IMG/VR virus record: IMGVR_UViG_3300033146_002242 | Span: 1 to 64,000 of that record | Reading direction: 5' to 3' (one strand) | DNA from: a virus | DNA length: 64,000 nucleotides | Shown here: one piece after another, positions 1 to 64,000 of the stretch | Layout: each line of letters opens with the position of its first letter | Position numbering within the stretch: position 1 is the stretch's first letter | Notes under the pieces: model-generated | Seen by the model: only the letters and a program-made list of their open reading frames with translations | What the model was told of the DNA's origin: nothing | The model's database searches: none | Made by a program: the position numbers and the translations under genes

Positions 1-373
1 TGATGATGAAACAAAAAAAGAAATATCTGAATATTTTAAAGATTTAACAGATAATTTATTTGATTCTGAAAATATAACTTGTTATGAATATGCAGAAAAT
101 AAAGAAAAATATGAAAAAATTACCCCGTGGGTTTTATGTGATGTTTTTAAAAATTATCAGGTGTATCATCATCCAATGTCATTTATTATAATTTTAAAAG
201 ATGATAAATTATATAATTGTATATTTAATGAAGGTGAAGCTAATTGTACTGATAAATTAATAGTAGCAACTAATTTTGATTTTAATAAAGAAATAGGTTA
301 TGATGACTTAGTAACTTTTCATGTTCAAGCTTCCGTATTAGAAAAATTAGAGGGTGAAATTGATATAGAATAA
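1..373 (+). CDS. Hypothetical protein, 5'-truncated by window edge
   Basis: Frame of ORF 161..373 stays open back to base 2 (DDETKKEISEYFKDL...); no recognisable motif. Confidence 0.6.
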   Translation, partial: DDETKKEISEYFKDLTDNLFDSENITCYEYAENKEKYEKITPWVLCDVFKNYQVYHHPMSFIIILKDDKLYNCIFNEGEANCTDKLIVATNFDFNKEIGYDDLVTFHVQASVLEKLEGEIDIE

Positions 374-424
374 TAAACAATTGATGTATCAGTTTTTGGC
401 TATTTCTGATTTAACAAAAAATAG

Positions 425-721
425 CTAATTTTTATTTGAATATATAAATGATATTTCCTTAGCTTTTTCTTCTATTAATTGCCATAAAAAATCTTTTTTC
501 ACCAAATAACAATCAATTCTAAAATCAACACTATGTTCTTTTTCAATCTTATCAATATAATTGTCAGTGATATTTTTAGCTAATGATTGTTGTAATAAAT
601 GTTTTATTACATTTTCTAATCCATCATAATTATTTTCAAATTCTTGTTTTGATATAGTATGTACAACATGTAAATCTATTATATTTTTATTATCGGTTAG
701 TGTAATCATATTCATCTCCAT
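425..721 (-). CDS. Hypothetical protein
   Basis: ORF with GGAG RBS and upstream AACA-TATAAA-TA motif. Confidence 0.65.
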   Translation of the reverse strand: MEMNMITLTDNKNIIDLHVVHTISKQEFENNYDGLENVIKHLLQQSLAKNITDNYIDKIEKEHSVDFRIDCYLVKKDFLWQLIEEKAKEISFIYSNKN

Positions 722-746
722 TTAACTAATATGATAATATTATTTA

Positions 747-760
747 TATTTATATGTTCT
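747..760 (-). promoter_or_regulatory. Putative phage late promoter AACA-N6-TR (AGAACATATAAATA)
   Basis: Motif recurs upstream of many genes; matches the AR9 nvRNAP late consensus AACA-N6-TA/G. Confidence 0.7.
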
Positions 761-881
761 TAAAAAATATAATTCAATCTTTATTCATTTTGATATTTTC
801 CTTTCCATTCTGATAAATCACTAATTTTTATTTTTTTATCATATTTAAATTTCTTAACTTTCATTAGAGCTAATTTACGAG

Positions 882-1241
882 GTGAATAATCGTCTTTTTT
901 ATTTTTTTGTTTCAATTCTGCCAAAGAAGTCCGGTGCCATAGTGGCTCAGTGTTTTGTCTGGAGATCAGATGAAACACTGGTGATTGATTCAATTGAATC
1001 ACCGGACCACATAAACCTGGTAAATCGTATATCAGGTTTATTATATAACGGTATCAAGTCGGTACTGGGTAGACTTGGTATTAAACAAGTCCATATCGGG
1101 AACACCCCGTATGGCATAACAGAGTTATTTTTCACTTGGGATGGGCCATGGCACGACATCGTAAAAGATGTCGATAACCCGATTCTCCCGATAACTCTAT
1201 ATTCTGATGCACGGCGGCAGGTGAGACTGTGCATCGAGTAA
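882..1241 (+). pseudogene. Probable C-terminal gene fragment (AIVAQCFVWRS..LVIDSIES)
   Basis: Abrupt GC rise near 915; the N-terminus is AT-rich filler overlapping an opposite-strand ORF. Confidence 0.35.
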
Positions 1242-1627
1242 TAAAAACAATAACCCGTTTAGAAAGGGAGATTTATCCCTATTCTTATCGACAGATGCAA
1301 TGGGTTAAATCCTTTAAAGATTTAGCCGAATATTGCGAAAGTCGCCCATATGTCCACGTATGGGAAACGGGTTATTTATTATATACGAAGCGAGAAATCG
1401 TGGACCTCGCTTCAAAATCTCCAATGTCCATATCCCAGTTAATGGATATTGTGAGAAAATTAAAATCTTTTTATGGAAGTCATTCCATCGAAGCTGATTT
1501 CCGTGAAAAGACTTCATATAAAATTTTAACCTTTGGTGAACGAAAAAATATCATTCATATTATATCTGATTATGAATATGAATGGGATAGAGAAATATTC
1601 CATGAAGTGGAATTTAAATTTCTCTAA
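1229..1627 (+). CDS. Hypothetical protein, possibly GNAT-like fold
   Basis: 132-aa ORF; GYLLY..EIVDLAS pattern. Confidence 0.5.
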   Translation: MHRVIKTITRLEREIYPYSYRQMQWVKSFKDLAEYCESRPYVHVWETGYLLYTKREIVDLASKSPMSISQLMDIVRKLKSFYGSHSIEADFREKTSYKILTFGERKNIIHIISDYEYEWDREIFHEVEFKFL

Positions 1628-1783
1628 TTTCGTTCACCCCCAGTTTTCATGATGTTTCTGGGTTATCAAAAAACATCATATGTTATTTAGAAAATTTAAT
1701 TTTTTTTTGTTTTAATAAACCAATCTCACTATATCAAAAATTAATAAATATTAAAATATTTATTTTAAAAACTTCATACCAAC

Positions 1784-1797
1784 TATATATATTAATT
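1784..1797 (+). promoter_or_regulatory. Putative early promoter TATATATATTAATT
   Basis: Identical 14-mer at 1784 (+), 2227 (+) and 51335-51348 (-), each heading small early-type genes or RNA leaders. Confidence 0.55.
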
Positions 1798-1865
1798 AGT
1801 GTATAAGAGAAATTGATTTCTTATACCTTGTAGATGATCCACTACAAGTAAAATATTAAACGGAA

Positions 1866-1943
1866 ACCGCAGACCGGGTGCGGGATATAAGACGGTAAAG
1901 TTCCTTAATAGGATGGGAACTTTTAAAAATAAAAAAGATCCTA
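1866..1943 (+). ncRNA. Tandem H-type pseudoknots in leader of small ORF (CptI-like PK1 plus PK2)
   Basis: PK1 CCGC/GCGG with ACCG/CGGT; PK2 AGTTCC/GGAACT with loop TAGGAT pairing to ATCCTA; covaries with the copy at 2484. Confidence 0.65.
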
Positions 1944-1962
1944 ATTGCTACAAGGAGGTATT

Positions 1963-2151
1963 ATGAACGAATGTAAACACCCCGCAACTCTGGACGATAT
2001 TCGCAAATTTAACATGGACGATAAAAACCCACATCATCCGAAGGGACGGGTGTGGGAAACACATAACGAGGTATTCTATATACCTCGTTATGATGGAGTG
2101 GAAGGAACAGATGGAGCAGTCACTGACATCCTTCCTCTTGATCTTGAATAG
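1963..2151 (+). CDS. Small hypothetical protein
   Basis: AAGGAGG RBS before ATG 1963. Confidence 0.6.
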   Translation: MNECKHPATLDDIRKFNMDDKNPHHPKGRVWETHNEVFYIPRYDGVEGTDGAVTDILPLDLE

Positions 2152-2156
2152 TAATA

Positions 2157-2197
2157 ACCCGCAGCTGGACCTACTGCGGAATATAAATTAATAGGTC
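2157..2197 (+). ncRNA. Divergent copy of the CptI-like pseudoknot
   Basis: CCGCA/TGCGG stem, loop GACCTA pairs with TAGGTC, same AATATAAA linker; compensatory changes relative to other copies. Confidence 0.6.
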
Positions 2198-2302
2198 TTT
2201 TTTTTATTTTAAAAAAATATTTTTATTATATATATTAATTATTGCTATAAAATATATTTGATATTTTATAGTATTATTTCAACTTTAAAAAGGAGGCTAG
2301 TG

Positions 2303-2443
2303 ATGAGAAAATCACTTGAGCTGTTCTTTTTGGAATTGTCTGTTAAGTTCCATCCAACCCATCCCATAGTCAGAGATATTCTATATAAGATATCTTTGAC
2401 CCTGGGCAATTATCCAAACACGGATGATTGGGGTTGGGATTAA
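2303..2443 (+). CDS. Small hypothetical protein
   Basis: AAGGAGG RBS upstream of MRKSLELFF. Confidence 0.45.
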   Translation: MRKSLELFFLELSVKFHPTHPIVRDILYKISLTLGNYPNTDDWGWD

Positions 2444-2451
2444 CTTGTTGC

Positions 2452-2772
2452 GTACAGGGAATTCGATTGGCGAATCCCTGTACACCGCAGACCGGGCGCG
2501 GGATATAAGACGGTATATCTCCTCATACGGATGGGAGATCTCATAAATAAAAAAGATCCGCTAACCCCCGGAGAATAGTAGCTAACTCCGTTATCAAAAA
2601 AGCATGTAACTGGGTGATGCAATGTCGTCACCTGCGGTACTGTAGAGTCAAGTACCCGTCTAGGAGTTGGGAACCTAGGGACATATACACGTTAAAACTC
2701 AGCATTCCCGTGTGTGGATTAATTCGGGACAGATATAGCAAGACTATATCGAAGCCAACATGGTGGTATACC
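2452..2772 (+). ncRNA. ~320-nt multi-hairpin, multi-pseudoknot structured RNA
   Basis: GC-rich non-coding island with many stems (GTACAGGGA/TCCCTGTAC, PK1, ATCTCC/GGAGAT, CGGAG/CTCCG, GGTGA/TCACC, GGTAC/GTACC, CTAGG/CCTAG, TCCCG/CGGGA, GATATAG/CTATATC) and loop-to-linker complementarities. Confidence 0.65.
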
Positions 2773-2798
2773 ATGCTCTGCATTTTTTTTTAATCAAA

Positions 2799-5039
2799 TT
2801 ATCCACATGCTGAATAACCACATGAATGGCAAATAGAACAACCTGATTCATAAGATATAATTCCACCACAATCAGGACATGAACCTCCCTTGTGAATATC
2901 TGTAAAATTTTCAATATCATTTTTTTTGTCTTTATTACCATTCATTTTAATATGTTTTTTAATACATTGTGCAATAGCATCAGCACATGATAAAACTTTA
3001 TTTTCACCAAATCCAATTGGTCTATGACATGATATACCAATTAGTTGTTTAACAATTTCTTCTGGTTTTTGACCACTTCTACATGCTAAAGAAATTAATC
3101 GTCCTATAGCTTCACATTGACTGGATGAACACCCACCCGCTTTTCCAATTGTATTAAAGATTTCAAAAACATTACCATCTTCATCTTCATTAATTGTTAT
3201 ATAAATATCACCACAACCAGTTGTAAATTGATATGTATATCCTTTTAATACATTAGGTCTTTCTTTTTTAATTCTTTCTTTTTGAGCATATTCTTCTTTA
3301 TTTTCTTTTTTTGATTTAATATTTAAAACTTGATTTTGACGGCAATTATTTCTATAGACAGTTACACCTTTACAACCACTTTCAAAAGCCATCATATATG
3401 CTTTTTCAATATCTTTTTCTGTAGCTGATTCTGGAAAATTAATTGTTTTACTAACAGCATTGTTTGTATATTTTTGAAAAGCTGCTTGAATTTTAATATG
3501 TTCTTCTGGTTTAATATCATGTGCAGTTTGTAAAAATAATTTATATTCAGATGGGATATCTTCACAATTTTGACATGTTCCTTCTTCTGCAACTTGTTTG
3601 ATTATTTTTTCTTTATCAATTTTATATCTATCATTTATTTCATCAAGAATTTTATCAAAAACTGGATTTACTTCGAAAAATTCTTTGCCATCCATAATAC
3701 GTCTGACATATGCTAATGAAAATAATGGTTCGATACCACTAGAACAATTAGCTATAATTGATATTGTTCCGGTAGGCGCAATAGTTGTTCTAGTGGAATT
3801 ACGTATGGGGTCTTCTTTGCACTCTGGATATGCACCTCTTTCTTCTGCTAATTGTATTGATTTACCTTTAGCTGTATTATTAATAACTTGCATAACCACA
3901 GATGCAAATTCAACTGCTTTTTGAGAAGAATATGGAATACGTAATTTTATCAATGTATCCGCAAATCCCATAACTCCTAATCCAATATTACGAGTTTTTT
4001 TAGTTTCTTGTTCAATCATTTTTAATGGATACTTATTCATTTCAATTACATTATCTAAAAAATGAACAGCATTATCAACAATGGTTTTCAAACTATTGAA
4101 ATCAAAATATCTTTTTTCTTCATCAACAAATTTTGATAAATTAATTGAACCTAGATTACAACTATCACCAGCTCGCAACACCTGTTCACCACATGGATTA
4201 GTAGCTTCATATTTACCTAAATGTGGTGTTGGATTATAATCATTCATTCTATCAATAAAAATAATTCCAGGTTCACCTGTTTTCCATGCTTGATGTACAA
4301 TTTTATTAAAAACTTCTTTTGCGTTTAATTGTTTAACTATTTTATTATTTCGTGGATTTATTAAATTATATGTGGTGTTATTTTTTACTGCGTCCATAAA
4401 AGAATCGGTGACAGTAACAGAAATATTGAAATTATTTAACTGTGTCAAATCGGCTTTACATTCAATAAATTCAAGTATATCAGGGTGGTCAATACGAAGT
4501 ATACCCATGTTAGCCCCCCGCCTTGTACCACCTTGTTTGACCTCTTCTGTAGCCGCATTATATATTTTCATAAAGGAAATTGGACCTGATGAAACACCAG
4601 ATGTTGATTGCACTTTATCATTTGATGGTCTTAATCGAGAAAAAGAAAACCCTGTACCACCACCAGCTTTATGTATCATTGCAGTATGTTTTAATGTATC
4701 AAATATACTTTCCATTGAATCTTCAATAGGTAAAACAAAACAAGCTGATAACATTGGATTTTTCTTACCAGCATTCATTAATGTTGGAGAGTTTGGCATA
4801 AATTTTTGATTTATCATCATTGAAAAAAATTTATCAGCAGTTTCATCTATATATTCAGATCCATAATTCAAATCACCTTTGGCAATAAAATCAGCAACTC
4901 TATGAAACATTCCATCGGGAGTTTCTAAAAAATTCATATCTTTATCTTTCAATAAATATCTTGTTTCTATTACGTTTTTAGATGTTACTGTTAAATTAAA
5001 AATATTTTTTTCCAACATGAATATTCTCCTATTGAGCAA
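2799..5039 (-). CDS. nrdJ: Adenosylcobalamin-dependent (class II) ribonucleotide reductase with C-terminal TSCPD/Zn-ribbon region
   Basis: [45 protein letters not shown] motifs; C-terminal [17 protein letters not shown]; likely start 5018 (MLEKN). Confidence 0.92.
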
Positions 5040-5042
5040 AAA

Positions 5043-5074
5043 AATCCTGATGATGAAAATTCACCATCAGGATT
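5043..5074 (-). terminator. Intrinsic terminator-like hairpin
   Basis: AATCCTGATG/CATCAGGATT stem followed by a U-tract on the minus strand. Confidence 0.6.
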
Positions 5075-5091
5075 ATTGAAAAATACATTTA

Positions 5092-5529
5092 TTAAATATG
5101 CGGAAGTGTATTAATGATTAGAAACAATTCTTCTTTGCAGCTCTGATGCACCATAAAATCACCCATTAATGAACTGATAAAACATTTATCGACATAATAT
5201 AAAATAGCAATTCCTTCTACACACCCTCTTTTAATTTTATCATAATGATTTTCTATATAATCAGATACAAATCCAACAAAATTTCGCATACATTGAATAT
5301 CATCTTTCATACCATATGTTTCGTTGAATTTATCAACAGCTTCATAAAAAATATTATCTAAATCGGATAAAGAAATATCACAAATTAAAGAAACAAAAAG
5401 AGGCCATCCTTCTAATTGGTATTTACGTACAATAAGGGGGGAATAATTTTTATCTAATAATCTGGTTGAAGTATTATACTCACGTCCTAAATTTGATTTG
5501 GTTATATCGGCTACAACTTCTTTTGACAT
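5092..5529 (-). CDS. Hypothetical protein
   Basis: ORF with AAGGAG RBS and upstream late-promoter motif. Confidence 0.7.
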   Translation of the reverse strand: MSKEVVADITKSNLGREYNTSTRLLDKNYSPLIVRKYQLEGWPLFVSLICDISLSDLDNIFYEAVDKFNETYGMKDDIQCMRNFVGFVSDYIENHYDKIKRGCVEGIAILYYVDKCFISSLMGDFMVHQSCKEELFLIINTLPHI

Positions 5530-5559
5530 ATCAACTCTCCTTAACTAAAAATTTAATGG

Positions 5560-5573
5560 TATTTATATGTTGT
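5560..5573 (-). promoter_or_regulatory. Putative late promoter (ACAACATATAAATA)
   Basis: AACA-N6-TA motif. Confidence 0.7.
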
Positions 5574-5618
5574 ATTTTTTGTTAAAATCATCTTTATATC
5601 ATAATCATAATTAAGATA

Positions 5619-5858
5619 TTATCTTTCATCCTCAAAATTACTAAATTCTAAAATCCTATTTTGGCATATCTTTAAATGTATTGTTACTTTATTTTTAATC
5701 ACTGGTTCCCCAAATTGTGGACACCAGTCACCACATATACCAGAATAACGACAATATTGTTGTTTATATTGTTTACCTCTTAAAATATATAAATATCCAT
5801 CAGAATCAATTTTTCCATTTAAATAATTGAACTTAGCCAAAAGAGGAGTTTCATTCAT
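5619..5858 (-). CDS. Hypothetical Cys-containing protein
   Basis: QYCRYSGICGDWCPQF. Confidence 0.6.
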   Translation of the reverse strand: MNETPLLAKFNYLNGKIDSDGYLYILRGKQYKQQYCRYSGICGDWCPQFGEPVIKNKVTIHLKICQNRILEFSNFEDER

Positions 5859-5882
5859 AATAAATCCTTTCTAATAGAATTT

Positions 5883-5920
5883 AAAAAAGGAGAGCCTGTT
5901 AATAAGACTCTCCTTTTTTT
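5883..5920. terminator. Bidirectional terminator-like hairpin
   Basis: AAAAAAGGAGAG/CTCTCCTTTTTT inverted repeat. Confidence 0.7.
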
Positions 5921-5927
5921 GAATAAA

Positions 5928-6689
5928 TTAAATTAAACAGGTTCCACAATTACTACAATATTTCTTATTTGATTTATATTTTCGCCCACAATTTTCACAT
6001 TGAATTTTTGTTTGGGTAGTTATTATTTTATCAACTTTTTTCTTTTTTCTATGTCCAAATAATTGGATAATCAATCTTTTTTCTTCACCATAATGATTAA
6101 AATCATATATTTCATTGAAATTCTGTTCAACTGGTTTTCCTTTAACAGTTATTCCATCTGCAGATTTTGTACCTCTAACATTAGACATTATATTATTATT
6201 AACAGTAGAACAATATGTCACATTATCATCTATTGAGCCACATGTTGTATATGGAGGGCGATAATTATAATCAACCCAATGATTGGTGTTATAATATTGT
6301 GGTTGATTTGTTGTTATATTTGATGTAGTAATAAATTGTTTACAATTTGCAAATTGATATGTAATAACAATCAAACCATCTTCAGGATTGTCGCCACGAA
6401 AATTTGAAATTTCAGCAGTTTTTTCTATAAATCGAAATTTATTTTTAGCTTTGTTTCCATCTAAAAAACCTTTTAACTCTATGTCATTATTACCATCTAA
6501 TAATATAGAATGGCCATCTAATACATCTTTACCATCAATTTCAATTTTAATTTTGCATTTAGTAGTATTTAGATTTTTTAAATAAATTGAATAATCACAC
6601 CCAAATGGTAAATATACTTTATCACCATCTTCTCTGATTATTTTACCATTGACCTTGATACACGCGACGAGTTTTTCACAATACATCAT
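5928..6689 (-). CDS. Conserved phage hypothetical protein, beta-sandwich-like N-terminus and C-terminal Zn ribbon
   Basis: VYLPFGCDYSIYLKN..IEIDGKDV..FRF; C-terminal CENCG..CSNCG. Confidence 0.7.
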   Translation of the reverse strand: MMYCEKLVACIKVNGKIIREDGDKVYLPFGCDYSIYLKNLNTTKCKIKIEIDGKDVLDGHSILLDGNNDIELKGFLDGNKAKNKFRFIEKTAEISNFRGDNPEDGLIVITYQFANCKQFITTSNITTNQPQYYNTNHWVDYNYRPPYTTCGSIDDNVTYCSTVNNNIMSNVRGTKSADGITVKGKPVEQNFNEIYDFNHYGEEKRLIIQLFGHRKKKKVDKIITTQTKIQCENCGRKYKSNKKYCSNCGTCLI

Positions 6690-6699
6690 TTTAATGCTC

Positions 6700-6760
6700 C
6701 TTTATTTAACGGGCCACCGGCTAAGGTCCCAATTAATAAAAATTTAAAGCCGGTTAAAAG
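6700..6760 (-). promoter_or_regulatory. Structured 5' leader (stem plus possible pseudoknot) abutting the RBS
   Basis: On the mRNA ACCGGCT pairs with AGCCGGT; loop GGGACC could pair with downstream GGCCC; AAGGAG follows. Confidence 0.45.
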
Positions 6761-6777
6761 GAATAAAATATTTTATT

Positions 6778-6791
6778 CAATAATATGTTCT
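6778..6791 (-). promoter_or_regulatory. Putative late promoter (AGAACATATTATTG)
   Basis: AACA-N6-TG motif upstream of the structured leader. Confidence 0.6.
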
Positions 6792-6807
6792 TCGAAAATT
6801 AAATTAT

Positions 6808-7908
6808 TTATATAATTCTAATTCTGGTATCAAAACATATTCTTTCTTTAGAATAAGTTGTTTTTTGATTAAATAAAAATAAATCTTCTTGTGCTAATAA
6901 TATTTTAATCATATCTGCGTTTATAAAAGTTTTAAAAATATTTAAATCATCTACATTGTCATTTGAAAAAATATGATTATATATTTCCATACAAAAATGC
7001 ATATAATCAGAAATAATAAATTTATTTTGAAATATTTGATGATATTTTTTAATTATATATCCTGCATCATTTTCATGAAAATTTAATCTAGTGTGTATTG
7101 TACATTGCTTAGAAATTGACCATAATATAAATGGTAATGATTCAATATCTTGTGATGCTAAAAAATTATAAATATCAATTGTTGTATCATTATAATCATT
7201 AATAATAGATAACAACATATCAACATCTAAACATTTATCAAAAAACTTTTCTTGTTTATTATTTTCATCATTGATATAAACACAAGGTCTCACATCATCA
7301 TGTATAGTAAAATTCCATTGACTATAAAAATCATTTGATTTGCTATTTTCCCCATTTATTGTAAATTCTAAATGTGGTGAATTATCAATAACAATATCTT
7401 TAATAGCAGTTGTATCAAAAAATTCATTAAATTTTTTCATTATTAATTTAGATGTAAATAAACCGTGATATGAATTTAAATCGGAACAACCACCATATAA
7501 TTCATAATTTAAAAAAATAGTTTTATAATCTAATACAGTATCGTTTTTTAATTTGTGTTTTAAAATTTTATAATTACTATAATTATCTGGAACAATTACA
7601 TGAATATTTTTAAATTTATTTATCAATAATTTTAATATAGATCCAAAATTTCTAAAATGCTCAAAAACTCTACTTAAATATAATGTGTAATTTGAATAAT
7701 CTTTTTCTACACATGTGAAAAAATCAATAATATCATCAGTATTTATAACAACAACATTTTTATCTTTAAAAAAATTCAGAGAATATTCTAGAAAATCCGA
7801 TTTGTTAATTTTATAATTTTCATATGGAAAATCTTCAATACCCAAAATAGCAATATTATCATTTTCACAATTATTAATCCAATCTATCATATATTCAATA
7901 TGTCTCAT
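6808..7908 (-). CDS. Degenerate class I SAM-dependent methyltransferase-like protein, possibly two domains
   Basis: YLSRVFEHF..HVIVPD..LYGG...YHGLFT pattern. Confidence 0.45.
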   Translation of the reverse strand: MRHIEYMIDWINNCENDNIAILGIEDFPYENYKINKSDFLEYSLNFFKDKNVVVINTDDIIDFFTCVEKDYSNYTLYLSRVFEHFRNFGSILKLLINKFKNIHVIVPDNYSNYKILKHKLKNDTVLDYKTIFLNYELYGGCSDLNSYHGLFTSKLIMKKFNEFFDTTAIKDIVIDNSPHLEFTINGENSKSNDFYSQWNFTIHDDVRPCVYINDENNKQEKFFDKCLDVDMLLSIINDYNDTTIDIYNFLASQDIESLPFILWSISKQCTIHTRLNFHENDAGYIIKKYHQIFQNKFIISDYMHFCMEIYNHIFSNDNVDDLNIFKTFINADMIKILLAQEDLFLFNQKTTYSKERICFDTRIRII

Positions 7909-8204
7909 TACTCCTCCATTTCATCGACTTCTGATTTACCATCAGATTTGGCTTTTAAAAAAGTAGGATCTAAAGAATTAGCTAATTCTTCAAATTCTCC
8001 TATATGAGTTTTTTCTTCATTTGCTATATCTAAAAATACTTTTTTAACTATTTGATTTTTACATAATGATGCAAATCTTTCATACATATTAACAGCATCA
8101 TATTCAGCAATAATTGCAGCTCGCAAACATTCAATATCTGTCATAGGTTTTTTAGTTGCAATAGATGATTCAATTAATGTATCCAGATAAGTTTTTGGTT
8201 CCAT
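7908..8204 (-). CDS. Ferritin/rubrerythrin-like di-iron protein
   Basis: LRAAIIAEYDAVNMY..DIANEEKTHIGEF (E..ExxH ferroxidase pattern). Confidence 0.85.
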   Translation of the reverse strand: MEPKTYLDTLIESSIATKKPMTDIECLRAAIIAEYDAVNMYERFASLCKNQIVKKVFLDIANEEKTHIGEFEELANSLDPTFLKAKSDGKSEVDEMEE

Positions 8205-8901
8205 TTTTATTCTCCTGCTTGTATTTTTTATATGCTTTGCCCCAAAAATTTTTATTAAGTTTTATATCTGAATCTGAATGTCCACAATATTTACACAATA
8301 TTGGAATCATATTTTTGAATTTATTTATTGTAATATCTGATAAATTTTTAATACCTATATTGAATGATAAAACTCTATCTATTGCAGCTCCAGCACCACA
8401 TATATAAAATCCATTAAATGTATATGCTATACCACACACTCTTGGTATAATACAAATTCGTGGATTGTCATTTACAACATCCATTTTATCAAAACGTTCG
8501 CAAGCTTGTGGTTTCAAACTTCTTTCAATATAGCATAAATTTTTTTTATGCATATAATCTAATAATAAATTTGATTTTTTAGAATAAGCATTACTGATAA
8601 TTTTAATAAATGTATGATGTTTAATTTTCAGAATTTGTAATTTTTCTAAAATATCAATTATTTCTGGATGCAGTGTTGGTTCACCACCTAATATATGAAT
8701 ACTTTTAAACCGATGATTTATATCAATGGATTTTTTTACAAAATCATCAATCATTTTCGAAGGCATATTATAATTCAATGGAGCTGTTGCAATTCTACGA
8801 TCACAATCTTCACATAATATATTACAATTTGTAGTAATTTCAATTTCAATTTTATGTATATCTATATATGGTTTTAAATTAGGTGAAAAAATTGATTTCA
8901 T
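8170..8901 (-). CDS. Radical SAM protein
   Basis: IEITTNCNILCEDC (CxxxCxxC), ILGGEPTLHP. Confidence 0.88.
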   Translation of the reverse strand: MKSIFSPNLKPYIDIHKIEIEITTNCNILCEDCDRRIATAPLNYNMPSKMIDDFVKKSIDINHRFKSIHILGGEPTLHPEIIDILEKLQILKIKHHTFIKIISNAYSKKSNLLLDYMHKKNLCYIERSLKPQACERFDKMDVVNDNPRICIIPRVCGIAYTFNGFYICGAGAAIDRVLSFNIGIKNLSDITINKFKNMIPILCKYCGHSDSDIKLNKNFWGKAYKKYKQENKNGTKNLSGYIN

Positions 8902-19519: not shown

Positions 19520-19971
19520 TACATTACTCTCATTTGAGATTCACGTTCTTGTCTAGCTTTGTCTTTAAAAATATTTTTATGTTCGTATAAATCACGTAAT
19601 TGTCTGTCTAATATATCAATTTTTCGTTGTACTTTATCTCGACATTCATCGGGTTTTCTAGATTTGGAGCATAAACTTTGTTTTGATTTCAATGTATTTT
19701 TTTGCATTTCTAATCCACGTATCTTATAATCAATTGTACATAGATTTTTTGATGCTCCAACTAAATGATTGCATGCTCGACCAGCTTTTGTCATATAATC
19801 ATTCAAAAATCCTGAACCATATCTTAATATCATAGTAGCTGCCATTAAACCACTCATCCACGGAGAAATAGCCGCTAATACAGCTGAGGCACCCTCATTT
19901 AAAGATTTATTTTTATTATTGTCCTGTAAAAATTCAAGATACAATTTTAAATTTTTTCTAGATTTTACCAT
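19519..19971 (-). CDS. Hypothetical virion protein
   Basis: LNE motif and Cys-containing coiled coil. Confidence 0.55.
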   Translation of the reverse strand: MVKSRKNLKLYLEFLQDNNKNKSLNEGASAVLAAISPWMSGLMAATMILRYGSGFLNDYMTKAGRACNHLVGASKNLCTIDYKIRGLEMQKNTLKSKQSLCSKSRKPDECRDKVQRKIDILDRQLRDLYEHKNIFKDKARQERESQMRVM

Positions 19972-20357
19972 TGTACAGCCTCAATATTTTTATTTTTATC
20001 ATATGCGGATAAATTATCCTGACTAATACTTATTAATGCGGTTAAATTGGGTATAACTACTGTTTCTAAATTGAAATCTTCTGTGCAATACACACCATTT
20101 ACATACATAATTATATCACCTAAAAATGGTGTCCCGTATTCATCATATGATAAATATGAAGGTTTCATTACATATTTTTTTTCAAATAATTTTTCTATAG
20201 AATTTTTTAATATATAAAAAAGATTTTTTTCTAGTGCTTCCAAAGATGGACTAGGAAATGTATAAATTCCAGATTTAGTTTTATATTTTTTACTTTTTCT
20301 AGAAATATCTAATGGTGATTGTAACTGTTTAAATGCTTCCTCAGTAATTGTAATCAT
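19965..20357 (-). CDS. Putative baseplate protein (LysM/tail-X-like)
   Basis: KPSYLSYDEYGTPFLGDIIMYVNG pattern. Confidence 0.55.
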   Translation of the reverse strand: MITITEEAFKQLQSPLDISRKSKKYKTKSGIYTFPSPSLEALEKNLFYILKNSIEKLFEKKYVMKPSYLSYDEYGTPFLGDIIMYVNGVYCTEDFNLETVVIPNLTALISISQDNLSAYDKNKNIEAVQW

Positions 20358-20361
20358 TTAT

Positions 20362-21021
20362 TTACACCTGATTTGCAGTAGGGTAATTATTTCTAATCCA
20401 TTGACAATTACTTTGATTTATTTGTAATAAATTATTTAAATTATCTAAATCTTCAGAATCTAAAAATCGAGAATAATTATTAATAAATTCCATATAATTA
20501 CCATTTATAGATTCAATTGGAACTTCTAAAAACCCATTATGATATTTTTCATGCATTGATTTACACATCATAGCATATCCAATTTGATTTTTAAAATGAA
20601 TTTCCATAACTCTAGTAGCAATATCATATGTACAAAAAAATTCGCCGTTTTCCATAGCCTCATTCAAAATTGCTTTAACTATTAAATACAATGATGGTAC
20701 ATGATGATGTACTTCTAAAGTAAGCTCTGATAAATTTTCATCAGTTATAACACATGTTGTTAAACCTAATACATCTATTAAATATGATTTCCATAATTTA
20801 TATTCATATGAAGATCGAACCATTCTTTCAACAGATTTAATAAATTTATTATAGGTACTATCATTTTCAAATTTTTTAATTCGCATTGATAACTCAAAAG
20901 GCGAATTAGTTGAGTACAATTTTAATATATTTTCATCTGCCTTGATTTCATCTTTTATATTATTTTCAGCATCTTTTACCATTTCAGATAAATTTAAATC
21001 ATCAGACATAATTTTCACCAT
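20362..21021 (-). CDS. HNH-like protein
   Basis: CVIT..LEVHHH..CKSMHEKYH. Confidence 0.55.
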   Translation of the reverse strand: MVKIMSDDLNLSEMVKDAENNIKDEIKADENILKLYSTNSPFELSMRIKKFENDSTYNKFIKSVERMVRSSYEYKLWKSYLIDVLGLTTCVITDENLSELTLEVHHHVPSLYLIVKAILNEAMENGEFFCTYDIATRVMEIHFKNQIGYAMMCKSMHEKYHNGFLEVPIESINGNYMEFINNYSRFLDSEDLDNLNNLLQINQSNCQWIRNNYPTANQV

Positions 21022-22710
21022 TTATTTTAAAACTAATAAAGGAACTAAATTTAAAAAGACATATAAATTACGTTTTATAATTTCTTGTCTTTCTTCATCT
21101 GAATCAAAATCATGATATTTTAGAATAGAAGTTGTTTTATTGAAAACATCTACAATAGTCCTAAATAAAATAACTTTGTTATCTATTTTATCATTTTTAT
21201 TCTTATTTAAATCATAAATAAATTGTTTTAAAAGGTCACGTAATCTAGGTAATTGATTTGGACCTCGCATATTTGCACTTCGATATGCAATAATATAAGA
21301 TAATATTTCTAAATCATTATCAGATAATTCAAATGGTACAGAATTTTTAATTACTTTTTTTGCAAAAGTATAAAGCTTTTTAAAATTTTTAGAATTTTTA
21401 TTAATAAAAGAATTTAATTCAGCTGGTGTTTTAGTTGGAAAAGATGATAATTTATGCTGTATATCAGATAAATCAGATGATTTACTTATAAATCTAATTT
21501 TTTTATACATTTCTATTGCTAAATCTGGATTGGTTAAATATTTTTCAGAATTTTCTTGTAGATATACCGATTCAATTAAATGTTTTCTAATATCAATCAT
21601 AGAATATGCGGCTTGCATTTCACCAAATAATTTTGTTATTCTTGATTTTTTAGTTCTGAATACAGATGATACTGCATTTTGAACTTCGTCAATATCTTGA
21701 TATGCTTGCCCCATACCTTTATTCATAGTTGAATGAATTAAAACTCTGTATGGCAAAACAGCGCACATACCTCTTTGAGATTGCATACAAAAAGAAACTT
21801 GTTGATTCACATCATCCATAAAAATCAAAGAACACCACTTTAGTACACTAAATAAATGTTTAAAAGATACTTCATTAACATCTACTGGTATATTATTTTT
21901 ATTTAATACAATAAATAAATTATGTTTCAAACTTGATGTAGCAAAAATAACTTTATTTTTAATTTTTATTCCCTGTGGTGCTTTTCTATCAAAGATTTCC
22001 CACCCTAACATATCAGCCATTTTTTCAACTGGGCTTAATAATCTTCTATACCATCCTTTTATACCTCGTTTAAATCCTTCAAAAATTAATTTCAAACCTT
22101 TTTTATAAGATAAATCTTTCATTAATTCATTTACAAGAGTGGTTTCATCTTTAAAATATATGGGTATCACTTTAATACCTAACATGAAAGTGCTATCATT
22201 ATAAGTGACTTGAAGCCATGTTGGTTCTATTGAAACGACTGCCCTGTTAATATCACCGGGTCTGGTCTGTGTTTTTATTTCTGGTTTATCTGTTACACTT
22301 CCACTTCCTTTTCCACCACCAATAATAGGTTTAGAACCACTTTTAGGTGTGGTGTTTATCTTACCACCACCTCTGTTACCTGTACCTGCATTACCTGTAC
22401 TTTGTGGTGGATTTTTTGTACCGGTATTCATATTTTGTTCTGTTAATAAAGATGTATATATTTTAAAATCAGAAATTTCAACAATTTCTTTTCCATCTTC
22501 TGTTAAAGGTACATCTGATTCTGCAACAATTTTATATTTTTTTCCACCAGAACCTGCTTTAACAAATTGTTTATTTGAATTTTTTGATAATTCGGATAAA
22601 ACATCATCCAGACTATAAGTTAAAATATATAATTCTAAATATTTTAAAATAATCGGGACATAATTTTTATCTAAAGTTGCTGAACAATATGCACCATATG
22701 TTATAATCAT
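21022..22710 (-). CDS. Hypothetical virion protein with Gly/Pro/Thr low-complexity linker
   Basis: 562-aa ORF; LLTEQ followed by a G-rich linker. Confidence 0.6.
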   Translation of the reverse strand: MIITYGAYCSATLDKNYVPIILKYLELYILTYSLDDVLSELSKNSNKQFVKAGSGGKKYKIVAESDVPLTEDGKEIVEISDFKIYTSLLTEQNMNTGTKNPPQSTGNAGTGNRGGGKINTTPKSGSKPIIGGGKGSGSVTDKPEIKTQTRPGDINRAVVSIEPTWLQVTYNDSTFMLGIKVIPIYFKDETTLVNELMKDLSYKKGLKLIFEGFKRGIKGWYRRLLSPVEKMADMLGWEIFDRKAPQGIKIKNKVIFATSSLKHNLFIVLNKNNIPVDVNEVSFKHLFSVLKWCSLIFMDDVNQQVSFCMQSQRGMCAVLPYRVLIHSTMNKGMGQAYQDIDEVQNAVSSVFRTKKSRITKLFGEMQAAYSMIDIRKHLIESVYLQENSEKYLTNPDLAIEMYKKIRFISKSSDLSDIQHKLSSFPTKTPAELNSFINKNSKNFKKLYTFAKKVIKNSVPFELSDNDLEILSYIIAYRSANMRGPNQLPRLRDLLKQFIYDLNKNKNDKIDNKVILFRTIVDVFNKTTSILKYHDFDSDEERQEIIKRNLYVFLNLVPLLVLK

Positions 22711-22726
22711 TTTAACAAATCTCCAT

Positions 22727-23662
22727 TTATAATAAAAATTTATGTTTTGTTTTTACAGGTTCTATAACCTGATGTAATTTTTTTATATTTTTTGGTTTAT
22801 CATGTTTTGATATTTTTTTATCTTTACCATTATTTTTAACATCATTATTTATATTAATTTGACAATTCTTTTTATAAACACATACCCGGCATAACTCACT
22901 GTTATCTTCATCAGGTTTTGTTTTTTGTTTTATTTTATTAAATAATAAATCTATTTTATTTATAAGAGATACATCAGATGTATCAAAATCTACGTCAGAT
23001 AAAGTAATATTATCAAATGATTTATTAAATTTAATAATTTTTATAATTGATATTTTTTCATTTATTGACGTATTTAAATTATATAACAATGCTTTTAATT
23101 TAAATACATCTTCTGAAATAAAATCATTAATTATAAAATCTATCATTATATTATCTTGAATACCATATATTATATCCTTAACTTTGTTTTTATAATTTAT
23201 AAATGTATTATATTTTTTAAAATTAGCTAATTCTAAAATAATATTTCTATAAGTTGTATTTATTATATAATTTTTATAAAAATTCAAATATTCATCTGAT
23301 ATAGTAAAATCATAATTTAAAAATTCAAAAAATACTTTTCTATGACATCCACATATATCTGAACATGTATAAAAATTTTTAGCTATTAATAATTCATTAT
23401 TAATATCTGTTTTTAATGAATTATTAATAGCTAAAATAAATTTTTCATTATTTTGTAAATTAAAATTACTGAAAAATTGTTTAATTCTTTTTGGTTCAAT
23501 ATTATCAACTACTGGTTCATTTCTAATACCATTTTTTGTTTTAATACTATCAATTTTATTAGAAGCTTTTTTATTAATATATTCAATAATTTGTTGATAT
23601 TCAGATTTAACATTCACATGATTGTTTTTCATTATCAGTTTTTTCTGATTCAGTTGTAACAT
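22727..23662 (-). CDS. Cas4/PD-(D/E)xK-like protein with Fe-S-type cysteines, catalytic motifs degenerate
   Basis: SDICGCHRKVFF and C-terminal LCRVCVYKKNC. Confidence 0.5.
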   Translation of the reverse strand: MLQLNQKKLIMKNNHVNVKSEYQQIIEYINKKASNKIDSIKTKNGIRNEPVVDNIEPKRIKQFFSNFNLQNNEKFILAINNSLKTDINNELLIAKNFYTCSDICGCHRKVFFEFLNYDFTISDEYLNFYKNYIINTTYRNIILELANFKKYNTFINYKNKVKDIIYGIQDNIMIDFIINDFISEDVFKLKALLYNLNTSINEKISIIKIIKFNKSFDNITLSDVDFDTSDVSLINKIDLLFNKIKQKTKPDEDNSELCRVCVYKKNCQININNDVKNNGKDKKISKHDKPKNIKKLHQVIEPVKTKHKFLL

Positions 23663-24209
23663 TCTTATTTTCTAAAATTTCTAAAGCAGTTTCAATTAAA
23701 GAATTTCTTAGAGCTTTATACGTATCTTCTAATAAACGCCCTTCAAATGTATTCATTTCATCAATTTTTTCTGATTCATTTAAGGCTCGTGCAATTAACA
23801 TATTATCCAAACCTAGTTGAAAAGCCTTTTCCTGAATAGTAAAATTAACTATGGTATCAATATTTTCACTTTCATTTAATTTAACGGCTTCAAAAACAGT
23901 GTTTACAACATTTGTTTTTCCTTCTTGGCATGTTAATAATTTTCTAACATTACCCCGAGCTGTAATAGCTGTTTTAATTGCCATTTTTTCAATATCAGAT
24001 TCAGTTAAAATTTCAGCAATTTCAGGTGGATTATGTTCCATGAAATTATACATTTCAATTAAAGCTGAACATAATGCACCTTTTAATTCTAAATATTGTT
24101 GGGCTACTTCAGTTGAAACATCTATTTCATGTATAGTTTTTCCAAAAAATAAATAATCCAACGAAAGAAAATTTTCAAGAATTCTGATTTTACTTTCTTT
24201 TTTTAACAT
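23607..24209 (-). CDS. Hypothetical protein, possibly virion
   Basis: 200-aa acidic ORF. Confidence 0.6.
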   Translation of the reverse strand: MLKKESKIRILENFLSLDYLFFGKTIHEIDVSTEVAQQYLELKGALCSALIEMYNFMEHNPPEIAEILTESDIEKMAIKTAITARGNVRKLLTCQEGKTNVVNTVFEAVKLNESENIDTIVNFTIQEKAFQLGLDNMLIARALNESEKIDEMNTFEGRLLEDTYKALRNSLIETALEILENKNVTTESEKTDNEKQSCEC

Positions 24210-24211
24210 GA

Positions 24212-24538
24212 TTATAATCCTTTATTTTCTTCAATAATTTCAATATTGGTCATACGTTTATCTTGTGGAAAATGTTTTTGTTTAATAATTGAAGCAAGAT
24301 AATTAATAGATCTAACTGTTTTACCATGTTTACCTACAATTTTTCCAAAATCCAATGGATTTACTTTTAAATAAATTGTAATAGTTTTAGGAGTAGTTAG
24401 AATATCATGAATAAATGCATCATCAGGTTCATCCACAAGAGCTTTAATTATTGAATTGATTACGGGTGTTAAAATCTCATTTATTGTATTATTAGTCATT
24501 TTATTATCCTCGGAATATATAAATTTGTTTAAAAACAA
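24212..24538 (-). CDS. KH-domain RNA-binding protein (KhpA-like)
   Basis: IIKALVDEPDD..LKVNPLDFGKIVGKHGKTVRSI (GxxG loop). Confidence 0.8.
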   Translation of the reverse strand: MFLNKFIYSEDNKMTNNTINEILTPVINSIIKALVDEPDDAFIHDILTTPKTITIYLKVNPLDFGKIVGKHGKTVRSINYLASIIKQKHFPQDKRMTNIEIIEENKGL

Positions 24539-24552
24539 AGAATAAAATTATT

Positions 24553-24566
24553 CATTTTTATGTTCC
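24553..24566 (-). promoter_or_regulatory. Putative late promoter (GGAACATAAAAATG)
   Basis: AACA-N6-TG. Confidence 0.55.
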
Positions 24567-24590
24567 GAGAATTAAATGAAAAAAAGATCT

Positions 24591-25856
24591 TTAATTATCA
24601 AATCCAGTATTGTCAAGATTCTCATTACTATATTTATCAATAATTTCAACTTTTATAGCATCTTCAACTTCTTTATTAAATGCTTCTCTGAATGTAAAAT
24701 TTTCATTATATTTTAAAGGCGCATCTTTTGTTCTAAATTTTTCAGTTGGGTAATTAACTAAATAATTCCAAGCTCCAGATTTCAACCTTTTTGTTTCAAC
24801 TAAAAACATATAATTTGTCCAAAAATTAGAAAACCCTTTTGTAAAATTACCAATTAATTTTACTTCAATATTGGGTCGAAATGCTTTATTTTTAACACAT
24901 TTGGATACCACTTCAATACCATCAAATGAAAATTTAGATTCATCTAGTACAGCTTTAACTTTCATTTCCAATAAATGAAATGCATTAAATTTTAATGAAT
25001 TACCACCGGGCATTGATTTATGAGATGATAACATTTTTAGATCTCGTGGGGCAGAATAAGGTCCCATAGAAATAACATCTCTCAATTGATTAATAGCAAT
25101 TAAACCTATATTATATTGTGAACATTTTTTTATATATTGTGGAAGAAAATGTGTCAAAAACCTAGCTTTGTAACCAATTGCACTATTTGGATCATCTACT
25201 TCAAATTCTTTTTCTGTCAAAGTATTAGCAATTGAATCCCATACTATAATAGCTGGATTATCTTGTAATCCTTTTGCATCTTTAAATTTACATAAATTAT
25301 CAATAACCTTAAAAACTTTTTCTAAAGTTAACTGAGTAATTGGTTTAATTTTTGGTTTATTAACACCGAGCATCGCCAATCGTTCAGTAGTAGTAGATTC
25401 TTCTGAATCAATATAAACAACCATACAACAATCTTTTAATTTTCGTTGTGCTTGGGCCATTGTTTGCATAGCAATCATTGATTTCCCACAACCCGGCGCA
25501 CCTACTAAAATAGATAAACCACCTATAACCAATCCACCACCTAACGAGGCATCTAATAAATTCAATCCAGTTGTGCAAAATAATTTTTCATTTTTATCAG
25601 TAACTATTTTATCATTAGTATCCAAAATATTCATAAATTCATTATAAAGCATATTTGCTTCTTCATCATTTGTATGCTCCATATGATTTATAACTTCATC
25701 ATCGGTCATTGATTCTACTTCTTCTGGTGTTGGTTCATCTTTTTTTATTTTTGGTGTAGTTTCCTCAACAATTTCTTCTTTATTTAAATCTTCTGAATCT
25801 AATGAAATATCGCCTAATATATCATCATTATCAATTAATTGACTCGAGTTTGACAT
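24591..25856 (-). CDS. recA: RecA/UvsX-like recombinase
   Basis: TTGLNLLDASLGGG, Walker A GAPGCGKS, YIDSEES, IVWDSIA, INQLRD, PGGNSLKF. Confidence 0.88.
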   Translation of the reverse strand: MSNSSQLIDNDDILGDISLDSEDLNKEEIVEETTPKIKKDEPTPEEVESMTDDEVINHMEHTNDEEANMLYNEFMNILDTNDKIVTDKNEKLFCTTGLNLLDASLGGGLVIGGLSILVGAPGCGKSMIAMQTMAQAQRKLKDCCMVVYIDSEESTTTERLAMLGVNKPKIKPITQLTLEKVFKVIDNLCKFKDAKGLQDNPAIIVWDSIANTLTEKEFEVDDPNSAIGYKARFLTHFLPQYIKKCSQYNIGLIAINQLRDVISMGPYSAPRDLKMLSSHKSMPGGNSLKFNAFHLLEMKVKAVLDESKFSFDGIEVVSKCVKNKAFRPNIEVKLIGNFTKGFSNFWTNYMFLVETKRLKSGAWNYLVNYPTEKFRTKDAPLKYNENFTFREAFNKEVEDAIKVEIIDKYSNENLDNTGFDN

Positions 25857-26244
25857 GCGATTCTCCCTTATGTCTTAAATGCTCTCTTTCTTTCTTTTGT
25901 TTTTCATGTGTCTGTTTTAATTTACTAATAGTTTGTTCAATTTCATCCATATCAATATCATCTAAAATTGTATCTTTTTCATCGACTTCTTGTAAAATTT
26001 TTCTTAATTCAAATTCTGTTTTTACACTTTTCATTATTTCTTTTCTTACATCAAGTATTGTTCCAAATAATGATGATAATGATTTCATTTTTTCTTCAAA
26101 AAAATTTATATACCTTTTATCTAATGATTCTGGAAACAACTTATTGATTTTAGATTTTACTTGCTCTAAATCTAAAATCATTTCTTTTAATGCTTTTCGT
26201 TGTTCAACAAATTCTTCTACTAAATTATTTAAATTATCATCCAT
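25831..26244 (-). CDS. Hypothetical coiled-coil protein
   Basis: 137-aa ORF. Confidence 0.6.
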   Translation of the reverse strand: MDDNLNNLVEEFVEQRKALKEMILDLEQVKSKINKLFPESLDKRYINFFEEKMKSLSSLFGTILDVRKEIMKSVKTEFELRKILQEVDEKDTILDDIDMDEIEQTISKLKQTHEKQKKEREHLRHKGESHVKLESIN

Positions 26245-26254
26245 AATAAATATC

Positions 26255-26575
26255 CTATTTAATCATAATTCTTACATTTTTTCTTAATTCTTTCCAATGT
26301 ACATCAGAGGATCGAATATTTGCTTTGATGAAATAACATATTTTTAAAATTTTTTGTTTATCAAATGAATCAAAAATTTCTCTTTTTTCTAATCCATTTA
26401 AATATGATAACATCTTTTCAAAAGGTGTTCTTCTATCAATTTTAATTTTATTAATTCTACCCTCTAACATTTTAAAAATAAAATCAATTTCTGCTCGCAA
26501 AGACCATACTTTTGTTTTATTTTTTTCACTAATAAATTCAACATTATCATCTTCTTGTAAATAGTCTTTAGCCAT
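26255..26575 (-). CDS. Hypothetical protein
   Basis: ORF with upstream late-promoter motif at 26589-26602. Confidence 0.6.
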   Translation of the reverse strand: MAKDYLQEDDNVEFISEKNKTKVWSLRAEIDFIFKMLEGRINKIKIDRRTPFEKMLSYLNGLEKREIFDSFDKQKILKICYFIKANIRSSDVHWKELRKNVRIMIK

Positions 26576-26616
26576 TTTAATTTTACCTCATTTATATGTT
26601 GTAATTATTTATTATA

Positions 26617-26751
26617 TCAACACATTCCTCGCCCACAATTAGGACAATAATTTTGATTTTTATTAATTAAAGTATCACATTTATCACAATATATTTTATT
26701 GTTATTTTGTTGATTTTGTTCATCGAAAGATATTTGATAAATAATTTCCAT
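26617..26751 (-). CDS. Small Zn-ribbon protein (44 aa, not in ORF track)
   Basis: MEIIYQ..YCDKCDT..YCPNCGRGMC. Confidence 0.55.
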   Translation of the reverse strand: MEIIYQISFDEQNQQNNNKIYCDKCDTLINKNQNYCPNCGRGMC

Positions 26752-27191
26752 TATGATTGATTCTTTGCTTTAAAAAATAAAAAAGCCTTGTATTTCTGGC
26801 CTTTTGTTTGAGATTTATTATTAAATTTTGCATAATATGAAGAAAGAAAATGATATCTCCCTTTTATTTTTCGACCTTTAAATACAACTATAATATGACG
26901 TGGATTATATTTTTCAATAATAATGTCACCAGAATCCCAAAGACTTAATTTACCAGCTCCATATCCTTCATCAATTTCACCGGTAAAAAGAGCTTCTTTT
27001 TCTGAGTGTACACGTGTTCTAAAAACAAGAATTTTTTCATTATTATTATTTAAAGGTATTTCTTTTTTAGTTGCAAAAGAATCCCAATTACCACTTCCAT
27101 CAGGTTTTTGAAATCTAATATCATGATGGCGACCCGCTCTTTTTGCTTCATGTAAATGTATTGCAAATTTTTTAACTACTGGTAGATTCAT
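26751..27191 (-). CDS. LigD-type 3'-phosphoesterase domain, stand-alone
   Basis: FAIHLHEAKRAGRHHDIRF..SFAT..EGYGAGKLSLWDSG. Confidence 0.85.
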   Translation of the reverse strand: MNLPVVKKFAIHLHEAKRAGRHHDIRFQKPDGSGNWDSFATKKEIPLNNNNEKILVFRTRVHSEKEALFTGEIDEGYGAGKLSLWDSGDIIIEKYNPRHIIVVFKGRKIKGRYHFLSSYYAKFNNKSQTKGQKYKAFLFFKAKNQS

Positions 27192-27654
27192 AATAATCCC
27201 TACAATACCTTGCTAATGCATACGCATCAGCTAAATCTGAATTATCAAATTCTATTTTCCATTTTTTATATATTTTCATAAGCATTAATTCTTTTTTACA
27301 TTGGCCTTTACCAGTTACAAATTTTTTTAATACAGTTGGTTCACAAACAATATTGAAAATATTATGTTTTTTTAATAGAATACGAATATAATTGTGTAAA
27401 GATCCTTGTTGAATTACACCTCTGCCGTGTGAACCATATGAAATTCCTTCTATACAACAAAAAATTTCATTATCTTTTTCACTGCATTTAAGCAGTTCAA
27501 ATAATAAATCATCACCTATTTGCATAATTCTTTCATAATTTTCCAAATTAGTATCTGATGATATAATCATTTTTTTTTGTATATTATAATTGGTATCGAT
27601 AAATACAATACCAGTTGAATTCATTGATTGGTCTATACCAACATAAATATTCAT
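27172..27654 (-). CDS. ruvC: Holliday junction resolvase RuvC-like
   Basis: VGIDQSMNSTG, CIEG, PTVLKKFVTGKGQCKKE, SDLADAYAL. Confidence 0.88.
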   Translation of the reverse strand: MNIYVGIDQSMNSTGIVFIDTNYNIQKKMIISSDTNLENYERIMQIGDDLLFELLKCSEKDNEIFCCIEGISYGSHGRGVIQQGSLHNYIRILLKKHNIFNIVCEPTVLKKFVTGKGQCKKELMLMKIYKKWKIEFDNSDLADAYALARYCRDYYESTSS

Positions 27655-28037
27655 TACTTATTATATCCTTCTATATTTTTTTGTATTCTATCTTCCGTTC
27701 TTTTATTTATCATAAATAAACTATGATATAAATTATCTAAAATAGTTTCATTTTCATCACATGGAAGTTTAGTATTTTTTTGAAAATATTCAAATCTATC
27801 AATTAAAACTGAAATAAGGGAAGCTTCTGTGATTCCATTTATACCAACTTCATTTATCGGACCTTCTTGAAATTTTATAACTTGTGATAAATCACTATAG
27901 TTATCAATTTTTTCATCTGGATTTTCTGTTGGTATTAAAAAATATTTGTGATTAGAAGTATTTTTAAAAATAGAAACCGTATCTTTTGTTATATCAGCTT
28001 TTACTTTTTTCATAATAATTTTATCCAAAAACAACAC
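27654..28037 (-). CDS. tad1: Tad1-family anti-Thoeris/anti-CBASS nucleotide sponge
   Basis: IKFQEGP..NGITEASLISVLIDRFEYFQ..CDEN..KRTEDRIQKNIEG matches recalled Tad1 ([44 protein letters not shown]). Confidence 0.82.
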   Translation of the reverse strand: MLFLDKIIMKKVKADITKDTVSIFKNTSNHKYFLIPTENPDEKIDNYSDLSQVIKFQEGPINEVGINGITEASLISVLIDRFEYFQKNTKLPCDENETILDNLYHSLFMINKRTEDRIQKNIEGYNK

Positions 28038-28740
28038 TAATATTTGGGGTGAAAAGAGTATCCATTTTTTGTTCTAATTCTGATAATTTAGTTTGACCTT
28101 CGTCAAAAATTTCATCTCCAATTGGTATATCACCAAATGGTGTTCTTAAATTACCATTTGCATATTTTTTTCTAATGCGCCCTATCATTATCATTATACT
28201 CGCTAATGCATAATCTAAGAATAAAACATGTAAATCAGTTGGTATTTTTCTAAAATCTGGTGGTTGTAATCGTTCATATTCAACCACACATCTATCCCAT
28301 TTAAAGTTTAAAGAACTAATTCTTACAATATTAGGTGGTATAAATTCCCATGTTTTATCACAGTCTGAAAACATTCGTACAGTCATTGAATTTTCAACAT
28401 TTAAAGCCCATTCTCTAATTGATGGTATTCCATGCCCACCCATAATTGGATGGCCTGTCATTAAATAATCTCCCTGCATAGGAATCAATTCAACAATATT
28501 CATAATATCCAATCCTTCTGGATCTCTTACAAAATATTCATTTTTCCTAGAAGGTACTTTATTTTGGGGACTATTTAAATTTAAGGAAATTTTATTTTTA
28601 TCAGGAACCCAATAAGAAAATTTTCGAATTGTAAATTTTTTGGTGTATTCTAGAATTTTATCATCATCTATTTCCAATTTTTGAAAAGGAAAACCTAAAT
28701 TATCTTTAATATAATCTAGAACCAATGAATCATTTAACAT
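28021..28740 (-). CDS. Neck/head-completion protein (T4 gp13-like)
   Basis: LDYIKDNLGFPFQKLEIDDDKI..LDYALASIMIMIGRIRKKY..GDEIFDEG. Confidence 0.65.
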   Translation of the reverse strand: MLNDSLVLDYIKDNLGFPFQKLEIDDDKILEYTKKFTIRKFSYWVPDKNKISLNLNSPQNKVPSRKNEYFVRDPEGLDIMNIVELIPMQGDYLMTGHPIMGGHGIPSIREWALNVENSMTVRMFSDCDKTWEFIPPNIVRISSLNFKWDRCVVEYERLQPPDFRKIPTDLHVLFLDYALASIMIMIGRIRKKYANGNLRTPFGDIPIGDEIFDEGQTKLSELEQKMDTLFTPNISVVFG

Positions 28741-28757
28741 AATAAATTCCTCTTGTA

Positions 28758-30059
28758 TTAAAAGGTTTTTAAAATGTCATTAAATGAAGTAGATGGTGAT
28801 AAAAACAATTTATTATAATGTTTTTCATCTATAAATATTTTTGTTTTATGTAATGATTCTAATAATATATCTGGATTAACTGATTCATCGGTCTTAGCTA
28901 TTTCATGGATATATTTTCTTTTTTCTAATAATGTATTATCACCATAATTATCTAAATATCTTGATAAAACTTCAAATGACATTAATCTTGTATTTCGCAG
29001 AATTTTATCATTGTTATCTATAAATTTCTGTAGTGTACTATTCAAATTTATGTTCTTAAAATTATCATTATTTATATCCAAAAATTCAGTTGCATTTTTA
29101 TCACTAGCAATAGCTATAATATTATCTAATCCACCACATATTTCTACAAATTCTTTTAAATTTTTATTTATTGTAGCTGGACCAGCTCCTCTGAAAGGTT
29201 TTGGTATTCCATCACCAGTATCACCTGTACATGCAATAAAAAATGGATAATAGTCTGGTGTTAAATCAGTTTTAAAATTTTTTATTTTTGAATAATGTTC
29301 AATTATTTTTGTTTTGTCAATTATTAATAATTTTTGTTTTCGTCTATAATATATATAACTTCTTGGTGTGCATAATGTATTTTGATATAAATCATGATCT
29401 GTAGAATATGTTAAATTAATAATATGATTACCTTCTGGTATCAATTTTCTAGACATTAAATAATAAGGTATAAAATCAGCTTCTAAATTCTCTAAATGAA
29501 ATACTCTAACATTGGGTAATTTATTACCAACTTTATTTATTAATATTAAATTCTTTTGTAAAATATCCCTATTTAATCTTAATTCAGATTCAGTTAATCC
29601 AAAAGCTTTATCAATCGATCTATTACTTTTATAATCTTTAAAAATTCTTTTATGATAACCGGAATCACCTGTTTCGAAAAATACATAAAAATTAGCAGTT
29701 AAACTTCTGGATAAAACATATTCCTTATGAAAACCTAAAAATGCCATAAATGATTCAAAAATCAATGATGAAATTTGACCTTTTTCTTTAGAATCATTTA
29801 TTAAATATTGGATTGCAAATTCCAAATAAGTTGTTTGCATAATATTTTTTAAATCAATAAAAAAATTAATATGGCTTACATTTGGGTTTGCGGTTAATAA
29901 TTCATCCAATAAATGATGACGGGGATAATAGTTAATCAACTGTTCAAAAGAAAACGATCTTTCAGTTGAATAACTATTACCCCGTGATTGTTGAATATGT
30001 TTATATTTATTATTCATCTTCAGAATTAAATTGAGTTCTACTATATATAGTGAAATCAA
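28758..30059 (-). CDS. 5'-3' exonuclease / flap endonuclease (T4 RNase H-like)
   Basis: FFIDLKN, YKSNR, LEADFI, STDHDLYQ, GDTGDGIP..GAGPAT. Confidence 0.8.
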   Translation of the reverse strand: MISLYIVELNLILKMNNKYKHIQQSRGNSYSTERSFSFEQLINYYPRHHLLDELLTANPNVSHINFFIDLKNIMQTTYLEFAIQYLINDSKEKGQISSLIFESFMAFLGFHKEYVLSRSLTANFYVFFETGDSGYHKRIFKDYKSNRSIDKAFGLTESELRLNRDILQKNLILINKVGNKLPNVRVFHLENLEADFIPYYLMSRKLIPEGNHIINLTYSTDHDLYQNTLCTPRSYIYYRRKQKLLIIDKTKIIEHYSKIKNFKTDLTPDYYPFFIACTGDTGDGIPKPFRGAGPATINKNLKEFVEICGGLDNIIAIASDKNATEFLDINNDNFKNINLNSTLQKFIDNNDKILRNTRLMSFEVLSRYLDNYGDNTLLEKRKYIHEIAKTDESVNPDILLESLHKTKIFIDEKHYNKLFLSPSTSFNDILKTF

Positions 30060-30759
30060 CTTCTTTGATAGATGTTTCAGTTTTATTAATTATAATTGCA
30101 TTTTGTTCAGCTGTTTCAAAATAACATGTTAATCTTGTTTCAGAATCTCTATCAACAATAAATGGTGTAATTTGTAAATTACAATATGTATTTTGAATTT
30201 CCACTTCCAATGGAATAGAATCAACAATAACAGCTGATTGGTCATTTGAATCAGTTGTGGCAATTAATTTTGCATCATCACCATTAAATAACATTGTAAA
30301 TGCTGTAATATTATAATTAGATGCAATAATTTTCATTCTTTCACAAATTTTCAAAGAAAAATTTGTTGATAGTAAAACAGTTTGTTCATCCCATGCAAAT
30401 AGATTTGCTATTTCTTCATCTGACATATATGGATTATCAATAAATTGTAAATTTGGTTTCACAAAAGTAATTTTTGAAAAATTATCTTTAAATGTAAAAA
30501 ATTCATCATTTGAATCAATCTCAATATTATCACTACCTAAAAACATTCTTAATAAATCAATTTTCTGTTTAATAATTGTAAATGGTAAATTAATATCTTC
30601 AAGAAAATCCGTCATATCAATATCAAAAATTGCATTATGCGAATTTGTTTTTTGACGAATTTTACCTCCCACAATATCAATATCATTACACTCATCTTTT
30701 AATAATGAAATAATTGAATAAAAACTTTCATACTGATTGGCATCTAAATTGATTGACAT
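30010..30759 (-). CDS. Putative DNA sliding clamp (gp45/PCNA-like)
   Basis: 249-aa acidic beta-rich protein between the exonuclease and primase/clamp loader. Confidence 0.6.
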   Translation of the reverse strand: MSINLDANQYESFYSIISLLKDECNDIDIVGGKIRQKTNSHNAIFDIDMTDFLEDINLPFTIIKQKIDLLRMFLGSDNIEIDSNDEFFTFKDNFSKITFVKPNLQFIDNPYMSDEEIANLFAWDEQTVLLSTNFSLKICERMKIIASNYNITAFTMLFNGDDAKLIATTDSNDQSAVIVDSIPLEVEIQNTYCNLQITPFIVDRDSETRLTCYFETAEQNAIIINKTETSIKEVDFTIYSRTQFNSEDE

Positions 30760-31151
30760 TACTCGATTCCTCCTATCGTATTAATCGACAAATTTTTGTA
30801 AATTACTAAATATGTTGCTGAATTTTCTGTTATAATTTTTGTTTGATCTAATGATATAAATAAATCTTCTAATATAGAAACTAAATTCATAATTTTTTCT
30901 GATAATTTTTTATTAGTATCTAAATTATTTACCATATAAATTATAATAATACCACTTGTACCATTTTGTTTATGATTTATAAAAAATAAATTGTCATTAT
31001 CAAATGAAACTGCACAGTCATATTGCATAGCTTTGCTATATAGATTATAAAAATCGATATTATCAATATCGAAATTATCACTTAAATCATATCCATTTTC
31101 CAATGTCTTTTCATATAAATCTAATACTCTTTGTTTTAAATGTTTTCTCAT
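30759..31151 (-). CDS. Hypothetical protein
   Basis: 130-aa ORF. Confidence 0.6.
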   Translation of the reverse strand: MRKHLKQRVLDLYEKTLENGYDLSDNFDIDNIDFYNLYSKAMQYDCAVSFDNDNLFFINHKQNGTSGIIIIYMVNNLDTNKKLSEKIMNLVSILEDLFISLDQTKIITENSATYLVIYKNLSINTIGGIE

Positions 31152-31185
31152 CTTATTCCCCTAATATTTTCATCAATATATAAAT

Positions 31186-32184
31186 TTAAATAATAATTTT
31201 TTCAGGATTACAAAATGAATCCCCAAAATCATCTCCATGTGTATTATAAAAAATTTTAATATCATTACAAAAATTTTTCAATTTTCTTTTTAATTTTTTA
31301 TAATAATTAATACTTATATTACCATCAGATAATATAACAACATCTGGCATATAAATATTATCATGGAAAATGATAGATTTTATAAGAGATTCAAATCTTT
31401 GACTAAGGGAGCAATAATAACCAAAAGCTTTGTTTCTACACCCCGTATAATCAAATATGTGATCATTAAATATATCAAATAAACCTTCACCAATAACAAT
31501 TAAATTAGAATCATTTATATGGTGTGTTATTTTATAATAATCTAGTAAATCCATATCTTTTTGGATATTGAATTTATAGTATCTGAAATCAGATGTTTTA
31601 TCAGTATTTCTAAAAATAACTTTAGTTTTATTTTCCAATAGAAATCCTATAAAATTATTTTGTAAAAAATAAATCATTTTCTTATCTGAGTCAGAAAGAA
31701 TATTCTGTAAATTATTTAATTCAATAAATTTTTCTACATCAAAAATTAATCCTTTAATATTTTTTATATCAAATGGAGCATATGATAATCTTGCTCGTAA
31801 ATAATTTTCTTTATCTGGAAATTCACCTTTATGTAATTCAGGTAATTTAACATCTTTACTAAATACAAATTCAGTATTTGAAAAATTTAATTTTTTATAA
31901 TTTTTTATTTTATTTAATGCTTCATCATCAATATATTTACTGTATGAATGTGTTCCCGTAATTTTATTTATGAACTTTTTAATTGTACCACTTTGATTAC
32001 AACCAGCTTTAAAACAATTAAATATTGGTTTATCTAATGAAATATATAAATGATTGTGGTGATGATGTAATCTATTTATTTCACACCACGGACATTTACA
32101 TATTATATTACTACTTGTTATTTTTACTTCACCAAGATATTCTTCAATGAAATCTATAAATTTGTCTTGGTAAATACCAATCAT
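31186..32184 (-). CDS. DNA primase (Zn finger plus TOPRIM)
   Basis: CKCPWC..H..FNCFKAGC; IGEGLFD; ILSDG. Confidence 0.8.
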   Translation of the reverse strand: MIGIYQDKFIDFIEEYLGEVKITSSNIICKCPWCEINRLHHHHNHLYISLDKPIFNCFKAGCNQSGTIKKFINKITGTHSYSKYIDDEALNKIKNYKKLNFSNTEFVFSKDVKLPELHKGEFPDKENYLRARLSYAPFDIKNIKGLIFDVEKFIELNNLQNILSDSDKKMIYFLQNNFIGFLLENKTKVIFRNTDKTSDFRYYKFNIQKDMDLLDYYKITHHINDSNLIVIGEGLFDIFNDHIFDYTGCRNKAFGYYCSLSQRFESLIKSIIFHDNIYMPDVVILSDGNISINYYKKLKRKLKNFCNDIKIFYNTHGDDFGDSFCNPEKIII

Positions 32185-32185
32185 T

Positions 32186-33169
32186 TTATTTTACCAATTT
32201 AACATATTTTTTGACAGCTTCTATACTATCAAAAAGCATGGCCATAAAATTCATTGATGGTGATAAACAATCTTTATGTTTAATTGAATACTGATTAATT
32301 TTAATTTTTATATATGGTGGTATTTTTTCTTTATTAAATAAATCTTCATATACCTTACGATAATCAATTTCATAAGCATATTTATTTAAAGTTTCAATTA
32401 TTAATTGAATAATTTTAGAATTAGCTGATGAATTCTGTTGAATAATATTTTGCATAATTTCAATAAATTTAGATACTAAAATATTTTCCTGAGTAACAAT
32501 TGATTGTTTATCAATATTTAATTTTCCATCAACAGAGAATTTTTGAAGTCTATCAATTATTTTACGTACATCCGGGTACATAAAAGAAACTATATAATTA
32601 ACATCCTCAATATCATATTTAATATTTTCTTCTTTTAAAATATTTTCACAAAATTCAATTATAATTTCAGATGGTAATAATTGAAATTTATATTCTGTTA
32701 ATCTTGATTGTAGTGCATCTGGAATATTTGCTACATAATTACAAGTTAATATAAATCTATTTGTTTCAGAATATTTTTCAATAATAGCTCTTAATGAATG
32801 AAATGCGTGATCTGTTAAATAATCTGCTTCATCAATGAAAACAATTTTTAATTTATCAGGTGGCGCAACAGGAATTTTTAAGAAAGGTTCTATAACATTA
32901 GATACAAAATTGATACCTCTATTTTCTTGTGCTGACCCATTCAAAGCTAATACATTAGCTTTTCTATTTTGTATAATACCATTTTTAGATGTAATAATTC
33001 TTGCAATTGATGATTTACCTGTTCCCGGTGGTCCGTGTAATAATAAAGATGGTACATCATTATTGTTGATATATTCTTTAAATTTAACACTATATTTTTC
33101 TGGTAAAACTAAATCATCTATTTTCTTCGGTCTATATTTTTCAACCCATAAAGAATTTAAAATTTCCAT
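32186..33169 (-). CDS. Clamp loader AAA+ subunit (RFC small/T4 gp44-like)
   Basis: LWVEKYRP, GPPGTGKS, VFIDEAD, RFILTCNY, LQSR, YPDVR. Confidence 0.92.
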   Translation of the reverse strand: MEILNSLWVEKYRPKKIDDLVLPEKYSVKFKEYINNNDVPSLLLHGPPGTGKSSIARIITSKNGIIQNRKANVLALNGSAQENRGINFVSNVIEPFLKIPVAPPDKLKIVFIDEADYLTDHAFHSLRAIIEKYSETNRFILTCNYVANIPDALQSRLTEYKFQLLPSEIIIEFCENILKEENIKYDIEDVNYIVSFMYPDVRKIIDRLQKFSVDGKLNIDKQSIVTQENILVSKFIEIMQNIIQQNSSANSKIIQLIIETLNKYAYEIDYRKVYEDLFNKEKIPPYIKIKINQYSIKHKDCLSPSMNFMAMLFDSIEAVKKYVKLVK

Positions 33170-33177
33170 TACTTACC

Positions 33178-33804
33178 TCAACAAGTTGGCATATTTTCAA
33201 TTGGTATTTCTTCTAAAATTTTCCCATGCATTTCTATTTTTGCTTCCATAGTTAATTCTTTCATGCAATGATAATAATAATGAAACATAAAAGCTTTTTC
33301 AGCTTCTAAATATTGTGTTGATATACCAATTTTATCATCAGATTGTTTGACATATAAATATGATTCCTTAATAACAAAACCTATTAAATTATCAATATTT
33401 AAATTACTTAATACAATTCCAAAATTAATTAACATATTGGCACTAGTTATTTCTACAAAAGGATTAATAAGTAGAAAATATTTTTCTTTATTTTCATTTT
33501 CTTTTAAAACATCATCTGGAACTAATTCTTTTTGTGAAAATTCCTCATAAGGAATCATTGTAATATCACCAATCAAAGTTACCATGATTTCTAATTTATC
33601 GACCTTTTTAAAATCATATATATCAAATGAGATTGATTGGTATAAATGATATTTTTCAATAATTGTTTTAATAATATTTTTAAAAGTATCTGAAATATTT
33701 TCAATTTTATCTATATCTAATTTTTTATCAATTTCAGAATATAATGGTTGATATCCATTTTTAATTAAATCTAGAATTGCTGAACTATCGGCAGTATTTA
33801 TCAT
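33178..33804 (-). CDS. Hypothetical protein, possibly degenerate peptide-deformylase fold
   Basis: LLINPFVE..G and AFMFHYYYHC where QHExxH would lie. Confidence 0.35.
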   Translation of the reverse strand: MINTADSSAILDLIKNGYQPLYSEIDKKLDIDKIENISDTFKNIIKTIIEKYHLYQSISFDIYDFKKVDKLEIMVTLIGDITMIPYEEFSQKELVPDDVLKENENKEKYFLLINPFVEITSANMLINFGIVLSNLNIDNLIGFVIKESYLYVKQSDDKIGISTQYLEAEKAFMFHYYYHCMKELTMEAKIEMHGKILEEIPIENMPTC

Positions 33805-33817
33805 AATACAAACTCCT

Positions 33818-34156
33818 TTAACAACTATAATCTTTTAAGTAATCAATTAAATTTTTTTCCAATAATTCACTAATATTTTTAAAAAATTTATCTTCTACAT
33901 ATTCGTTAGGAAATTTTATTGAATCATATTTTTCAGATATATGTTTATTAATCATATTTTTTATTTTCATTATTTCGATATTTTTTTTAGATGCTAAATC
34001 ATCATTTGTATGTTGTATTTTTTTTAGTTTTACATCTTGTGTTTTACCTTTATTAGCGGCAACTGGACAAATACCGTTTTCTGGTTTTGGATGTATATAT
34101 CCACACTCAGGACATAATTCACCAGATAAATTTATTAATCCATCAGTTTTATTCAT
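33818..34156 (-). CDS. Hypothetical protein with Zn-binding motif
   Basis: CPECGYIHP..CPV; late-promoter motif at 34193-34206. Confidence 0.6.
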   Translation of the reverse strand: MNKTDGLINLSGELCPECGYIHPKPENGICPVAANKGKTQDVKLKKIQHTNDDLASKKNIEIMKIKNMINKHISEKYDSIKFPNEYVEDKFFKNISELLEKNLIDYLKDYSC

Positions 34157-34470
34157 TATAATATCTCCTTTAATAACACAAATATTACTTTGTATTTATA
34201 TGTTCTATTTTTGGATTTTTATATCTCTATATTTTATAAATGAAAATAAAATCTCTTATTTTTATGCATATCTACATATAAAATAATTTTATAATTATAA
34301 AAATATAAATACTCTAAAATTTTATGATTTGAGATGAAATCTCTATTAAATTTTAGAGATTTCATCGCAAAGTTAACTAAGTAATTGATATTATTCAGAT
34401 CCACATCTCATTTTATTTTCGAAAAAAAAGAGAACACATTAATGTATTTAAGCAAGAGGATGTTTATACT

Positions 34471-34530
34471 ACCCGGGCTCCACCGGCGCACAACGTCATC
34501 CGGTGGGTTGCTTCGCAACTACAGCTGGGT
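34471..34530 (+). ncRNA. GC-rich three-way-junction element (RNA or ssDNA)
   Basis: ACCCGG-GCT/AGCTGGGT, CCACCGG/CCGGTGG, GTTGC/GCAAC; AACA-CATTAA-TG motif about 30 nt upstream. Confidence 0.55.
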
Positions 34531-35953
34531 GATAAATTTTGATTGATTTTCATTTCTAAATTTTTATTCCAAAAATATATTTCTAGAAAAATTTTTTCGA
34601 ATGTTATTTTTATCTGATCACATATTAAATTAAATTTTTATTAAAATAATCATTTGAGATTGTCAAGATAGAAATATTAAATATAAAAACACAATTTAAA
34701 AATAAGTTTATATAAATCTTTTTTATTTTTAAATATCATTTATAAAAATTAATTTTGAACAACTTAAAATATAAATAATAAGAATAAACCTCATCTGTGT
34801 TTCCCGGAAAAAAAATTACACGGGTTCCCAAGACCCGTGGAATTTTTTTTTGTATCGGTACTAACAAATTTATATAAAAAATATATTTACGGTGGATTAA
34901 ATAAAAAATTTTAAAAATAAATATTAAAAGACGATAGTCTCCAGAATAGATTTTATTCTAAAAAATATATTTCATTATATAATAAATAAAGTTATTAATT
35001 TCAAATATCAATAAATAATGTTTTTATTTTGATGTTAATTTTTAATTTTTAATTTTAATAATCTTTTTTATTTATCTTTATCTGAAATAGATGTTTTGGA
35101 ATATTGGAAATTTGATTTAAGTTATTATAATATCTGAAATAAATATTAATATTAAATATAGATATTTTAATATTGATAAGATTAGATTAACAATAATTCA
35201 AATTATTAATTTTTAGTTTAGTATATATAATTATTATTATTTCAAACTAAAAATATAATTACTAAAATATTAATCAGCTTTCAGCTTTTGTTATCATAAA
35301 TTAATTTTAAGTTGAAATTGCTATTTTGTTATAGATCATTAAATCAATAATACTATAATTTAATATTAAAATTAAAATATTGAAATAACAATTTCACTTA
35401 AAAAGCGAAATTTTACATAAAAATATATATCATATACATGATATCATGTTATAATATAAAAATATAAATACGTGTCGGATATTAGTTGATATTAATATGT
35501 ATTCAAATAGTATTCAACAAATAATAATTCAATTATATGATATACTAGTTTAAAGTTGTATGAATAATATTCAACAATATATTTAAAAGTTTATTTTTTT
35601 TATTTGATAATCTCGTGTAATCTAGTAATATTTCAATTCCACTATTCAGAATTATATGATATTCAAACATAATATTTTAATGTGATAATAACATTTTATA
35701 TAAGATCTACATTATAATTAATTTGTTGAATTTATTTATTAAGATTGTTAGTGTAAATAGAAAAAATTTTGAAATATTTTTTAAGAACATAATAAAACAG
35801 ATGAATAAATAAGATGATTAAGCTAGAAATTTTAAATTTAGCTAAAGATATTAATTTAAATATTTATTTTAAAAACTTTTCAAATTTTATTTTTTTGGCG
35901 CCGGCCCCGAGTGGAACTTAGAATTTTATTTTGGGTTTTTATCTTTGAAAATT

Positions 35954-35967
35954 ACAACATATAATTG
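35954..35967 (+). promoter_or_regulatory. Putative late promoter (ACAACATATAATTG)
   Basis: AACA-N6-TG upstream of ORF 36017. Confidence 0.65.
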
Positions 35968-36016
35968 CTACATATTATATATAGAAAAGTTTAGCTAAGT
36001 GAGGTGACGTAGAGAA

Positions 36017-38170
36017 ATGTTAATTAAACAAGGACCAGAGTATGAAAATGCGGTAAAAATTTTAATATCTCATAAAGATGATAAATATTTTAATAATTGT
36101 AGCTTTACATTGTCAGGTACGAAAGCCAAAAAAATAAATGATGATAAGATTCATAGTTGGAGTGAATTAAAATTTAATTTTGAATTTAAAAATCATGATA
36201 TAAAATTTGGTAGTATTGGTGGTTATAAAAATATAGTATTAGATAGAAGTTCTTTTTTGAGTTGGTTATTATCTATACAAGATGCTGTTAATGACCCTAA
36301 TTGTTATGAAAATGAAGTTACAATTAAAAGAAGAATAAAAGATATAGATTTTTTTGTGAAATTTGCTATTTCGCAAAAATTTAATTGTAATGCAGTTATG
36401 ATAGGGGTATCGACTGCAAAAAGTGGTTTAATATATCTAGGCATTGATTCTAATTTATTTAATCAATATATGATGCAATTAGGTCGATTGTCTATTGATA
36501 TTTTAAATTTTGAAATGGCGTTTGACCAAAGTATTTTATTATATAAAAATAATCAGATTTTAGAATATCAAATTAATCAAAATGAACAAATTCTAAATTT
36601 ATTATCAAATGGTAATTCAATTAATACACCAGTAATTGAAGTAAATAGTGATAATATAGAAATATCAAATCCAGATAATATAATAAGTGATGAACATAAA
36701 TCAGTTGAAGAAGAAAATAATGAAAATATTATTTCAGAAAATGTTGATGAATTTTTAGAAAATTTAGAAGAAAATTTAGAAAAAACTGAATTAGAACCTT
36801 TGTTTGAACAACGTGAAAAAGAATTAACATCTCCACCTGATAGAGAATCAAAAGAAGAACCTACCTTAATTGAAAATTATATAATTGAAAACAAAATTGG
36901 TATAAAGCAATTATTTATTGATTTATATAACAAAGCTGCTAATTCAACATCTTTTACTTTCGATAGTCTATCATATTTTTTTGATTTATTAAAAACTGAA
37001 ATTTATATAGACAAATATATTATAGAAGAAGATAAAAAATCATTATTTTATTTATCTCAAATACAATATTTTAAATTATTAAGTGAATACAATACAACAA
37101 GTAATATTGATAATTTTTATCCAATTCATTTAAAATTTGATATTGCGGAAGATCAAGTAACTGATTTAGAAACAATTAAAAACATCAATGATATTTTAAG
37201 TATTTATATTTATTTATTATCTTTATCTGAAAAATTATCAAATAGAGAAACTGATATAACAAAAAATAAATTATTTTTATGTCAGATTGTTAGATTAATT
37301 TTTGAACCATATTATTTATCGTATTATTGTGCAATGGAATTGATTCCAAATAATTTTGAGACTACTATACTCAATCATTTTTATAAAATTAAAAAAACTG
37401 GATTTTTTAATGATTTTGATTCATTATTAAATGATTATGAATTGGCACCTATATCTGAAAAAGATTTAAGAAAGAATATTCTTAATATAAAAGAATTGAT
37501 TACTGAAAATAGACGACCGTTAAAAAGAATTCATCAAGACTTATTAAAAATAGGTATTATTAAATTATCTTATAAAAATGTTTTTGAATGGGAACATATA
37601 AATGATATATGTAGAATAGAAACTATTTTGAAAGATGGTTATTATACTAAAGAAGAAATTATTGAAATAGTTAGTAAAAACAATATAAAGAATAAAAATA
37701 TTGTTAAATTTTTGAAAAAAGCTTATATTAAAAAACGAAAAGAAGGAGAAGCAGTTCCGTTTTCAGATTTAACTCTAGATGAATTAGAACAAATTGTTTC
37801 TCATATATCTGGTGCAGATAACACACCATTGGTAAGATATATAAATAAATATTTAAAAGATGTATCTTATAAAAATGAATTAATAGAATTTGCTAAATTA
37901 CATAGAGACAAAGATATAAATTTATTAGAATTACCGGAATCGATTAATATACATCAGCTACCTGAAAATATATTAATAGCTTTATATAAATGGAAAAATG
38001 TTAAAAATGATAAAAATTTAAAAAGTTATTCATATTTTATCAAATTAATAGAAAATTGTATTGAATCAAAAAGTGATATTATAGCTGTTTATGTAGCTGA
38101 AAAAGAAAATATTTTAAATAACATAGAGAATAAAAATGTCGATGATTGGTCGATATTAGACGGGGATTAA
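36017..38170 (+). CDS. Large hypothetical protein
   Basis: 717-aa ORF, first gene of the rightward block. Confidence 0.7.
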   Translation: MLIKQGPEYENAVKILISHKDDKYFNNCSFTLSGTKAKKINDDKIHSWSELKFNFEFKNHDIKFGSIGGYKNIVLDRSSFLSWLLSIQDAVNDPNCYENEVTIKRRIKDIDFFVKFAISQKFNCNAVMIGVSTAKSGLIYLGIDSNLFNQYMMQLGRLSIDILNFEMAFDQSILLYKNNQILEYQINQNEQILNLLSNGNSINTPVIEVNSDNIEISNPDNIISDEHKSVEEENNENIISENVDEFLENLEENLEKTELEPLFEQREKELTSPPDRESKEEPTLIENYIIENKIGIKQLFIDLYNKAANSTSFTFDSLSYFFDLLKTEIYIDKYIIEEDKKSLFYLSQIQYFKLLSEYNTTSNIDNFYPIHLKFDIAEDQVTDLETIKNINDILSIYIYLLSLSEKLSNRETDITKNKLFLCQIVRLIFEPYYLSYYCAMELIPNNFETTILNHFYKIKKTGFFNDFDSLLNDYELAPISEKDLRKNILNIKELITENRRPLKRIHQDLLKIGIIKLSYKNVFEWEHINDICRIETILKDGYYTKEEIIEIVSKNNIKNKNIVKFLKKAYIKKRKEGEAVPFSDLTLDELEQIVSHISGADNTPLVRYINKYLKDVSYKNELIEFAKLHRDKDINLLELPESINIHQLPENILIALYKWKNVKNDKNLKSYSYFIKLIENCIESKSDIIAVYVAEKENILNNIENKNVDDWSILDGD

Positions 38171-38754
38171 AAATGAGTTTAACATTAGGAAAATCATTTA
38201 ACAGACAATATAAATTAAGATTACCATTCAGAGATTATTTTTATGATATAAGTGTTTTTTATCATACTGATATAAATTTTAATTTGTTTGATATCAATCC
38301 AATAATGAAATATAATTCAAATAAAGATTTAAAAGCCGTAAATATAAATATGTTTAAAAATATAGAATCGTCTGATTTTTGTATTAATTGTTTAGATTTG
38401 AAAACAATTAATAATAGATTGTCTAAATATGAAAATATCAAAGATGAATGGAAAAATGATATAACTTGTGTTGGTAAAGAAAGAGTAAATATTTCATCAG
38501 ATAATTATTTAAAAGTAATAACTTTTAGAATAAAAAGTTATAATAATATAAAAGATGATTTTATTTTTTTATTAGTGGAAAGAAAAAATTATTTAAAAAA
38601 ATATAAAGATGATAGAATTACAACTACTTTATCAGGTATCCAAATAGCAACTAATTCACCTATAGATTATATAAAAAGTGAAAATCAAAATCAATTTATT
38701 TCATCAACAGTAATAACAAATGATTATGATACCAATACTATCATTAAATTATAG
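38146..38754 (+). CDS. Hypothetical protein
   Basis: ORF, likely start near 38173 (MSLTLG). Confidence 0.6.
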   Translation: MVDIRRGLKMSLTLGKSFNRQYKLRLPFRDYFYDISVFYHTDINFNLFDINPIMKYNSNKDLKAVNINMFKNIESSDFCINCLDLKTINNRLSKYENIKDEWKNDITCVGKERVNISSDNYLKVITFRIKSYNNIKDDFIFLLVERKNYLKKYKDDRITTTLSGIQIATNSPIDYIKSENQNQFISSTVITNDYDTNTIIKL

Positions 38755-38762
38755 GATATATA

Positions 38763-40067
38763 ATGTCTATACAATCTGAACAAAATTATTTTTTTATACA
38801 TAATGTATTTGCGCATTTTTTTGATGATTCATTAAATTATTTTGCAGATTATTTATATCCTAGATTTAAACATCAGGTGGTTGGTACATATGATAAAGCA
38901 GTTGAATATATTAATAAAAAAGCTGAATATGGTAATGAACATGATATGCCCAATTTACCTGCTATAATATTGAATCCATCGGGTGAGTTTAATATATCAG
39001 ATGCTATTACAGGGGCACACCAATTATGGCGGTTTCCAAATATTTCAAATGGTAATGAACATTTAAAATGTGTTTTATATGATCCTATTTATCAAGATGG
39101 AAATGTAACGGTCAATCCAATTTTTGTTAGATTGAAGGGTGATTTTGAATTAATAATGTTATTAAATTCTTTTTATGAATATTGTGATATGAAATTATAT
39201 ATGTTACAAATGTTTGGTGGAATGAATAGACCGATATATCCATCCACGTTTAGAACATTTTTAATAATACCAGATGAAATGTTAAATTATGAGTATATTA
39301 ATCCTGTTGATGGGAGTAGTTATTTTTTAAATTGGGAAAGTGCTGGTGCATATGAAACATTAGTTAAAACAACTAATAGAAATGAAATTGTTGTTCCTGT
39401 AAATATTACACCTCGTTATACATTAGTTGGATTATCTGATGCTAGTATGAAATATGGCGGCTCTGATAAATTAGCTGATTGGCGATTATCTGTAACTGTT
39501 GAATATGAAATAGAAATGCCGTGGTATGTTTTTATAAATACTGATTATTTAATTGAAAATGTTAATTTTAATTTTTCATTAATTTCTTATATGGGAGATA
39601 CTTCAAAGGTTTTACAAGACGCAACATCATATGATGAATTTTTAAATTATTTCAATTGGAATGATATTTATCAAACATCTGTTGATTATGATTGGGGATA
39701 TCAAGATGGTGTGCATAATCCTCCAGCTGATGTTGAACAAGTAGATGCAACAAAAACTATTGATTCATCTACATGGGAAAAAGCAGGATTTTATTTTTAT
39801 ACTTTTACAGAAGATGATATTAATAATTTAGATAATAATATACCGACTGATGGATTTATTATTCCATTTAAACCAGATGCAGATAATATTTTACATGTAA
39901 TGTCTAAATATGGACAATTGACTTTGAATTTAGATTATACAATTGAAGATTCTGGCACAGGATCAAATGATATTTTGATTAGAATTATTAAAAATACTGA
40001 GAATCAAAATATTATATGGAAGGTTGATGATATTTTAGAAATTTATACTTTTATTAAAATAGTATAG
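38763..40067 (+). CDS. Putative tail completion/sheath-terminator-like virion protein
   Basis: LPAIILNPSG..LIMLLNS..WRLSVTVEYEIEMP; function by weak pattern only. Confidence 0.4.
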   Translation: MSIQSEQNYFFIHNVFAHFFDDSLNYFADYLYPRFKHQVVGTYDKAVEYINKKAEYGNEHDMPNLPAIILNPSGEFNISDAITGAHQLWRFPNISNGNEHLKCVLYDPIYQDGNVTVNPIFVRLKGDFELIMLLNSFYEYCDMKLYMLQMFGGMNRPIYPSTFRTFLIIPDEMLNYEYINPVDGSSYFLNWESAGAYETLVKTTNRNEIVVPVNITPRYTLVGLSDASMKYGGSDKLADWRLSVTVEYEIEMPWYVFINTDYLIENVNFNFSLISYMGDTSKVLQDATSYDEFLNYFNWNDIYQTSVDYDWGYQDGVHNPPADVEQVDATKTIDSSTWEKAGFYFYTFTEDDINNLDNNIPTDGFIIPFKPDADNILHVMSKYGQLTLNLDYTIEDSGTGSNDILIRIIKNTENQNIIWKVDDILEIYTFIKIV

Positions 40068-40078
40068 GGGATGTTAAA

Positions 40079-40669
40079 ATGAAAGAAATTTTATATATAA
40101 GAGAATCAATGATTGATAATATAGATCCTGATGTTGCGAGAGTTGATGTAGCGGGAGCAATTATTTTTAAAAATTTTAAGTCAGATAAAGGAAAATTGTT
40201 GATTATACAACGAGCTAAAGATGACCATTGGCCGAATTTTTGGGAAATTCCACGGGGGAAAGTCGATGAAGGTGAAAAAATAAAACAAGGTCTGTTAAGA
40301 GAAGTCAAAGAAGAAGTTGGCTTAGATATTGAGATTTTACAATATTTTAATAAGTTTAATTATGTTGTTAAACATAATGGTATTATTGAAAGAGTTTCAA
40401 CACAATATAATTTTATCTGTCGTATGAAAAATGAGGATGATGAAGTAAAATTATCACATGAACACCAAAATTATAAATGGATTTCATATGATGCCGAAGC
40501 TGAACTTTATTTAAATGGTGAAATAAAACAAACTGTTATGATGGCATTAAATAAATTTGGTGATTTTAATATAAATACAGGATATGATTATAAACCAGAA
40601 AAAGCCGATTTGTTGGATATTACAGAATCTATTCACAGAACTTCATTTTTCAAAGGTAATAATTTTTAA
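40079..40669 (+). CDS. NUDIX hydrolase
   Basis: WEIPRGKVDEGEKIKQGLLREVKEEVG Nudix box. Confidence 0.92.
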   Translation: MKEILYIRESMIDNIDPDVARVDVAGAIIFKNFKSDKGKLLIIQRAKDDHWPNFWEIPRGKVDEGEKIKQGLLREVKEEVGLDIEILQYFNKFNYVVKHNGIIERVSTQYNFICRMKNEDDEVKLSHEHQNYKWISYDAEAELYLNGEIKQTVMMALNKFGDFNINTGYDYKPEKADLLDITESIHRTSFFKGNNF

Positions 40670-41185
40670 ATGTATCTTTTAATAGAGCAGCCGGGTTTAA
40701 CTTTTGTTTATAATAATAAGGAATATACGTCTCCTATTGAATTTGAATTTGATAAACATAATTTACCAAATTTATTGATGCAATTAAGAGATGCTGATAT
40801 TGAGCAATTTACTATTTCACCTAATTCTAAAAAAAGACATAGTAGCCGTGTTGTTCAAAATATTGTTAAAAAAGAAAAACATGTAGAAAAAAATATTGAT
40901 AAAGATCAGTTATTATATCTTTTAATGAAGGTTTCTGATAAATTAAATAGCATTGAACAAAATATTCAAAATCAGAAATCTTCTGTTACATATGTTACAA
41001 ATAATGAAGTTATTCAACAATCTCAAAATAAATCTGAATCATCTGATTTATTTATACCTGAAATAGATGTACAAGGAATGGAAGTTGATTTTGCATCAAA
41101 TATAAAAAGTGAAAAAAATGAATCAAATCAAGAAGATAGTGCAGATTTTTTAAGAAAATTATTAGGAGATAAAACTAATGAGTGA
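40670..41185 (+). CDS. Hypothetical protein, possible partner of the actin-like ATPase
   Basis: Overlaps start of the actin-like gene; coiled coil plus acidic tail. Confidence 0.55.
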   Translation: MYLLIEQPGLTFVYNNKEYTSPIEFEFDKHNLPNLLMQLRDADIEQFTISPNSKKRHSSRVVQNIVKKEKHVEKNIDKDQLLYLLMKVSDKLNSIEQNIQNQKSSVTYVTNNEVIQQSQNKSESSDLFIPEIDVQGMEVDFASNIKSEKNESNQEDSADFLRKLLGDKTNE

Positions 41186-42194
41186 AAATAAAAAAACATC
41201 TGTTGCAATTGGTTTAGATGTTGGAACAATGAATTTAGTTGCAACAAGATCAGATACAAAAGAATCAAAAATAATGAGAAATGTATTTCTTCCTGTCACA
41301 AAAGATGAAATTGGAATTTCCGATTTAGCAGATTTATCATATATTAAAAATGAAGATGATGATTTATTTATCATTGGTGATGATGCATTTAAATTTTCAA
41401 ATATTTTTGGGCAGGAAGTTAGACGCCCTATGAAACGTGGTGTTATATCATCTGATGAAATAGATGCTATTGATATTTTAACATTAATGATTAAATCATT
41501 GATTGGTAAATTAAAAGTTCCTGCATATTGTACTTATTCAATACCTGCTGAATCAATTGATTCAAATAAGAGTATTACATATCATGAAAAAGTATTTGGA
41601 AGAATTTTATCATCTTTAGGTATTAATGCATCACCTCTTAATGAAGCAATGGCTATTATTTTTTCTGAATGTCAAAATGAGAGATTTAGTGGAATTGGTA
41701 TTAGTTTTGGAGCGGGTATGTGTAATGTTCAAATTGCATATGCTGGTATTGAAACATTAAAATTTTCAACAGAACAATCAGGTGATTGGATAGATAAAAA
41801 TGTAGCCGATTCATTAAATATGGTAACAAATCGAGTTACTAATATAAAAGAGAAATATTTAGATCTAAGTGGTGACTTTAAGGAACATAAGAATAAGAAA
41901 ATTAGACGTGTTATCGAGGCATTGCAATATTATTATACTGCGATGATTAATAATACTGTTAAGAAAATACTTAAAGAATTTGATGATAAAGTTGATTTAG
42001 ATATTGATGAATCAATTCCAATTGTTATTGCTGGTGGTTCTTCTAAACCAAAAGGTTTTTTAGAATTGTTTAAAAGTGAGTTTGAAAAATATGATCTTCC
42101 TTTTGAAATAAGTGATATTAGATTAGCAAGTAATCAATTGACAGCTGTATCAAATGGCTTACTTATTAAAGCAATGGCAAGCATACCAAAATAA
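41178..42194 (+). CDS. Actin-fold ATPase (MreB/ParM/MamK-like)
   Basis: Phosphate-1 IGLDVGTMN, connect NEAMA, phosphate-2 GISFGAGMCN, adenosine VIAGGSS. Confidence 0.85.
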   Translation: MSENKKTSVAIGLDVGTMNLVATRSDTKESKIMRNVFLPVTKDEIGISDLADLSYIKNEDDDLFIIGDDAFKFSNIFGQEVRRPMKRGVISSDEIDAIDILTLMIKSLIGKLKVPAYCTYSIPAESIDSNKSITYHEKVFGRILSSLGINASPLNEAMAIIFSECQNERFSGIGISFGAGMCNVQIAYAGIETLKFSTEQSGDWIDKNVADSLNMVTNRVTNIKEKYLDLSGDFKEHKNKKIRRVIEALQYYYTAMINNTVKKILKEFDDKVDLDIDESIPIVIAGGSSKPKGFLELFKSEFEKYDLPFEISDIRLASNQLTAVSNGLLIKAMASIPK

Positions 42195-42394
42195 GGAGTA
42201 TTATGATGTCAAATGAACATTTGAAAGAAAAATTATTAGAAGCTGAACAAAAAACTAAAGAAATTTTATCCAAAATAGAACAAATAGATGATAAAAAACA
42301 TATACAAGAGAATGAACAAAATGATAAAGTTGAAAAATTAATACAGTGGATGCAAGCAAAATAGGTTTTTATTAATTAAGGATTCGTTTATATT

Positions 42395-43738
42395 ATGAGA
42401 AAAAAACAGGTAAAAAGAAAAAAGAAAAAATTAATTGATAATACTTTAAAAACAACACCCATTGGTAATAATAAAAGACATACTTTAAATGAATTAAAAA
42501 ATTTATTTGGTTTGGATATAACTAGTACAGATATGGTAGATACCATTGATACTTTAAGAAAAAACAAACCAAATATAATTATCGGGACTTGTACTAATAA
42601 TTTTATGTTTCGGCAGAATAATGGGCCTATACAAAAATTACAAAAAAAAGAAAATTATGTAATGTCATTATCAGTATACGCAAATTTGGAATTTGATAGA
42701 TATAAAACAAATCCAAAAACAGGTTTGGGTGTTAGAAATTTAAAACCAGCAAAAATTAAATTTTATGATATTTATAGACCTTATGAAGGGCAAGATTTAT
42801 CCAATAAAACTTTATTAGTTATGCGTACTGGTGGGATAGGTGATTTATTATTTATTCAACCAAATTTAATTTATTTAAAAAATAAATATCCTACATGTAA
42901 AATAGTTTTTGCTAGTAGCGCGCCATATCATCCAATGTTAGAAAATTGGGATTGTATTGACAAAGTTATTAGTTTACCATTTGGAGCTAAAATCTTATAT
43001 CAAAGTAATTACCATTTAATTTTTGAAGGTGTAATAGAACGAACGAAAGAAGCACATCATATAAATGCGTATGAATTGTTTTCTAAATGGATGTGTTTAA
43101 ATTTATCGAAAGATTTATTACGACCGATTCAACCAGTAAGAATTGATAGATATACAGAAATTAGTCAGGTTTTAAAGAATAAATTTAATATAGATGATTC
43201 ATCTGATAAAATATGTACTGTTCAATTAAAGGCATCATCTCCTATTCGTACACCCCATCCTGAGCAATTGTGGCTTCCTATATTAAAATTTATTTTGTCT
43301 AGAGGATATAAAATTGTTATTGTAGATAATCCAGCTTTACATGAACAAATTGAAAATATTATTAATACATATTTTGGTGATATAAAAGATTCTTTGGTAA
43401 ATTTTGTGAAATATTCTAAAGATATATCATATGCAATTGCGTTAGCATCAATGTCGGAAATCGTAATAGGACCAGATTCATCAATGGTACATATAGCAGA
43501 ATCAGTTGGAACAAAAAGTTTTGGTATTTATGGGCCATTTCCTGGATCTATTAGATTATCAACATATAAGTATAATAGTTGGATAGATTGTAAAGCTGAT
43601 TGTTCACCTTGTTTTACACATGGGCATCGTCCTTGTATTTATGGTGGACAAAATGGCGGGTGTTCACCATGTTATCAAAATATTAATATGTCTGAATTTA
43701 TTAAAAAATTTAAAGAATTAGAAATAAGAAATGTATAA
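42395..43738 (+). CDS. Glycosyltransferase, GT9-like
   Basis: RTGGIGDLLF, IGPDSSMVHIAESVGTKSFGIYGP, CSPC. Confidence 0.85.
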   Translation: MRKKQVKRKKKKLIDNTLKTTPIGNNKRHTLNELKNLFGLDITSTDMVDTIDTLRKNKPNIIIGTCTNNFMFRQNNGPIQKLQKKENYVMSLSVYANLEFDRYKTNPKTGLGVRNLKPAKIKFYDIYRPYEGQDLSNKTLLVMRTGGIGDLLFIQPNLIYLKNKYPTCKIVFASSAPYHPMLENWDCIDKVISLPFGAKILYQSNYHLIFEGVIERTKEAHHINAYELFSKWMCLNLSKDLLRPIQPVRIDRYTEISQVLKNKFNIDDSSDKICTVQLKASSPIRTPHPEQLWLPILKFILSRGYKIVIVDNPALHEQIENIINTYFGDIKDSLVNFVKYSKDISYAIALASMSEIVIGPDSSMVHIAESVGTKSFGIYGPFPGSIRLSTYKYNSWIDCKADCSPCFTHGHRPCIYGGQNGGCSPCYQNINMSEFIKKFKELEIRNV

Positions 43739-44558
43739 AATATGTATATGTGTTAGGAATAGATTAGGTATTACAAAAAAATGTATAGAATCTATTCAAC
43801 GTCATAGCAGGATTCCACATGAAATTTATATTTATGATAATTTAACAAATTATAGATTGAAAGAACATTTTGAATATTTTCACAATTTATTTAAAAATGA
43901 TATTATTCAACAATATACTGTTAATTCAGATAAATCAACTTTTAATGCATTTTCAAAAGTTGTAGCTTTAAATCAATTCGGATATCATCATATATCTGAT
44001 CCAAGAAAAAATATTTTTGAATTTTTAGTATTTCTTGACAATGATATGATTGTTATGCCGGGATGGGATAAATATATCAATGAAGCTTGGAAACATTTAA
44101 AAAAATTAGATCACACCAATATTAAAATTGTTACACAATACCCAGGTGGAATTAAATATGCGACACCTTATCAAAATAAAATAAAAAATGTAGATACATA
44201 TACAGGTAAATTAGGCGGTTCTGGATTTTGGGCTGTTAATACAGATTTTTTTTCAGATGTAGGATTTTTGGATTGTAAACATTTTATAGGACAACATAAA
44301 AAACATGATCAAATGTATTGGCATAAGTTAAATAGAGCTGCAAAAAATAAAAACTATATATTGGCGATTCATACTAATTTAGCTATTCATGCAGGTGGTA
44401 TAGCTGGAAGTGTTTGTAATAGTTTGACTAAAATTAATGATGATAAAAGTAAATTAGAAAAAATCAAGTTTAAAGAAGTTGATGCAAAAATAGAGAAATT
44501 ATCATTTGATGATTTCTTTAATGCTATAAGACAAAAAAATAAACTTTTTAAATGGTAA
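43731..44558 (+). CDS. Glycosyltransferase, GT2/GT-A
   Basis: IYIYDN, VFLDNDM (DxD). Confidence 0.8.
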   Translation: MYKICICVRNRLGITKKCIESIQRHSRIPHEIYIYDNLTNYRLKEHFEYFHNLFKNDIIQQYTVNSDKSTFNAFSKVVALNQFGYHHISDPRKNIFEFLVFLDNDMIVMPGWDKYINEAWKHLKKLDHTNIKIVTQYPGGIKYATPYQNKIKNVDTYTGKLGGSGFWAVNTDFFSDVGFLDCKHFIGQHKKHDQMYWHKLNRAAKNKNYILAIHTNLAIHAGGIAGSVCNSLTKINDDKSKLEKIKFKEVDAKIEKLSFDDFFNAIRQKNKLFKW

Positions 44559-44564
44559 TTATAT

Positions 44565-45491
44565 ATGAAAAAACAAGATGTTATTTTAGTTGGGCCTTTT
44601 ACAGGTGAATTGTATTGGGAATTTTTTAGATTTGCACCATATATTTTTTTCCAACAAAAACAACATAATAATATACCATTAGTGGTTTTAACACGACCAG
44701 ATCGATATGATATATATGGAGAGAGATGTATTGAATTTGCACCTCTTACTATTAAAGGAGATTCTGAATATAGATTTGCTGAATGTTTTAGAATGATGGG
44801 ATTGGATTATATAGATTATATGAAAATTGTTAAAGTTTTTAATATTCAAATGGCAAAAAAATATAATATAATTCAACATTATTATCCACCTCATAAAAAA
44901 CCAGATTATTTATTAAAAGATTATTATCCACTATGTAATAGATTGTTTGATTACAAAGTTAGGAAAGATAATAGAAAATTAATAAAAAAATTTATTAAAA
45001 AAGTAACGAAACCAATTGTAATTTTAGCTCCTAGATATAGAAAAAATTTTAAAAGAAATTGGCCTTATTGGAATGATTTATATGATAAATTGGAAAAAAC
45101 AGGATGGAATAAAAAAATAGAATTTATAATATGTGGTAAAAAAGGTGAATATGTACCTGATAGGAAAAAGAGATATAAAGATATAAACGAAATTACTTTA
45201 ACAAATAATTCATCTTTATTTGGTTTGTTATTAGAATTAATGATATATAACAATTTGACAATTGGATCCCAATCAGCAATTCCAAATATTTCGTTATTAT
45301 ATAAAAAACCTGTAATTGAATGGGGTAATCAACGACATTTACATACAGTGACATATAATTTATATAATACACCAGTTATATTTTTTGATACAAATGATTT
45401 TAAAATACCCCTAGATAGAATGTTTAATACAATAGTTGTAAAATTAACTGATATTTGTTTAGAATATCAAAAACAAGGAGAAGTCGCATGA
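44565..45491 (+). CDS. Glycosyltransferase, GT-B (GT9-like)
   Basis: GPFTGELYWE, RNWPYWNDL, IGSQSAIPNISLLYKKPVIEWG. Confidence 0.65.
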   Translation: MKKQDVILVGPFTGELYWEFFRFAPYIFFQQKQHNNIPLVVLTRPDRYDIYGERCIEFAPLTIKGDSEYRFAECFRMMGLDYIDYMKIVKVFNIQMAKKYNIIQHYYPPHKKPDYLLKDYYPLCNRLFDYKVRKDNRKLIKKFIKKVTKPIVILAPRYRKNFKRNWPYWNDLYDKLEKTGWNKKIEFIICGKKGEYVPDRKKRYKDINEITLTNNSSLFGLLLELMIYNNLTIGSQSAIPNISLLYKKPVIEWGNQRHLHTVTYNLYNTPVIFFDTNDFKIPLDRMFNTIVVKLTDICLEYQKQGEVA

Positions 45492-45721
45492 GTGAGAATA
45501 ATCAAGAAGGAAAATTAAATTTATGGTCTAGTAATAAAAAAGGTATGATTGATGGTATTTTTAAAAATTTAAAAGCATTACGTTATAAAGGTGAATACTA
45601 TGAAGAAATTGGGTTACCACAAATAGATTTAGTTATTCGTGGGTTATTACAAGATGTGGATACTTTAAAACGTGAAAATACATTATTAAAAAATAAATTA
45701 AAAAATGAAAATAGTATTTAA
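45488..45721 (+). CDS. Hypothetical coiled-coil protein
   Basis: AAGGAG RBS before ATG 45488. Confidence 0.55.
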   Translation: MSENNQEGKLNLWSSNKKGMIDGIFKNLKALRYKGEYYEEIGLPQIDLVIRGLLQDVDTLKRENTLLKNKLKNENSI

Positions 45722-46691
45722 TTCAATGAACTGTGGTTTGGGTAATAATGGGGGTACTCAAACCATAGTTCATTCAGCTAATTTATTATCTGAATTAGGG
45801 CATGATGTTGAAATAATTGATACTATGAAAAATTGTTTTACATGGCACCCTTTAAAAGTCAAACATACAATAATTAAAAATAATTATCCAAGTTGTGATA
45901 TTATTATTGGTACTGGAATAAAAACATTAGAAACAACTGCAAATTATAAAAAAGCTAAAAAAAGATTTCATTGGATACGTGGATGGGAAACATGGCAATT
46001 ATCTGAAAAAGATATGGTAAATTTATTTAAACAATATGAAGATAAAATTATATATGTGACGAATGGGATTGCTATTCAGAAAAAATTAGAAAAATTTGGA
46101 ATTAAATCATATATTCAATATGCGGGTCTTGATATTGATAATACAAATATTTTACATGTTTATAATGAAAAATTAGATAAACAATTTGTAATTGGTGGTT
46201 TAATAAATTTTAGGCATCGTACAAAAAATTCTGAATGGATTTTTCAAATATTTAATTATCTTAAACAAAAATATAATATTTTGTTATATACATATGGTAC
46301 ATCAGATATAAATTGTAATCAGAATCATTATCATTTTAAATCACCATCAAAAAAACAAAAAAATAAAATTTATAAAAAAATAGATTTCTGGCTATCAACA
46401 AGTGTTAATGAAGGTTTTCATATTCCACCAGCTGAATTTATGTTAACAAGTGGTGTTGTTGTTGGTGTGGATTCAGAGTTTAATGGTACACGAAGTTATT
46501 TATTTGATAACGAAACAGGTTTTTTATGTGATAAAAATTGGAAAGCAATAGCGAATAAAATTTTAAAGATTAAAAATGATTATGATAATTTAAATATTGT
46601 TGCTAATAATAGTAAAAATTACATATGTAATATAATCGGAAGTCGACGATATAACATGAAAAAATTTATAAAGATTATGGAAAATGTATAA
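45705..46691 (+). CDS. Glycosyltransferase, GT4-like
   Basis: NGGTQTI..LGHDV; SVNEGFHIPPAEFM..G. Confidence 0.82.
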   Translation: MKIVFNSMNCGLGNNGGTQTIVHSANLLSELGHDVEIIDTMKNCFTWHPLKVKHTIIKNNYPSCDIIIGTGIKTLETTANYKKAKKRFHWIRGWETWQLSEKDMVNLFKQYEDKIIYVTNGIAIQKKLEKFGIKSYIQYAGLDIDNTNILHVYNEKLDKQFVIGGLINFRHRTKNSEWIFQIFNYLKQKYNILLYTYGTSDINCNQNHYHFKSPSKKQKNKIYKKIDFWLSTSVNEGFHIPPAEFMLTSGVVVGVDSEFNGTRSYLFDNETGFLCDKNWKAIANKILKIKNDYDNLNIVANNSKNYICNIIGSRRYNMKKFIKIMENV

Positions 46692-47511
46692 TATAAAATT
46701 AAAAAGAGAAATCTTAAATCATGTGAATAATTCTATTAATTATAATAAACCATTTTCATTGATTCGATTTGGTGATGGTGGTTTAAAAATGATGTTATCA
46801 TATATAAAAAATAAAGAAGGGAATTTAAAAATTATATCAGAAAAGGAAGGTATACCTTTAGATAAATTTCAATTTGTTATTAATTTATGGGCTATATATG
46901 CTAACAAATCTGATTATATAGATACACCACATGTATATGAAAATACATATAATTTTTGGAAAAGATATAAGCTCGATTTTAAACCTATTAATGTAAAAAC
47001 AAATGAACTATTAAAAAATTGGGAGAATGTTTATAATAGTATACATATAAATACAAAAGATAGATTATATTGTAATCCTGAATTTAATTGGTTATCTATT
47101 TTAAATTATCCCCCAAATATTTTTAACGTGTTACATAAACGAAAAATATGTTTTATATCAATATTTGATGATATTCCTGTTTTATCAGATAAATTTGATG
47201 TAACATATAAAAAAATAGTAGGTCATTATGATAATCAATTTGAAAATAGCTTTCAAGAAACAATTGAATATATTGAAGAAAATATAGATAATTTTGATTT
47301 GTGGTTAAATTCATCTGGTGAATTAGGAAGAATTTATTCTGGTAGAATACGAGAATTAGGCGGCCGTGTTATTGATATGGGATTTGTAGCTCAATATTGG
47401 AAGGATGGTAAAATGCCATTGAGATTTAATAAATTTATAAGGCCTGATGAACAAAATCCATTATGTATAAAATTAACAACATTGGGTGAAAGTTATAGGA
47501 ATTTCATATGA
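46684..47511 (+). CDS. GT-D fold-like glycosyltransferase
   Basis: FSLIRFGDGG..GELGRIYSGRIRELGGRVIDMG. Confidence 0.7.
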   Translation: MYNIKLKREILNHVNNSINYNKPFSLIRFGDGGLKMMLSYIKNKEGNLKIISEKEGIPLDKFQFVINLWAIYANKSDYIDTPHVYENTYNFWKRYKLDFKPINVKTNELLKNWENVYNSIHINTKDRLYCNPEFNWLSILNYPPNIFNVLHKRKICFISIFDDIPVLSDKFDVTYKKIVGHYDNQFENSFQETIEYIEENIDNFDLWLNSSGELGRIYSGRIRELGGRVIDMGFVAQYWKDGKMPLRFNKFIRPDEQNPLCIKLTTLGESYRNFI

Positions 47512-48248
47512 TTGATATAACTATTACAGCAACTATCAGACCTATATTATTAAAACGAACATTAACATCTTTTTTTAAAAATTGTTTTAATGATTTTAGT
47601 ATTAGAAATAAACTTAAAAATAAAATTCATATTATAATAAATGTAGATCCAATAGGAGAAAATAGATATTCACAAAAACACATGTATGATATTTGTAAAA
47701 GATTTTCTGATAATGTAACATATAATGCTCCAAAAAAACCAAATTTTGCAAAAGCTGTTATATGGTGTTGGAAACAATGTAAAAATAAGTATGTTTTTCA
47801 TTTAGAAGATGATTGGATATTAAATGATAGAATCAATTTAGAAAATTTAATATCAATGATACAAAATAGAGATGTTGCAGCTGTTAGGTTATATAAAAGA
47901 GATTATCCTAAAAAACCACCTTATATGATGTTTGATTGTGAATATACATATGAGAATAATTTATTTATAGCAACTGATAGTTCAAATCAATTTGGTTTAA
48001 ATCCTGTTTTAATTGACAGAAAATTTATAGATACTGCTTTGATATTAATGACGGGAGATCTTAATCCAGAAAAACAATTTCGAGTTAGTAATAAAAAAAT
48101 GAAGCAATTTGTATTAGCACATAAATATGCTATTTATGGAAAACCTGGAATGAAAGCATTAGTTAGTGATATTGGATTATCTTGGAGAAAACAACGTAAT
48201 ATTGAAAAACCAAAAGGTGCAACTTTTATTAATTGGAAAGTTAAATGA
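47508..48248 (+). CDS. Glycosyltransferase, GT2-like
   Basis: TATIRP, INVD, VFHLEDDW. Confidence 0.8.
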   Translation: MIDITITATIRPILLKRTLTSFFKNCFNDFSIRNKLKNKIHIIINVDPIGENRYSQKHMYDICKRFSDNVTYNAPKKPNFAKAVIWCWKQCKNKYVFHLEDDWILNDRINLENLISMIQNRDVAAVRLYKRDYPKKPPYMMFDCEYTYENNLFIATDSSNQFGLNPVLIDRKFIDTALILMTGDLNPEKQFRVSNKKMKQFVLAHKYAIYGKPGMKALVSDIGLSWRKQRNIEKPKGATFINWKVK

Positions 48249-49162
48249 AAATATTAATTATTTCTGAAAATCAAATTAATAAATATAATTGGGGACACCA
48301 ATTATTTAGAAATGAAATAGCTAGACAGCATGATGTATTATTTTTTGGGCCTGGGTATACTACATCATCTTTAAAAAAATTTTTAATTAAAAATAAAACT
48401 GATTTTGATGATATTGATTTTGTTTTTACATATGGTTTAAAATATACAAAAAAAATAGAAGATATTTGGACAATTCCTGATAATGTAACAAAGGTGCATT
48501 ATGTTATTGATTTTTTTGTAAAAAAAGATGGATTTAAAGGACGAGAACAATCACAGTATGATTTTTTAAATAAATATAAACCTGATATAATTTTTTCTGT
48601 TTATCACAATTCAATCAGACCTATTAAAAAAAATACAGGTAATGAAAAAGTTTTTGTGTTACCATTTAGTGTGTGTACACAAACATATAAAAAAATACAT
48701 TTATTAAAAGAAAATAAAATAATGACTTGTTTTTCGACAAGACCTGATGCTTATCCAAATAGAGGTAAAGCAATACAATATTTAAATGATAATAATTTTA
48801 AAATAGTACAAAGACAAAAAAGATACGATTATATTAAAGCTATTAATAAATGTAAAATATCATTGGGAGTGTGTGATATTTTTAAAAGTTTGAATATGAG
48901 AGTTACTGAAATATTAGCATGTGGTGGTTTATTTTTAACAGATAAACCTAATTATATTGAGGAATTAGGTTTAATTGAAAATAAGCATTATGTAACATAT
49001 AAAAGTTTTAAAGATATGGCATATAAAATTAAATATTATTTTTTACATGATAAAGAAAGAACAAGAATTGAAAACGAAGGTATGCGATTTGTAAGAGAGA
49101 ATCATAGTTGTGAAAAGCGTGTAAAACAAATGATTAAAATAATTAATAAATGTAATAGGTAG
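48245..49162 (+). CDS. Glycosyltransferase, GT-B (CgeB/Glyco_trans_1_2-like)
   Basis: NMRVTEILACGGLFLTD..HYVTY..RIENEG..NHS. Confidence 0.82.
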   Translation: MKILIISENQINKYNWGHQLFRNEIARQHDVLFFGPGYTTSSLKKFLIKNKTDFDDIDFVFTYGLKYTKKIEDIWTIPDNVTKVHYVIDFFVKKDGFKGREQSQYDFLNKYKPDIIFSVYHNSIRPIKKNTGNEKVFVLPFSVCTQTYKKIHLLKENKIMTCFSTRPDAYPNRGKAIQYLNDNNFKIVQRQKRYDYIKAINKCKISLGVCDIFKSLNMRVTEILACGGLFLTDKPNYIEELGLIENKHYVTYKSFKDMAYKIKYYFLHDKERTRIENEGMRFVRENHSCEKRVKQMIKIINKCNR

Positions 49163-49166
49163 ATTA

Positions 49167-50219
49167 ATGAAAACACTTTATTTATTTCGTAGCAATTTAA
49201 AATCTTTAGAGTATTATCATAGTATTACTGATGTAGATGATTTTGAAAGAAACTGTCATGATTTTTATTTATTGATGCCTTTTTATTTTTTAAAAATGGG
49301 GATTTTTGATAAAGTTTATATTTATAGATTATCTGATAAAAAAAGAAATACAATAAAATTCAAGGTAAAAAATAGAAAAGGTACAAAGGGTATATTTTAT
49401 CAGGTATTTTCAACTGATAATTTTAAAGATGTTTTTCAAAATCCAGATAAACCAGATGTATCTATATTCAGAGGTGGATTTAAAGAGTATGATACTTTAA
49501 TAAATATGAATAGAAAATTTTTTGGAAAATCTTTTTATTTGGGAGCAAGTCGTAGATTTCATCCTAATTATGGTGGTGAATATGATTATATTTTATATGA
49601 ATCAGAACATGATTTGTTTATGAATCAAAAAAATAATTTCAAGTATAAGAGATTTTTTAAAACAGCTAATCCAAAAATATTTTATCCTAAAGAATTAAAA
49701 AAAGAATTTGATATTATTTGGCCGTGGAAATATACATCTGATTTTCGTAAAGGGGAAAAATTCTTTTTAAATGCTGTTAAAAATAATAATGGTTTAAAAC
49801 AATTAAGGATATATCATTGTGGAAATGAACCGGAAAAAGCTAAAAAACTTTTTAGACAATATGGAATTAATAATATTGTTTGTGATAGTAATAAGCATTA
49901 TCATGACATGGCTGATGTATTAAATATGGGTTTTTGTGGTTTGGTAACAAGTGACAAAGAAGATGGCTGCCCTCGTTTATCTACTGAAATAATGGCATGT
50001 GCCACACCATTGGTAATAAGAGATAAAACTCGTATATTGAATTATTATCGAGGTGGTGGAATGTTAAGATATTATGATGAACATTCAATGTATAATCAAA
50101 TTATATATGCTATTAAAAAATATGATTCTATAAGAAATTCTTTAAAAGAACGATTGCTACATGATTTATCAATTGAAACAATATGTGAAATGAATTTAAA
50201 AGAATGGGGAATTATATAA
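49167..50219 (+). CDS. Glycosyltransferase, GT4-like
   Basis: RKGEKFF..SDKEDGCPRLSTEIMACATP. Confidence 0.75.
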   Translation: MKTLYLFRSNLKSLEYYHSITDVDDFERNCHDFYLLMPFYFLKMGIFDKVYIYRLSDKKRNTIKFKVKNRKGTKGIFYQVFSTDNFKDVFQNPDKPDVSIFRGGFKEYDTLINMNRKFFGKSFYLGASRRFHPNYGGEYDYILYESEHDLFMNQKNNFKYKRFFKTANPKIFYPKELKKEFDIIWPWKYTSDFRKGEKFFLNAVKNNNGLKQLRIYHCGNEPEKAKKLFRQYGINNIVCDSNKHYHDMADVLNMGFCGLVTSDKEDGCPRLSTEIMACATPLVIRDKTRILNYYRGGGMLRYYDEHSMYNQIIYAIKKYDSIRNSLKERLLHDLSIETICEMNLKEWGII

Positions 50220-50221
50220 AA

Positions 50222-50260
50222 AAAAATCTTCCTTCCCAAATGAGAGGAAGGAAGATTTTT
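50222..50260. terminator. Bidirectional terminator between convergent genes
   Basis: AAAAATCTTCCTTCC/GGAAGGAAGATTTTT. Confidence 0.75.
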
Positions 50261-50265
50261 CCGGA

Positions 50266-51198
50266 TTAGTTATTCCAGTTTATCTGACCTGGAGTAACTT
50301 TTCCATAACAGTTAATGGTGATGTTGAAATTAGCCTGAGCTATTTCAACATCACCATTTTCTGTTATTTTAATTTTCACCGGGGCCGGCGAAACAACCGC
50401 CAACCCCGGCTTTCCATTGATATCAATTCCCGACCCAGGGATTACAATAGCTGGATCGGGGATATCTTCTTCATCGCCATCACTACAAATGATGGCGATG
50501 TCATCTACACCTCCCTTCTTTTTTAATACACCTCCGATTACAAGGTGTTCCATTTTGCTATCATTGGGGTCGGCTGCGAACCACGCCGCTAAATCCCGCA
50601 GCCGATCGTTTAATATTTTTTTCTCAATAGGTGAATCTGGTACCAGGCCTCGATTCACCCACACTTCAAAACCCCCAGCTTCCACCTTGTAGAAACTGGG
50701 AGTAACTAATTGCTTAGCCTTGTCCATAAAGGACTCGGCTTTTTTATTTTTTGTTGCGGTTTCTGTCTTATTATTAATCAAGTCAGTGGAGCAATTCCTG
50801 ACTTGATTAATGGCCCATGGCGCTGCTGTTGCCATGATTCCAATAGCAACAGCAGCAACTATGTGTCCTTGAAGGAGATTGGCCGACTCCTCCAAACCCT
50901 TGCCGACAATCAGGTTCTTTACGAACCAAATTCCGGCAAGGGAACCAATTCCTAGAATAATTAACCCGCCCAATGGATGGTTTCCCATCCACCAGCGGGT
51001 TATATAAAAACCAGCTGGGGCCGAGCATATTGCCCAGCACCACAGCCAGAATCCCCTATGGGATTCATCAAGACGACGAATCCCATAGAATGCCCCAATA
51101 ATGGTCAGGAAGGTCCCGACCATTAATAGATCATTTACTGTTATAGCGATGCTGTGCAGCACCGCCATTACTTGTTCATAAATAGTTTGTTCGTTCAT
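50266..51198 (-). CDS. Multi-pass membrane protein, GC-richer than flanks
   Basis: Four hydrophobic helices then a soluble domain; AAGGAGG RBS. Confidence 0.7.
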   Translation of the reverse strand: MNEQTIYEQVMAVLHSIAITVNDLLMVGTFLTIIGAFYGIRRLDESHRGFWLWCWAICSAPAGFYITRWWMGNHPLGGLIILGIGSLAGIWFVKNLIVGKGLEESANLLQGHIVAAVAIGIMATAAPWAINQVRNCSTDLINNKTETATKNKKAESFMDKAKQLVTPSFYKVEAGGFEVWVNRGLVPDSPIEKKILNDRLRDLAAWFAADPNDSKMEHLVIGGVLKKKGGVDDIAIICSDGDEEDIPDPAIVIPGSGIDINGKPGLAVVSPAPVKIKITENGDVEIAQANFNITINCYGKVTPGQINWNN

Positions 51199-51231
51199 AC
51201 CAAACCTCCTTTGGTATTAAAATTAAAAGAT

Positions 51232-51263
51232 TACCGTTTTATATTCCGCGCCCGGTCTGCGGT
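51232..51263 (-). ncRNA. CptI-like pseudoknot, distant copy in a gene leader
   Basis: ACCGCAGACCGGGCGCGGAATATAAAACGGTA, nearly identical to copies at 1866 and 2484. Confidence 0.65.
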
Positions 51264-51503
51264 CTCCTATTTAATTTATATACCATAGTAGGATTAACTA
51301 TGGTCACAATAACAATAAGATTGTTATTAGTATTAATTAATATATATAATAAAGTTGAGTTAAATAAATTGATAATTTATTATTTTTATTATAATTAAAT
51401 AGTGTTATTATATATATTCATTCTTGATATTTGAGATTGGTTTTTATTTTTAGAGAACATAAAAATACATTCATATATTATATTGCAAGGAGGTTTAAAC
51501 GAT

Positions 51504-52094
51504 ATGAATTCTATAGAGAAACCATCATATAATTATGATTTGATTATTTTATTTTCGGGTGGTGCTGATAGTGCCATGTTACATGATTTAGCAATATCAT
51601 CAAAAAGACATCCAATTTATTTAATGATTGATTATGAACAATTGCATAAAGAAGAATTACAATATGCTAAAAGATTGTTAGAATATTGTAAATCTATTCA
51701 ACATTCACAAACTGTAAAAATTCAGAATTTAAAAATAAATTCTGGTTTGACAGGTGATGGTGAAGTAAATCAATATAATAATGTTCATCCTTTTCATGTA
51801 CCATCTAGAAATCTTATGTTTATCTCGATTGCAGCTTCTATTGCAGAAGCTAATAATATTGATACTATTTGGTATGGCGCTGATTTATCAGATAGGGAAA
51901 ATTTATTTCCTGATTGTTATCAGGAATGGATTATAAAAGTTAATGAACTTTTGAAAATAAATGGAAGTAAACCAATAAAATTGGAAGCTCCATTAATAGG
52001 AATGACAAAAGATTCTATTTTACAATATTTGAAATCTAGAGGTTATAGAGAAGAAATTATTTTTTCTGGATATGGTAATTTAGATAAAAATTAA
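51504..52094 (+). CDS. queC: QueC-like (7-cyano-7-deazaguanine synthase family) protein lacking the C-terminal Zn cluster
   Basis: FSGGADS, DYEQLHKEE, VPSRNLMFISIAASIA, FPDC; late-promoter motif at 51454-51467. Confidence 0.8.
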   Translation: MNSIEKPSYNYDLIILFSGGADSAMLHDLAISSKRHPIYLMIDYEQLHKEELQYAKRLLEYCKSIQHSQTVKIQNLKINSGLTGDGEVNQYNNVHPFHVPSRNLMFISIAASIAEANNIDTIWYGADLSDRENLFPDCYQEWIIKVNELLKINGSKPIKLEAPLIGMTKDSILQYLKSRGYREEIIFSGYGNLDKN

Positions 52095-52139
52095 GAACAT
52101 ACACCAAAACAATTATTTTGGAGGAAAAATATTTATATC

Positions 52140-52820
52140 ATGGACGATACAAGAATTTTAATTACAAATGAATATTATCCAAAAGGATTAAATGATGTGC
52201 AAGTGCAAAAACATTATAAGAAATATCAAAAAGAAATTTTATTAGAAGTACAACGAAGAAAAGTTGCTCTTGTAATCTGTCCAGATACAAATAATTTAGT
52301 TTGGTTAAGGAATATTAAAAATAAACCTATTTATTTAAAGAATAGGAGAGATTTTCAAAATATAATTCATGAAAGAGTTTTATCAATTTTTCCTGAAATT
52401 CAACAGTATGAAAAGAAATTAGTTGTTGATATTGATTGTACTAATATTAATAATGCAAAAAAAGTAGCAAAATTATTATATAATATATTTACAAAGTCTG
52501 GATATATTACTGATGTAAAAATATTTTTTACTGGACAAACATCTTTTCATTTACATTTATTTTTACCTAATAAAACAAATATTGAGAGAGGTAAAGAATT
52601 AGTTGATGGGTTAATTAGGAGAGATGCATTTGCTCCAAAATTAATGACAATCAATCAAAGAAGGCCCAAAGATGAATTCCCAAATATAGATTTTTCAACT
52701 TTTAAAGAAAGATCAATTTATATTTGTCCATATTCATTATCAAAATTTGGGTTAATTGCGGGAGAAGTAAAAATAAATGAAATAGATTCATTTAATATAC
52801 AACATTATAAAGTTAAATAG
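52140..52820 (+). CDS. AEP primase-polymerase (LigD polymerase-domain-like)
   Basis: VVDIDC (DxD), FTGQTSFHLHL, IDF..ICPYSLS. Confidence 0.8.
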   Translation: MDDTRILITNEYYPKGLNDVQVQKHYKKYQKEILLEVQRRKVALVICPDTNNLVWLRNIKNKPIYLKNRRDFQNIIHERVLSIFPEIQQYEKKLVVDIDCTNINNAKKVAKLLYNIFTKSGYITDVKIFFTGQTSFHLHLFLPNKTNIERGKELVDGLIRRDAFAPKLMTINQRRPKDEFPNIDFSTFKERSIYICPYSLSKFGLIAGEVKINEIDSFNIQHYKVK

Positions 52821-53393
52821 TTTATTCACTAAATAAGAGTGAGGCGGGCCTCGGCTAAGCAGAATAAATATTATATATATTTGCTCACTAAATAAGTGAG
52901 ATATTGTTGTGTTGTTTGGATAAATATTATATATGTTTGCTCACTTATTTAGTGAGACTGGATTTTTCCCTATCATCAGAATATTAATTAGATAAAAACA
53001 TATTTGCTCATTAAATAAATGAGATATAACCTGGCCGTTATTTTAATTAAATATTATGTATTTGCTCACTAAATAAGTGAGAGATTATGTTCTTTTGATT
53101 TAGGTATTAAAGTATTTTGAATAATATATGTTTGCTCATTAAATAAATGAGACAGGGCGTAAGAAGGTAAAAATAAATGAAATAGATTCATTTATAATAT
53201 ACAACATTATAAAGTTAAATAGTTTGTTCACTAAATAAGTGAAATGAGATTATTTTGTTTTTTATTAGATTATTAATCAAATAAAAACATGTTTGCTTAC
53301 TAAACAAGTGAGATGGGGATAGAGAGTTTGGACGTAAATCAGGTTTTTAAAATAAAATATATGTTTGCTCATTAAATACAATAAAAATGAGAA
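52820..53393 (+). CRISPR. Degenerate type V-like CRISPR array, 9 repeats
   Basis: Core TGTTTGCTCACTAAATAAGTGAGAC-like repeats ending at 52845, 52902, 52958, 53025, 53083, 53153, 53250, 53314 and 53393; 6-bp 3' hairpin plus 2-nt tail; non-identical spacers. Confidence 0.75.
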
Positions 53394-53484
53394 AAGTAGC
53401 TAATGTAATTTGTTTTAAAAAATAAAAAGAGTTATATATATTTATAAATAGTAGAAATGATTATAATTTTATATAGGTAATAAA

Positions 53485-54015
53485 ATGAAAGCTAATATTG
53501 AAAAAGAAAAACTTTTTAAAAAGTTTATAGATAATGGAGAAATTTGGGCTGATAAATATGGTAATATTTATAAGAAAAATGGAACTTGTAAATATCATTT
53601 AAATAATACTGGTTATTATAGATTATCATATAAATCAATAACTATTTTTGTGCATAGGTTGGTTTGGATTTATTTCAAAGGATTGATATATGATGATAAG
53701 CTACAAATTAATCATATTGATGGGGATAAATTAAATAATACTTTGGAAAATTTAGAAATTGTTGATAATAAAACTAATACAAAACATGCTATACTAATGG
53801 GTTTACGAACACCCATATCAGAAAAAACAAAACAATATTTTTCTGAAAAGATAAGGGGGTGCAAAAATATAAATGCAAAATTTACACAATCCGATGTTAT
53901 TTTATATAGGTATTTATATAAAATGGGCAAAATAAATATAAAAACAATTTCTGAAAAATACGATATAACACAACGAAGTGTAAAAAATATGTTGAGTGGA
54001 AAAACATATAATTAA
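53485..54015 (+). CDS. Free-standing HNH homing endonuclease with C-terminal HTH
   Basis: [30 protein letters not shown]. Confidence 0.88.
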
Positions 54016-54022
54016 GTTATAT

Positions 54023-54382
54023 GCCCGGATGGCGGAATAGGTAGACGCAAGGGACTTGACTCGTAAATAAATTGAGCGGCATATTTGAAAAAATATGTTT
54101 GAATCGGGTGAATTCAGGGGAACCTTCTTAATTTTATTTAGAATTAAATGGCAATCCTGAGCCAAGACATCAACGCTTTGATGGAAGGTGCAGAGACTAG
54201 ATGGTGAGGAAAGATACGTTTCTCGTAAAACATCATAAGCGCCCGACACCTAAGGATTTTATTTTAATCTATGGTGATGATATAGTCCAGACCACAAACA
54301 TTGTAAAATGGCAATGAAAATTGTAGTGGTACGAAAATCCCTCGTTCGTAAGAACGTGCCGGTTCGATTCCGGCTCCGGGCA
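54023..54382 (+). tRNA. trnL: tRNA-Leu(UAA) interrupted by a group I intron
   Basis: Exons 54023-54057 and 54334-54382 rebuild the cloverleaf with AGGGA-CTTAAAA-TCCCT and a long variable arm; AACA-TATAAT-TA motif at 54003-54014. Confidence 0.92.
54058..54333 (+). mobile_element. Group I intron (IC3, trnL-type), 276 nt, no ORF
   Basis: GGCAATCCTGAGCC, GTGCAGAGACTAGATGG and ATATAGTCC core motifs; 5' exon ends in U, intron ends in G; inserted between U34 and A35. Confidence 0.9.
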
Positions 54383-54407
54383 TCAATTTAATTTAAAAGG
54401 AGGATGA

Positions 54408-54638
54408 ATGGAACAACAACATATGTCGAATAGTAAACCCTTATACATACACACATCAGATGGGTGTGTATATCGGGAAGATATATCGTTATATGCCTGT
54501 GATATATCATTTGAAGAAGTTATGGAAAAAGAAGTGAACTATTATATAAATAATGGATATAAAAATATCACTCCTAATGGAGTTGATGTCACTTTTTATC
54601 CTCCCAGTCAAATCCTAAAGTTTACTTATAAACGATAG
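54408..54638 (+). CDS. Hypothetical protein
   Basis: AAGGAGG RBS. Confidence 0.6.
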   Translation: MEQQHMSNSKPLYIHTSDGCVYREDISLYACDISFEEVMEKEVNYYINNGYKNITPNGVDVTFYPPSQILKFTYKR

Positions 54639-54649
54639 GATTTAAAAGA

Positions 54650-55080
54650 ATCGACAAAAACTTTTCGTTGTGGTAAATTGTAGTTCGCGAACACCACAAC
54701 ATAGGTGGGTAGATTGCACCTCTCCACCAAAAGTTACAAAACGATTGCCATTCTCGGCCAAGAATGGAAAAAGGTATTATTCGTTTATTGCTCGGAATGA
54801 ATAATATGCTTCGGTGAAGGCATCGGAGAATATAAAAAGAATTAAATAGCTTTGAAAATCAGGATTAACAAATATTGATACTCTCAGATTGCGAAGCCTC
54901 AGAGCTCTTAGATGAGCAGCCGGAGGATAGGCTGAGAGTTGGAGTCGTCGATACAGGGAGTCCAGAGAATACTGTCAAGTCTTAAGGCTTCGGTAGCAGT
55001 ATTTGATGACGGACCCGGTGCAGTGTAGAAGCTAGTCTGGTAACAGAAGGCAAGGCCACCGAAAGGCGCATGGCCCATGC
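54650..55080 (+). ncRNA. Large structured ncRNA candidate containing repeat module copy 1 (54881-55051)
   Basis: Series of hairpins (GTTGTGGT/ACCACAAC, CCATTCT/AGAATGG, TATTATTC/GAATAATA) then a module duplicated at 55946. Confidence 0.6.
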
Positions 55081-55378
55081 CTCGGATTTGCTTGCGGGGC
55101 TTTTTATCCTAAGGAGCGAAATTATGTTATATGAGTGTAATACCGGACTTAACTGTTCTGAGTGTAGAGGGTGTGCTACGCAACTTGAAGTTTGTTCGGA
55201 CTTTATCTCCCTTGAATACCTTTCAGAAGAGTGTACGCACAGAAATCTAGAAATGGAGTTGGAAGTGCCTATAACCAGAGAAAAAACCCCGAGAATATCT
55301 TAGCTACTTGTTAGTTTTGTGGGGCGTAGGGCAAGTTAACTCACGATGTTTTTGAAAAATTGAATAAGGAGTTAGACC

Positions 55379-55816
55379 ATGAAAGTATATCTTACAAGAC
55401 GAGTTGCTAATATGACAGATGGTATGGGGCCCATGCAAATCGACAAGTGCTTTCTTTACGAAGGGCATGCTAACAAGTATATAAATGCCCAACCAGGAAT
55501 TATGGGAAGGCGAGCATGTTGGAGCAAGAGAGAGGTTGGAGACTGGGATGTTATCCCTTTAGAAGTTATTGAAGAAGATATTATTGGTAACACCCGGTCT
55601 GCTAATGAGATTAAAATAGAAGACTTGGAAGACTGGACTACGCAAATTTGGAAAGAATACGCTGCCGAATTATATCAAGGGAAATGTCTGATACTATCGG
55701 TTTCTTTGGGAAGAGGGGAATACCAGGTAACTCTTGGTAAAGAAGTTCTCTACCGAGGGTCTGATAAAAGTAAGGCTAAGTATGCGTATGAGGAAGTCAC
55801 AAAACTGGACGACTAG
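55379..55816 (+). CDS. Hypothetical protein between the duplicated RNA modules
   Basis: AAGGAG RBS, GC-richer codon use. Confidence 0.65.
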   Translation: MKVYLTRRVANMTDGMGPMQIDKCFLYEGHANKYINAQPGIMGRRACWSKREVGDWDVIPLEVIEEDIIGNTRSANEIKIEDLEDWTTQIWKEYAAELYQGKCLILSVSLGRGEYQVTLGKEVLYRGSDKSKAKYAYEEVTKLDD

Positions 55817-55945
55817 GGTTAAAGTTAAGGGTATCTGTGCATAATAGGGTTAAAGTTCCTCCCTGCTGGATGTGTATAAACCAGTCTACACTTGGTATAA
55901 AGACTAAAGGTGGGGTCGACTCCCATTGCCCGCACTATTTTGACA

Positions 55946-56118
55946 CCTCTGGATTGCGAAGCCTTGTACCCTTGTTTAGAGGGAGCCGAGAGGATAGGCC
56001 AGAGGTTGGAGTCGTCGATACAGGGAGTCCAGAGAATACTGTCAAGTCTTAAGGCTTCGGTAGCAGTATTTGATGACGGACCCGGTGCAGTGTAGAAGCT
56101 AGTCTGGTAACAGAAGGC
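55946..56118 (+). repeat. Structured RNA module copy 2 (direct repeat of 54881-55051)
   Basis: 114 bp identical (54938-55051 = 56005-56118); 5' part differs by compensatory changes. Confidence 0.85.
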
Positions 56119-56312
56119 GCGGGGCGTTTTTTAAAAAAATAATAAAATGTATAATGGATATTTATATCTAAGAAAAAATATTAAAAAATTAATAAAATTA
56201 TATAGGCAGTATAATAAAAGTTTTATGAAAAAGGATTGAAAGAAAATATAATAAACATCGGAATAAATATAATTGATTTTTTTTATTACATCAAATTAGT
56301 TGAGAGGAGATT

Positions 56313-58355
56313 ATGGAGTTTATTGATTTTGTCGGGAAAATAAAAAAGAATTTTGAATATATGAAATCAAAATCTGATATTTTATTTTATACTACAAGAG
56401 ATAGAAATAAAATATGGGAAACATATTTACAATCATTTCCAGAAGGATCAAATCCAATATATAAAGAAAGAACTGAACATGATTGTAATGCATGTAAATC
56501 ATTTATAAGACAATTTGGATCCATTGTTGTCATAGATCCATCTGATTTAAAGATGTTATCTATATGGGATATGGAAATAGGTGGTTCATATCAAGATGTT
56601 GCTGATGCAATGTCACGATATGTTAAATCACATCCTATTGAAAATATTTTTATGCATAATGAAAAAAATATGGGAATTGAATGTAATAGACAAGAAGTAG
56701 GTGGTAAAATTCTGAAATGGCATCATTTTCATTTAAAAACACCATCTAATATATTAGTCAATAAAGATGTAATAAATGAAATCAAATCAGAATCAAGAGC
56801 CAACAAAGAAGTATTATATAGAAGTTTAACTGAATTAACAATTGAATCTGCTGAAATTGTATTAGATTTAATTGAACAAAATACATTGTATCGTGGCCGT
56901 GAGCATAAAAAAGTTGTGGAACTATTTATTGAATTAAAGAAACAGTTTAATAAAGTACCAGATAATTTAAAAGATCATTGTTGTTGGCTAACATCAGTTT
57001 CATTTAAATCATTATCAAAAATTAGAAATACTGTTATAGGTACATTATTATCTGATTTATCAGAAGGAAAAGATATTGAAGATGCTGTAAAAGCATATGA
57101 ATTTAAAGTAGCTCCTTCGAATTATAAAAGACCGAAAGCTATTGTAACTAAATCAATGATTTTACAAGCTCAAAATACTCTTAAAGATTTGGGTTTATTA
57201 GAATCATTGGAAAGAAGATATGCAACAATATCAGATATATCTGTTAATAATGTATTGTTTGCAGATAGATCTGTTAAACCAGCAATGAAAGATGTGTTTG
57301 ATGAATTATTAGAACAAACACCTGAAAAAATAAAAAAATATGATAATGTTGAAAAAATTCATATTGAAAAATTTATATCTGATGTATTACCAAAAATTAA
57401 TACACTTGAATTATTTATTGATAATAAACATTTAAATAATTTAGTAAGCTTAACAACAGCTGTTAATCAGGATGCACCTTTTTTATTTAAATGGCCGAAT
57501 CATTGCGCATGGTCATATACAGGTGACGTGGCAGATTCGATCAAAGAAAAAGTAAAGCAAGCTGGTGGAAAAGTTGATGGTGTTATACGGTGTTCTTTAT
57601 CATGGTATAATACAGATGATTTAGATATACATGTAATTGAACCCAATCAAAATGAGATTTATTATTTAAATAATACTTCATTCACATCTGGAAAATTAGA
57701 TGTTGATATGAATGCCTCTGCACGAAAAGCTGTGAGAGGTGCTGTTGAAAATATTACATGGAACAACAGAAATAGAATGTTGGAAGGTAATTATGATTTG
57801 ATTATTCATAATTATAAAGTTCGTGAACGTAATATTGATGTTGGGTTTGAAGTTGAAATTGAACATAATGGACATGTATATAGTTTTAATTATCCAAAAC
57901 ATGTTAGCCATTCAAAGCCAATTAAAGTTGCAACATTTTATTATAATCCAAGAACAGATGAATTCAAATTAATATCATCCATACAATCAACTGAAAATAT
58001 AAAAGTTATAGATGAATGGAATATAAAAACAAATCATTTTCATAAAGTCCAATTATTATTGATGTCTCCCAATTTCTGGGATAATGGTAATGGATTTGGT
58101 ATTGGTAATAAACATTATTTCTTTATGTTAGAAAATTGTAAAAACCCAGATAATTGTCGGGGTTTTTATAATGAATATTTAAAAGCTGATTTAACTAAGC
58201 ATAGAAAAGTATTTGAGATTTTAGGGTCTAAAATGAAAGCTCCATATACTGACAATCAATTAAGTGGTATTGGATTTTCAGAGACACAAAAAAATAGAGT
58301 TATTGTTAAAGCGAGTGGGTCTTTCAATAGGCCATTAGAATTAATTTTCCAGTAA
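56313..58355 (+). CDS. Conserved jumbo-phage hypothetical protein with a YfaP/DUF2135-like segment
   Basis: SLSWYNTDDLDIHVIEP..LDVDMNA..AVENITW. Confidence 0.7.
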   Translation: MEFIDFVGKIKKNFEYMKSKSDILFYTTRDRNKIWETYLQSFPEGSNPIYKERTEHDCNACKSFIRQFGSIVVIDPSDLKMLSIWDMEIGGSYQDVADAMSRYVKSHPIENIFMHNEKNMGIECNRQEVGGKILKWHHFHLKTPSNILVNKDVINEIKSESRANKEVLYRSLTELTIESAEIVLDLIEQNTLYRGREHKKVVELFIELKKQFNKVPDNLKDHCCWLTSVSFKSLSKIRNTVIGTLLSDLSEGKDIEDAVKAYEFKVAPSNYKRPKAIVTKSMILQAQNTLKDLGLLESLERRYATISDISVNNVLFADRSVKPAMKDVFDELLEQTPEKIKKYDNVEKIHIEKFISDVLPKINTLELFIDNKHLNNLVSLTTAVNQDAPFLFKWPNHCAWSYTGDVADSIKEKVKQAGGKVDGVIRCSLSWYNTDDLDIHVIEPNQNEIYYLNNTSFTSGKLDVDMNASARKAVRGAVENITWNNRNRMLEGNYDLIIHNYKVRERNIDVGFEVEIEHNGHVYSFNYPKHVSHSKPIKVATFYYNPRTDEFKLISSIQSTENIKVIDEWNIKTNHFHKVQLLLMSPNFWDNGNGFGIGNKHYFFMLENCKNPDNCRGFYNEYLKADLTKHRKVFEILGSKMKAPYTDNQLSGIGFSETQKNRVIVKASGSFNRPLELIFQ

Positions 58356-58391
58356 ATATATTTTTGTTTAATTCCAAACAAGGAGATAAAG

Positions 58392-58775
58392 ATGAGTGAT
58401 GTGAATTTGTTTGAACTTGCAAGTCGTATGAAATTTCGTTTTGATACCACAAAAGGGCAGTTATCCGTAGAAGATTTATGGGATATTCCCATGACTGGAA
58501 AAGTGTCATTAGATGCCATTGCTATTGATTTAAATAAAAAATTGAAGGACACCAATGAAAGTTTTGTAGTCCAAAAAAGCAGTGCTAATAAAATTATTGA
58601 ATATAAATTTGATTTAGTTAAATATGTAATTCAGACCCGCTTGGCTGAAATTGAAGCGCGGCAAAAAGAGAAAGAAAATAAAGAAAAGAAACAAAAGATT
58701 CTACAAATTATCGAAGAAAAGGAAAACGAATCATTGAAAAATATGTCTATTGAAGAATTGAAAAAAATGATTTAA
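58392..58775 (+). CDS. Conserved phage hypothetical protein
   Basis: LFELASRMKFRFDTTKGQLSVEDLWDIP. Confidence 0.7.
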   Translation: MSDVNLFELASRMKFRFDTTKGQLSVEDLWDIPMTGKVSLDAIAIDLNKKLKDTNESFVVQKSSANKIIEYKFDLVKYVIQTRLAEIEARQKEKENKEKKQKILQIIEEKENESLKNMSIEELKKMI

Positions 58776-58780
58776 TTTTA

Positions 58781-58823
58781 TTTTGTCGAGAGTGGATTAA
58801 TTTAATTTCCACTCTCGACAAAA
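58781..58823. terminator. Terminator-like hairpin
   Basis: TTTTGTCGAGAGTGGA/TCCACTCTCGACAAAA. Confidence 0.7.
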
Positions 58824-58929
58824 TAAATAGGAGATTTTATAATGGAATCTTTGCAATATAAATATAGTAATGATGTTAATTTTCGTAAACTTGTTGATAG
58901 TTTAGATGCAGTTATAGAGAGAAAAACAA

Positions 58930-59181
58930 ATGAATAAAAAATTAATTATATGTTCGGATTTTTTAAAAAATATAGATGATTTTATATATAATTATAATTT
59001 ATCATTAAATGAATGTGTAAGAATTGTAAAATATGATTTTTATTATAAAATTCGAGGGTATAAAAATTTACCATTTATTATTATACCTCCAATAACGTTT
59101 ATATGTGAATTTTATGAAATTGCTAAAATACAACAATTTTTTGAAATACAAGAAAATCAAATAGAAGAATATTTTTTTTAA
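58930..59181 (+). CDS. Hypothetical protein
   Basis: 83-aa ORF. Confidence 0.5.
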   Translation: MNKKLIICSDFLKNIDDFIYNYNLSLNECVRIVKYDFYYKIRGYKNLPFIIIPPITFICEFYEIAKIQQFFEIQENQIEEYFF

Positions 59182-59263
59182 AATGTATTTTGAACTATAT
59201 ATAATAAATAGTATTATGAAGAATATATTTTTATTATTTTAAAGAACATAGGAATATATAATA

Positions 59264-59479
59264 ATGAAAATGGAACTTCCTGTTAAAACGATTTTTAAAT
59301 GCACCTCATATTGTAATTTTACAATAGAAGTTATTGAAAATGACGATCTTACATGTTCAGATTGCTTTTTTGATGATAGAAAAATAGATTATGATTCGGA
59401 CACAATGTGGTGTCATTTATTAAAATGTGCAAAAGATGAAAGAACTGATCATAAAAATGTGATATTTAAAAGAGTGTGA
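59264..59479 (+). CDS. Small Cys-rich protein
   Basis: CSDCFF..C..ERTDHKNVIFKRV; late-promoter motif near 59243-59256. Confidence 0.6.
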   Translation: MKMELPVKTIFKCTSYCNFTIEVIENDDLTCSDCFFDDRKIDYDSDTMWCHLLKCAKDERTDHKNVIFKRV

Positions 59480-59483
59480 TTAT

Positions 59484-59556
59484 GCCGGGTTAGCTCAATT
59501 GGCAGAGCAGTTGATTTGTAATCAACAGGTTGTGGGTTCGATTCCCATGCTCGGCT
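59484..59556 (+). tRNA. trnT: tRNA-Thr(UGU)
   Basis: Cloverleaf, GTTGA-TTTGTAA-TCAAC, TTCGATT loop. Confidence 0.93.
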
Positions 59557-59579
59557 TTCAATTTAACGAGGAGTTGAAG

Positions 59580-59891
59580 ATGGATGAAACTTTAAAAAAA
59601 ATTTATGGTATGATTCCAAGATTGCCACAAAGACAAGATTCATTAGCAGCACAATTTGCTGATTTAAAAATATTTGCAAATTCAATGGGAATGTATGATG
59701 CTGCTGATGCAATATCTCAATGGATTGTTAATATGCCTAAATTAAAATTTGGGTGTTATTGTGATTTGGAAGAAGGGCATAAACCTGATGAATGTGTGAT
59801 TAATTTGGGTAAAAAATCCAATTGTATATATGCAAAAAATATTGAACGCCCCGAACAATGTGAGTATTGGAGACCTATATCTAATGAGTAA
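59580..59891 (+). CDS. Hypothetical Cys-rich protein
   Basis: GAGGAG RBS before ATG 59580. Confidence 0.6.
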   Translation: MDETLKKIYGMIPRLPQRQDSLAAQFADLKIFANSMGMYDAADAISQWIVNMPKLKFGCYCDLEEGHKPDECVINLGKKSNCIYAKNIERPEQCEYWRPISNE

Positions 59892-60192
59892 TTGGGTATT
59901 TATAATTAAAGTTTGTATTTTATGTCAATTAGTAGTATTTTTTATATGTATGCAAATAAGTAAATATGAGGGGTATCCACCATCAGTTTGGAATGTTGCG
60001 GAATTAAAAACTAATATTATTATCTCAATTATTTTTCCAATTGGGATAGTATTTATTATATATTGGTCTTTAAATATAATTGGTGATATTGTTTCAGACA
60101 AAATAGAATACATAAAATCTAAATTGCGAATACATAGCAAATGGCAATATATAATTGATAATATATGGCCAAAGTTAACAAAAAAATTATAG
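59884..60192 (+). CDS. Small membrane protein (paralogue of 61492..61710)
   Basis: KY.GYP..W...E..IFPIG motif shared. Confidence 0.6.
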   Translation: MSNWVFIIKVCILCQLVVFFICMQISKYEGYPPSVWNVAELKTNIIISIIFPIGIVFIIYWSLNIIGDIVSDKIEYIKSKLRIHSKWQYIIDNIWPKLTKKL

Positions 60193-60201
60193 GAGTGATT
60201 A

Positions 60202-60525
60202 GTGGCAGATGAAATTTTGGATAATGATTATATATTAGAATTGAAATTATTATCTAGAGTGAGAAAGCGGTGTTTTTTAGATCCAGGGTTTCTCACGAAA
60301 GTAATTCAAGCGGGAGTAGCTGGTATCCAAGAATATGCGGATACACAATCTCGCCGGGCTGCTGACATGGAAACATTCGCGTCAGCTATGGCCTTTCTTC
60401 AAAAACAAGAAAGATTATCACCAAAATTAAAAAAACAAATGAATGATTTAGCTTTAGCTAAACTAGAAAAATGGATGGGCAAAACATCTCTTAGATGGGA
60501 TGATGATATAATAAAAAAGGAGTGA
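60202..60525 (+). CDS. Hypothetical protein
   Basis: AGGAG RBS, GTG start. Confidence 0.6.
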   Translation: MADEILDNDYILELKLLSRVRKRCFLDPGFLTKVIQAGVAGIQEYADTQSRRAADMETFASAMAFLQKQERLSPKLKKQMNDLALAKLEKWMGKTSLRWDDDIIKKE

Positions 60526-60713
60526 TATTATGGATAAATCCCTTAAAAATAAAAATGCTTGGGGTAAATTTTTTGAGCAAATGAAAAAAGAAGAAAATAT
60601 AGAAATAACTGTTGATTCTAAAAAACATATGCGGCATATTGAAAAATCATATGAAAAAACTAATCAAGCATATTTACACGCTAGACATATGGTGGTTAAA
60701 TAAAGGATGTAAA

Positions 60714-60977
60714 ATGGAATGGATTGATGTAAAATCAAAATTGCCTATGGAAGAATTAAAAGGTCAAAAAGTTATTGATCGTTATATGGTTACTGTTTAT
60801 CCAAAAGATATGGATCCTGTTGAAGGTCCAAGAGTATTGATTTTATGGTTTTCAGCAGAAAATATGGAATTTTCAACTGAACCTGGTGGGTTTAAATATG
60901 AAAAAATGCACGATCATTTTGTATCACATTGGGCAGAATTACCGTGTCCAGCTAAATTAAATAATGAAAAAAATTAG
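60714..60977 (+). CDS. DUF551-like phage protein
   Basis: MEWIDVKSKLP..VSHWAELP. Confidence 0.7.
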   Translation: MEWIDVKSKLPMEELKGQKVIDRYMVTVYPKDMDPVEGPRVLILWFSAENMEFSTEPGGFKYEKMHDHFVSHWAELPCPAKLNNEKN

Positions 60978-61374
60978 AAGAAAAATTAAAAGATTAGATT
61001 TAGAAAATTGGCAAAAAATGGTATGTGAAATAAATGATAATGATTATGTAGGAATGAAAGAAATAACACCTATAATAAATAAAAATGGATGTTATTTAGA
61101 GGAAAATAAGTGTTGGTTTGAATATAGTGGCAGAGCATTTACATATAACAAGGAGGATTTTTTATACACATTGAAAATTCTATCGATGCCAAATTTTAGT
61201 GAATTACAAAAAAAATCATTAGAAGATTTTATAAAATATAATAAAAAAATTGCAAGTAAACATCAAAAAGAAATGTTATATATGATGAAACAAGAGGAAG
61301 ATTTGAAAAAAGCTATTAGAGATATAAAAAAAATAAAATTCAAAATAAAAAAGATAAAAAAGATGAAAAAATAA
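60964..61374 (+). CDS. Hypothetical Lys-rich protein
   Basis: 136-aa ORF. Confidence 0.55.
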   Translation: MKKIRRKIKRLDLENWQKMVCEINDNDYVGMKEITPIINKNGCYLEENKCWFEYSGRAFTYNKEDFLYTLKILSMPNFSELQKKSLEDFIKYNKKIASKHQKEMLYMMKQEEDLKKAIRDIKKIKFKIKKIKKMKK

Positions 61375-61389
61375 ATTAAATTGTAATAT

Positions 61390-61462
61390 GGGTCATTAGC
61401 TCAGTTGGTAGAGCAACTGACTTTTAATCAGTAGGTCCGGAGTTCGATTCTCCGATGACCCA
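61390..61462 (+). tRNA. trnK: tRNA-Lys(UUU)
   Basis: Cloverleaf, ACTGA-CTTTTAA-TCAGT. Confidence 0.93.
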
Positions 61463-61491
61463 TCATTTATTTATAAAAAGAGAGGTGTTTT

Positions 61492-61710
61492 ATGAAAATA
61501 CAAATTTGGCAGATATATTTACTGGTAGTATGCATTCAATTATTAACTTTTTTAATAATAAGTCATATAGCTCGAAAATATGGTTATCCTATAAAGACGT
61601 GGACACTGAGAGAATGGTCATTCGCTATTTTAATGACTTTTATATTTCCCATAGGGTGGTTAGAAATATTCAGAGCTTCTATATGGCCATTTCTTATTAA
61701 AGAAAGATAA
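61492..61710 (+). CDS. Small membrane protein (paralogue of 59884..60192)
   Basis: RKYGYPIKTWTLREW..IFPIG. Confidence 0.6.
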   Translation: MKIQIWQIYLLVVCIQLLTFLIISHIARKYGYPIKTWTLREWSFAILMTFIFPIGWLEIFRASIWPFLIKER

Positions 61711-61734
61711 ATATTTAAAATATTAATTTAATAA

Positions 61735-61823
61735 GGAGAGGTGGTCGAGTTGGTTTAAGGCACCGGTCTTGAAAACCGGCGAGGGTTTATAGCCTTCCGT
61801 GGGTTCGAATCCCACCCTCTCCG
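61735..61823 (+). tRNA. trnS: tRNA-Ser(UGA)
   Basis: CCGGT-CTTGAAA-ACCGG, long variable arm. Confidence 0.93.
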
Positions 61824-62094
61824 TCAAAATATTAATATTATTTAAAAAGGATTAATATGATAAATACAATTTTATTAGTAATATCTATAATTGGGTTATT
61901 GGTATTAATAGTGTTGGGTATTTTATTTATAATCGAGATAAATAAAATATTTAATCGAGGTATATCAAATGAAACAATCGAAAAAATATTAGATAGAAAA
62001 CCAATTTTTTGGATACCTCCATTTAATTAAAAAATTTACATTTGCATATTAAGTAAATATGACGATTTATACTTTTTATTTATAAATTTAATGT

Positions 62095-62168
62095 GTGGGT
62101 GTGGCCTAGTCTGGTAAGGCACCTGATTTGGGATCAGGAAATCGGAGGTTCAAATCCTCTCACCCGCA
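62095..62168 (+). tRNA. trnP: tRNA-Pro(UGG)
   Basis: CCTGA-TTTGGGA-TCAGG; acceptor GTGGGTG/CACCCGC. Confidence 0.9.
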
Positions 62169-62333
62169 TCAATTTTGTAATTTTTAAATTTGCACTATGA
62201 ACAATAGTGACAAATAGCAGAGGATTGTAAATGAGGAGATACAGATTGATATATATTATCATTAGTATATATTCCATAATAATTTATAAATATTACACAT
62301 TATACTAATGTGGCGGCTGGCGTTGGATTTAAT

Positions 62334-62570
62334 ATGATTATATATCGATGTGATAGATGTAATAAAAAAATGGATGAAGATGAGAATCGTAGAATTGAAG
62401 GATTTAATAAATTTTCATCTAATGATATTATGCATTTTACAATTTCAATAAAGCCAGATAATAAACATTTTTGTCATGATTGTATCAGGCTTATGGTAAT
62501 CAATGCATTAGAAGATCCCAACAATAATATATTATATGGGTGTAATACAAAATATATTAGTAATAAATAA
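62334..62570 (+). CDS. Small Zn-binding protein
   Basis: YRCDRCNKK..HFCHDC. Confidence 0.6.
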   Translation: MIIYRCDRCNKKMDEDENRRIEGFNKFSSNDIMHFTISIKPDNKHFCHDCIRLMVINALEDPNNNILYGCNTKYISNK

Positions 62571-62649
62571 ATTTATTTATGCATTACACATTTTAAATGT
62601 GACAATATAATATTGTATTATTTTTTAAAAAAAGTGAAAGGAGCTTTGT

Positions 62650-64000
62650 ATGAAGAAAGTTGTTGTGAGAAAATATAGATGTTGGGAGCCTTTGAATATG
62701 GGGCAGGATGTAATTACCCAGTTGTGGTTGCAAAATCAAATGTGGAATAAATTAGTAGAGATGGAACAAAATTTATATAAGAAGTATAGAGAAGTTATGT
62801 CTACTGATACAGCAGTAGCTGAAATTGAAGAAAAATTAACTCAAAATGATACTGCTATTAAAGCATATATGGAAGAAAGAAATGAAATAAGGAAAAAACT
62901 TAAAAAGAAGAAATGTGCTGAAACAGCATATTTTGATGAACAAATTAAAGAATTATCAGCAGAATCAAAAGAGCTTCGTAAGATAGCTCGGGAAAAAAGA
63001 AAAGAAGCAAAAGAAAAAGTTAAACCTTTACTTGATGAAATCAATCAAGAAAGAAAGGAAAGAAGAAAAAAAATATATCAAAATTCGGGGTTGTTTTGGG
63101 GTAATTATAACAGAGTCATGGCATCATTTGATATCGCTGTATCAAAATCGATGAAAACTGGCAGCACTTTACGTTTTCATCGATTTGATGGAACTGGAAT
63201 TTTTAAAAATTTCTTGTCCCCCGGCCGAACAAATGATGACATGTTAAATGGAAAGTTAAGTTACTTACATTTACAGGACATTCCTGCTGAGTCATTTAAT
63301 GATTATATCGGTAGAAATAATCCATGTAAAATGGTTCTCGGTAGTCGTAGAGAAAGATCACGAAAATATGGGCTTCTCAAATTCACGATTTATCGAGGAA
63401 AAGATGAAGAAGGAAATAGAATAAATAGAATGTTAGAAATGCCAGTGCTGCTTCACCGTCCATTGCCAGATGATGAAGATTTATTAATTAAAGAAGCCGT
63501 TGTACGGCGGGAGTGTGTATCACCCGGTGAATATAGATGGTTTTTTATATTAACATATGTTGGTGGTGAATTTCAGCCAGTTCAACATGTTAATACTGGT
63601 AGTGTTGCTGGTATTAACATGGGTTGGAAAACTGTCAATAATAATACATTGCGAATTGCTACTTTGGTGTCGGATAAAGAAACAGTACATTTCATTCTAC
63701 CAGAAAAAATTATGAAAACATATGATTATTTAAATCAATTAAAATCGGAAGTCGATAGCATGATTAACCATGCTATTGCTAGAATAAAAGAGATTATGAA
63801 AGATGATGATGAACTTCCTGAATCAATGGGAGTTTATTTAACCAGAATAACAAAGGCCAAACGGCCGCGATATGATTTATTAGAGAAAATGATGTGGGTA
63901 TGGGATAAAGAATTGTCATATAAACCAGAAGAATTTTCTGAGGCAAAGGCTCATTTTGATTATCTTAATCGTGTTTTATCTGAGATGAATAATTTGAGAG
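62650..64000 (+). CDS. cas12m: Cas12m-like (type V-M/V-U1) effector with non-catalytic RuvC-I, 3'-truncated by window edge (450 codons visible)
   Basis: Manual translation from AAAGGAG/ATG 62650: QLWLQNQMWNKLVEME, long coiled coil, GLFWGNYNRV, LRFHRFDGTG, LEMPVLLHRPLPDD, VAGINMGWK; parallels recalled MmCas12m LYWATFNAV, LRHHRWDGTG, IDVPVQQHRMLPAD, IAVHLGWR. Confidence 0.8.
   Translation, partial: MKKVVVRKYRCWEPLNMGQDVITQLWLQNQMWNKLVEMEQNLYKKYREVMSTDTAVAEIEEKLTQNDTAIKAYMEERNEIRKKLKKKKCAETAYFDEQIKELSAESKELRKIAREKRKEAKEKVKPLLDEINQERKERRKKIYQNSGLFWGNYNRVMASFDIAVSKSMKTGSTLRFHRFDGTGIFKNFLSPGRTNDDMLNGKLSYLHLQDIPAESFNDYIGRNNPCKMVLGSRRERSRKYGLLKFTIYRGKDEEGNRINRMLEMPVLLHRPLPDDEDLLIKEAVVRRECVSPGEYRWFFILTYVGGEFQPVQHVNTGSVAGINMGWKTVNNNTLRIATLVSDKETVHFILPEKIMKTYDYLNQLKSEVDSMINHAIARIKEIMKDDDELPESMGVYLTRITKAKRPRYDLLEKMMWVWDKELSYKPEEFSEAKAHFDYLNRVLSEMNNLR

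What the first reader, a model, noticed from the sequence alone, without database searches (positions are those of the whole stretch)
1866..2515. Dispersed family of CptI-like pseudoknot RNAs: possible RNA decoys against type III toxin-antitoxin defence
ACCGCAGACCGGGYGCGGRATATAARACGGTA occurs at 1866 (+), 2484 (+) and 51232-51263 (-). A diverged fourth copy at 2157-2197 keeps both helices through compensatory changes (P2 GACCTA/TAGGTC instead of ACCG/CGGT). All fold as H-type pseudoknots with an AUAUAA linker. This resembles the CptI antitoxin repeat as I recall it (ACCACUGACCGAUAUGUGGUAUAUAAAUGGUC). The copies lie downstream of the shared TATATATATTAATT promoter-like motif and no cognate toxin gene is adjacent. 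Phage mimicry of ToxI RNA is known from phage TE, so early-expressed antitoxin decoys are a plausible inference.
Basis: partly seen in the sequence, partly recalled or inferred. Interest (0 to 1): 0.85.

Follow-up and report, generated by a model that had tools for sequence, protein, structure and literature searches.

The report
Orphan CptI-like pseudoknot RNAs in phage
A large AT-rich phage carries five copies of a small knotted RNA whose core closely resembles a bacterial RNA antitoxin (CptI) but has no toxin gene beside it, so it may be a viral decoy against a suicide-type defence, though this is not proven.

Summary
The 32-nt motif is at 1866-1897(+), 2484-2515(+) and 51232-51263(-), with none expected by chance. 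The diverged copy at 2158-2197 is real. I found a fifth copy at 51265-51304(-). All can fold as H-type pseudoknots, and all lie downstream of the only three exact copies of the promoter-like motif in the 118-kb virus record.

The recalled CptI sequence is correct. I recovered it from a primer in PMC4627078 and from more than 120 bacterial cptI loci that are followed by true CptN genes. The phage copies share stem 1, the one-base G loop, the 5' strand of stem 2 and the AUAUAA A-minor loop, 21 of 26 core positions.

Membership of the antitoxin family is not met:
- The copies are not in tandem.
- There is no CptN or ToxN gene in the record.
- The flanks are not conserved.
- Covariance-model scores are weak: 13 bits against 68-77 for true units.
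- No matching host locus was found.

In support of the decoy idea, I found three other phage records with near-perfect or perfect CptI units and no CptN gene in the sequence available (two near-complete genomes and one 5.3-kb fragment).

Verdict: real CptI-class pseudoknots. A decoy role is plausible at about 0.4. A role as structural or regulatory RNA modules is the main rival.

The parts
1784..1797 (+). promoter-like motif, exact copy 1 of 3
   Evidence: It overlaps a weak sigma-70-like TTTAAA-N18-TATATT match, which is not above shuffles.
1801..1850 (+). two leader hairpins upstream of A1
   Evidence: read directly from the sequence
1866..1897 (+). type A pseudoknot A1: stem 1 CCGCA/UGCGG, one-base G loop, stem 2 ACCG/CGGU, 9-nt AUAUAA loop
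   Evidence: CptI model R2 gives 13.5 bits, the top hit in the window.
1899..1943 (+). second pseudoknot PK2a: stem 1 AGUUCC/GGAACU, stem 2 UAGGAU/AUCCUA, 16-nt A-rich loop
Evidence: It covaries with PK2b at three pairs.
1963..2151 (+). 62-aa ORF with an AAGGAGG ribosome-binding site; no family match
2158..2206 (+). type B pseudoknot B1 followed directly by a run of T (terminator-like)
   Evidence: Stem-2 shuffle test P = 0.001. Sub-threshold PhotoRC-II match of 18 bits.
2227..2240 (+). promoter-like motif, exact copy 2
2303..2443 (+). 46-aa ORF; no family match
2452..2483 (+). 13-bp hairpin directly 5' of A2
2484..2515 (+). type A pseudoknot A2
2517..2560 (+). second pseudoknot PK2b: stem 1 AUCUCC/GGAGAU, stem 2 CGGAU/AUCCG
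   Evidence: Compensatory changes relative to PK2a.
2561..2795 (+). G+C-rich structured tail with no credible ORF, ending in a hairpin plus T-run terminator. With A2 and PK2b it forms an RNA of about 350 nt.
   Evidence: Fold z = -3.3. GC is 43-47% against 26% for the record. No Rfam match.
51335..51348 (-). promoter-like motif, exact copy 3
51265..51304 (-). type B pseudoknot B2 (newly found)
51232..51263 (-). type A pseudoknot A3
   Evidence: 11.7 bits
50266..51198 (-). 310-aa ORF with a membrane-like N-terminus, downstream of B2-A3. It has no relatives.

Best explanation
The elements are transcribed H-type pseudoknot RNAs of the CptI structural class. A G+C-rich stem 1 (CCGC/GCGG) is clamped by an AUAUAA-containing A-minor loop. 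A one-base G loop follows, then a short stem 2 whose sequence is free to vary.

They sit on cassettes driven by a phage-specific promoter-like motif, in two accessory regions of a jumbo phage related to AR9 and PBS1. One copy lies in an RNA of about 350 nt that has no ORF.

The most likely role is as orphan antitoxin-like RNAs, made without a toxin, that bind and blunt a CptN-family endoribonuclease of the host (a type III toxin-antitoxin defence).

Shown: the copies, the pairing potential with compensatory changes, the sequence and topology match to the CptI core, the absence of a toxin gene, and the existence of orphan CptI units in other phages. Inferred: transcription, early timing, folding in vivo, and any binding to a toxin.
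For: 1. Match to the CptI core. The 45-nt CptI(Er) unit comes from PMC4627078 Table 2 and equals L119:5109-5153. Type A shares 21 of the first 26 core positions with the second-repeat form. That includes the single-G loop 1 and A29 and U30, whose mutation abolishes antitoxicity in that paper.

2. The signature marks true cptI loci. Nearly all are Lachnospiraceae or Clostridia, and many have copies 45 nt apart. They are followed by proteins that match NCBIfam CptIN (E 2.7e-55) and PDB 4RMO CptN (E 4.7e-79).

3. Natural CptI varies at the same positions as the phage copies: ACCAC/GUGG versus ACCGC/GCGG, the base after GYGG, and A/G after AUAUAA. Diverse CptI subfamilies keep the same design with a covarying stem 2: 96% of cells paired, and 7 of 10 pairs with double changes.

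4. Model ranking. With a model built from 11 diverse true units, the best three hits in the whole 118-kb record are the three type A copies, aligned end to end. B1 is also among the top five. A held-out true unit (L251) scores the same, 13.6 bits.

5. No toxin. The record has no CptN or ToxN gene, and the positive controls worked.

6. Precedent. Three IMG/VR records carry near-perfect or perfect CptI units and no CptN in the sequence available. One is a complete 107-kb genome. One is a 91%-complete 151-kb provirus in which the unit starts 3 nt after a tRNA in a tRNA array. The third (L256) is a 5.3-kb fragment, about 8% complete, so absence there says little. Pseudo-ToxI of phage TE is the published analogue (PMC3475682).

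7. Selective conservation. The 32-nt core is nearly invariant across three copies. Its flanks are unrelated, and the adjacent PK2 has diverged with compensation. This fits sequence-specific recognition of the folded core.
Against: 1. Weak scores. The Er-type CptI model gives 13.0-13.5 bits (E 0.2-0.3 per window) against 68-77 bits for true units. An unrelated site in the window scores 15.3 bits. The broad model gives E 0.36-2.5, and G+C-rich coding DNA gives 13-14.6 bits.

2. Circularity. The similarity was the reason the element was picked.

3. Flanks. [quoted passage not shown] The phage copies have unrelated flanks and lack the UUGA/AAGUUU junction. Only A1 has AAAGUU on its 3' side.

4. 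Arrangement. The copies are not tandem. Stem 2 is shortened to 4 bp and its 3' strand differs.

5. Specificity. [quoted passage not shown] 6 legend), and no cognate locus was found. The phage-type string was absent from 401 Lachnospiraceae genomes, apart from one 1-mismatch hit. It occurred once, inside a gene, in JGI metagenomes, and never in IMG/VR.

6. Other contexts. Type B copies and an unrelated phage contig (L108) use the same stem 1 and AUAUAA loop with quite different stem 2 and loop 1, so this may be a general building block.

7. Unknowns. The host is unknown. cptIN has not been shown to abort phage infection (PMC3401426, PMC4627078). The record is only 38% complete.
Confidence: 0.4

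Rival explanations
1. The pseudoknots are cis-acting architectural modules. They are very stable triple-helix knots that protect the transcripts from host exonucleases, set RNA ends or help termination. In this reading the likeness to CptI is convergence on the same A-minor-twist motif.
For: All copies lie in 5' leaders, directly after stop codons or within a long structured RNA, always among other hairpins and pseudoknots. B1 is followed directly by a T-run. The same stem 1 and AUAUAA loop occur with unrelated stem 2 in types B1 and B2 and in contig L108, inside another structured intergenic RNA of about 370 nt (z = -5.5). The flanks are not conserved. CptI model scores are within the noise.
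Against: This reading does not explain why the type A core matches CptI beyond stem 1 and the loop, in the G loop and the GACCG strand. It also does not explain why the 32-nt core is nearly invariant while the neighbouring PK2 drifts with compensation. One copy sits in an RNA with no ORF to regulate.
Confidence: 0.3
2. [quoted passage not shown] That protein would co-regulate or cut all transcripts from the three cassettes, in the manner of T4 gene 32 or RegA control.
For: The core sequence is strictly conserved in three transcripts that share one promoter motif. 62% of the genome is unsequenced, so a partner gene could exist.
Against: No candidate protein was found: the neighbouring ORFs have no family match. 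The distance to the ribosome-binding site varies from about 25 to 55 nt, and one copy has no downstream ORF.
Confidence: 0.12
3. The signals act at the DNA level, and the RNA fold is incidental. The repeats would be mobile promoter/stem-loop cassettes of the kind described in T4-type phages (from my own knowledge), or captured remnants of a cptI locus with no present function.
For: The copies travel with an exact promoter-like motif and sit in G+C-rich accessory regions full of ORFs without relatives. ATATAA resembles a -10 element. A human-gut phage family has CCGC..GCGG-N-ATATAA at promoter distance from its scaffold gene, without consistent stem 2 pairing.
Against: Stem 2 pairing spans the ATATAA and is kept by four different sequences, which points to a folded single strand. 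All copies lie on the transcribed strand. A G+C-rich region is not proof of foreign origin: the 79.7-81.3 kb region is the gp23-like capsid gene.
Confidence: 0.1
4. The element is a small-molecule riboswitch of the compact pseudoknot type, such as preQ1-like. A QueC-like gene lies next to the second cassette.
For: The H-type topology with an A-rich 3' loop is like preQ1-I. The QueC-like ORF at 51483-52094 is divergent from the B2-A3 cassette.
Against: No Rfam riboswitch family matches, even at E <= 10. The knots are on the strand opposite queC. They do not overlap a ribosome-binding site or a terminator, except B1. One copy has no downstream gene.
Confidence: 0.04

Closest known systems
[quoted passage not shown]
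   Same: Both are H-type pseudoknots. They share stem 1 CCRC/GYGG with the same natural A-U/G-C alternation, a single-G loop 1, the GACCG 5' strand of stem 2, and an A-rich loop of about 9 nt containing AUAUAA with the essential A29 and U30. Identity is 21 of 26 core positions.
   Different: The phage copies are single and dispersed, not a 45-nt tandem array. No cptN gene lies downstream or anywhere in the 118 kb. Stem 2 has 4 bp with a different 3' strand, through net 3-nt and 1-nt deletions. The AAGUUU 5' tail and GGGUUGA 3' tail that carry the processing site are absent. They score 13 bits against 68-77 bits on a CptI model.
Pseudo-ToxI of Pectobacterium phage TE (PMC3475682)
   Same: Both are phage-borne, toxin-less RNAs that resemble a type III antitoxin, with a proposed or shown role in escaping abortive infection.
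   Different: Pseudo-ToxI resembles the ToxI of a known host and is a short tandem repeat. Its function was shown genetically. Here the host and the cognate toxin are unknown, the family is CptI rather than ToxI, and the copies are dispersed in mRNA leaders and a long non-coding RNA.
Orphan CptI units in other phages found here: L254 (107-kb complete genome), L255/L118 (151-kb provirus, unit inside a tRNA array), L256 (5.3-kb fragment, about 8% complete)
   Same: They are phage-borne, and no CptN was found in the available sequence of each record.
   Different: Those units are near-perfect or perfect copies of the Er-type CptI, tails included. The window's copies are a diverged, compacted core only.
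PhotoRC-II (RF01717) and preQ1-I type pseudoknot leaders
   Same: Both are a hairpin whose loop pairs downstream across a UAUAAA-like linker, in phage 5' regions.
   Different: PhotoRC-II scores only 18.1 bits against a gathering score of 39, on the B1 copy only. preQ1 families give no match at E <= 10.

Membership tests
CptI antitoxin RNA (cptIN, type III TA) | H-type pseudoknot: stem 1, one-base loop 1, stem 2, A-rich loop of about 9-11 nt lying along stem 1 | tested here: met
   Pairing enumerated. Stem 2 is supported by shuffles across the designs. The layout is the same as in 11 true units. Folding in vivo was not tested.
CptI antitoxin RNA (cptIN, type III TA) | Core sequence signature of the E. 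rectale-type unit (ACCRCWGACCG, 1-4 nt, GYGG, N, AUAUAA) | tested here: met
   All three type A copies match. The same pattern retrieves 120 or more bacterial loci that are almost all cptI arrays. The pattern was designed after seeing both sequences.
CptI antitoxin RNA (cptIN, type III TA) | Significant score against a covariance model of true CptI units | tested here: inconclusive
   Er-type model R1: 13.0-13.5 bits (E 0.22-0.32) against 68-77 bits for true units. Broad model R2: 10.1-13.5 bits (E 0.36-2.5), the top hits of the record and equal to a held-out true unit. False hits of 13-14.6 bits also occur.
CptI antitoxin RNA (cptIN, type III TA) | Tandem direct repeats (1.9-3.4 units of 40-48 nt; PMC3401426) | tested here: not met
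   The copies are single and 290 nt to 49 kb apart. B2-A3 are adjacent but are of different types.
CptI antitoxin RNA (cptIN, type III TA) | Lies directly upstream of a cptN toxin gene | tested here: not met
   No CptN in the 118 kb by HMM, by alignment A4 or by NF047359, and the positive controls matched. The record is 38% complete.
CptI antitoxin RNA (cptIN, type III TA) | Single-stranded tails carrying the CptN processing junction (..UUGA/AAGUUU..) | tested here: not met
   The flanks of the three copies are unrelated. Only A1 has AAAGUU after stem 2.
CptI antitoxin RNA (cptIN, type III TA) | Neutralises a CptN toxin | not testable with these tools
   Needs a kill/rescue assay.
Phage antitoxin mimic (pseudo-ToxI type) | Resembles the antitoxin of a defence system present in its own host | tested here: inconclusive
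   The host is unknown. The phage-type string was not found in 401 Lachnospiraceae genomes, in JGI metagenomes or in IMG/VR.
ToxI (Rfam) and other curated RNA families | Match to the family model | tested here: not met
   No ToxI, preQ1, SAM-II or other relevant family at E <= 10 in 1700-2900. The best matches are unrelated, at 10-24 bits.

The most novel reading that the evidence does not exclude
The phage expresses, from one promoter class, a set of different antitoxin-mimic pseudoknots: the CptI-like type A, the type B variants, and the long-A-loop PK2 that fits the general description of TenpI. Together they would work as a multi-decoy RNA array that disarms several type III toxin-antitoxin defences at once. 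Phage-borne orphan type III antitoxins would then be a widespread counter-defence, as the orphan CptI units in other phage genomes suggest.
Probability: 0.15. Interest if true: 0.85.

Novelty: new variant of a known kind. Interest (0 to 1): 0.6.

Why it matters
RNA mimicry of a type III antitoxin is known experimentally from one phage and one family (pseudo-ToxI of phage TE). If these knots neutralise a CptN-type nuclease, three things would follow:
- RNA decoys would be extended to the cptIN family and to jumbo phages.
- It would be indirect evidence that cptIN acts as an anti-phage system in its native hosts, which has never been shown.
- It would show that a compacted pseudoknot core without the canonical tails can suffice.

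Even if the decoy idea fails, the data define a recurrent, portable pseudoknot module: stem CCGC/GCGG plus an AUAUAA A-minor loop with a free stem 2. It is shared by an antitoxin and by phage leader RNAs.

Tried and rejected
Rfam:
- The gathering search on the window found only tRNAs and a group I intron.
- The E-value search on 1700-2900 found nothing relevant.

Looking for relatives of the phage:
- blastn against INPHARED found none.
- The search for related loci with the 310-aa ORF, the 132-aa ORF, the RNAP subunit and an ORF132 alignment in IMG/VR found none.
- The 310-aa ORF has no homologue at all.
- ORF132 has one 70%-identical homologue on a 17-kb JGI contig, but its DNA could not be fetched.
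- As a result no cross-genome covariation test of type A was possible, and R-scape would have no power.

Exact-pattern scans:
- The phage-type string gave 0 hits in IMG/VR and 1 coding chance hit in JGI metagenomes.
- The loose scan CCGCAG..GCGGNATATAA in IMG/VR gave 117 loci. They are about what chance predicts, plus one abundant gut-phage family whose element lacks consistent stem 2 pairing. I rejected these as relatives, except L108 and perhaps L004.

Other ideas tested and dropped:
- tmRNA-like reading of the pseudoknot chain: ARAGORN found none.
- Partial CptI-model hit at 82805: it lies inside an ORF, so it is chance.
- 'G+C-rich island means foreign DNA': weakened, because one such region is the capsid gene.

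- The MAFFT alignment of types A and B puts stem 1 in different columns, so the count of structure pairs could not be used on the phage copies. I counted pairs by script instead.
- My first own-genome pattern was mistyped and is void.

Full report
**What the window is.** The window is the first 64 kb of a 118,287-bp IMG/VR virus record. It has 26% G+C and is 38% complete by CheckV, so the phage is a jumbo phage. It encodes:
- a class II ribonucleotide reductase;
- a multisubunit RNA polymerase distantly like those of Bacillus phages AR9/PBS1 and Listeria phage LPJP1, at 30-33% identity;
- a gp23-like capsid protein;
- a group I intron and four tRNAs.

Most of its large proteins have no PHROG match. 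A low-G+C Firmicute host is likely but not shown.

**Observation.**

It occurs nowhere else in the record.

The diverged copy at 2158-2197 is real. I found a fifth copy at 51265-51304(-), abutting the copy at 51263. These two 'type B' copies are clearly related to each other. They differ by two fully compensated pairs in stem 1 and one in stem 2.

Four different stem-2 sequences keep perfect complementarity across the AUAUAA loop:
- ACCG/CGGU;
- GACCUA/UAGGUC;
- UCCUA/UAGGA;
- CCUAGCA/UGCUAGG, in contig L108.

Shuffling the tails gives P = 0.08, 0.001, 0.08 and 0.002 respectively. The pseudoknot is therefore supported as a fold of the transcribed strand, though not proven.

A1 and A2 are each followed by a second pseudoknot, PK2, at 1899-1943 and 2517-2560. 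PK2 has a long A-rich loop and three compensated pairs between its two copies.

Exact TATATATATTAATT occurs three times in 118 kb, each time upstream of these RNAs on the same strand.

The stretch 2444-2795 has no credible ORF, folds better than shuffles (z = -3.3) and ends in a terminator.

**Is the CptI resemblance real?**

Yes. The paper on the CptIN structure prints a primer that encodes one repeat. Its reverse complement is a 45-nt unit that fits every numbered residue in the text: G13, U30, G35, G44 and A45.

I wrote a pattern holding only the positions shared by CptI and the phage copies and scanned one genome per prokaryote species. About 9 chance hits were expected by my arithmetic. 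Nearly all were Lachnospiraceae or other Clostridia, and many had two or three matches exactly 45 nt apart.

Forty-two of these loci have, within 450 nt downstream, an ORF of the CptN type. An example matches NCBIfam CptIN at E 2.7e-55 and the CptN chain of PDB 4RMO at E 4.7e-79.

True arrays alternate ACCAC/GUGG and ACCGC/GCGG. They also vary at the base after GYGG and after AUAUAA, the same places where the phage copies vary.

I sampled divergent CptN clusters: 1,177 clusters at E <= 0.001, with loci. The design is constant while stem 2 covaries freely. 96% of cells are paired and 7 of 10 pairs have double changes, and slid controls collapse to 27-44%. The AUAUAA loop is common but not universal.

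Type A fits this design. It shares stem 1, the one-base G loop, C15-C16-G17 of stem 2 and A27-A32 of the loop. It has lost the two loop-proximal pairs of stem 2.

**How strong is that?**

It is modest. A model of 50 Er-type units gives the three copies 13.0-13.5 bits (E 0.2-0.3 per window), and only over model positions 7-33. True units score 68-77 bits, and an unrelated site in the window scores 15.3.

A model of 11 diverse true units, with stem 2 as pairs, makes the three copies the top three hits of the whole record, aligned end to end. B1 is among the top five. A true unit left out of the model scores the same, 13.6 bits. But E is 0.36-2.5, and G+C-rich coding DNA gives 13-14.6 bits.

The element was chosen because of this likeness, so these numbers cannot be read as independent significance. 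What adds weight is the conjunction: the best CptI-like sequence in the record falls on a repeated element that independently has the right pseudoknot topology and loop lengths.

**Membership.**

The phage copies fail several defining features of an antitoxin:
- They are not tandem.
- No CptN or ToxN gene is in the record, and the positive controls were positive.
- Their flanks are unrelated to one another and to the CptI tails.

This matters because in the solved complexes the toxin grips mainly the single-stranded ends (PMC4627078; PMC13682666).

CptN toxins are also specific for their own CptI (Fig. 6 legend). I found no bacterial or metagenomic locus with the phage-type variant.

I therefore do not file the copies as CptI antitoxins. 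I file them as CptI-class pseudoknots without a toxin.

**Precedent found here.**

The same signature in IMG/VR gave three loci, and none has CptN in the sequence available:
- L254 is a complete 107-kb human-gut phage with two units in tandem.
- L255 is a 91%-complete 151-kb provirus. A perfect single unit starts 3 nt after tRNA-Asn inside a five-tRNA array. The same arrangement is in a Mediterraneibacter hominis chromosome (L118).
- L256 has a promoter, one unit and a terminator. It is a 5.3-kb fragment, about 8% complete, so the missing CptN counts for little there.

I found no report of orphan phage CptI in the literature search. The known case is pseudo-ToxI of phage TE.

These cases make the decoy concept credible for the family. 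The window's copies are far more diverged, however.

**Rivals.**

The same stem 1 and AUAUAA loop with an unrelated stem 2 occur in type B and in L108, within another structured intergenic RNA of about 370 nt. This suggests a portable, very stable triple-helix module. It could serve RNA stability, end formation or termination, and B1 is followed by a T-run.

An operator for an unknown phage protein, a DNA-level cassette and a riboswitch are each less well supported (see rival explanations). A QueC-like gene lies next to the second cassette, but on the other strand, and no riboswitch family matches.

**Verdict.**

- Observation: confirmed and extended.
- Interpretation: partly supported.
- Best reading: orphan CptI-class pseudoknot RNAs acting as a toxin decoy, at about 0.4.
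- Main rival: structural or regulatory modules, at about 0.3.
- Novelty: a new variant of a known kind.

This scan had noted the adjacent pseudoknot chain on this same window before (e1-5953375), but not on other DNA.

Noticed in passing
L255:14580-14700 (IMGVR_UViG_2910649936_000002); L118:6246-6365; L254:450-560; L256 (minus strand, unit at about 4790-4815): Near-perfect or perfect CptI antitoxin units occur in phage records that have no CptN gene in the available sequence. One lies 3 nt after tRNA-Asn inside a tRNA array of a 151-kb provirus, and the same arrangement is in a Mediterraneibacter hominis chromosome. One complete 107-kb gut phage has two tandem units. A third case (L256) is only a 5.3-kb fragment. 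These are candidate natural antitoxin decoys, and I did not find them reported.
   Followed up: partly
window 2561-2795: A G+C-rich (43-47%) structured stretch without a credible ORF lies between PK2b and a terminator. No Rfam match. Function unknown.
   Followed up: partly
L108:325-705 (IMGVR_UViG_3300012931_000220): A 370-nt structured intergenic RNA (z = -5.5) upstream of lysis-like genes. It holds a CCGC..GCGG-A-AUAUAA pseudoknot with a 7-bp stem 2 (18.7 bits on the CptI model) and a second CCGCAG..CUGCGG-UGUAUAA hairpin. No toxin gene is nearby.
   Followed up: partly
L001:2935-2985 and about 80 similar human-gut phage loci (L002, L008, L030 ...): A conserved hairpin CCGC-7 nt-GCGG followed by (A/U)AUAUAAG lies about 25 nt upstream of the scaffold-protein start codon. 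Stem 2 pairing is not consistent. It may be a late promoter or a leader element.
   Followed up: partly
window 51483-52094 (+): A QueC-like PP-loop ORF (SGGxDS motif by eye), divergent from the B2-A3 cassette. It suggests 7-deazaguanine metabolism. Not checked against a family library.
   Followed up: no
window 54055-54306 (+): A group I intron (Rfam, 76.9 bits) lies in a G+C-rich stretch at 54.0-56.2 kb, upstream of a 680-aa ORF that matches phrog_1735 at E 2.7e-254.
   Followed up: no
window 1229-1627 (+): The 132-aa ORF next to the cassette has a single homologue in 5.8 billion proteins (P0153, 70% identity), on a 17-kb JGI contig that I could not retrieve. That contig is the only visible relative of this region.
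   Followed up: partly
G000 79700-81300 (L257:501-2009): One of the G+C-rich segments of the record is the gp23-like major capsid gene, so high G+C in this phage is not by itself a sign of acquired DNA.
   Followed up: yes
L243/L244:1060-1200: A divergent cptIN locus lies next to a phage integrase, so it is prophage-borne. Its two repeats differ in stem 1, stem 2 and the A-rich loop, and all differences are compensated.
   Followed up: partly

What the first reader, a model, noticed from the sequence alone, without database searches (positions are those of the whole stretch)
2452..2772. ~320-nt string of pseudoknots and hairpins: ornate ncRNA or multi-decoy array
After PK1 comes PK2, whose stem and pseudoknot both covary between copies. 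The stems are AGTTCC/GGAACT at 1899 versus ATCTCC/GGAGAT at 2517; the loop-tail pairings are TAGGAT/ATCCTA versus CGGAT/ATCCG, each across an A-rich AAATAAAAAAG linker. A third unit CGGAG/CTCCG follows with an A-rich tail. Later hairpin loops are complementary to downstream single strands (ATGTC/GACAT, GAGT/ACTC, GTTGG/CCAAC, GTGT/ACAC). There is no credible ORF. It could be a cassette of different antitoxin or protein-sponge RNAs, or a new large phage ncRNA.
Basis: partly seen in the sequence, partly recalled or inferred. Interest (0 to 1): 0.72.

Follow-up and report, generated by a model that had tools for sequence, protein, structure and literature searches.

The report
Repeated pseudoknot leader module, not ornate RNA
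The first third of this stretch holds two real, repeated RNA pseudoknots, one from an uncatalogued family also found in soil-bacterial mobile elements and marine phages; the other two thirds show no sign of special folding or coding.

Summary
Partly confirmed. Window 2452-2601 holds a 13-bp hairpin, two H-type pseudoknots (PK1-B 2484-2514, PK2-B 2517-2560) and a hairpin with an A-rich tail. PK1+PK2 duplicate the module at 1866-1943, which lies between a phage promoter and the ribosome site of a 62-codon gene. PK2 keeps both helices through three compensatory pairs.

The claimed later pseudoknots (2600-2760) are at chance level. Local folding there is no better than shuffles.

New here: PK1 belongs to a pseudoknot family (CCGCAG-loop with ACC-CUGCGG-RAUANAA...GGU) absent from Rfam 15. 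In Chitinophagaceae and Sphingobacteriales mobile elements it sits 8-12 nt before the DUF932 start codon, just after ssb. Its first stem covaries there. A model built only from those soil copies ranks the phage copies first to third in the window. Marine phages carry it too.

But there are no tandem repeats and no toxin gene.

Best reading: a duplicated cis-acting mRNA leader or junction module, followed by about 200 nt of decayed cassette or plain 3' UTR.

Other leader families before DUF932 and ssb genes were noted on other genomes.

The parts
2227..2243 (+). Promoter-like motif TATATATATTAATTA of the transcript that contains the finding. A -35-like TTTAAA/TTAAAA starts at 2208-2209.
   Evidence: The motif occurs only three times in the 118-kb record: 1784(+), 2227(+) and 51348(-). 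It gives sigma-70-like matches. The same motif precedes the ORF310 homologue of a related phage, L196.
2303..2443 (+). 46-codon ORF with a strong Shine-Dalgarno site. It is the upstream cistron of the same transcript.
   Evidence: The region folds unusually well (z = -6.4 for 2320-2439). No family match was found.
2452..2483 (+). Hairpin H0, 13 bp with one bulge and loop ATTGG. It abuts PK1-B.
   Evidence: Sequence and MFE fold.
2484..2514 (+). PK1-B, an H-type pseudoknot. S1 is CCGC 2485-2488 / GCGG 2498-2501. S2 is ACCG 2491-2494 / CGGT 2511-2514. The linker is GATATAAGA.
   Evidence: It is an exact core repeat of 1867-1895 and, with 2 mismatches, of 51262-51234(-). Its sister copies A, C and D are the three best matches in the window to a model built from soil sequences only. 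B itself was not listed at E <= 10.
2517..2560 (+). PK2-B, an H-type pseudoknot. S1 is ATCTCC / GGAGAT. S2 is CGGAT / ATCCG. The A-rich linker is CTCATAAATAAAAAAG.
   Evidence: Three compensatory pairs relative to PK2-A at 1899-1943. The descriptor scan finds both copies.
2569..2601 (+). Hairpin CGGAG/CTCCG that buries a GGAG, followed by the tail GTTATCAAAAAA. It looks like a degenerate third unit without a second stem.
   Evidence: The tail is identical to 1662-1673 (family D14), which is the linker of the pseudoknot at 1639-1678.
2602..2757 (+). GC-rich segment (43-47% GC) with five short local hairpins. No structural, coding or homology signal was detected.
   Evidence: z is about 0. Loop complements are at chance. 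The open frame has non-coding codon-position GC. There are no paralogues, no phage or plasmid DNA match, no protein homologue and no Rfam match.
2759..2791 (+). Hairpin CATGGTG-GTA-TACCATG, then 7 nt, then T9. This is the probable but non-canonical 3' end of the + strand transcript.
   Evidence: Sequence. The consensus terminator scan did not call it, because the T run starts 7 nt after the stem.
1827..1962 (+). Sister leader. It comprises a hairpin or weak pseudoknot (1827-1864), PK1-A (1866-1896), PK2-A (1899-1943) and the Shine-Dalgarno site AAGGAGG (1952-1958), ahead of the ATG at 1963 of a 62-codon gene.
   Evidence: The gene product is on record as a called gene.
2157..2205 (+). PK1-D. 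S1 is CCGCAG 2159-2164 / CTGCGG 2174-2179. S2 is GACCTA 2168-2173 / TAGGTC 2192-2197. T8 follows. It lies 5 nt after the stop codon of the 62-codon gene.
   Evidence: 31.1 bits, E = 5e-7 against the soil-only model R2. It is 31/36 identical to the soil consensus.
51232..51303 (-). Leader of the 310-codon gene. It comprises pseudoknot PK0-C (CCATAG/CTATGG, TCCTA/TAGGA, linker TATATAAATTAAA) at 51303-51265 and PK1-C at 51263-51232. An A/U-rich spacer and a hairpin burying the Shine-Dalgarno site follow.
   Evidence: The model R2 matches are 17.1 bits (51303-51270) and 15.2 bits (51266-51222).

Best explanation
The stretch is not one large RNA machine. Its first 110-150 nt (2452-2601) are a leader-type module made of a hairpin, pseudoknot PK1, pseudoknot PK2 and a hairpin with an A-rich tail. 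This module is a diverged duplicate of the one that sits between a phage promoter and the ribosome-binding site of the 62-codon gene at 1963.

PK1 belongs to a small pseudoknot family with the layout CCGCAG, a loop containing ACC, CUGCGG, RAUANAA plus an A/U-rich linker, then GGU. The family recurs on mobile elements.
- In Chitinophagaceae and Sphingobacteriales conjugative-type elements it fills the ssb-DUF932 junction and ends 8-12 nt before the DUF932 start codon.
- In marine phages it follows a small ORF.
- In this phage it sits in two 5' leaders and after two stop codons.

Inferred mechanism: the pseudoknots act in cis on the mRNA. Folded next to or between cistrons, they set how much the following cistron is translated, or protect the message. 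The strongly conserved stem and linker sequence may serve as an operator for a protein, in the way the phage T4 gene 32 pseudoknot does for the single-strand-binding protein.

The remaining 200 nt (2561-2757) occupy the slot where the sister unit has its gene. They most likely are a decayed or start-less cassette gene, or simply a 3' UTR, ending at a hairpin plus T9.

Shown: the repeats, the covariation, the family, and the positions relative to genes. Inferred: action in cis, the effect on translation or stability, and the decay of the downstream segment.
For: Repeat and covariation:
- The PK1+PK2 repeat is 83% identical over 76 nt. PK2 has 3 compensatory pairs. The PK1 core has 0 matches expected by chance.

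Gene context:
- The sister copy A is directly followed by AAGGAGG-N4-ATG of a called gene.
- Copy C is followed by an A/U-rich spacer and a hairpin that buries the Shine-Dalgarno site of a 310-aa gene.
- The promoter-like motif occurs only at these three units. It is conserved in a related phage.

The family elsewhere:
- About 45 metagenome contigs carry the motif before a gene starting MAHNINFN. That gene is DUF932, and ssb lies upstream.
- In an unbiased sample of 80 DUF932 loci, 34 carry it.
- S1 is 99.5% paired, with two GC-to-AU compensations and G-U intermediates on the sense strand. 0/500 shuffles reach the observed score.
- Hairpin insertions in the linker leave the GGUA partner in place.
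- A model built from soil sequences only ranks PK1-D (E = 5e-7), PK1-C and PK1-A first to third in 64 kb.

Enrichment and the 3' part:
- Six of the 53 H-type descriptor hits in the whole record, both strands, fall in 1639-2560 (+).
- The 3' 200 nt have z about 0, loop complements at chance, no homologues, and a frame that looks non-coding.
Against: - There are no expression or probing data, so action in cis is inferred from position only.
- The soil family was found with a pattern derived from the phage copies. The model's match to them is therefore partly built in. The match outside the pattern positions (about 13 of 20) is what argues for kinship.
- PK1-B itself was not reported by the soil model at E <= 10.
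- PK2 has only two known copies, both in this record. No relative was found in IMG/VR.
- Copy B follows a gene rather than a promoter, and nothing translatable follows it. A cis-regulatory role for this particular copy therefore has no demonstrated target.
- An 81-codon open frame spanning exactly 2551-2793 has a chance probability of only a few percent (my estimate).
- The CptI-like build fits a trans-acting role as well.
Confidence: 0.45

Rival explanations
1. Trans-acting decoy or sponge. PK1, and perhaps PK2 and the third unit, mimic type III antitoxin pseudoknots of the CptI type. They would soak up a host CptN-like abortive-infection ribonuclease or another RNA-binding defence protein. 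The same element in the leading region of conjugative elements would serve the same purpose.
For: - PK1-A and the published CptI repeat share topology and loop lengths. Both have a 5-bp S1, a 1-nt L1 and a 4-bp S2 containing ACC/GGU. The linkers are AUAUAAAU and GAUAUAAGA (PMC4627078; sequence).
- All carriers are mobile elements: phages, and ICE regions next to ssb, ParB-like and SNF2 genes.
- Stem sequence is conserved beyond what pairing needs, which suggests a specific partner.
Against: - No tandem repeats occur anywhere. There is one copy per soil locus and per genome.
- No natural antitoxin array with this motif appeared in the metagenome scan.
- No ToxN-family gene is in the record.
- Copies sit in mRNA leaders a few nt from start codons.
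- Type III antitoxins are specific to their own toxin, and CptI repeats differ greatly between loci (PMC3401426). The AUAUAA likeness may therefore be a generic solution for an A-minor loop.
Confidence: 0.15
2. The module is a working leader for a small protein encoded in the open frame 2551-2793. Translation would start at a non-canonical codon after the GGAG at 2570-2573 (ATA 2575; GTA 2578 is one change from GTG), or at GTG 2614 / ATG 2617.
For: - The only long open frame starts right after PK2-B and runs to the T9.
- The layout matches the sister unit: PK1, PK2, Shine-Dalgarno site, gene, terminator.
- GGAG is buried in a hairpin, as in the leader of the 310-codon gene.
Against: - No canonical start codon lies at a usable distance from a Shine-Dalgarno site.
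- GC at codon position 1 is the lowest (0.32), the reverse of all real genes tested.
- The frame runs through the terminator hairpin and the T run.
- It is not present as a called protein and has no homologue among 5.8 billion clusters.
Confidence: 0.12
3. Ligand-sensing tandem riboswitch. The PK1 family would be a small pseudoknot aptamer, built like preQ1-I, SAM-II or guanidine-III. It would gate translation of mobile-element genes in response to a ubiquitous metabolite or signal.
For: - The family shows very high sequence conservation of stem, loop and linker nucleotides across distant carriers.
- It is an H-type pseudoknot with an A-rich third loop ending next to the start codon.
- One phage copy lies beside a QueC-like gene.
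Against: - No Rfam riboswitch family matches even at E <= 10 on short windows.
- No expression platform alternates with the aptamer in the soil copies.
- The regulated genes (DUF932, ORFans) suggest no ligand.
- The phage copies lie 35-95 nt from the start codons.
Confidence: 0.08
4. DNA-level element. The imperfect palindromes would mark junctions of imported gene cassettes, as recombination or nicking sites, and would have no RNA function.
For: - The PK1 copies at 1866, 2157 and 2484 bracket the two small GC-rich genes.
- PK1-C sits exactly where the GC-rich 310-codon gene begins.
- The carriers are mobile elements.
Against: - G-U intermediates in the soil family pair only on the gene-sense strand.
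- All copies have the same orientation as the flanking genes.
- The second stem and the linker are conserved, which a simple hairpin site would not need.
- No recombinase or endonuclease gene lies in the island.
Confidence: 0.07

Closest known systems
STAXI RNA motif (Rfam RF01728; Weinberg et al. 2010, PMC2864571)
   Same: It consists of small pseudoknots repeated two or three times in tandem. It lies on mobile DNA next to ssb, antirestriction, topoisomerase and integrase genes, and its function is unknown. The soil relatives of PK1 lie between ssb and DUF932.
   Different: STAXI is enterobacterial, with UUCG tetraloops. Rfam's model matches neither the phage nor the soil sequences. The tandem units here differ from each other.
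CptI, RNA antitoxin of the CptIN type III toxin-antitoxin system (Rao et al. 2015, PMC4627078)
   Same: It is an H-type pseudoknot with a 5-bp first stem, a one-base first loop and a 4-5-bp second stem with GACC/GGUC. Its 8-nt linker is AUAUAAAU, against PK1's ACCG/CGGU and GAUAUAAGA.
   Different: CptI occurs as 1.9-3.4 tandem 40-48-nt repeats directly upstream of a CptN toxin gene and is cut out by it (PMC3401426). PK1 copies are dispersed, have no toxin gene nearby, and lie in mRNA leaders.
Translational operator of phage T4 gene 32 (from established knowledge; mentioned in PMC10690425)
   Same: It is a 5' leader pseudoknot followed by an unstructured A/U-rich stretch that reaches the ribosome site. 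The leader of the 310-codon gene is built this way, and the soil family is adjacent to an ssb gene.
   Different: There is no sequence likeness. In T4 the operator precedes the ssDNA-binding protein's own gene, whereas here it follows ssb or precedes unrelated genes. No SSB gene lies in the 118-kb fragment.
GP20-a RNA (Rfam RF02991)
   Same: It gives the weak best Rfam alignment of the A leader. The shared layout is a 4-bp hairpin, a UUAAA-type linker, a second hairpin, an A-rich stretch and AGGAG.
   Different: The score is 18.2 bits against a gathering score of 47.2, with E = 0.5 on 191 nt. This is a lead, not a match.

Membership tests
ssb-DUF932 junction pseudoknot of Chitinophagaceae/Sphingobacteriales elements (defined here; not in Rfam 15) | First stem CCGCAG/CUGCGG, with RAUANAA immediately 3' of it | tested here: met
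   PK1-D has the full 6-bp stem and AAUAUAA. PK1-A, B and C have CCGC(A)/(U)GCGG plus GAUAUAA or AAUAUAA.
ssb-DUF932 junction pseudoknot of Chitinophagaceae/Sphingobacteriales elements (defined here; not in Rfam 15) | Loop segment containing ACC paired to a downstream GGU-containing segment (second stem) | tested here: met
   The phage has ACCG/CGGU and GACCUA/UAGGUC. The soil copies have UACC/GGUA, UACCA/UGGUA, ACCG/CGGU (L138) and ACCGC/GCGGU (L143).
ssb-DUF932 junction pseudoknot of Chitinophagaceae/Sphingobacteriales elements (defined here; not in Rfam 15) | Significant score against a covariance model built without the phage sequences | tested here: inconclusive
   PK1-D scores 31.1 bits (E = 5e-7). 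PK1-C scores 15.2 and PK1-A 14.7 bits (E about 0.1), yet they rank 2nd and 3rd in 64 kb. PK1-B is not listed. The family was found with a phage-derived pattern, so the test is not fully independent.
ssb-DUF932 junction pseudoknot of Chitinophagaceae/Sphingobacteriales elements (defined here; not in Rfam 15) | Position 8-12 nt upstream of a DUF932 start codon, downstream of ssb | tested here: not met
   No DUF932 above cut-off and no SSB gene are in the record. The phage copies precede or follow ORFan genes.
Type III toxin-antitoxin antitoxin RNA (ToxI/CptI/TenpI) | Tandem direct repeats (about 2 or more) of a 31-62-nt unit | tested here: not met
   The repeat search shows dispersed copies 291-618 nt apart and no tandem array.
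Type III toxin-antitoxin antitoxin RNA (ToxI/CptI/TenpI) | Toxin endoribonuclease gene immediately downstream | tested here: not met
   There is no ToxN_toxin (PF13958) match in the record, though the control genomes did not ring either. The island ORFs match nothing in PADLOC, Pfam, NCBIfam or PDB. CptN-specific models were not available to me.
Type III toxin-antitoxin antitoxin RNA (ToxI/CptI/TenpI) | H-type pseudoknot with an A-rich loop lying in the minor groove of stem 1 | tested here: met
   This is met at the level of secondary structure only. The comparison used the published CptI repeat.
STAXI (RF01728) and other Rfam families | Match to the curated covariance model | tested here: not met
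   No family reaches its gathering score in the island or in the soil loci. Nothing relevant appears at E <= 10.

The most novel reading that the evidence does not exclude
The CCGCAG...RAUANAA...GGU pseudoknot would be a portable RNA element that mobile elements of unrelated hosts (Bacteroidota conjugative elements, marine phages, this AT-rich jumbo phage) use against or through a conserved partner. It could be an antitoxin-mimic decoy for CptN-like abortive-infection ribonucleases. Or it could be a new protein- or ligand-operated switch that times 'arrival' genes. On this reading the string at 2452-2601 is a natural multi-unit version of it.
Probability: 0.2. Interest if true: 0.8.

Novelty: new variant of a known kind. 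Interest (0 to 1): 0.5.

Why it matters
Small conserved pseudoknots next to ssb, antirestriction and DUF932-type genes of mobile elements have been catalogued since 2010 (STAXI, radC) without any assigned function. This case adds a compact 40-45-nt family that is absent from Rfam 15. It has covariation support. It has a sharply defined position at the ssb-DUF932 junction, ending about 10 nt before the start codon. It is shared between conjugative elements of soil Bacteroidota and phages of other hosts, and its build parallels a solved antitoxin RNA. That makes it a tractable test object. One 45-nt RNA, one reporter fusion and one pull-down could tell whether such elements are translational operators, stabilisers or decoys. 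For the phage itself, it shows that the GC-rich islands are built from repeated units of promoter, pseudoknot leader and small gene.

Tried and rejected
- Rfam on the whole window and on short windows gave nothing beyond tRNAs and one group I intron at 54055-54306.
- BLASTN of the island against phage and plasmid collections found no match.
- The exact PK1 stem pattern in IMG/VR returned only chance hits in GC-rich contigs.
- A PK2 pattern in IMG/VR returned one hit, inside what reads as a coding region.
- Protein searches found nothing for the 132-aa, 310-aa and 62-aa products or for the open frame 2551-2790, by word index or by locus scan.
- A full HMMER search found distant ORF310 relatives in related AT-rich phages. 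Their leaders lack PK1.
- Six-frame comparison of the island with the rest of the record found only the PK1-PK2 repeat.
- Loci related through the RNR gene were at most 45% identical and carried no PK1.
- L064 (inside an ORF) and probably L079 are chance pattern matches despite second-stem complementarity. Short S2 pairings alone therefore prove little.
- The weaker model hits in Chitinophagaceae genomes (25-30 bits) look like chance.
- The preQ1-I and guanidine-III likenesses that I recalled have no model support.
- Model R1 was built with a mistyped extra pair and was not used.

Full report
SETTING. The window is the first 64 kb of a 118-kb IMG/VR phage record with 26% GC, estimated 38% complete. 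The finding lies at the 3' end of a + strand island (about 880-2790) of 40-49% GC. The island sits between AT-rich minus-strand genes, one of which is a class II ribonucleotide reductase at 2799-5039.

The island contains, in order:
- A very strongly folding segment at 900-1260 (z = -7.2) that overlaps a 119-codon ORF.
- A 110-132-codon ORF (1229/1295-1627).
- A promoter-like motif at 1784.
- A structured leader and a 62-codon gene (1963-2151).
- A second copy of the promoter motif at 2227.
- A 46-codon ORF (2303-2443).
- The finding itself.

The motif TATATATATTAAT occurs only three times in the record. The third copy, at 51348(-), precedes a GC-rich 310-codon gene. The motif recurs before that gene's homologue in a related phage.

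THE OBSERVATION. The 76-nt repeat 1866-1941 / 2484-2559 is real, at 83% identity. The PK1 core occurs three times, with none expected by chance.

PK2 is supported by comparing the two copies. In stem 1, two of six pairs change on both sides (G-C to U-A, U-A to C-G). In stem 2, one pair changes on both sides (A-U to C-G), and the terminal pair is lost. By my rough estimate this has a chance probability of about 1e-3.

The third unit is a plain hairpin (2569-2573 / 2586-2590) without a second stem. Its tail GTTATCAAAAAA is identical to the linker of a further H-type pseudoknot at 1639-1678, just after the 132-codon ORF.

Beyond 2600 the claims fail.
- The 4-5-nt loop complements are as frequent in shuffled sequence (P = 0.15-0.22, with no 6-mer).
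- 120-nt windows between 2480 and 2800 fold no better than dinucleotide shuffles (z from -1.2 to +0.5).
- The modest whole-region z (-2.9) is exceeded on the opposite strand (-3.6).

One frame is open from 2551 to 2793. It has no usable start, a non-coding codon-position GC pattern (0.32/0.48/0.51) and no record or homologue.

WHAT PK1 IS. One metagenome scan used a pattern covering all four phage variants. An earlier first-reader note (e1-5953374) pointed out the fourth copy, at 2157-2197. The scan returned 72 loci. About 45 of them share a much longer conserved motif, AAACCGCAGCAGUACCGCCUGCGGGAUAUAAAUUAAAGCUGGGUAA, ending 8-12 nt before a gene that starts MAHNINFN.

That gene is DUF932 (PF06067), and the gene upstream is ssb. 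The neighbourhood also holds a second ssb, a TnsA-like gene, a ParB-like gene and an SNF2 helicase.

For a sample not biased by my pattern, I fetched 80 DUF932 loci from named genomes, mostly Chitinophagaceae, Sphingobacteriales and relatives. Of these, 34 carry the motif. The others have a hairpin plus T run, or nothing, at that place.

In the 32-sequence alignment:
- Stem 1 is 99.5% paired. Two pairs show GC-to-AU compensations and G-U intermediates that pair only on the gene-sense strand. No shuffle out of 500 reaches the observed score.
- Stem 2 (UACC/GGUA) hardly varies within this set. It changes coherently across subgroups: UACCA/UGGUA, ACCG/CGGU and ACCGC/GCGGU in soil copies, and ACCG/CGGU and GACCUA/UAGGUC in the phage.
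- Three loci insert a hairpin into the linker without losing the distal partner.

Rfam 15 has no matching family.

A covariance model built from the soil sequences alone ranks PK1-D (31.1 bits, E = 5e-7), PK1-C and PK1-A as the three best matches in the window. It also picks up the hairpin preceding PK1-C. On inspection this is a further pseudoknot of the same build (CCAUAG/CUAUGG, UCCUA/UAGGA, linker UAUAUAAAUUAAA).

A group of marine phage contigs carries the element 6 nt after the stop of a 63-codon ORF.

The test is partly circular, because the family was found through a phage-derived pattern. Agreement outside the pattern positions is what supports kinship.

HOW IT PROBABLY WORKS. In the phage the pseudoknots always lie on the sense strand of flanking genes. 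They sit either in a 5' leader downstream of the special promoter (copies A and C) or within 5-40 nt after a stop codon (D, B and the unit at 1639). In the soil elements the distal strand ends about 10 nt before the start codon.

This anatomy points to action in cis on the mRNA. The action could be control of initiation at the next cistron, protection of the message, or both.

The conservation of stem and linker sequence goes beyond what pairing needs. It suggests a bound partner, and the adjacency to ssb recalls the T4 gene 32 operator. None of this is shown.

Copy B has the module but no translatable gene behind it. The 200 nt that follow sit where the sister unit has its gene, and they carry no signal of any kind. 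I therefore read them as a decayed cassette gene or a plain 3' UTR, ending at a hairpin plus T9 (2759-2791).

THE DECOY IDEA. The published CptI repeat from E. rectale can be read from a primer in PMC4627078. It folds with a 5-bp stem, a one-base loop, a GACC/GGUC second stem and the linker AUAUAAAU.

The defining features of type III antitoxins are nevertheless missing. There are no tandem repeats and no adjacent toxin gene. The metagenome scan found no natural array with this motif. CptI repeats also differ widely between loci. I keep the decoy reading as a rival at about 15%.

COMPARISON AND NOVELTY. The nearest described kind is the STAXI motif: tandem pseudoknots next to ssb and antirestriction genes, with unknown function. 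There is no model match to it.

Earlier notes of this scan describe other, unrelated leader families before DUF932, ssb and radC genes in other phyla.

VERDICT. This is a new variant of a known kind. The 5' third of the finding is real and belongs to an uncatalogued, cross-phylum mobile-element pseudoknot family. The 'ornate 320-nt RNA' is not supported.

Noticed in passing
window 900-1260 (+): This GC-rich segment folds exceptionally well (MFE -126.7 kcal/mol, z = -7.2; opposite strand -5.5). It includes a four-way junction at about 929-1008. It overlaps a 119-codon ORF (882-1241) whose codon-position GC looks coding (0.49/0.35/0.42). There is no Rfam, Pfam or PDB match.
   Followed up: partly
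window 1400-1639, 2000-2119, 2320-2439 (+): Windows that lie largely inside the small ORFs (one runs just past the stop of the 132-codon ORF) fold far better than shuffles (z = -5.2, -7.2, -5.7, -6.4). This is unusual for coding sequence.
   Followed up: no
window 1827-1833 / 1842-1848 / 1948-1954: CTTGTAG can pair with CTACAAG in its own hairpin. It can also pair with an identical CTACAAG that overlaps the Shine-Dalgarno site of the 62-codon gene. This could be an alternative pairing.
   Followed up: no
window 6711-6754 (+): A strong H-type pseudoknot candidate lies in an intergenic gap: GGGCC/GGTCC and ACCGGCT/AGCCGGT (7 bp), with an 18-nt A/T-rich linker. It is on the strand opposite to the flanking genes.
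   Followed up: no
window 50266-51198 (-) and 51483-52094 (+): The 310-codon membrane-type gene has GC3 of 0.44, against 0.12-0.13 in core genes. Its homologues (26-32% identity) in related phages are AT-rich and share synteny: QueC-like gene, this gene, a 350-aa gene, a glycosyltransferase. The adjacent gene matches QueC (E = 1.5e-28, below the cut-off).
   Followed up: partly
window 54055-54306 (+) and 53485-54015: A group I intron (Rfam, 76.9 bits) lies beside an HNH-type endonuclease ORF. A further 2 kb at up to 54% GC follows (54.8-56.2 kb).
   Followed up: no
L040 7650-7825 (marine phage contig): After the PK1-like pseudoknot comes about 175 nt of non-coding sequence. It contains a tRNA-like minihelix (acceptor GGACGC/GCGTCC plus a GGTTCGATTCC T-arm) that ARAGORN does not call.
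   Followed up: no
L091 2009 and 4279: In a 62% GC contig, two copies of CTTCAATGAGGCCGCAGCGAACCGCTGCGGAATATAA lie 2.27 kb apart. This is a repeat of unknown kind that happens to match the search pattern.
   Followed up: no

Follow-up and report, generated by a model that had tools for sequence, protein, structure and literature searches.

A degenerate, probably type V-M CRISPR array in a jumbo phage, with repeats that conserve structure rather than sequence

The nine hairpin units that follow a primase-like gene of a jumbo phage probably make up the repeats of a small and degenerate CRISPR array of type V-M belonging to the phage's own Cas12m, a predicted nuclease-dead effector. Cas12m is a natural CRISPR effector that binds DNA and does not cut it, and type V-M systems have already been described, mainly on plasmids, in some prophages and on viral metagenome contigs; examples are MmCas12m2, GoCas12m, MsCas12m and PmCas12m (Wu 2022; PMC10442227; PMC11013384; bioRxiv 10.64898/2026.03.26.714355). 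What is new here is a dislocated, duplication-driven array in a jumbo phage, conserved in structure only. The array is most likely a functional, yet atypical, member of type V-M, and its function as a source of guides is one that we infer.

Genomic context and organization of the array

The window, that is, the whole 64-kb stretch of DNA analysed, is the start of an IMG/VR virus record of 118,287 bases. CheckV estimates the completeness of this contig at 38%, so the full genome would be that of a jumbo phage, roughly 300 kb long. The contig is very AT-rich (GC about 24-26%) and its kinship to any cultured phage is distant. It encodes pieces of a split multisubunit RNA polymerase, a family B DNA polymerase, a DnaB helicase, a T4-like portal, a ribonucleotide reductase, a RecA-like protein and many tRNAs. 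A sequence-only reading of the window had remarked on the absence of cas1 and cas2; a search of the whole 118-kb contig likewise found neither Cas1 nor Cas2.

The same reading had proposed a nine-repeat hairpin array at 52820-53393. The array is real and consists of nine units, all on the + strand. Its parts, with the neighbouring gene and the effector gene, are as follows.

52140-52820, + strand: upstream ORF, a small phage AEP (Prim-Pol) primase-like protein (Pfam LigD_Prim-Pol 6e-4, below cut-off; Atlas feature score 0.96 to viral 'primase small subunit' clusters)
52821-53393, + strand: entire degenerate CRISPR-like array, nine hairpin units and intervening spacers; sole cluster of the motif in the 118-kb contig and in IMG/VR
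52821-52845, + strand: unit 1, degenerate first repeat, TTTA-TTCACT-AAATAAG-AGTGAG-GC, with one U.G pair, a 7-nt loop and A in place of G before the stem
52846-52863, + strand: spacer 1, GGGCCTCGGCTAAGCAGA, 18 nt, 61% GC
52864-52902, + strand: unit 2, 39-nt repeat, ATAAATATTATATATA-TTTG-CTCACT-AAATA-AGTGAG-AT, with the shared repeat tail
52903-52919, + strand: spacer 2 (17 nt)
52920-52958, + strand: unit 3, loop inverted (TATTT), ends AC; hairpin 100% complementary to those of units 2 and 5
52959-52982, + strand: spacer 3
52983-53025, + strand: unit 4, stem CTCATT/AATGAG (double change), 5' tail ATTAATTAGATAAAAACATA, of a subtype common to unit 8
53026-53044, + strand: spacer 4
53045-53083, + strand: unit 5, CTCACT/AGTGAG, ends AG
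53084-53114, + strand: spacer 5
53115-53153, + strand: unit 6, CTCATT/AATGAG, ends AC
53154-53166, + strand: spacer 6, which continues into the ORF copy
53167-53239, + strand: internal duplicate of the 3'-terminal ~55 nt of the upstream ORF and of the hairpin start, matching 52767-52837 at 94-98% identity with a 2-nt indel
53223-53245, + strand: unit 7, TTTG-TTCACT-AAATA-AGTGAA-AT, double change at the first stem pair
53246-53271, + strand: spacer 7
53272-53314, + strand: unit 8, CTTACT/AGTGAG (U.G pair), loop AAACA
53315-53347, + strand: spacer 8
53348-53393, + strand: unit 9, terminal degenerate repeat, CTCATT-AAATACAATAAA-AATGAG-AA, 12-nt loop; the hairpin itself is at 53364-53393
53394 onwards, + strand: spacer 9
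62650-64404 of the contig (62650-64000 in the window), + strand: cas12m homologue, 584 aa (PDB, PADLOC and Pfam matches)

The general form of a unit is TTTG-CTCACT-AAATA-AGTGAG-A-Y. Seven of the nine follow the layout of TTTG, a 6-nt arm, a 5-nt loop, a second 6-nt arm and A-Y, and units 1 and 9 are variants of it. The hairpin of unit 3 had been read as an exact reverse complement, and it is one, relative to units 2 and 5; the inversion is confined to the loop, and the orientation of the flanks is unchanged. The final base of the repeat is C in three of the nine units, and T, C, G and A all occur there. Successive units lie 56, 67, 58, 70, 92, 69 and 72 nt apart. With boundaries set from the repeat tails common to the units, the spacers measure about 17-33 nt and are thus short and variable, much as first described.

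Unit 1 starts one base past the stop codon of the primase-like ORF, for which we found no relatives in IMG/VR. This adjacency suggested a CRISPR-associated Prim-Pol, an idea that was dropped because the ORF resembles a small phage primase of the ordinary kind.

Conservation of the hairpin

That the repeats conserve structure over sequence, as the first reading held, is borne out by the stems. Over the nine units 54 of 54 stem pairs are kept, by means of double changes or of G.U pairs on the + strand. In a formal count over units 2 to 8, 100% of the stem cells are paired, with double changes at two pairs and a G.U pair at one. The compensatory stem CTCATT/AATGAG, previously noted at repeats 4 and 6, is present in both and also in unit 9, and unit 7 has TTCACT/AGTGAA; in units 1 and 8 the U.G pairs allow pairing on the + strand only. 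The same hairpin is predicted by folding for all nine units. Outside the hairpin, similarity falls off: the 23-nt scaffold is 84% alike between units, the 16 nt on its 5' side (the tail) 51%, and the spacers are unrelated. Over 32 nt, mean pairwise identity of the repeats is 0.75.

The motif is also rare. The pattern TTG-YTYAYT-N5-ARTGAR, which fits units 2 to 8, has seven matches in the window against 0.93 expected from shuffles, and none of 100 shuffles reached seven. No copy of the hairpin motif was found outside the array in the 118-kb contig, including near the cas12m gene, and a motif search of IMG/VR returned 71 single chance matches and no array. Among the Rfam families, CRISPR-DR models included, none matches the array. 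Base composition is uneven around the hairpins: the 17 nt that precede each TTTG contain just 0-3 G or C, and the first 17 nt after the hairpins average 38% GC versus 26% for the genome (P about 0.004), in line with the GC-rich repeat-proximal spacer ends that had been pointed out from the sequence.

Palindromic units in very AT-rich DNA, directly after a Prim-Pol-like gene, could be sites that act at the DNA level, such as origin iterons, single-strand priming hairpins or operators of a dimeric protein, and an inverted loop would be neutral for a symmetric site. Yet units 1 and 8 are not palindromic as DNA and pair as + strand RNA, through U.G. The units also keep a single orientation and conserved asymmetric flanks (5' TTTG, 3' A-Y) that match the Cas12m scaffold, recognition of half-sites needs no paired double changes, and the spacing of 56-92 bp is unphased. 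Replication-origin iterons differ from the phage units on the same three points: one orientation, unphased spacing, and pairing of units 1 and 8 only as + strand RNA. We consider an origin, priming or operator role very improbable.

Ordinary transcript elements are an even less probable explanation, and one that we rate as extremely improbable. The units would then be promoter and stem-loop cassettes of the T4-type PeSL kind, weak terminators or RNA-stability hairpins, and in keeping with this three of them are flagged as terminator-like and AT-rich TATAT tracts stand before hairpins. Against it, most units lack a T-run after the hairpin, no ORFs lie between units, and the hairpin is absent elsewhere in the contig, unlike dispersed regulatory cassettes. 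A promoter before every unit was considered and found unsupported: promoter-like sites are not enriched, and the tail motif TATATRTTTG is nearly confined to the array, which holds four of its seven copies in the 118 kb.

A Cas12m homologue on the same strand

The only TnpB/Cas12 gene of the 118-kb contig is the ORF at 62650-64404. Its product matches Cas12m of PDB 23vw over residues 6-579 with an E value of 2.6e-49, and next UnCas12m4a (1.7e-27) and Cas12m2 (4e-19); PADLOC assigns it to Cas12u1 (E 3e-87), Pfam finds a TNB domain (5e-10), and a sequence search with it returned 193 cluster representatives at E<=1e-30. Judged by these matches, the protein can be called with confidence a full-length homologue of Cas12m (type V-M, formerly V-U1), and the suggestion that it is a type V effector was sound.

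Family and PDB alignments place the RuvC positions at N323 (GINMGW), D478 (IIVDKLN) and D566/D568 (DQD). Three RuvC types have been described for Cas12m, D-E-D, H-D-D and N-D-D, the last in PMC11013384, and N-D-D variants bind DNA without cleavage (Bigelyte et al., PMC11013384). By alignment, the triad of the phage protein is of this already described, predicted nuclease-dead N-D-D type. The ORF is intact and all family-invariant residues are kept. Among them is the motif H269 R270, invariant in the alignment; in MmCas12m2 the HR motif contacts the crRNA scaffold (Omura et al., PMC10442227).

The array had initially been likened to those of CasPhi (Cas12j, type V-J), the effector of huge phages, which is likewise a compact, phage-encoded type V protein without Cas1 and Cas2. 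In general form, too, CasPhi repeats carry their hairpin 3'-terminally, as the phage units do. CasPhi cleaves DNA; the phage protein, by contrast, has a dead-type RuvC triad. No CasPhi chain is among its PDB matches at E<=1, the best of which are all Cas12m. The more general assignment to a type V-like array stands, the hairpin lying 5' of the spacer, but the nearest type is not CasPhi: effector and repeat format are those of Cas12m.

The term 'orphan', which had been given to the array, does not strictly apply, because an effector of the cognate type is encoded 9.3 kb downstream on the same strand.

Repeat architecture of Cas12m relatives

Because no relative of the array exists by sequence, repeat architecture was compared instead. 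The closest homologues of the phage protein are 45-52% identical to it and lie on contigs that resemble mobile elements. For those at 50-52% identity the contigs are too short to show arrays, and a search of all sequence libraries found none closer. Two others have an array touching the gene: P0008 (45% identity, locus L082), with the repeat GTTACACCCTG-CGCGAT-GGTGCGA-ATCGCG-AC, and P0007 (48% identity, locus L083), with the repeat GTTAAAGCCCG-CGCTCT-GGCAAGA-AGAGCG-AC. A metagenome scan contributed 45 further loci, about 30 of which have arrays or single repeats adjoining the gene.

The repeats of these ~30 Cas12m relatives all end in the same way, with (T)G, a 6-bp stem, a loop of 7-9 nt, the second arm of the stem and AC. 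Covariation in their stems is strong, five of the six pairs being changed on both sides with 100% of the cells paired. Several relatives (L090, L096, L098 and L093) have TG-CTC...GAG-AC, as in the phage units. In the MmCas12m2 crRNA, G(-23).A(-2) is followed inwards by a 6-bp helix of -22..-17 with -8..-3, and the repeat ends in C(-1) (PMC10442227). The phage units share this layout: TG-6 bp-loop-6 bp-A is present in eight of nine, and unit 1 has TA.

A descriptor drawn from the relatives (TG, 6-bp stem, loop, A) has 74 matches on the + strand of the 118 kb. Nine of them fall in the 600 nt of the array, namely units 2 to 9 and an alternative pairing at 53059, and none on the - strand there; the densest 600-nt stretch elsewhere in the contig holds three.

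Guide length provides a further point of agreement. The Cas12m2 heteroduplex is 17 bp (PMC10442227), and the PmCas12m crRNA matures to about 33 nt of repeat and about 17 nt of guide (trimmed to 17-18 nt). Spacers 1 and 2, at 18 and 17 nt, match both, so that the shortest phage spacers equal the guide length used by Cas12m systems. Array and cas12m gene also share a strand, as in relatives whose array is upstream (L082, L083) or downstream of the gene.

Two other comparisons gave weaker results. In the relatives, an upstream CCC or GCC pairs with the loop start as a pseudoknot (CCC/GGG), with a covarying fourth pair. A possible phage counterpart, UUU/AAA, is weak: 88.6% of cells are paired, with one G-C double change (unit 8) and loss in unit 3, and a 5-nt loop makes it sterically doubtful. 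For the covariance model R1, a single distant clade supplied the 12 repeats. None of the phage units scored significantly with it, the best being unit 6 at 5.3 bits (E 9.9); the model is insensitive and also missed the genuine arrays L083, L090 and L096.

A hairpin of this format might also be made for its own sake. Phages are known to poison Cas effectors by means of solitary repeat units (review PMC11656645), and the units of the array could by analogy be scaffold mimics - RNA anti-CRISPRs, decoys or regulators - that load a host or phage Cas12m with downstream sequence that is no guide. The likeness extends to repeat-derived hairpins in a virus without an adaptation module, as in the solitary repeat units, RNA anti-CRISPRs and mini-arrays reviewed there, and conservation in the phage is indeed limited to the protein-binding scaffold, with 'spacers' that vary in length and composition. 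However, the solitary units copy the host repeat exactly and use host Cas (PMC11656645), whereas the phage has its own effector and mutually diverged repeats; a decoy is the less economical reading because the phage carries the effector. The units are, besides, chained at a CRISPR-like spacing. A scan of a 2.1-kb region for sigma-70-type promoters showed no enrichment, with 15 sites where 19.4 are expected, and the tail motif is no general feature of the phage. Guide-proximal bases are enriched in GC, and the lengths of spacers 1 and 2 are exactly those of a working guide. Scaffold mimicry thus appears quite improbable.

Departures from known type V-M arrays

Compared with known type V-M systems, the phage has in common a compact effector of about 600 aa with full-length homology and a non-canonical N-D-D RuvC triad, no adaptation genes, a repeat 5' of the spacer, a scaffold of G, 6-bp helix, loop, A and C, and a mobile element as carrier. 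It differs in several respects. The system is carried by a very AT-rich jumbo phage, which encodes a multisubunit RNA polymerase of its own, and not by a plasmid or prophage. Its repeats have diverged, compensatory changes included, and their tails form two subtypes; the loop has 5 nt versus 7-9, the pseudoknot strand is AT-only, and the last repeat base is variable where relatives have C. Spacer length is irregular and the array contains a copy of the end of the neighbouring gene. The closest counterparts, the mini-arrays of L082 and L083, go with effectors of the same N-D-D clade and likewise consist of few repeats (3-4) on the gene's strand, placed upstream or on both sides, but their repeats are 96% alike, GC-rich, have 7-nt loops and touch the gene.

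Two differences concern the position and the regularity of the array. Arrays of relatives lie within a few hundred bases of the effector gene, whereas from the end of the phage array (53393) to the start of cas12m (62650) there are 9.3 kb, occupied by more than ten genes and tRNAs: the genes for an HNH homing endonuclease and for an intron-bearing tRNA-Leu, two conserved phage genes, small ORFs and a cluster of tRNAs. In addition, the phage repeats are ~75% alike at periods of 56-92 nt, versus 93-100% and about 66 nt in the relatives, the latter identity (0.93-1.00) applying to well-registered arrays only. CRISPR finders miss arrays like this one because they demand near-identical repeats.

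Spacer searches gave no target. Against the phage's own 118 kb there were only chance matches with four mismatches, to AT-rich spacers; blastn against GenBank phages and PLSDB plasmids gave nothing below E 0.05; and exact IMG/VR scans with spacers 1, 8, 3 and 4 gave zero matches. In 596 Gb of genomes, a 20-mer of spacer 8 matched once, within an intergenic repeat of low complexity in a Chamaesiphon MAG; this match was rejected because about one is expected by chance and it ends at 20 nt.

Such features would suit a decaying relic, in which a once-working Cas12m array was split from its effector by insertions and now drifts with no useful guides. The low similarity of the repeats, the degenerate first and last units, the irregular spacing, the distance from the gene and the spacer searches without targets all fit. 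Decay does not readily account for the stems: 0 of 54 pairs are broken, although identity has dropped to about 50% in tails and spacers, and the hairpin seems to have stayed under selection, to judge from the double changes and from the G.U pairs that form on the + strand alone. The effector ORF, moreover, is intact with all family-invariant residues kept, and a near-identical 71-nt duplication speaks of recent remodelling. We therefore regard a relic as unlikely.

Possible function

Transcription of the array would proceed on the + strand, possibly as read-through of the primase-like gene, whose stop codon adjoins unit 1 without an intervening terminator. The (T)G-6 bp-loop-6 bp-A-Y hairpin and a few upstream bases would constitute the crRNA scaffold bound by Cas12m, which may cut 5' of this scaffold and trim the guide to about 17-18 nt, as in PmCas12m. 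The loaded complex would bind PAM-flanked complementary DNA without cutting it, and so block transcription or replication of a host gene or of a rival mobile element. The phage would in this way probably have at its disposal a limited and fixed repertoire of CRISPR guides with which to silence DNA targets; that such a set is 'curated', as it has been called, is something we likewise infer.

A broader proposal can be made only tentatively, and we hold it to be possible rather than probable: a probably lytic jumbo phage may use a nuclease-dead Cas12m as natural CRISPR interference, with hard-wired guides and no adaptation, the guides, which during infection would silence genes of the host or rival mobile elements, evolving by duplication, fusion and point mutation while the hairpin is held constant. 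If a jumbo phage does use Cas12m with fixed, drifting guides, RNA-guided repression would serve viral takeover or inter-element competition without spacer acquisition. The GC-rich guides (spacers 1, 6 and 8) would then point to DNA far less AT-rich than the phage. The array would also be a natural experiment on which parts of a Cas12m crRNA are needed, the 23-nt scaffold tolerating stem swaps, a loop of 5 to 12 nt, loop inversion and any last base, and would be useful for engineering minimal guides.

Remodelling of the array

The sequence-only reading had doubted that the array is actively acquiring spacers, and the array does bear signs of growth by duplication rather than by acquisition. The internal copy of the upstream ORF end, part of a near-identical duplicated stretch of 71-76 nt, marks an apparent recent segmental duplication or array fusion. 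Tails fall into subtypes, units 4 and 8 having one and units 2 and 3 another. Because of the ORF-end copy, the tail subtypes and the lack of adaptation genes, we attribute growth of the array to segmental duplication or recombinational fusion and not to Cas1-Cas2 acquisition. From these sequence features, duplication, recombination and drift seem to reshape the array while only its scaffold is maintained by selection. The homologue locus L082 also has a duplicated spacer-plus-repeat block, with irregular periods of 56-85 nt.

Surroundings of the effector gene

The phage gene for the Cas12m homologue (cas12m, 62650-64404, + strand) is directly followed after its stop codon, just outside the window, by a perfect 15-bp inverted repeat (CCCTGACATGAGAAT...ATTCTCATGTCAGGG) and then a T-run (contig 64411-64455; L079:4411-4455 in a later piece of the contig). 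These elements probably constitute a terminator, and we therefore consider that no array is co-transcribed downstream of cas12m. The effector gene also has tRNA genes on either side, those for Thr, Lys, Ser and Pro preceding it (window 59484-62170) and at least three tRNA-like sequences being visible after it (contig ~65170-66320); it thus resides within the tRNA island of the phage.

The region next to the array

Two features lie beside the degenerate array (52821-53393):

53485-54015: HNH_3 homing endonuclease, encoded by a free-standing gene (Pfam 1.2e-12; phrog_59)
54022-54395: tRNA-Leu(UAA) gene, its anticodon loop interrupted by a group I intron

The endonuclease gene, with the array on one side and the split tRNA gene on the other, is likely to be a mobile insertion, and its arrival may be part of the reason why the array and cas12m are separated. 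Within the tRNA-Leu(UAA) gene, Rfam RF00028 matches at 54055-54306 (76.9 bits). ARAGORN did not detect this gene in the raw, unspliced sequence, and found an 87-nt tRNA-Leu(UAA) once 54057 was spliced in silico to 54334, which places the intron at about 54058-54333. This position in the anticodon loop is the classic insertion site known from cyanobacteria and plastids.

A non-coding stretch at 54640-55110 has a GC content of about 40%, versus 24% for the genome. It folds better than shuffled sequences (z -2.9; none of 100 shuffles as good) and matched no Rfam family; it could represent either a structured RNA of an unknown kind or another intron-like element.

The homologue locus

On L082, the mobile-element-like contig encoding the Cas12m homologue P0008, mini-arrays flank the effector on both sides (L082:17-273 and L082:2329-2488). 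The repeat period of these mini-arrays varies irregularly, from 56 to 85 nt, and they include a duplication of one spacer-plus-repeat block whose copies are 97% identical. The contig also encodes RecJ, UvrD, ligase, SSB and PD-(D/E)XK proteins, a gene set that looks phage-like.

Other phage genes

Window 56313-58355: 680-aa protein (phrog_1735, 847 bits)
L080:3238-6483 (contig 83238-86483): family B DNA polymerase

The 680-aa protein is without a Pfam domain and shares about 47% identity with proteins from many Ackermannviridae-type phages; a few records of these relatives are annotated as RNA polymerase. The N-terminus of the DNA polymerase gives a weak match to the uracil-DNA-glycosylase superfamily (Pfam UDG 4e-5, just below cut-off).

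Follow-up and report, generated by a model that had tools for sequence, protein, structure and literature searches.

Hairpins resembling solitary Cas12m crRNA handles among the tRNA genes and mRNA leaders around a phage cas12m gene

Cas12m is a compact DNA binder that is used for base and epigenome editing. In engineered polycistronic tRNA-gRNA arrays, the release of the guides depends on the tRNAs. The crRNA scaffold of type V-M systems is known from the structure of Cas12m2, in which the guide is preceded by C(-1), A(-2) and then a 6-bp helix with a C-G closing pair, G(-23) before the helix pairs non-canonically with A(-2), and the 5' region and loop nucleotides form a second stacked helix (PMC10442227). 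In Cas12m2, crRNA C(-1) is read by the His269/Arg270 dyad, which also stacks on G(-23):A(-2) (PMC10442227). The RuvC triads of the described non-cleaving Cas12m proteins are H-D-D or N-D-D, and the N-D-D variants have been described for DNA-binding, non-cleaving members (PMC11013384). PmCas12m alone makes two cuts in its pre-crRNA, one behind repeat nucleotide 2-3 and the other at guide position 17-18 (bioRxiv 10.64898/2026.03.26.714355), and MsCas12m and Cas12m2 also process their own crRNA (PMC11013384, PMC10442227).

Single repeat-like elements have been described in two other settings. Standalone repeat-like units and mini-arrays (SRUs, CreR/crlRNA) adjoin type V effector genes, mostly upstream, and are present in about a third to half of V-A loci; the pseudo-spacer of CreR/crlRNA partly matches the cas promoter or leader beside a PAM (bioRxiv 10.1101/2023.03.03.530964; Shmakov et al., 2023). 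Racrs are phage RNA anti-CRISPRs that mimic host repeats and occur in phages without the cognate cas gene (PMC10651486).

The stretch of DNA analyzed here (the window) comprises the first 64 kb of the 118,287-bp IMG/VR virus record IMGVR_UViG_3300033146_002242. This record is a fragment of a very large phage, because CheckV puts its completeness at 38%. The G+C content of the contig is 26%. Only one gene of the cas12m type is present in the 118-kb contig, and it runs across the end of the window. Its product matched the solved Cas12m structure 23vw_A with an E-value of 2.6e-49 over residues 6-579, that is, over the full length, and also matched 23vu, 8hio and 8pm4. UnCas12m4a, Cas12m2 and GoCas12m are among the solved proteins that were matched. 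The protein has a TNB zinc finger and a TnpB-type RuvC domain (PF07282, 39.7 bits). The guided_TnpB model NF040570 scored 50 bits, which is below its curated cut-off of 100 and is taken as supportive only.

The three RuvC positions of the phage protein (Table 1) are invariant across a seven-member clade and align with the D/H, E/D and D residues of the solved proteins. The phage motif PVLLHRPLP aligns with PVQVHRWLP of Cas12m2, and the His-Arg dyad of the WED domain is kept. On the strength of these alignments, the phage effector is homologous to Cas12m (type V-M) over its full length, its RuvC triad reads N-D-D, and it is predicted to be a DNA binder without nuclease activity. Directly after the cas12m stop codon, an 18-bp perfect hairpin with a 9-nt loop and a T run forms a strong terminator (contig 64409-64453, corresponding to 3410-3454 in locus L002). 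Our simple terminator scan missed this hairpin because of the 9-nt loop.

Around cas12m lies an island in which small ORFs and tRNA genes (Thr, Lys, Ser and Pro, followed by Gln, Asn and Met) take turns, every one of them on the + strand. No above-threshold Pfam or PHROG match was found for the small ORFs, and the Cys-rich ORF of 78 aa had no family match in either collection. Between the second and the third of the hairpins described below (62226-62300), a GAGGAG Shine-Dalgarno-like motif precedes a possible TTG-started ORF of 20 codons, which is rich in Ile and Tyr and too short to judge.

Eight lone hairpins (H1 to H8) were located in the island (Table 1). All are intergenic, and all lie on the coding (+) strand. 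The initial annotation had described four of them before the effector gene, with TTR, a 6-bp stem beginning with C and ending with G, a mostly 5-nt loop and an AC or GC tail, and all four are present on the + strand in this form. It had also noted different stem sequences. The stems differ from one another and from those of the array through compensated base-pair changes only. H3 and H4 share one stem sequence, which recurs in H5, so that the same stem is found around three consecutive genes.

Table 1. Features of the cas12m island and of the distal array. Positions are those of the window unless marked "contig".
Feature	Position	Strand	Description
Degenerate nine-unit array U0-U8, same handle	52809..53394	+	AT-rich flank, TTTG, 6-bp stem, mostly 5-nt loop, A
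H1, lone putative handle, canonical ends	62041..62063, stem 62045-62061	+	TTTG, 6-bp stem, 5-nt loop, tail AC
H1 guide-position stretch	62064..62094	+	About 31 nt, AT-rich, ends at the 5' end of tRNA-Pro
tRNA-Pro (UGG)	62094-62170 (ARAGORN); 62095-62168 (Rfam, 67.5 bits)	+	Inside the H1-H2 spacer
H2, lone putative handle, canonical ends	62189..62211, stem 62193-62209	+	TTTG, 5-nt loop, tail AC
H3, putative handle of the TTA class	62293..62314, stem 62296-62312	+	5-nt loop, tail GC (flank/tail swapped to A..G)
ORF of 78 aa, Cys-rich	62334..62570	+	Two CxxC pairs; between H3 and H4
H4, putative handle of the TTA class	62584..62603, stem 62587-62601	+	3-nt loop, tail AC
cas12m, 584 aa	62650..64000, running on to contig 64404	+	RuvC N323, D478, D566/D568; HR dyad 269-270
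H5	Stem contig 64535-64552	+	Stem as in H3/H4; ends 2 nt before the ATG of the next ORF
H6	Contig 65058-65074	+	Shares its stem with H7; before tRNA-Gln
H7	Contig 65126-65143	+	Shares its stem with H6; 27 nt before tRNA-Gln
H8	Contig 66341-66357	+	Flank begins 18 nt after tRNA-Met

The view that these hairpins are repeat-type units of the effector's own system was supported by their Cas12m scaffold layout, by their match to the array and by the mini-arrays that homologous loci carry in the same places. The 6-bp helix is closed by a C-G pair in H1-H5 and H8 and by a U-G pair in H6 and H7. Position -1 is occupied by C in seven of the eight lone units. When the array and the island were taken together (17 units), the flank and tail residues on either side of the helix were G..A in 11 units, A..G in three (U0, H3, H8), A..A in two and A-U in one. 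Within the island, this corresponds to G..A-C in H1, H2 and H6, A..G-C in H3 and H8, A..A in H4 and H5, and A-U in H7. The A that replaces G before the stem and the lack of flank-loop pairing place H3 and H4 in a separate subclass from H1 and H2.

The flank of the array units (A/G-TTT) is able to pair with the loop (AAA-T/C), and the units vary by compensated changes in the stem. In the array units together with H1 and H2, 92% of the flank-loop cells were paired, with one switch from A-U to G-C. H1 was paired at all four positions (one of them a wobble) and H2 in part, and inspection by eye showed none in H3-H7. In every tested feature, H1 and H2 match the array handle. The stems fall into five types in the island and four in the array, and one type can be converted into another in one or two base-pair steps, each fully compensated on the opposite arm. 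Across the twelve units with a 5-nt loop, every cell pairs, and five of the six pairs have changed on both sides. The 100% stem pairing of the lone units is partly circular, since they were found as hairpins, and the shared flanks and tails are not. Unit U2 of the array (52936-52957) has the same stem as its neighbours and a loop that is the exact reverse complement of theirs; this abolishes the flank-loop pairing of this single unit.

The array itself lies about 9 kb upstream of the island units and has an irregular period of 56-92 nt. It consists of two sub-arrays, each behind a copy of one leader of about 70 nt. The first copy of this stretch (52768-52837) includes the last codons and the stop of the ORF at 52140-52820, and the second follows U5 (53166-53239), with a 45-nt core that is 98% identical. 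Each sub-array opens with a T-started stem variant. No exact copy of the array repeat was found in IMG/VR. The near-identical repeats, regular intervals and uniform spacers by which a CRISPR array is recognized are lacking in the island, where the units are solitary, differ in their stems and follow each other at irregular distances of 68-291 nt. Two of the island "spacers" hold a tRNA or an ORF.

Several other elements lie close to the array. Just upstream, at 51483-52094 and 52140-52820, are a QueC homologue (7-deazaguanine pathway, E 2.4e-30) and an ORF with weak resemblance to primase-polymerases; this may hint at modified DNA in this phage. A group I intron match (Rfam, 76.9 bits, E 1.6e-18) is located at 54055-54306, about 650 nt downstream of the array, and is directly preceded by an HNH endonuclease ORF (53485-54015). 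A direct repeat of 129 nt with 96% identity is present at 54923-55051 and 55990-56118, its two copies being 1,067 nt apart.

The likeness to the described type V-M systems (MmCas12m2, GoCas12m, MsCas12m and PmCas12m) covers the effector, with its full-length homology, non-canonical RuvC triad and HR dyad, as well as the handle, which has a 6-bp helix by the guide, closed by C-G in most units, mostly the G:A flank and mostly C at -1, with the repeat 5' of the guide. The phage repeats differ from those of the described systems in being AT-rich, in their loops of 3-6 nt and in the stem differences from unit to unit. Also unlike in those systems, the gene-proximal units are solitary and stand among tRNAs and ORFs, and the only array is distant and irregular. 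In the stretches examined, cas1, cas2 and cas4 genes did not come to notice.

A strict, array-derived pattern (TTTG, C-N5, 5-nt loop, N5'-G, A) had seven matches in the 118-kb contig, all on the + strand, namely five array units, H1 and H2. In 200 dinucleotide shuffles, the mean number of matches was 0.055. A looser pattern, in which TT[GA] is followed by a 6-bp stem with a loop of 3-7 nt, was applied to intergenic DNA and had eight matches in the 1,279 nt around cas12m, all on the + strand, versus three matches on both strands in the remaining 10,924 nt of intergenic DNA of the contig. The density of hairpins in the island was about 45 times that of the remaining intergenic DNA.

Covariance models pointed in the same direction. 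They were built from units with 5-nt loops only, because MAFFT misaligned the units with loops of 3, 6 and 12 nt. With a model made from array units alone, H1 was the top non-array match in the contig (26.7 bits, E 0.009), and H2 scored 15.2 bits. A second model, trained on U1-U7 and H1-H3, recovered four units that were absent from its training set, namely U8, U0, H5 (27.7 bits, E 0.0075) and, with a weaker score, H4, and it gave indications of additional units a short way past the window. The folding energies were compared with those of shuffled sequences as well. The z value was -2.5 for the H2 region and between about 0 and -0.6 elsewhere; the hairpins are short, AT-rich and weak. The comparison with shuffled and other intergenic DNA that had been proposed for these hairpins thus placed them above chance by pattern and by density, with folding energies no better than those of shuffles. 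Because the folding energies are unremarkable, the case rests on pattern, recurrence and context, and not on stability.

The interleaving with tRNAs was part of the initial annotation. The succession of H1, 31 nt, tRNA-Pro and, about 20 nt further on, H2 is real, with a measured distance of 18 nt between the tRNA and H2, and the tRNA-Pro was confirmed by both ARAGORN and Rfam. H1 follows directly on the stop codon of a 57-aa ORF, and the guide-position stretch of H2 has a G+C content above the phage level. Two further junctions of this kind are found on the other side of cas12m, where H7 is followed by tRNA-Gln after 27 nt and tRNA-Met is followed by H8 after 18 nt. Altogether, four of the eight units are no more than 31 nt away from a tRNA end, versus 1.5 expected for random placement in the intergenic DNA of the island (P 0.024, with a threshold chosen post hoc). 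The distance between H1 and H2 is 148 nt, and subtraction of the 77-nt tRNA leaves 71 nt, which equals the array period (the H6-H7 period is 68 nt). Because of this agreement, the tRNA-Pro looks like the occupant of a spacer. No CCA is encoded in this tRNA gene, in which the discriminator base is followed by TCA (62168-62171), and therefore the 3' end of the tRNA must be generated by an endonuclease and completed by addition of CCA.

From tRNA-Lys up to the hairpin that follows cas12m, the search for terminators on the + strand returned none. For this reason, co-transcription of this stretch is the default assumption, and the handles, tRNAs and messengers are probably parts of one precursor transcript. 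If so, tRNA processing would cut beside H1, H2, H7 and H8. H1-H7 were not called as intrinsic terminators, and only H8 and the hairpin after cas12m qualified as such. H8, with a T-rich run behind it, may be no more than a terminator.

The initial annotation had gone further and raised the possibility of a natural tRNA-guide polycistron, in which tRNA processing could release the guides. The arrangement that it described stands, as tRNA-Pro is placed between two units with canonical ends and four of the eight units abut tRNAs. The role that it assigned to tRNA processing is less well founded, because PmCas12m trims both ends of its crRNA itself, so that by analogy tRNAs would be unnecessary for guide release, and related loci are free of tRNAs. 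The tRNA is probably a passenger or a helper, and not a requirement. The locus resembles engineered polycistronic tRNA-gRNA arrays in that tRNAs come both after and before guide units on the same strand. It is unlike them in that only H1 has a 3' tRNA at a guide-like distance and in that Cas12m orthologues trim their own guides.

On balance, we think it probable that the hairpins are solitary crRNA handles of the phage's own Cas12m, placed among tRNAs and mRNA leaders. Beyond the features described so far, we infer co-transcription, binding by Cas12m, processing and any effect on regulation. The prediction is that every handle is gripped by Cas12m. In H1, H2 and H6, which have G before the stem and AC after it, the following 17-20 nt would act as guide. 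Given the position of tRNA-Pro between H1 and H2, its maturation by RNase P and by tRNA 3' processing would sever the transcript about 31 nt downstream of H1 and about 20 nt upstream of H2, and H1, tRNA-Pro and H2 would together be, in form, a natural tRNA-crRNA polycistron.

The units with the shared stem would behave differently. H3 ends 21 nt before the ATG of the Cys-rich ORF, H4 ends 48 nt before the cas12m ATG (62650), and H5 is found 3' of cas12m, beyond its terminator. As all three precede start codons, the "guide" would in their case be the mRNA leader itself. H3 and H4 have less of the look of guide units than of cis elements in mRNA leaders. If Cas12m bound or trimmed at H3, H4 and H5, the 78-aa ORF, cas12m and the next ORF would be affected in cis, as the leaders of these three consecutive genes would be held by the bound protein or trimmed by it at about 17 nt. 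In the fullest version of this proposal, Cas12m reads handles in the phage's own primary transcripts, the maturation of tRNAs and crRNA-like RNAs is coupled, and there is post-transcriptional feedback on its own and neighbouring mRNA leaders. We regard this version as possible, but doubtful.

A regulatory role had also been suggested on other grounds, since the spacer of the last unit before cas12m lies in the 5' region of the effector gene, which was read as a hint at autoregulation. As DNA targeting, this idea found no support. No spacer matched the cas12m promoter or leader in trans with up to 4 mismatches over 20 nt, no seed of 9-12 nt was found near cas12m, and the template of H4 itself is preceded by the handle end and not by a TTN/YTN PAM. 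Because there is neither a match in the cas12m promoter or leader nor a PAM at H4, DNA self-repression of the CreR type is unsupported. The phage units are like SRUs and CreR in being single repeat-like elements next to a type V effector gene, but unlike CreR/crlRNA they come without a promoter-matching pseudo-spacer and are placed in mRNA leaders and tRNA flanks. Searches with the array and island units for protospacers in the 118-kb contig, phage records, IMG/VR and species genomes also returned none.

Homologous loci were inspected as well. Six proteins are 45-52% identical to the phage Cas12m, and their contigs are phage- or plasmid-like. Directly upstream and/or downstream of cas12m, and on its strand, these loci have mini-arrays of 2-4 repeats. 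The repeats are 32 nt long and consist of a flank ending in pyrimidine-G, a C-started 6-bp stem, a loop of 7-8 nt and AC, and the last three pairs of the stem covary between loci. The last upstream repeat is located 26-49 nt before the start codon in the homologues, and H4 is located 48 nt before it in the phage. Judged by spacing, the island units occupy the proximal mini-array positions of the relatives, with H4 corresponding to their terminal upstream repeat. This positional homology was observed directly, as were the sequences, their statistics and the family of the protein. The more distant phage homologues L011, L013 and L014 have flanking arrays, too. No tRNA was found in the related cas12m loci. 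The search for the same layout beside homologues, as suggested at the outset, was therefore successful with regard to the mini-arrays, which are at the same positions and have a last repeat that abuts the cas12m leader, but not with regard to the tRNAs. The genes 3' of cas12m in this phage and in locus L005 are unrelated.

The compact arrays of the homologues at these positions also lend themselves to another explanation, according to which the hairpins are decayed remnants: a proximal mini-array of the homologue type would have eroded, a tRNA and small ORFs would have been inserted, and the hairpins would now be idle. The irregular spacing, the differing stems, the failure of the searches to find targets and the weak stability fit this picture, and so do the shortened loops (3-6 nt in the lone units versus 7-9 nt in the homologues) and the H1-H2 distance, which matches the array period once the tRNA is subtracted, as if the tRNA had been inserted into a spacer. 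However, compensated changes have left the 6-bp pairing perfect in all eight units, which also retain the TT-purine flank and, in most cases, the C at -1, and neutral decay would break these features. All eight are also on the transcribed strand, and one stem is found three times around three consecutive genes, neither of which speaks for decay. We consider decay unlikely.

The hairpins might also be generic RNA processing or stability signals of a tRNA island that are independent of Cas12m and are read by a host or phage ribonuclease or another RNA-binding protein; the "array" at 52.8 kb would then be a cluster of such signals or of small RNAs. The four units next to tRNA ends, of which two share the distance of 18 nt from the preceding tRNA, and the position of H8 before a T-rich run are compatible with this idea, and 62% of the genome is unseen, so that another RNA-binding protein could be the true partner. 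Signals of this kind would not be expected to obey the scaffold rules of Cas12m2 (C-G closure, G:A flank, C at -1), as the units mostly do. Moreover, the units are found only in the array and around cas12m, and not at the Thr, Lys, Ser, Asn and Arg tRNA genes or in other operons, and homologous cas12m genes have true repeats in these positions. This explanation strikes us as distinctly unlikely.

Elements acting at the level of DNA were considered next to these RNA-based explanations. Such elements could be palindromic operators (for example, for a repressor encoded by the Cys-rich ORF), parts of promoters for a phage RNA polymerase, or recombination sites. The occurrence of one palindrome (H3, H4, H5) ahead of three consecutive genes would suit operators, and H4 lies between -35-like and -10-like hexamers. 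Sigma-70-like sites are not enriched, however, and for this reason the hexamer pair around H4 was given no weight as a promoter. The half-sites are unevenly spaced, with loops of 5, 3 and 6 nt between them, the 3' side has no mirror image of the conserved 5' flank, and all units are on one strand, all of which disagrees with operators or similar elements. The same is true for the absence of the AACATATAA-type motif from the cas12m island. Altogether, an origin of the pattern in DNA-level elements is very unlikely.

The AACATATAA-type motif recurs elsewhere 25-100 nt before the start codons of at least eight genes (758, 5571, 6789, 12822, 26600 and 34204 on the - strand; 35956 and contig 87148 on the + strand) and may serve the phage's own RNA polymerase as a promoter.

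RNA decoys similar to Racrs, which would mimic repeats in order to soak up a Cas12m-type effector of the host or of a rival, are a further conceivable explanation. Solitary repeat units of phages are known in that role (PMC10651486), the phage here shares with Racrs the presence of such units in a phage genome, and the diversity of the stems could indicate tuning to several effectors. In contrast to phages with Racrs, the phage here carries the effector itself, amid the units, and an array of its own in addition, and we deem it most improbable that the units are decoys. The least credible explanation, which we give practically no weight, is that of chance structures in AT-rich intergenic DNA, as the shuffle, covariance-model and density tests all argue against it and only the folding energies, being no better than those of shuffles, would agree with it.

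Two other known arrangements were compared with the locus and rejected. Ends of IS200/IS605-type elements were considered because H4 and H5 flank cas12m and begin with TTAC, but the offset expected between the hairpin and the cleavage motif is missing, the protein is a complete Cas12m, and no Y1 transposase came to notice. Promoter/stem-loop cassettes of the T4 type were dismissed because there are no ORFs between the units of the array.

We return to the explanation that we favour, in which the hairpins are handles of the phage's own Cas12m. Solitary repeat units of type V systems are already known, and this locus is of interest because its units are interspersed with tRNAs and mRNA leaders and because their stems drift under a conserved shape. 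The handles hold their shape while the stem sequence drifts, and they would therefore provide a natural mutational map of what Cas12m needs in its guide scaffold. If Cas12m binds the lone handles, a CRISPR effector would act on the virus's own tRNA and mRNA precursors. Such an action is not among the roles described in the Cas12m literature examined and, if true, the arrangement would be a natural counterpart of the engineered tRNA-guide arrays.

Follow-up and report, generated by a model that had tools for sequence, protein, structure and literature searches.

The right-hand end of the stretch of DNA analyzed here (the window, 64,000 nucleotides) carries a gene for a Cas12m effector, cas12m, which lies on the plus strand beside a phage tRNA cluster. 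It is accompanied by 16 short hairpin units (handles), nine in an irregular array and seven standing alone, all of them outside long open reading frames. The window is positions 1-64000 of virus record IMGVR_UViG_3300033146_002242, and the whole record (G000) is 118,287 bp long, has 26% GC and is 38% complete. The phage is of the jumbo type, with a portal protein closest to those of Bacillus phages BpSp, AR9 and PBS1 (25-27%). It has its own multi-subunit RNA polymerase, a family B polymerase and a gp23-type capsid. The phage origin assigned to this DNA in a preliminary description is supported. The tRNA cluster (54024..62170) contains tRNA genes for Leu (with a group I intron), Thr, Lys, Ser and Pro, extends past the window with Gln, Asn and Met, and shares its strand with cas12m and with every handle.

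A related jumbo phage, G404, has the same tRNA cluster and the same 680-aa gene, with approximately 30-55% identity in 20 genes. No cas12m was found in its 46%-complete record. The 680-aa gene used as a query retrieved 80 distant phage loci, which served as controls for hairpin counts. No close phage relatives were found with the primase-polymerase or the helicase, and no homolog was found for a GC-rich 310-aa gene of the record.

cas12m starts with an ATG at 62650 and is still open at the window edge (62650..64000, 450 codons). The open reading frame track requires a stop and thus missed the gene, an omission that the preliminary description had pointed out. In G000 the gene continues to 64404 and encodes 584 amino acids, and the downstream sequence supplies RuvC-II, RuvC-III, a four-Cys zinc finger and further handles. 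All of the motifs quoted for a Cas12m layout are present: W150-x-x-Y-N-x-V, RFHRFDGTG (175-183), PV..HRPLP (265-273) and GINMGW. The protein has WED parts including the pair His269/Arg270, a REC helical "roof" insertion, RuvC and the zinc finger (C541/C544/C558/C561, intact and invariant in the alignment). The H269/R270 pair, which reads the end of the handle in MmCas12m, is likewise invariant in the alignment with relatives.

The protein is a Cas12m (type V-M), and has every feature of the family that we checked by sequence, model and tree. Its 584 aa fall within the range of these compact single effectors (approximately 540-630 aa). Its five best PDB sequence matches are all Cas12m, with E values from 2.6e-49 (PDB 23vw, over the full length) to 6e-17, and TnpB appears later at 4.5e-5. 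The nearest tested protein is PpCas12m (WP_011733919.1; 35% identity over 586 columns); MmCas12m2 and GoCas12m are approximately 20% identical, and the six nearest homologs are 45-52% identical. A match to Pfam PF07282 is above the cut-off. The predicted structure (mean pLDDT 83) has TM scores of 0.62-0.70 against Cas12m and 0.41-0.44 against TnpB. Its long helices (18-170 and 352-471) form the REC roof insertion and a helical RuvC insertion, both absent from TnpB. In a quick tree with two TnpB proteins as the outgroup, the phage protein falls in the N-D-D Cas12m clade with PpCas12m (SH-aLRT 99), and not with the IS200/IS605 TnpB proteins. It is sister to homolog P0005, and the N-D-D group that holds both is sister to the PpCas12m group. 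The HMM and structure comparisons likewise favor Cas12m over TnpB.

The gene was probably acquired from elsewhere. Its third-position GC (0.26) is intermediate between that of phage genes (0.12) and that of relatives (0.38-0.62), a pattern consistent with transfer from a donor of higher GC followed by incomplete adaptation. The neighboring genes of the nearest homologs best match Desulfosarcina and Geoalkalibacter plasmids and point to a Desulfobacterota source of cas12m, without naming a host. A search for hosts found no closer Cas12m in 400 sampled Desulfobacterota genomes.

Asn323 (codon AAC, 63616..63618, plus strand) occupies the RuvC-I catalytic position, as had been read from the sequence, and the full triad is N323/D478/D568. 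Asp478 replaces the catalytic Glu of RuvC-II, and the RuvC-III Asp568 is intact. Asn323 aligns with an Asn of PpCas12m (N408 in its table), which also has an N-D-D site, and with His317 of MmCas12m (PMC11013384, Table S2), the His that the preliminary description had given for it. The six nearest homologs all have the N-D-D combination, which occurs in 32 of the 178 proteins in the alignment. The RuvC triads described for Cas12m include D-E-D, H-D-D and N-D-D, and orthologs of all three kinds bind dsDNA without cutting it (PMC11013384). The characterized N-D-D proteins are PpCas12m and MkCas12m (PMC11013384) and PmCas12m (10.64898/2026.03.26.714355), the last of which is nuclease-dead in vivo and in vitro. 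Because the tested N-D-D orthologs bind without cleavage, the phage protein is predicted not to cut, as previously proposed, and a nuclease-dead state, which is the normal state of the family, is well supported for it. Cas12m proteins process their own pre-crRNA without RuvC (PMC11013384).

The array is located at 52821..53410 on the plus strand, 9.2 kb upstream of cas12m; the divergent array that had been placed 9 kb upstream of the gene is real. It consists of nine handle-plus-guide units, A0 to A8, with stems starting at 52825, 52884, 52940, 53007, 53065, 53135, 53227, 53296 and 53368. Each unit has a 6-bp stem, a 5-nt loop and an AT-rich 5' part, with A0 and A8 degenerate, and in the shortest units there are 17-19 nt between repeats. 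Seventy nucleotides from the end of the upstream gene recur at 53167-53239, and spacers A4 and A6 are related to each other. Such internal duplications are consistent with an array that is frozen and evolves through duplication and mutation, and not through Cas1-Cas2. No cas1 was found on the 118-kb, 38%-complete record in a search whose controls were detected; the lack of adaptation genes claimed earlier is supported to this extent. In IMG/VR, relatives of the array comprised 48 single matches and zero tandem copies.

The lone units, M1 to M7, are all on the plus strand, and those upstream of cas12m are spaced 103-291 nt apart. M1 (62041..62063, stem at 62045) is approximately 30 nt before tRNA-Pro, and the sequence after its handle is AT-rich. 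M2 (62189..62211, stem at 62193) directly follows tRNA-Pro and is itself followed by a stretch resembling a ribosome-binding site and a 25-codon open reading frame at 62231. M3 (62292..62314, stem at 62296) is followed by a GC-rich 17-mer (53% GC) and precedes a small Cys-containing open reading frame (62310-62570). M4 (62583..62603, stem at 62587) is in the cas12m leader, with its stem 63 nt before the start codon, the position of the last array repeat in two loci of relatives, L005 (48 nt) and L006 (73 nt). The other three units are past the window, in G000. M5 (stem at 64462) has a 12-nt loop and is 58 nt after the cas12m stop, and M6 (stem at 64535) has a 6-nt loop; both sit where relatives have a downstream array. 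M7 (stem at 66341) follows tRNA-Met, and its stem is identical at 11 of 12 nt to the repeat stem of relative L007. M1, M4 and M7 have AT-only tails. A near-perfect hairpin of approximately 18 bp (64409-64455, plus strand) is directly after the cas12m stop.

The handles resemble the 3' ends of Cas12m repeats. Relatives of cas12m are accompanied by regular arrays of GC-rich repeats, 32-37 nt long, next to the gene (on both sides in L005), 48-73 nt before it and 16-178 nt after it. Their repeats follow one plan: after three GC bases and one unpaired base come a G, a 6-bp C...G stem and then AC, and the loop starts with the partner of the three GC bases, forming a pseudoknot. In the structure of MmCas12m, recognition of the last base and of the stem-capping G-A pair is through His269 and Arg270 (PMC10442227). 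In the phage units, a purine still precedes the 6-bp C...G stem, and a purine and a pyrimidine still follow it. The bases that flank the stem are G..A, A..G or A..A, never G..G, and the last base is C or T in 14 of 16 units.

What sets this locus apart is its RNA, the shortened AT-rich handles. Eleven of the 16 units have a 5-nt loop, a length found in none of the 27 arrays of relatives that we examined (9 nt in 24, 7 nt in the two that belong to the nearest clade and 6 nt in the remaining array). The 3-bp GC pseudoknot is absent from the phage units. A weak A-U pseudoknot is possible in its place, judging from the pairing potential: A-U or G-U pairs could form between a 5' U-run and the A-rich loop in 82% of cells, with one G-C swap in A7 and no pairing in A2. 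On the 38%-complete record there is no regular array of near-identical repeats beside the effector. Thus, the locus would work like type V-M, but with a variant RNA part from which the pseudoknot and the regular adjacent array are missing. In the literature searched, no paper dealt with short-loop Cas12m handles or with lone handles among phage tRNAs.

The mini-repeats noted earlier near the gene are real and more common than expected by chance. A motif derived from the repeats of relatives (G-C[TGA]C-NNN-loop-NNN-G-A with 6-bp pairing) matches the record six times (A1-A5 and M2, the sole lone unit to fit), all on the cas12m strand, with 0.4 matches expected; the five array matches are tandem copies, so that the test covers approximately two independent loci. 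A wider hairpin pattern, derived from the phage hairpins themselves, has 11 matches at 52.9-66.3 kb and two in the other 105 kb, compared to 2.5 per 100 kb in the 80 other phage loci, and zero hairpins of the handle type were found in the syntenic tRNA cluster of G404. Across 11 units, all 66 stem cells are paired and five of the six stem pairs have two-sided changes, a covariation that is partly circular because the lone units had been chosen by pairing. Among the array units, which were chosen by position, A6 ends in U-A instead of C-G, and pair 5 in A3 and A5 is different from that in A1. A log-odds matrix built from relatives placed A2, A4, M7, A5, A1 and M2 in the top 15 of 249 hairpins; this matrix favors GC and also ranks tRNA arms highly, and the motif test was used instead.

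In the array, the sequence that follows the handles has the composition expected if it served as a guide. In Cas12m, the guide is trimmed to approximately 17 nt and forms a 17-bp heteroduplex (PMC10442227; 10.64898/2026.03.26.714355). In the array, GC is 38% (58/153) in the first 17 nt after the handle and 12% (18/153) in the next 17 (p 1.4e-7), a contrast that is partly built in, as the second stretch, from position 18 on, runs into the AT-rich beginning of the following repeat. The best break in GC in the array is after position 12 past the handle. The contrast is weak for the lone units (p = 0.057). That the guides are GC-rich in a genome of 26% GC suggests that any targets lie outside the phage genome.

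Searches for targets are limited in power by the short guides and by the fact that no host was found. Within these limits, self-matches of the 16 guides, with or without a YTN PAM, were no better than shuffled sequence or chance on the 118 kb (38% of the genome), and sites in a scan for sigma-70-like promoters were also at chance level. There is no support in the 38% of the genome in hand for regulation of the phage's own genes, one of the roles put forward in the preliminary description. The other roles, silencing of host defense genes or of rival phages, gained no target from any of the collections searched. Matches of the array to 401 Desulfobacterota genomes were at chance level, matches in PLSDB and INPHARED were AT-rich noise, the A7 guide had no exact match in IMG/VR, and related phage G404 contained no target. 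The best match that covers a guide was 20 nt over A0 in genome G004 (E 0.011 per genome). We rejected it as a target: it is in coding DNA, lacks a T-rich PAM and is expected among 400 genomes. Of the broader proposal of RNA-guided transcription control, the Cas12m identity of the effector and its link to both repeat classes are supported, and no target was found.

We think it probable that the phage keeps Cas12m and the handles as a binding-only, RNA-guided roadblock on DNA, directed against DNA of the host or of co-resident mobile elements. The phage would have taken up a type V-M module with an array on each side of cas12m, probably from a Desulfobacterota-type plasmid. With no acquisition genes found on the record, its arrays could then have drifted toward AT, grown by internal duplication and been split by tRNAs and small genes. 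Selection would have acted on the 3' core of the handle read by the WED domain, that is, the purine-purine pair, the 6-bp stem and the last base. Phage transcripts that run across the array and the tRNA cluster would carry the hairpins, which Cas12m would bind and trim, leaving the 12-17 nt past each handle to serve as guides. Cas12m might then occupy PAM-flanked dsDNA and obstruct its transcription or replication. The targets could be DNA that is GC-richer than the phage, such as host genes or co-resident plasmids or phages. Approximately half of the units (A0-A3, A5, A7, M2, M3 and M6) are candidates for live guides, and the units with AT-only tails, M1, M4 and M7, may be terminal repeats, processing sites or remnants.

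It is possible, though we hold this only tentatively, that the module has turned into a fixed, multi-guide regulator of transcription. The protein would have co-evolved to accept a minimal handle of approximately 23 nt, with a 5-nt loop and lacking the GC pseudoknot; seed-length guides would then be directed at host promoters, and some of these guides would come from a tRNA-containing transcript.

An unlikely alternative to the DNA roadblock, although the best of the rivals, is that the main role of the hairpins is on RNA, with DNA targeting minor. The hairpins would be bound or cut by Cas12m to split a tRNA-plus-mRNA transcript, and M4 would limit expression of cas12m itself. The positions of several lone units are as expected for such a role: M1 precedes tRNA-Pro, M2 and M7 follow tRNAs, and M2, M3, M4 and M6 are shortly before start codons. 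AT-only tails would make poor guides, orthologs cut their own pre-crRNA without RuvC, and the lone repeats that are common upstream of cas12a, and are thought to be regulatory, provide a parallel (10.1101/2023.03.03.530964). However, a role on RNA leaves unexplained the nine tandem units with differing GC-rich 12-17-mers in non-coding DNA. Furthermore, G404 has the same tRNA cluster without the hairpins, and the DNA-binding roof and the RuvC insertion of the phage protein are intact. For some units, a role on RNA is compatible with the DNA roadblock.

Slightly less likely again is that the locus is a relic. The hairpins would be decaying arrays, and the gene either has yet to be lost or works with crRNAs, either from a host plasmid or from an array in the 62% of the genome that is missing. 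The loss of the pseudoknot, the uneven spacing, the lack of targets found, the incompletely adapted GC3 of cas12m, and an array made partly by duplication (including the end of the upstream gene and the related A4 and A6 spacers) all fit decay. But neutral decay would not retain pairing in every stem cell while the letters change, nor would it hold GC only behind the handle, and the protein retains all of its motifs at approximately 50% identity to relatives.

It is improbable that the hairpins have nothing to do with Cas12m and are instead promoter or operator dyads, handles for another effector in missing DNA, or RNA decoys that act against a Cas12m of the host. In favor of this, the phage encodes an RNA polymerase of its own and several hairpins precede genes, the loop of A2 is reversed, as a DNA dyad would allow, and viral crRNA-like RNAs that hijack host Cas proteins have been described (10.1101/2024.10.29.618823). 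The missing 62% of the genome could also hold another effector, or a regular array. However, the hairpins are concentrated in the array and near cas12m, with two stray matches in the other 105 kb, their asymmetric flanks match the ends of Cas12m repeats, and cas12m is the sole Cas12m- or TnpB-like gene found on the 118-kb record. Decoys are hard to square with a phage that carries the cognate effector.

That the protein is a nuclease-dead TnpB, akin to TldR and guided by an omega-RNA from downstream of the gene, is very improbable. After the stop there are 150 nt of strongly folding non-coding sequence (z -8.5), and there are weak NCBIfam TnpB matches. IS200/IS605 TnpB proteins are approximately 400 aa long and have a D-E-D site and a transposase or element ends nearby. 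With the TnpB models the phage protein reaches 34-50 bits, where the cut-offs are 100-425 (33.9 against 425 for NF038281, 50 against 100 for NF040570), and the folding stems from stand-alone perfect hairpins. An Rfam search downstream of the gene gave tRNAs only, no Y1 transposase was found on the 118-kb record, and the relatives use CRISPR repeats. We rejected a TnpB or TldR identity on the sub-cut-off scores and on the size, roof insertion, fold and tree position, which are those of Cas12m, and regard it as largely refuted. It is equally improbable that the protein is an active nuclease despite its substitutions; the RuvC-III Asp is intact, RuvC-II is still acidic and rearranged RuvC sites have been proposed to be active in some TnpB branches (PMC10691335), but no cleavage is seen with the tested N-D-D orthologs, or even with D-E-D Cas12m (PMC11013384; PmCas12m, 10.64898/2026.03.26.714355).

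The system most similar to the one that we describe is that of PpCas12m, from Pelobacter propionicus plasmid pPRO1 (PMC11013384). In addition to the N-D-D triad, the two have in common the end of the repeat, a G-[CTC...GAG]-AC core as in the phage handles. No adaptation genes are annotated beside the PpCas12m gene, and no cas1 was found on the 38%-complete phage record. In contrast, PpCas12m is plasmid-borne, and its array is regular and next to the gene, with identical GC-rich repeats of 36 nt that have a 9-nt loop and a 3-bp GC pseudoknot. The phage instead has approximately 16 non-identical AT-rich handles, most of them with loops of 5 nt; its array is 9 kb from the gene and the lone units are interspersed with tRNAs. 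MmCas12m2, GoCas12m and PmCas12m (PDB 8HHL, 8PM4) are like the phage protein in fold, roof insertion, His-Arg pair and non-canonical RuvC, and silence by binding with a 17-nt guide (PMC10442227; 10.64898/2026.03.26.714355). Unlike the phage locus, they have a full pseudoknot crRNA scaffold and cellular hosts.

Several relatives of cas12m are found in viruses. MvCas12m of myxophage MV-1 (10.64898/2026.09.14.751636) is a Cas12m on a virus without cas1, cas2 or cas4, and no targets were found for it. It is D-E-D and has an adjacent regular array of eight spacers, in contrast to the N-D-D triad and the irregular distant array described here. Virus Rctr197k (KX853510) has a distant homolog beside a 1.5-kb array, and eight further viral loci from IMG/VR (L059-L066) have homologs, with degenerate arrays in L062-L064. 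One of the eight Cas12m proteins tested previously came from IMG/VR (PMC11013384), and type V-M is known on plasmids and prophages (PMC11656645). The location of Cas12m on a phage is thus already known, and the novelty implied in the preliminary description was overstated: N-D-D Cas12m proteins have been characterized, and type V-M was known from plasmids, prophages and a phage. By itself, the effector is not new; it is one more N-D-D Cas12m on a phage.

TldR (PMC10705468, PMC13418256) combines a dead RuvC with a fixed guide, represses by binding and is phage-borne, all features that the phage system would have in common with it if the DNA-roadblock reading holds. TldR is derived from TnpB, with one long omega-type RNA and a known target gene, whereas the phage system descends from Cas12m and carries numerous short handles of the repeat type. 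Cracr arrays, single repeat units and mini-arrays (10.1101/2024.10.29.618823, PMC11656645) likewise have degenerate repeats and short, seed-length guides, are multiplexed and repress without cutting. The Cracr and Racr RNAs borrow Cas proteins of the host (types I and V-A), whereas this phage encodes its own matching effector. Repression by a dead phage effector has been proposed for the "dCas14" of a huge phage (PMC7162821), which is of the Cas12f type, unlike the Cas12m here.

If the short handles are real guides, they would show how far the crRNA scaffold of Cas12m can shrink, which would be relevant to the compact CRISPRi and base-editing tools built on Cas12m. The locus might also represent a stage between adaptive immunity and hard-wired regulation, in which the effector is intact and the arrays are frozen, scattered and cut down to handle and seed. 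If the module has become a fixed regulator, it would be a Cas12-derived counterpart of TldR, with a handle shorter than in the 27 arrays of relatives examined. Identification of the targets would reveal what benefit a jumbo phage draws from silencing DNA instead of cutting it.

The array of handle-plus-guide units (52821-53410) bears traces of duplication and perhaps of inversion. A primase-polymerase-like gene lies immediately upstream (52140-52820), and its final 70 nt (52767-52837) recur within the array at 53167-53239. The stem-loop of unit A2 (52940-52956) is the exact reverse complement of those of A1 and A4, so that its loop is flipped. This is the pattern that a small inversion inside a palindrome would be expected to give.

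A Leu-type tRNA interrupted by a group I intron (54024-54384; Rfam RF00028, 76.9 bits) is encoded in the same region. In contrast, the related jumbo phage G404 has a tRNA-Leu(TAA) without an intron at the corresponding place. An HNH endonuclease ORF (53485-54015) is located directly upstream of the split tRNA, outside the intron rather than within it. Farther along, among the lone handles, a 25-codon hydrophobic ORF (62231-62308) with a ribosome-binding-site-like stretch spans from behind M2 into M3.

A 129-nt GC-rich element, within a GC-rich stretch at 54.6-56.1 kb, is present twice (54923-55051 and 55990-56118), and the copies are 96% identical. It is probably a structured RNA; an Rfam search of the element gave no match at E < 1. 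The very AT-rich 1.47-kb gap at 34546-36017, where gene direction switches, likely holds an origin or divergent promoters. Lastly, the gene for a 310-aa membrane-like protein (50266-51198) is on the minus strand, opposing the local gene direction, and has 45% GC compared to 26% for the genome. A search of 5.8 billion proteins turned up no homolog of this protein.

There are hints that the phage DNA could be modified. The family B DNA polymerase (83238-86483 of the whole record G000; L166:5239-8481) has a weak uracil-DNA-glycosylase-like match at its N-terminus (24.1 bits, slightly below the cut-off), the window encodes QueC (51483-52094), and inspection by eye suggests that several genes at ~43.7-50.2 kb probably code for glycosyltransferases.

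Another viral Cas12m locus, L061, contains nine 40-nt repeats (L061:3574-6425), which are dispersed at intervals of 235-664 nt in the region 3.6-6.4 kb upstream of its Cas12m gene. These do not resemble a Cas12m repeat.

The Cas12m homologs also vary in the RuvC helical insertion. PpCas12m and its group have a basic cluster there, which mostly neutral or acidic residues replace in the phage protein P0001 (residues 435-440) and in homologs P0003 and P0005. The cluster is lost in the subclade having shorter repeat loops (P0001, P0003, P0005), and its replacement may be linked with loop shortening. Like P0001, three other homologs with Asn at RuvC-I (P0005, P0012 and P0177) show an AT-driven bias in amino-acid composition, and they may derive from other low-GC phages.
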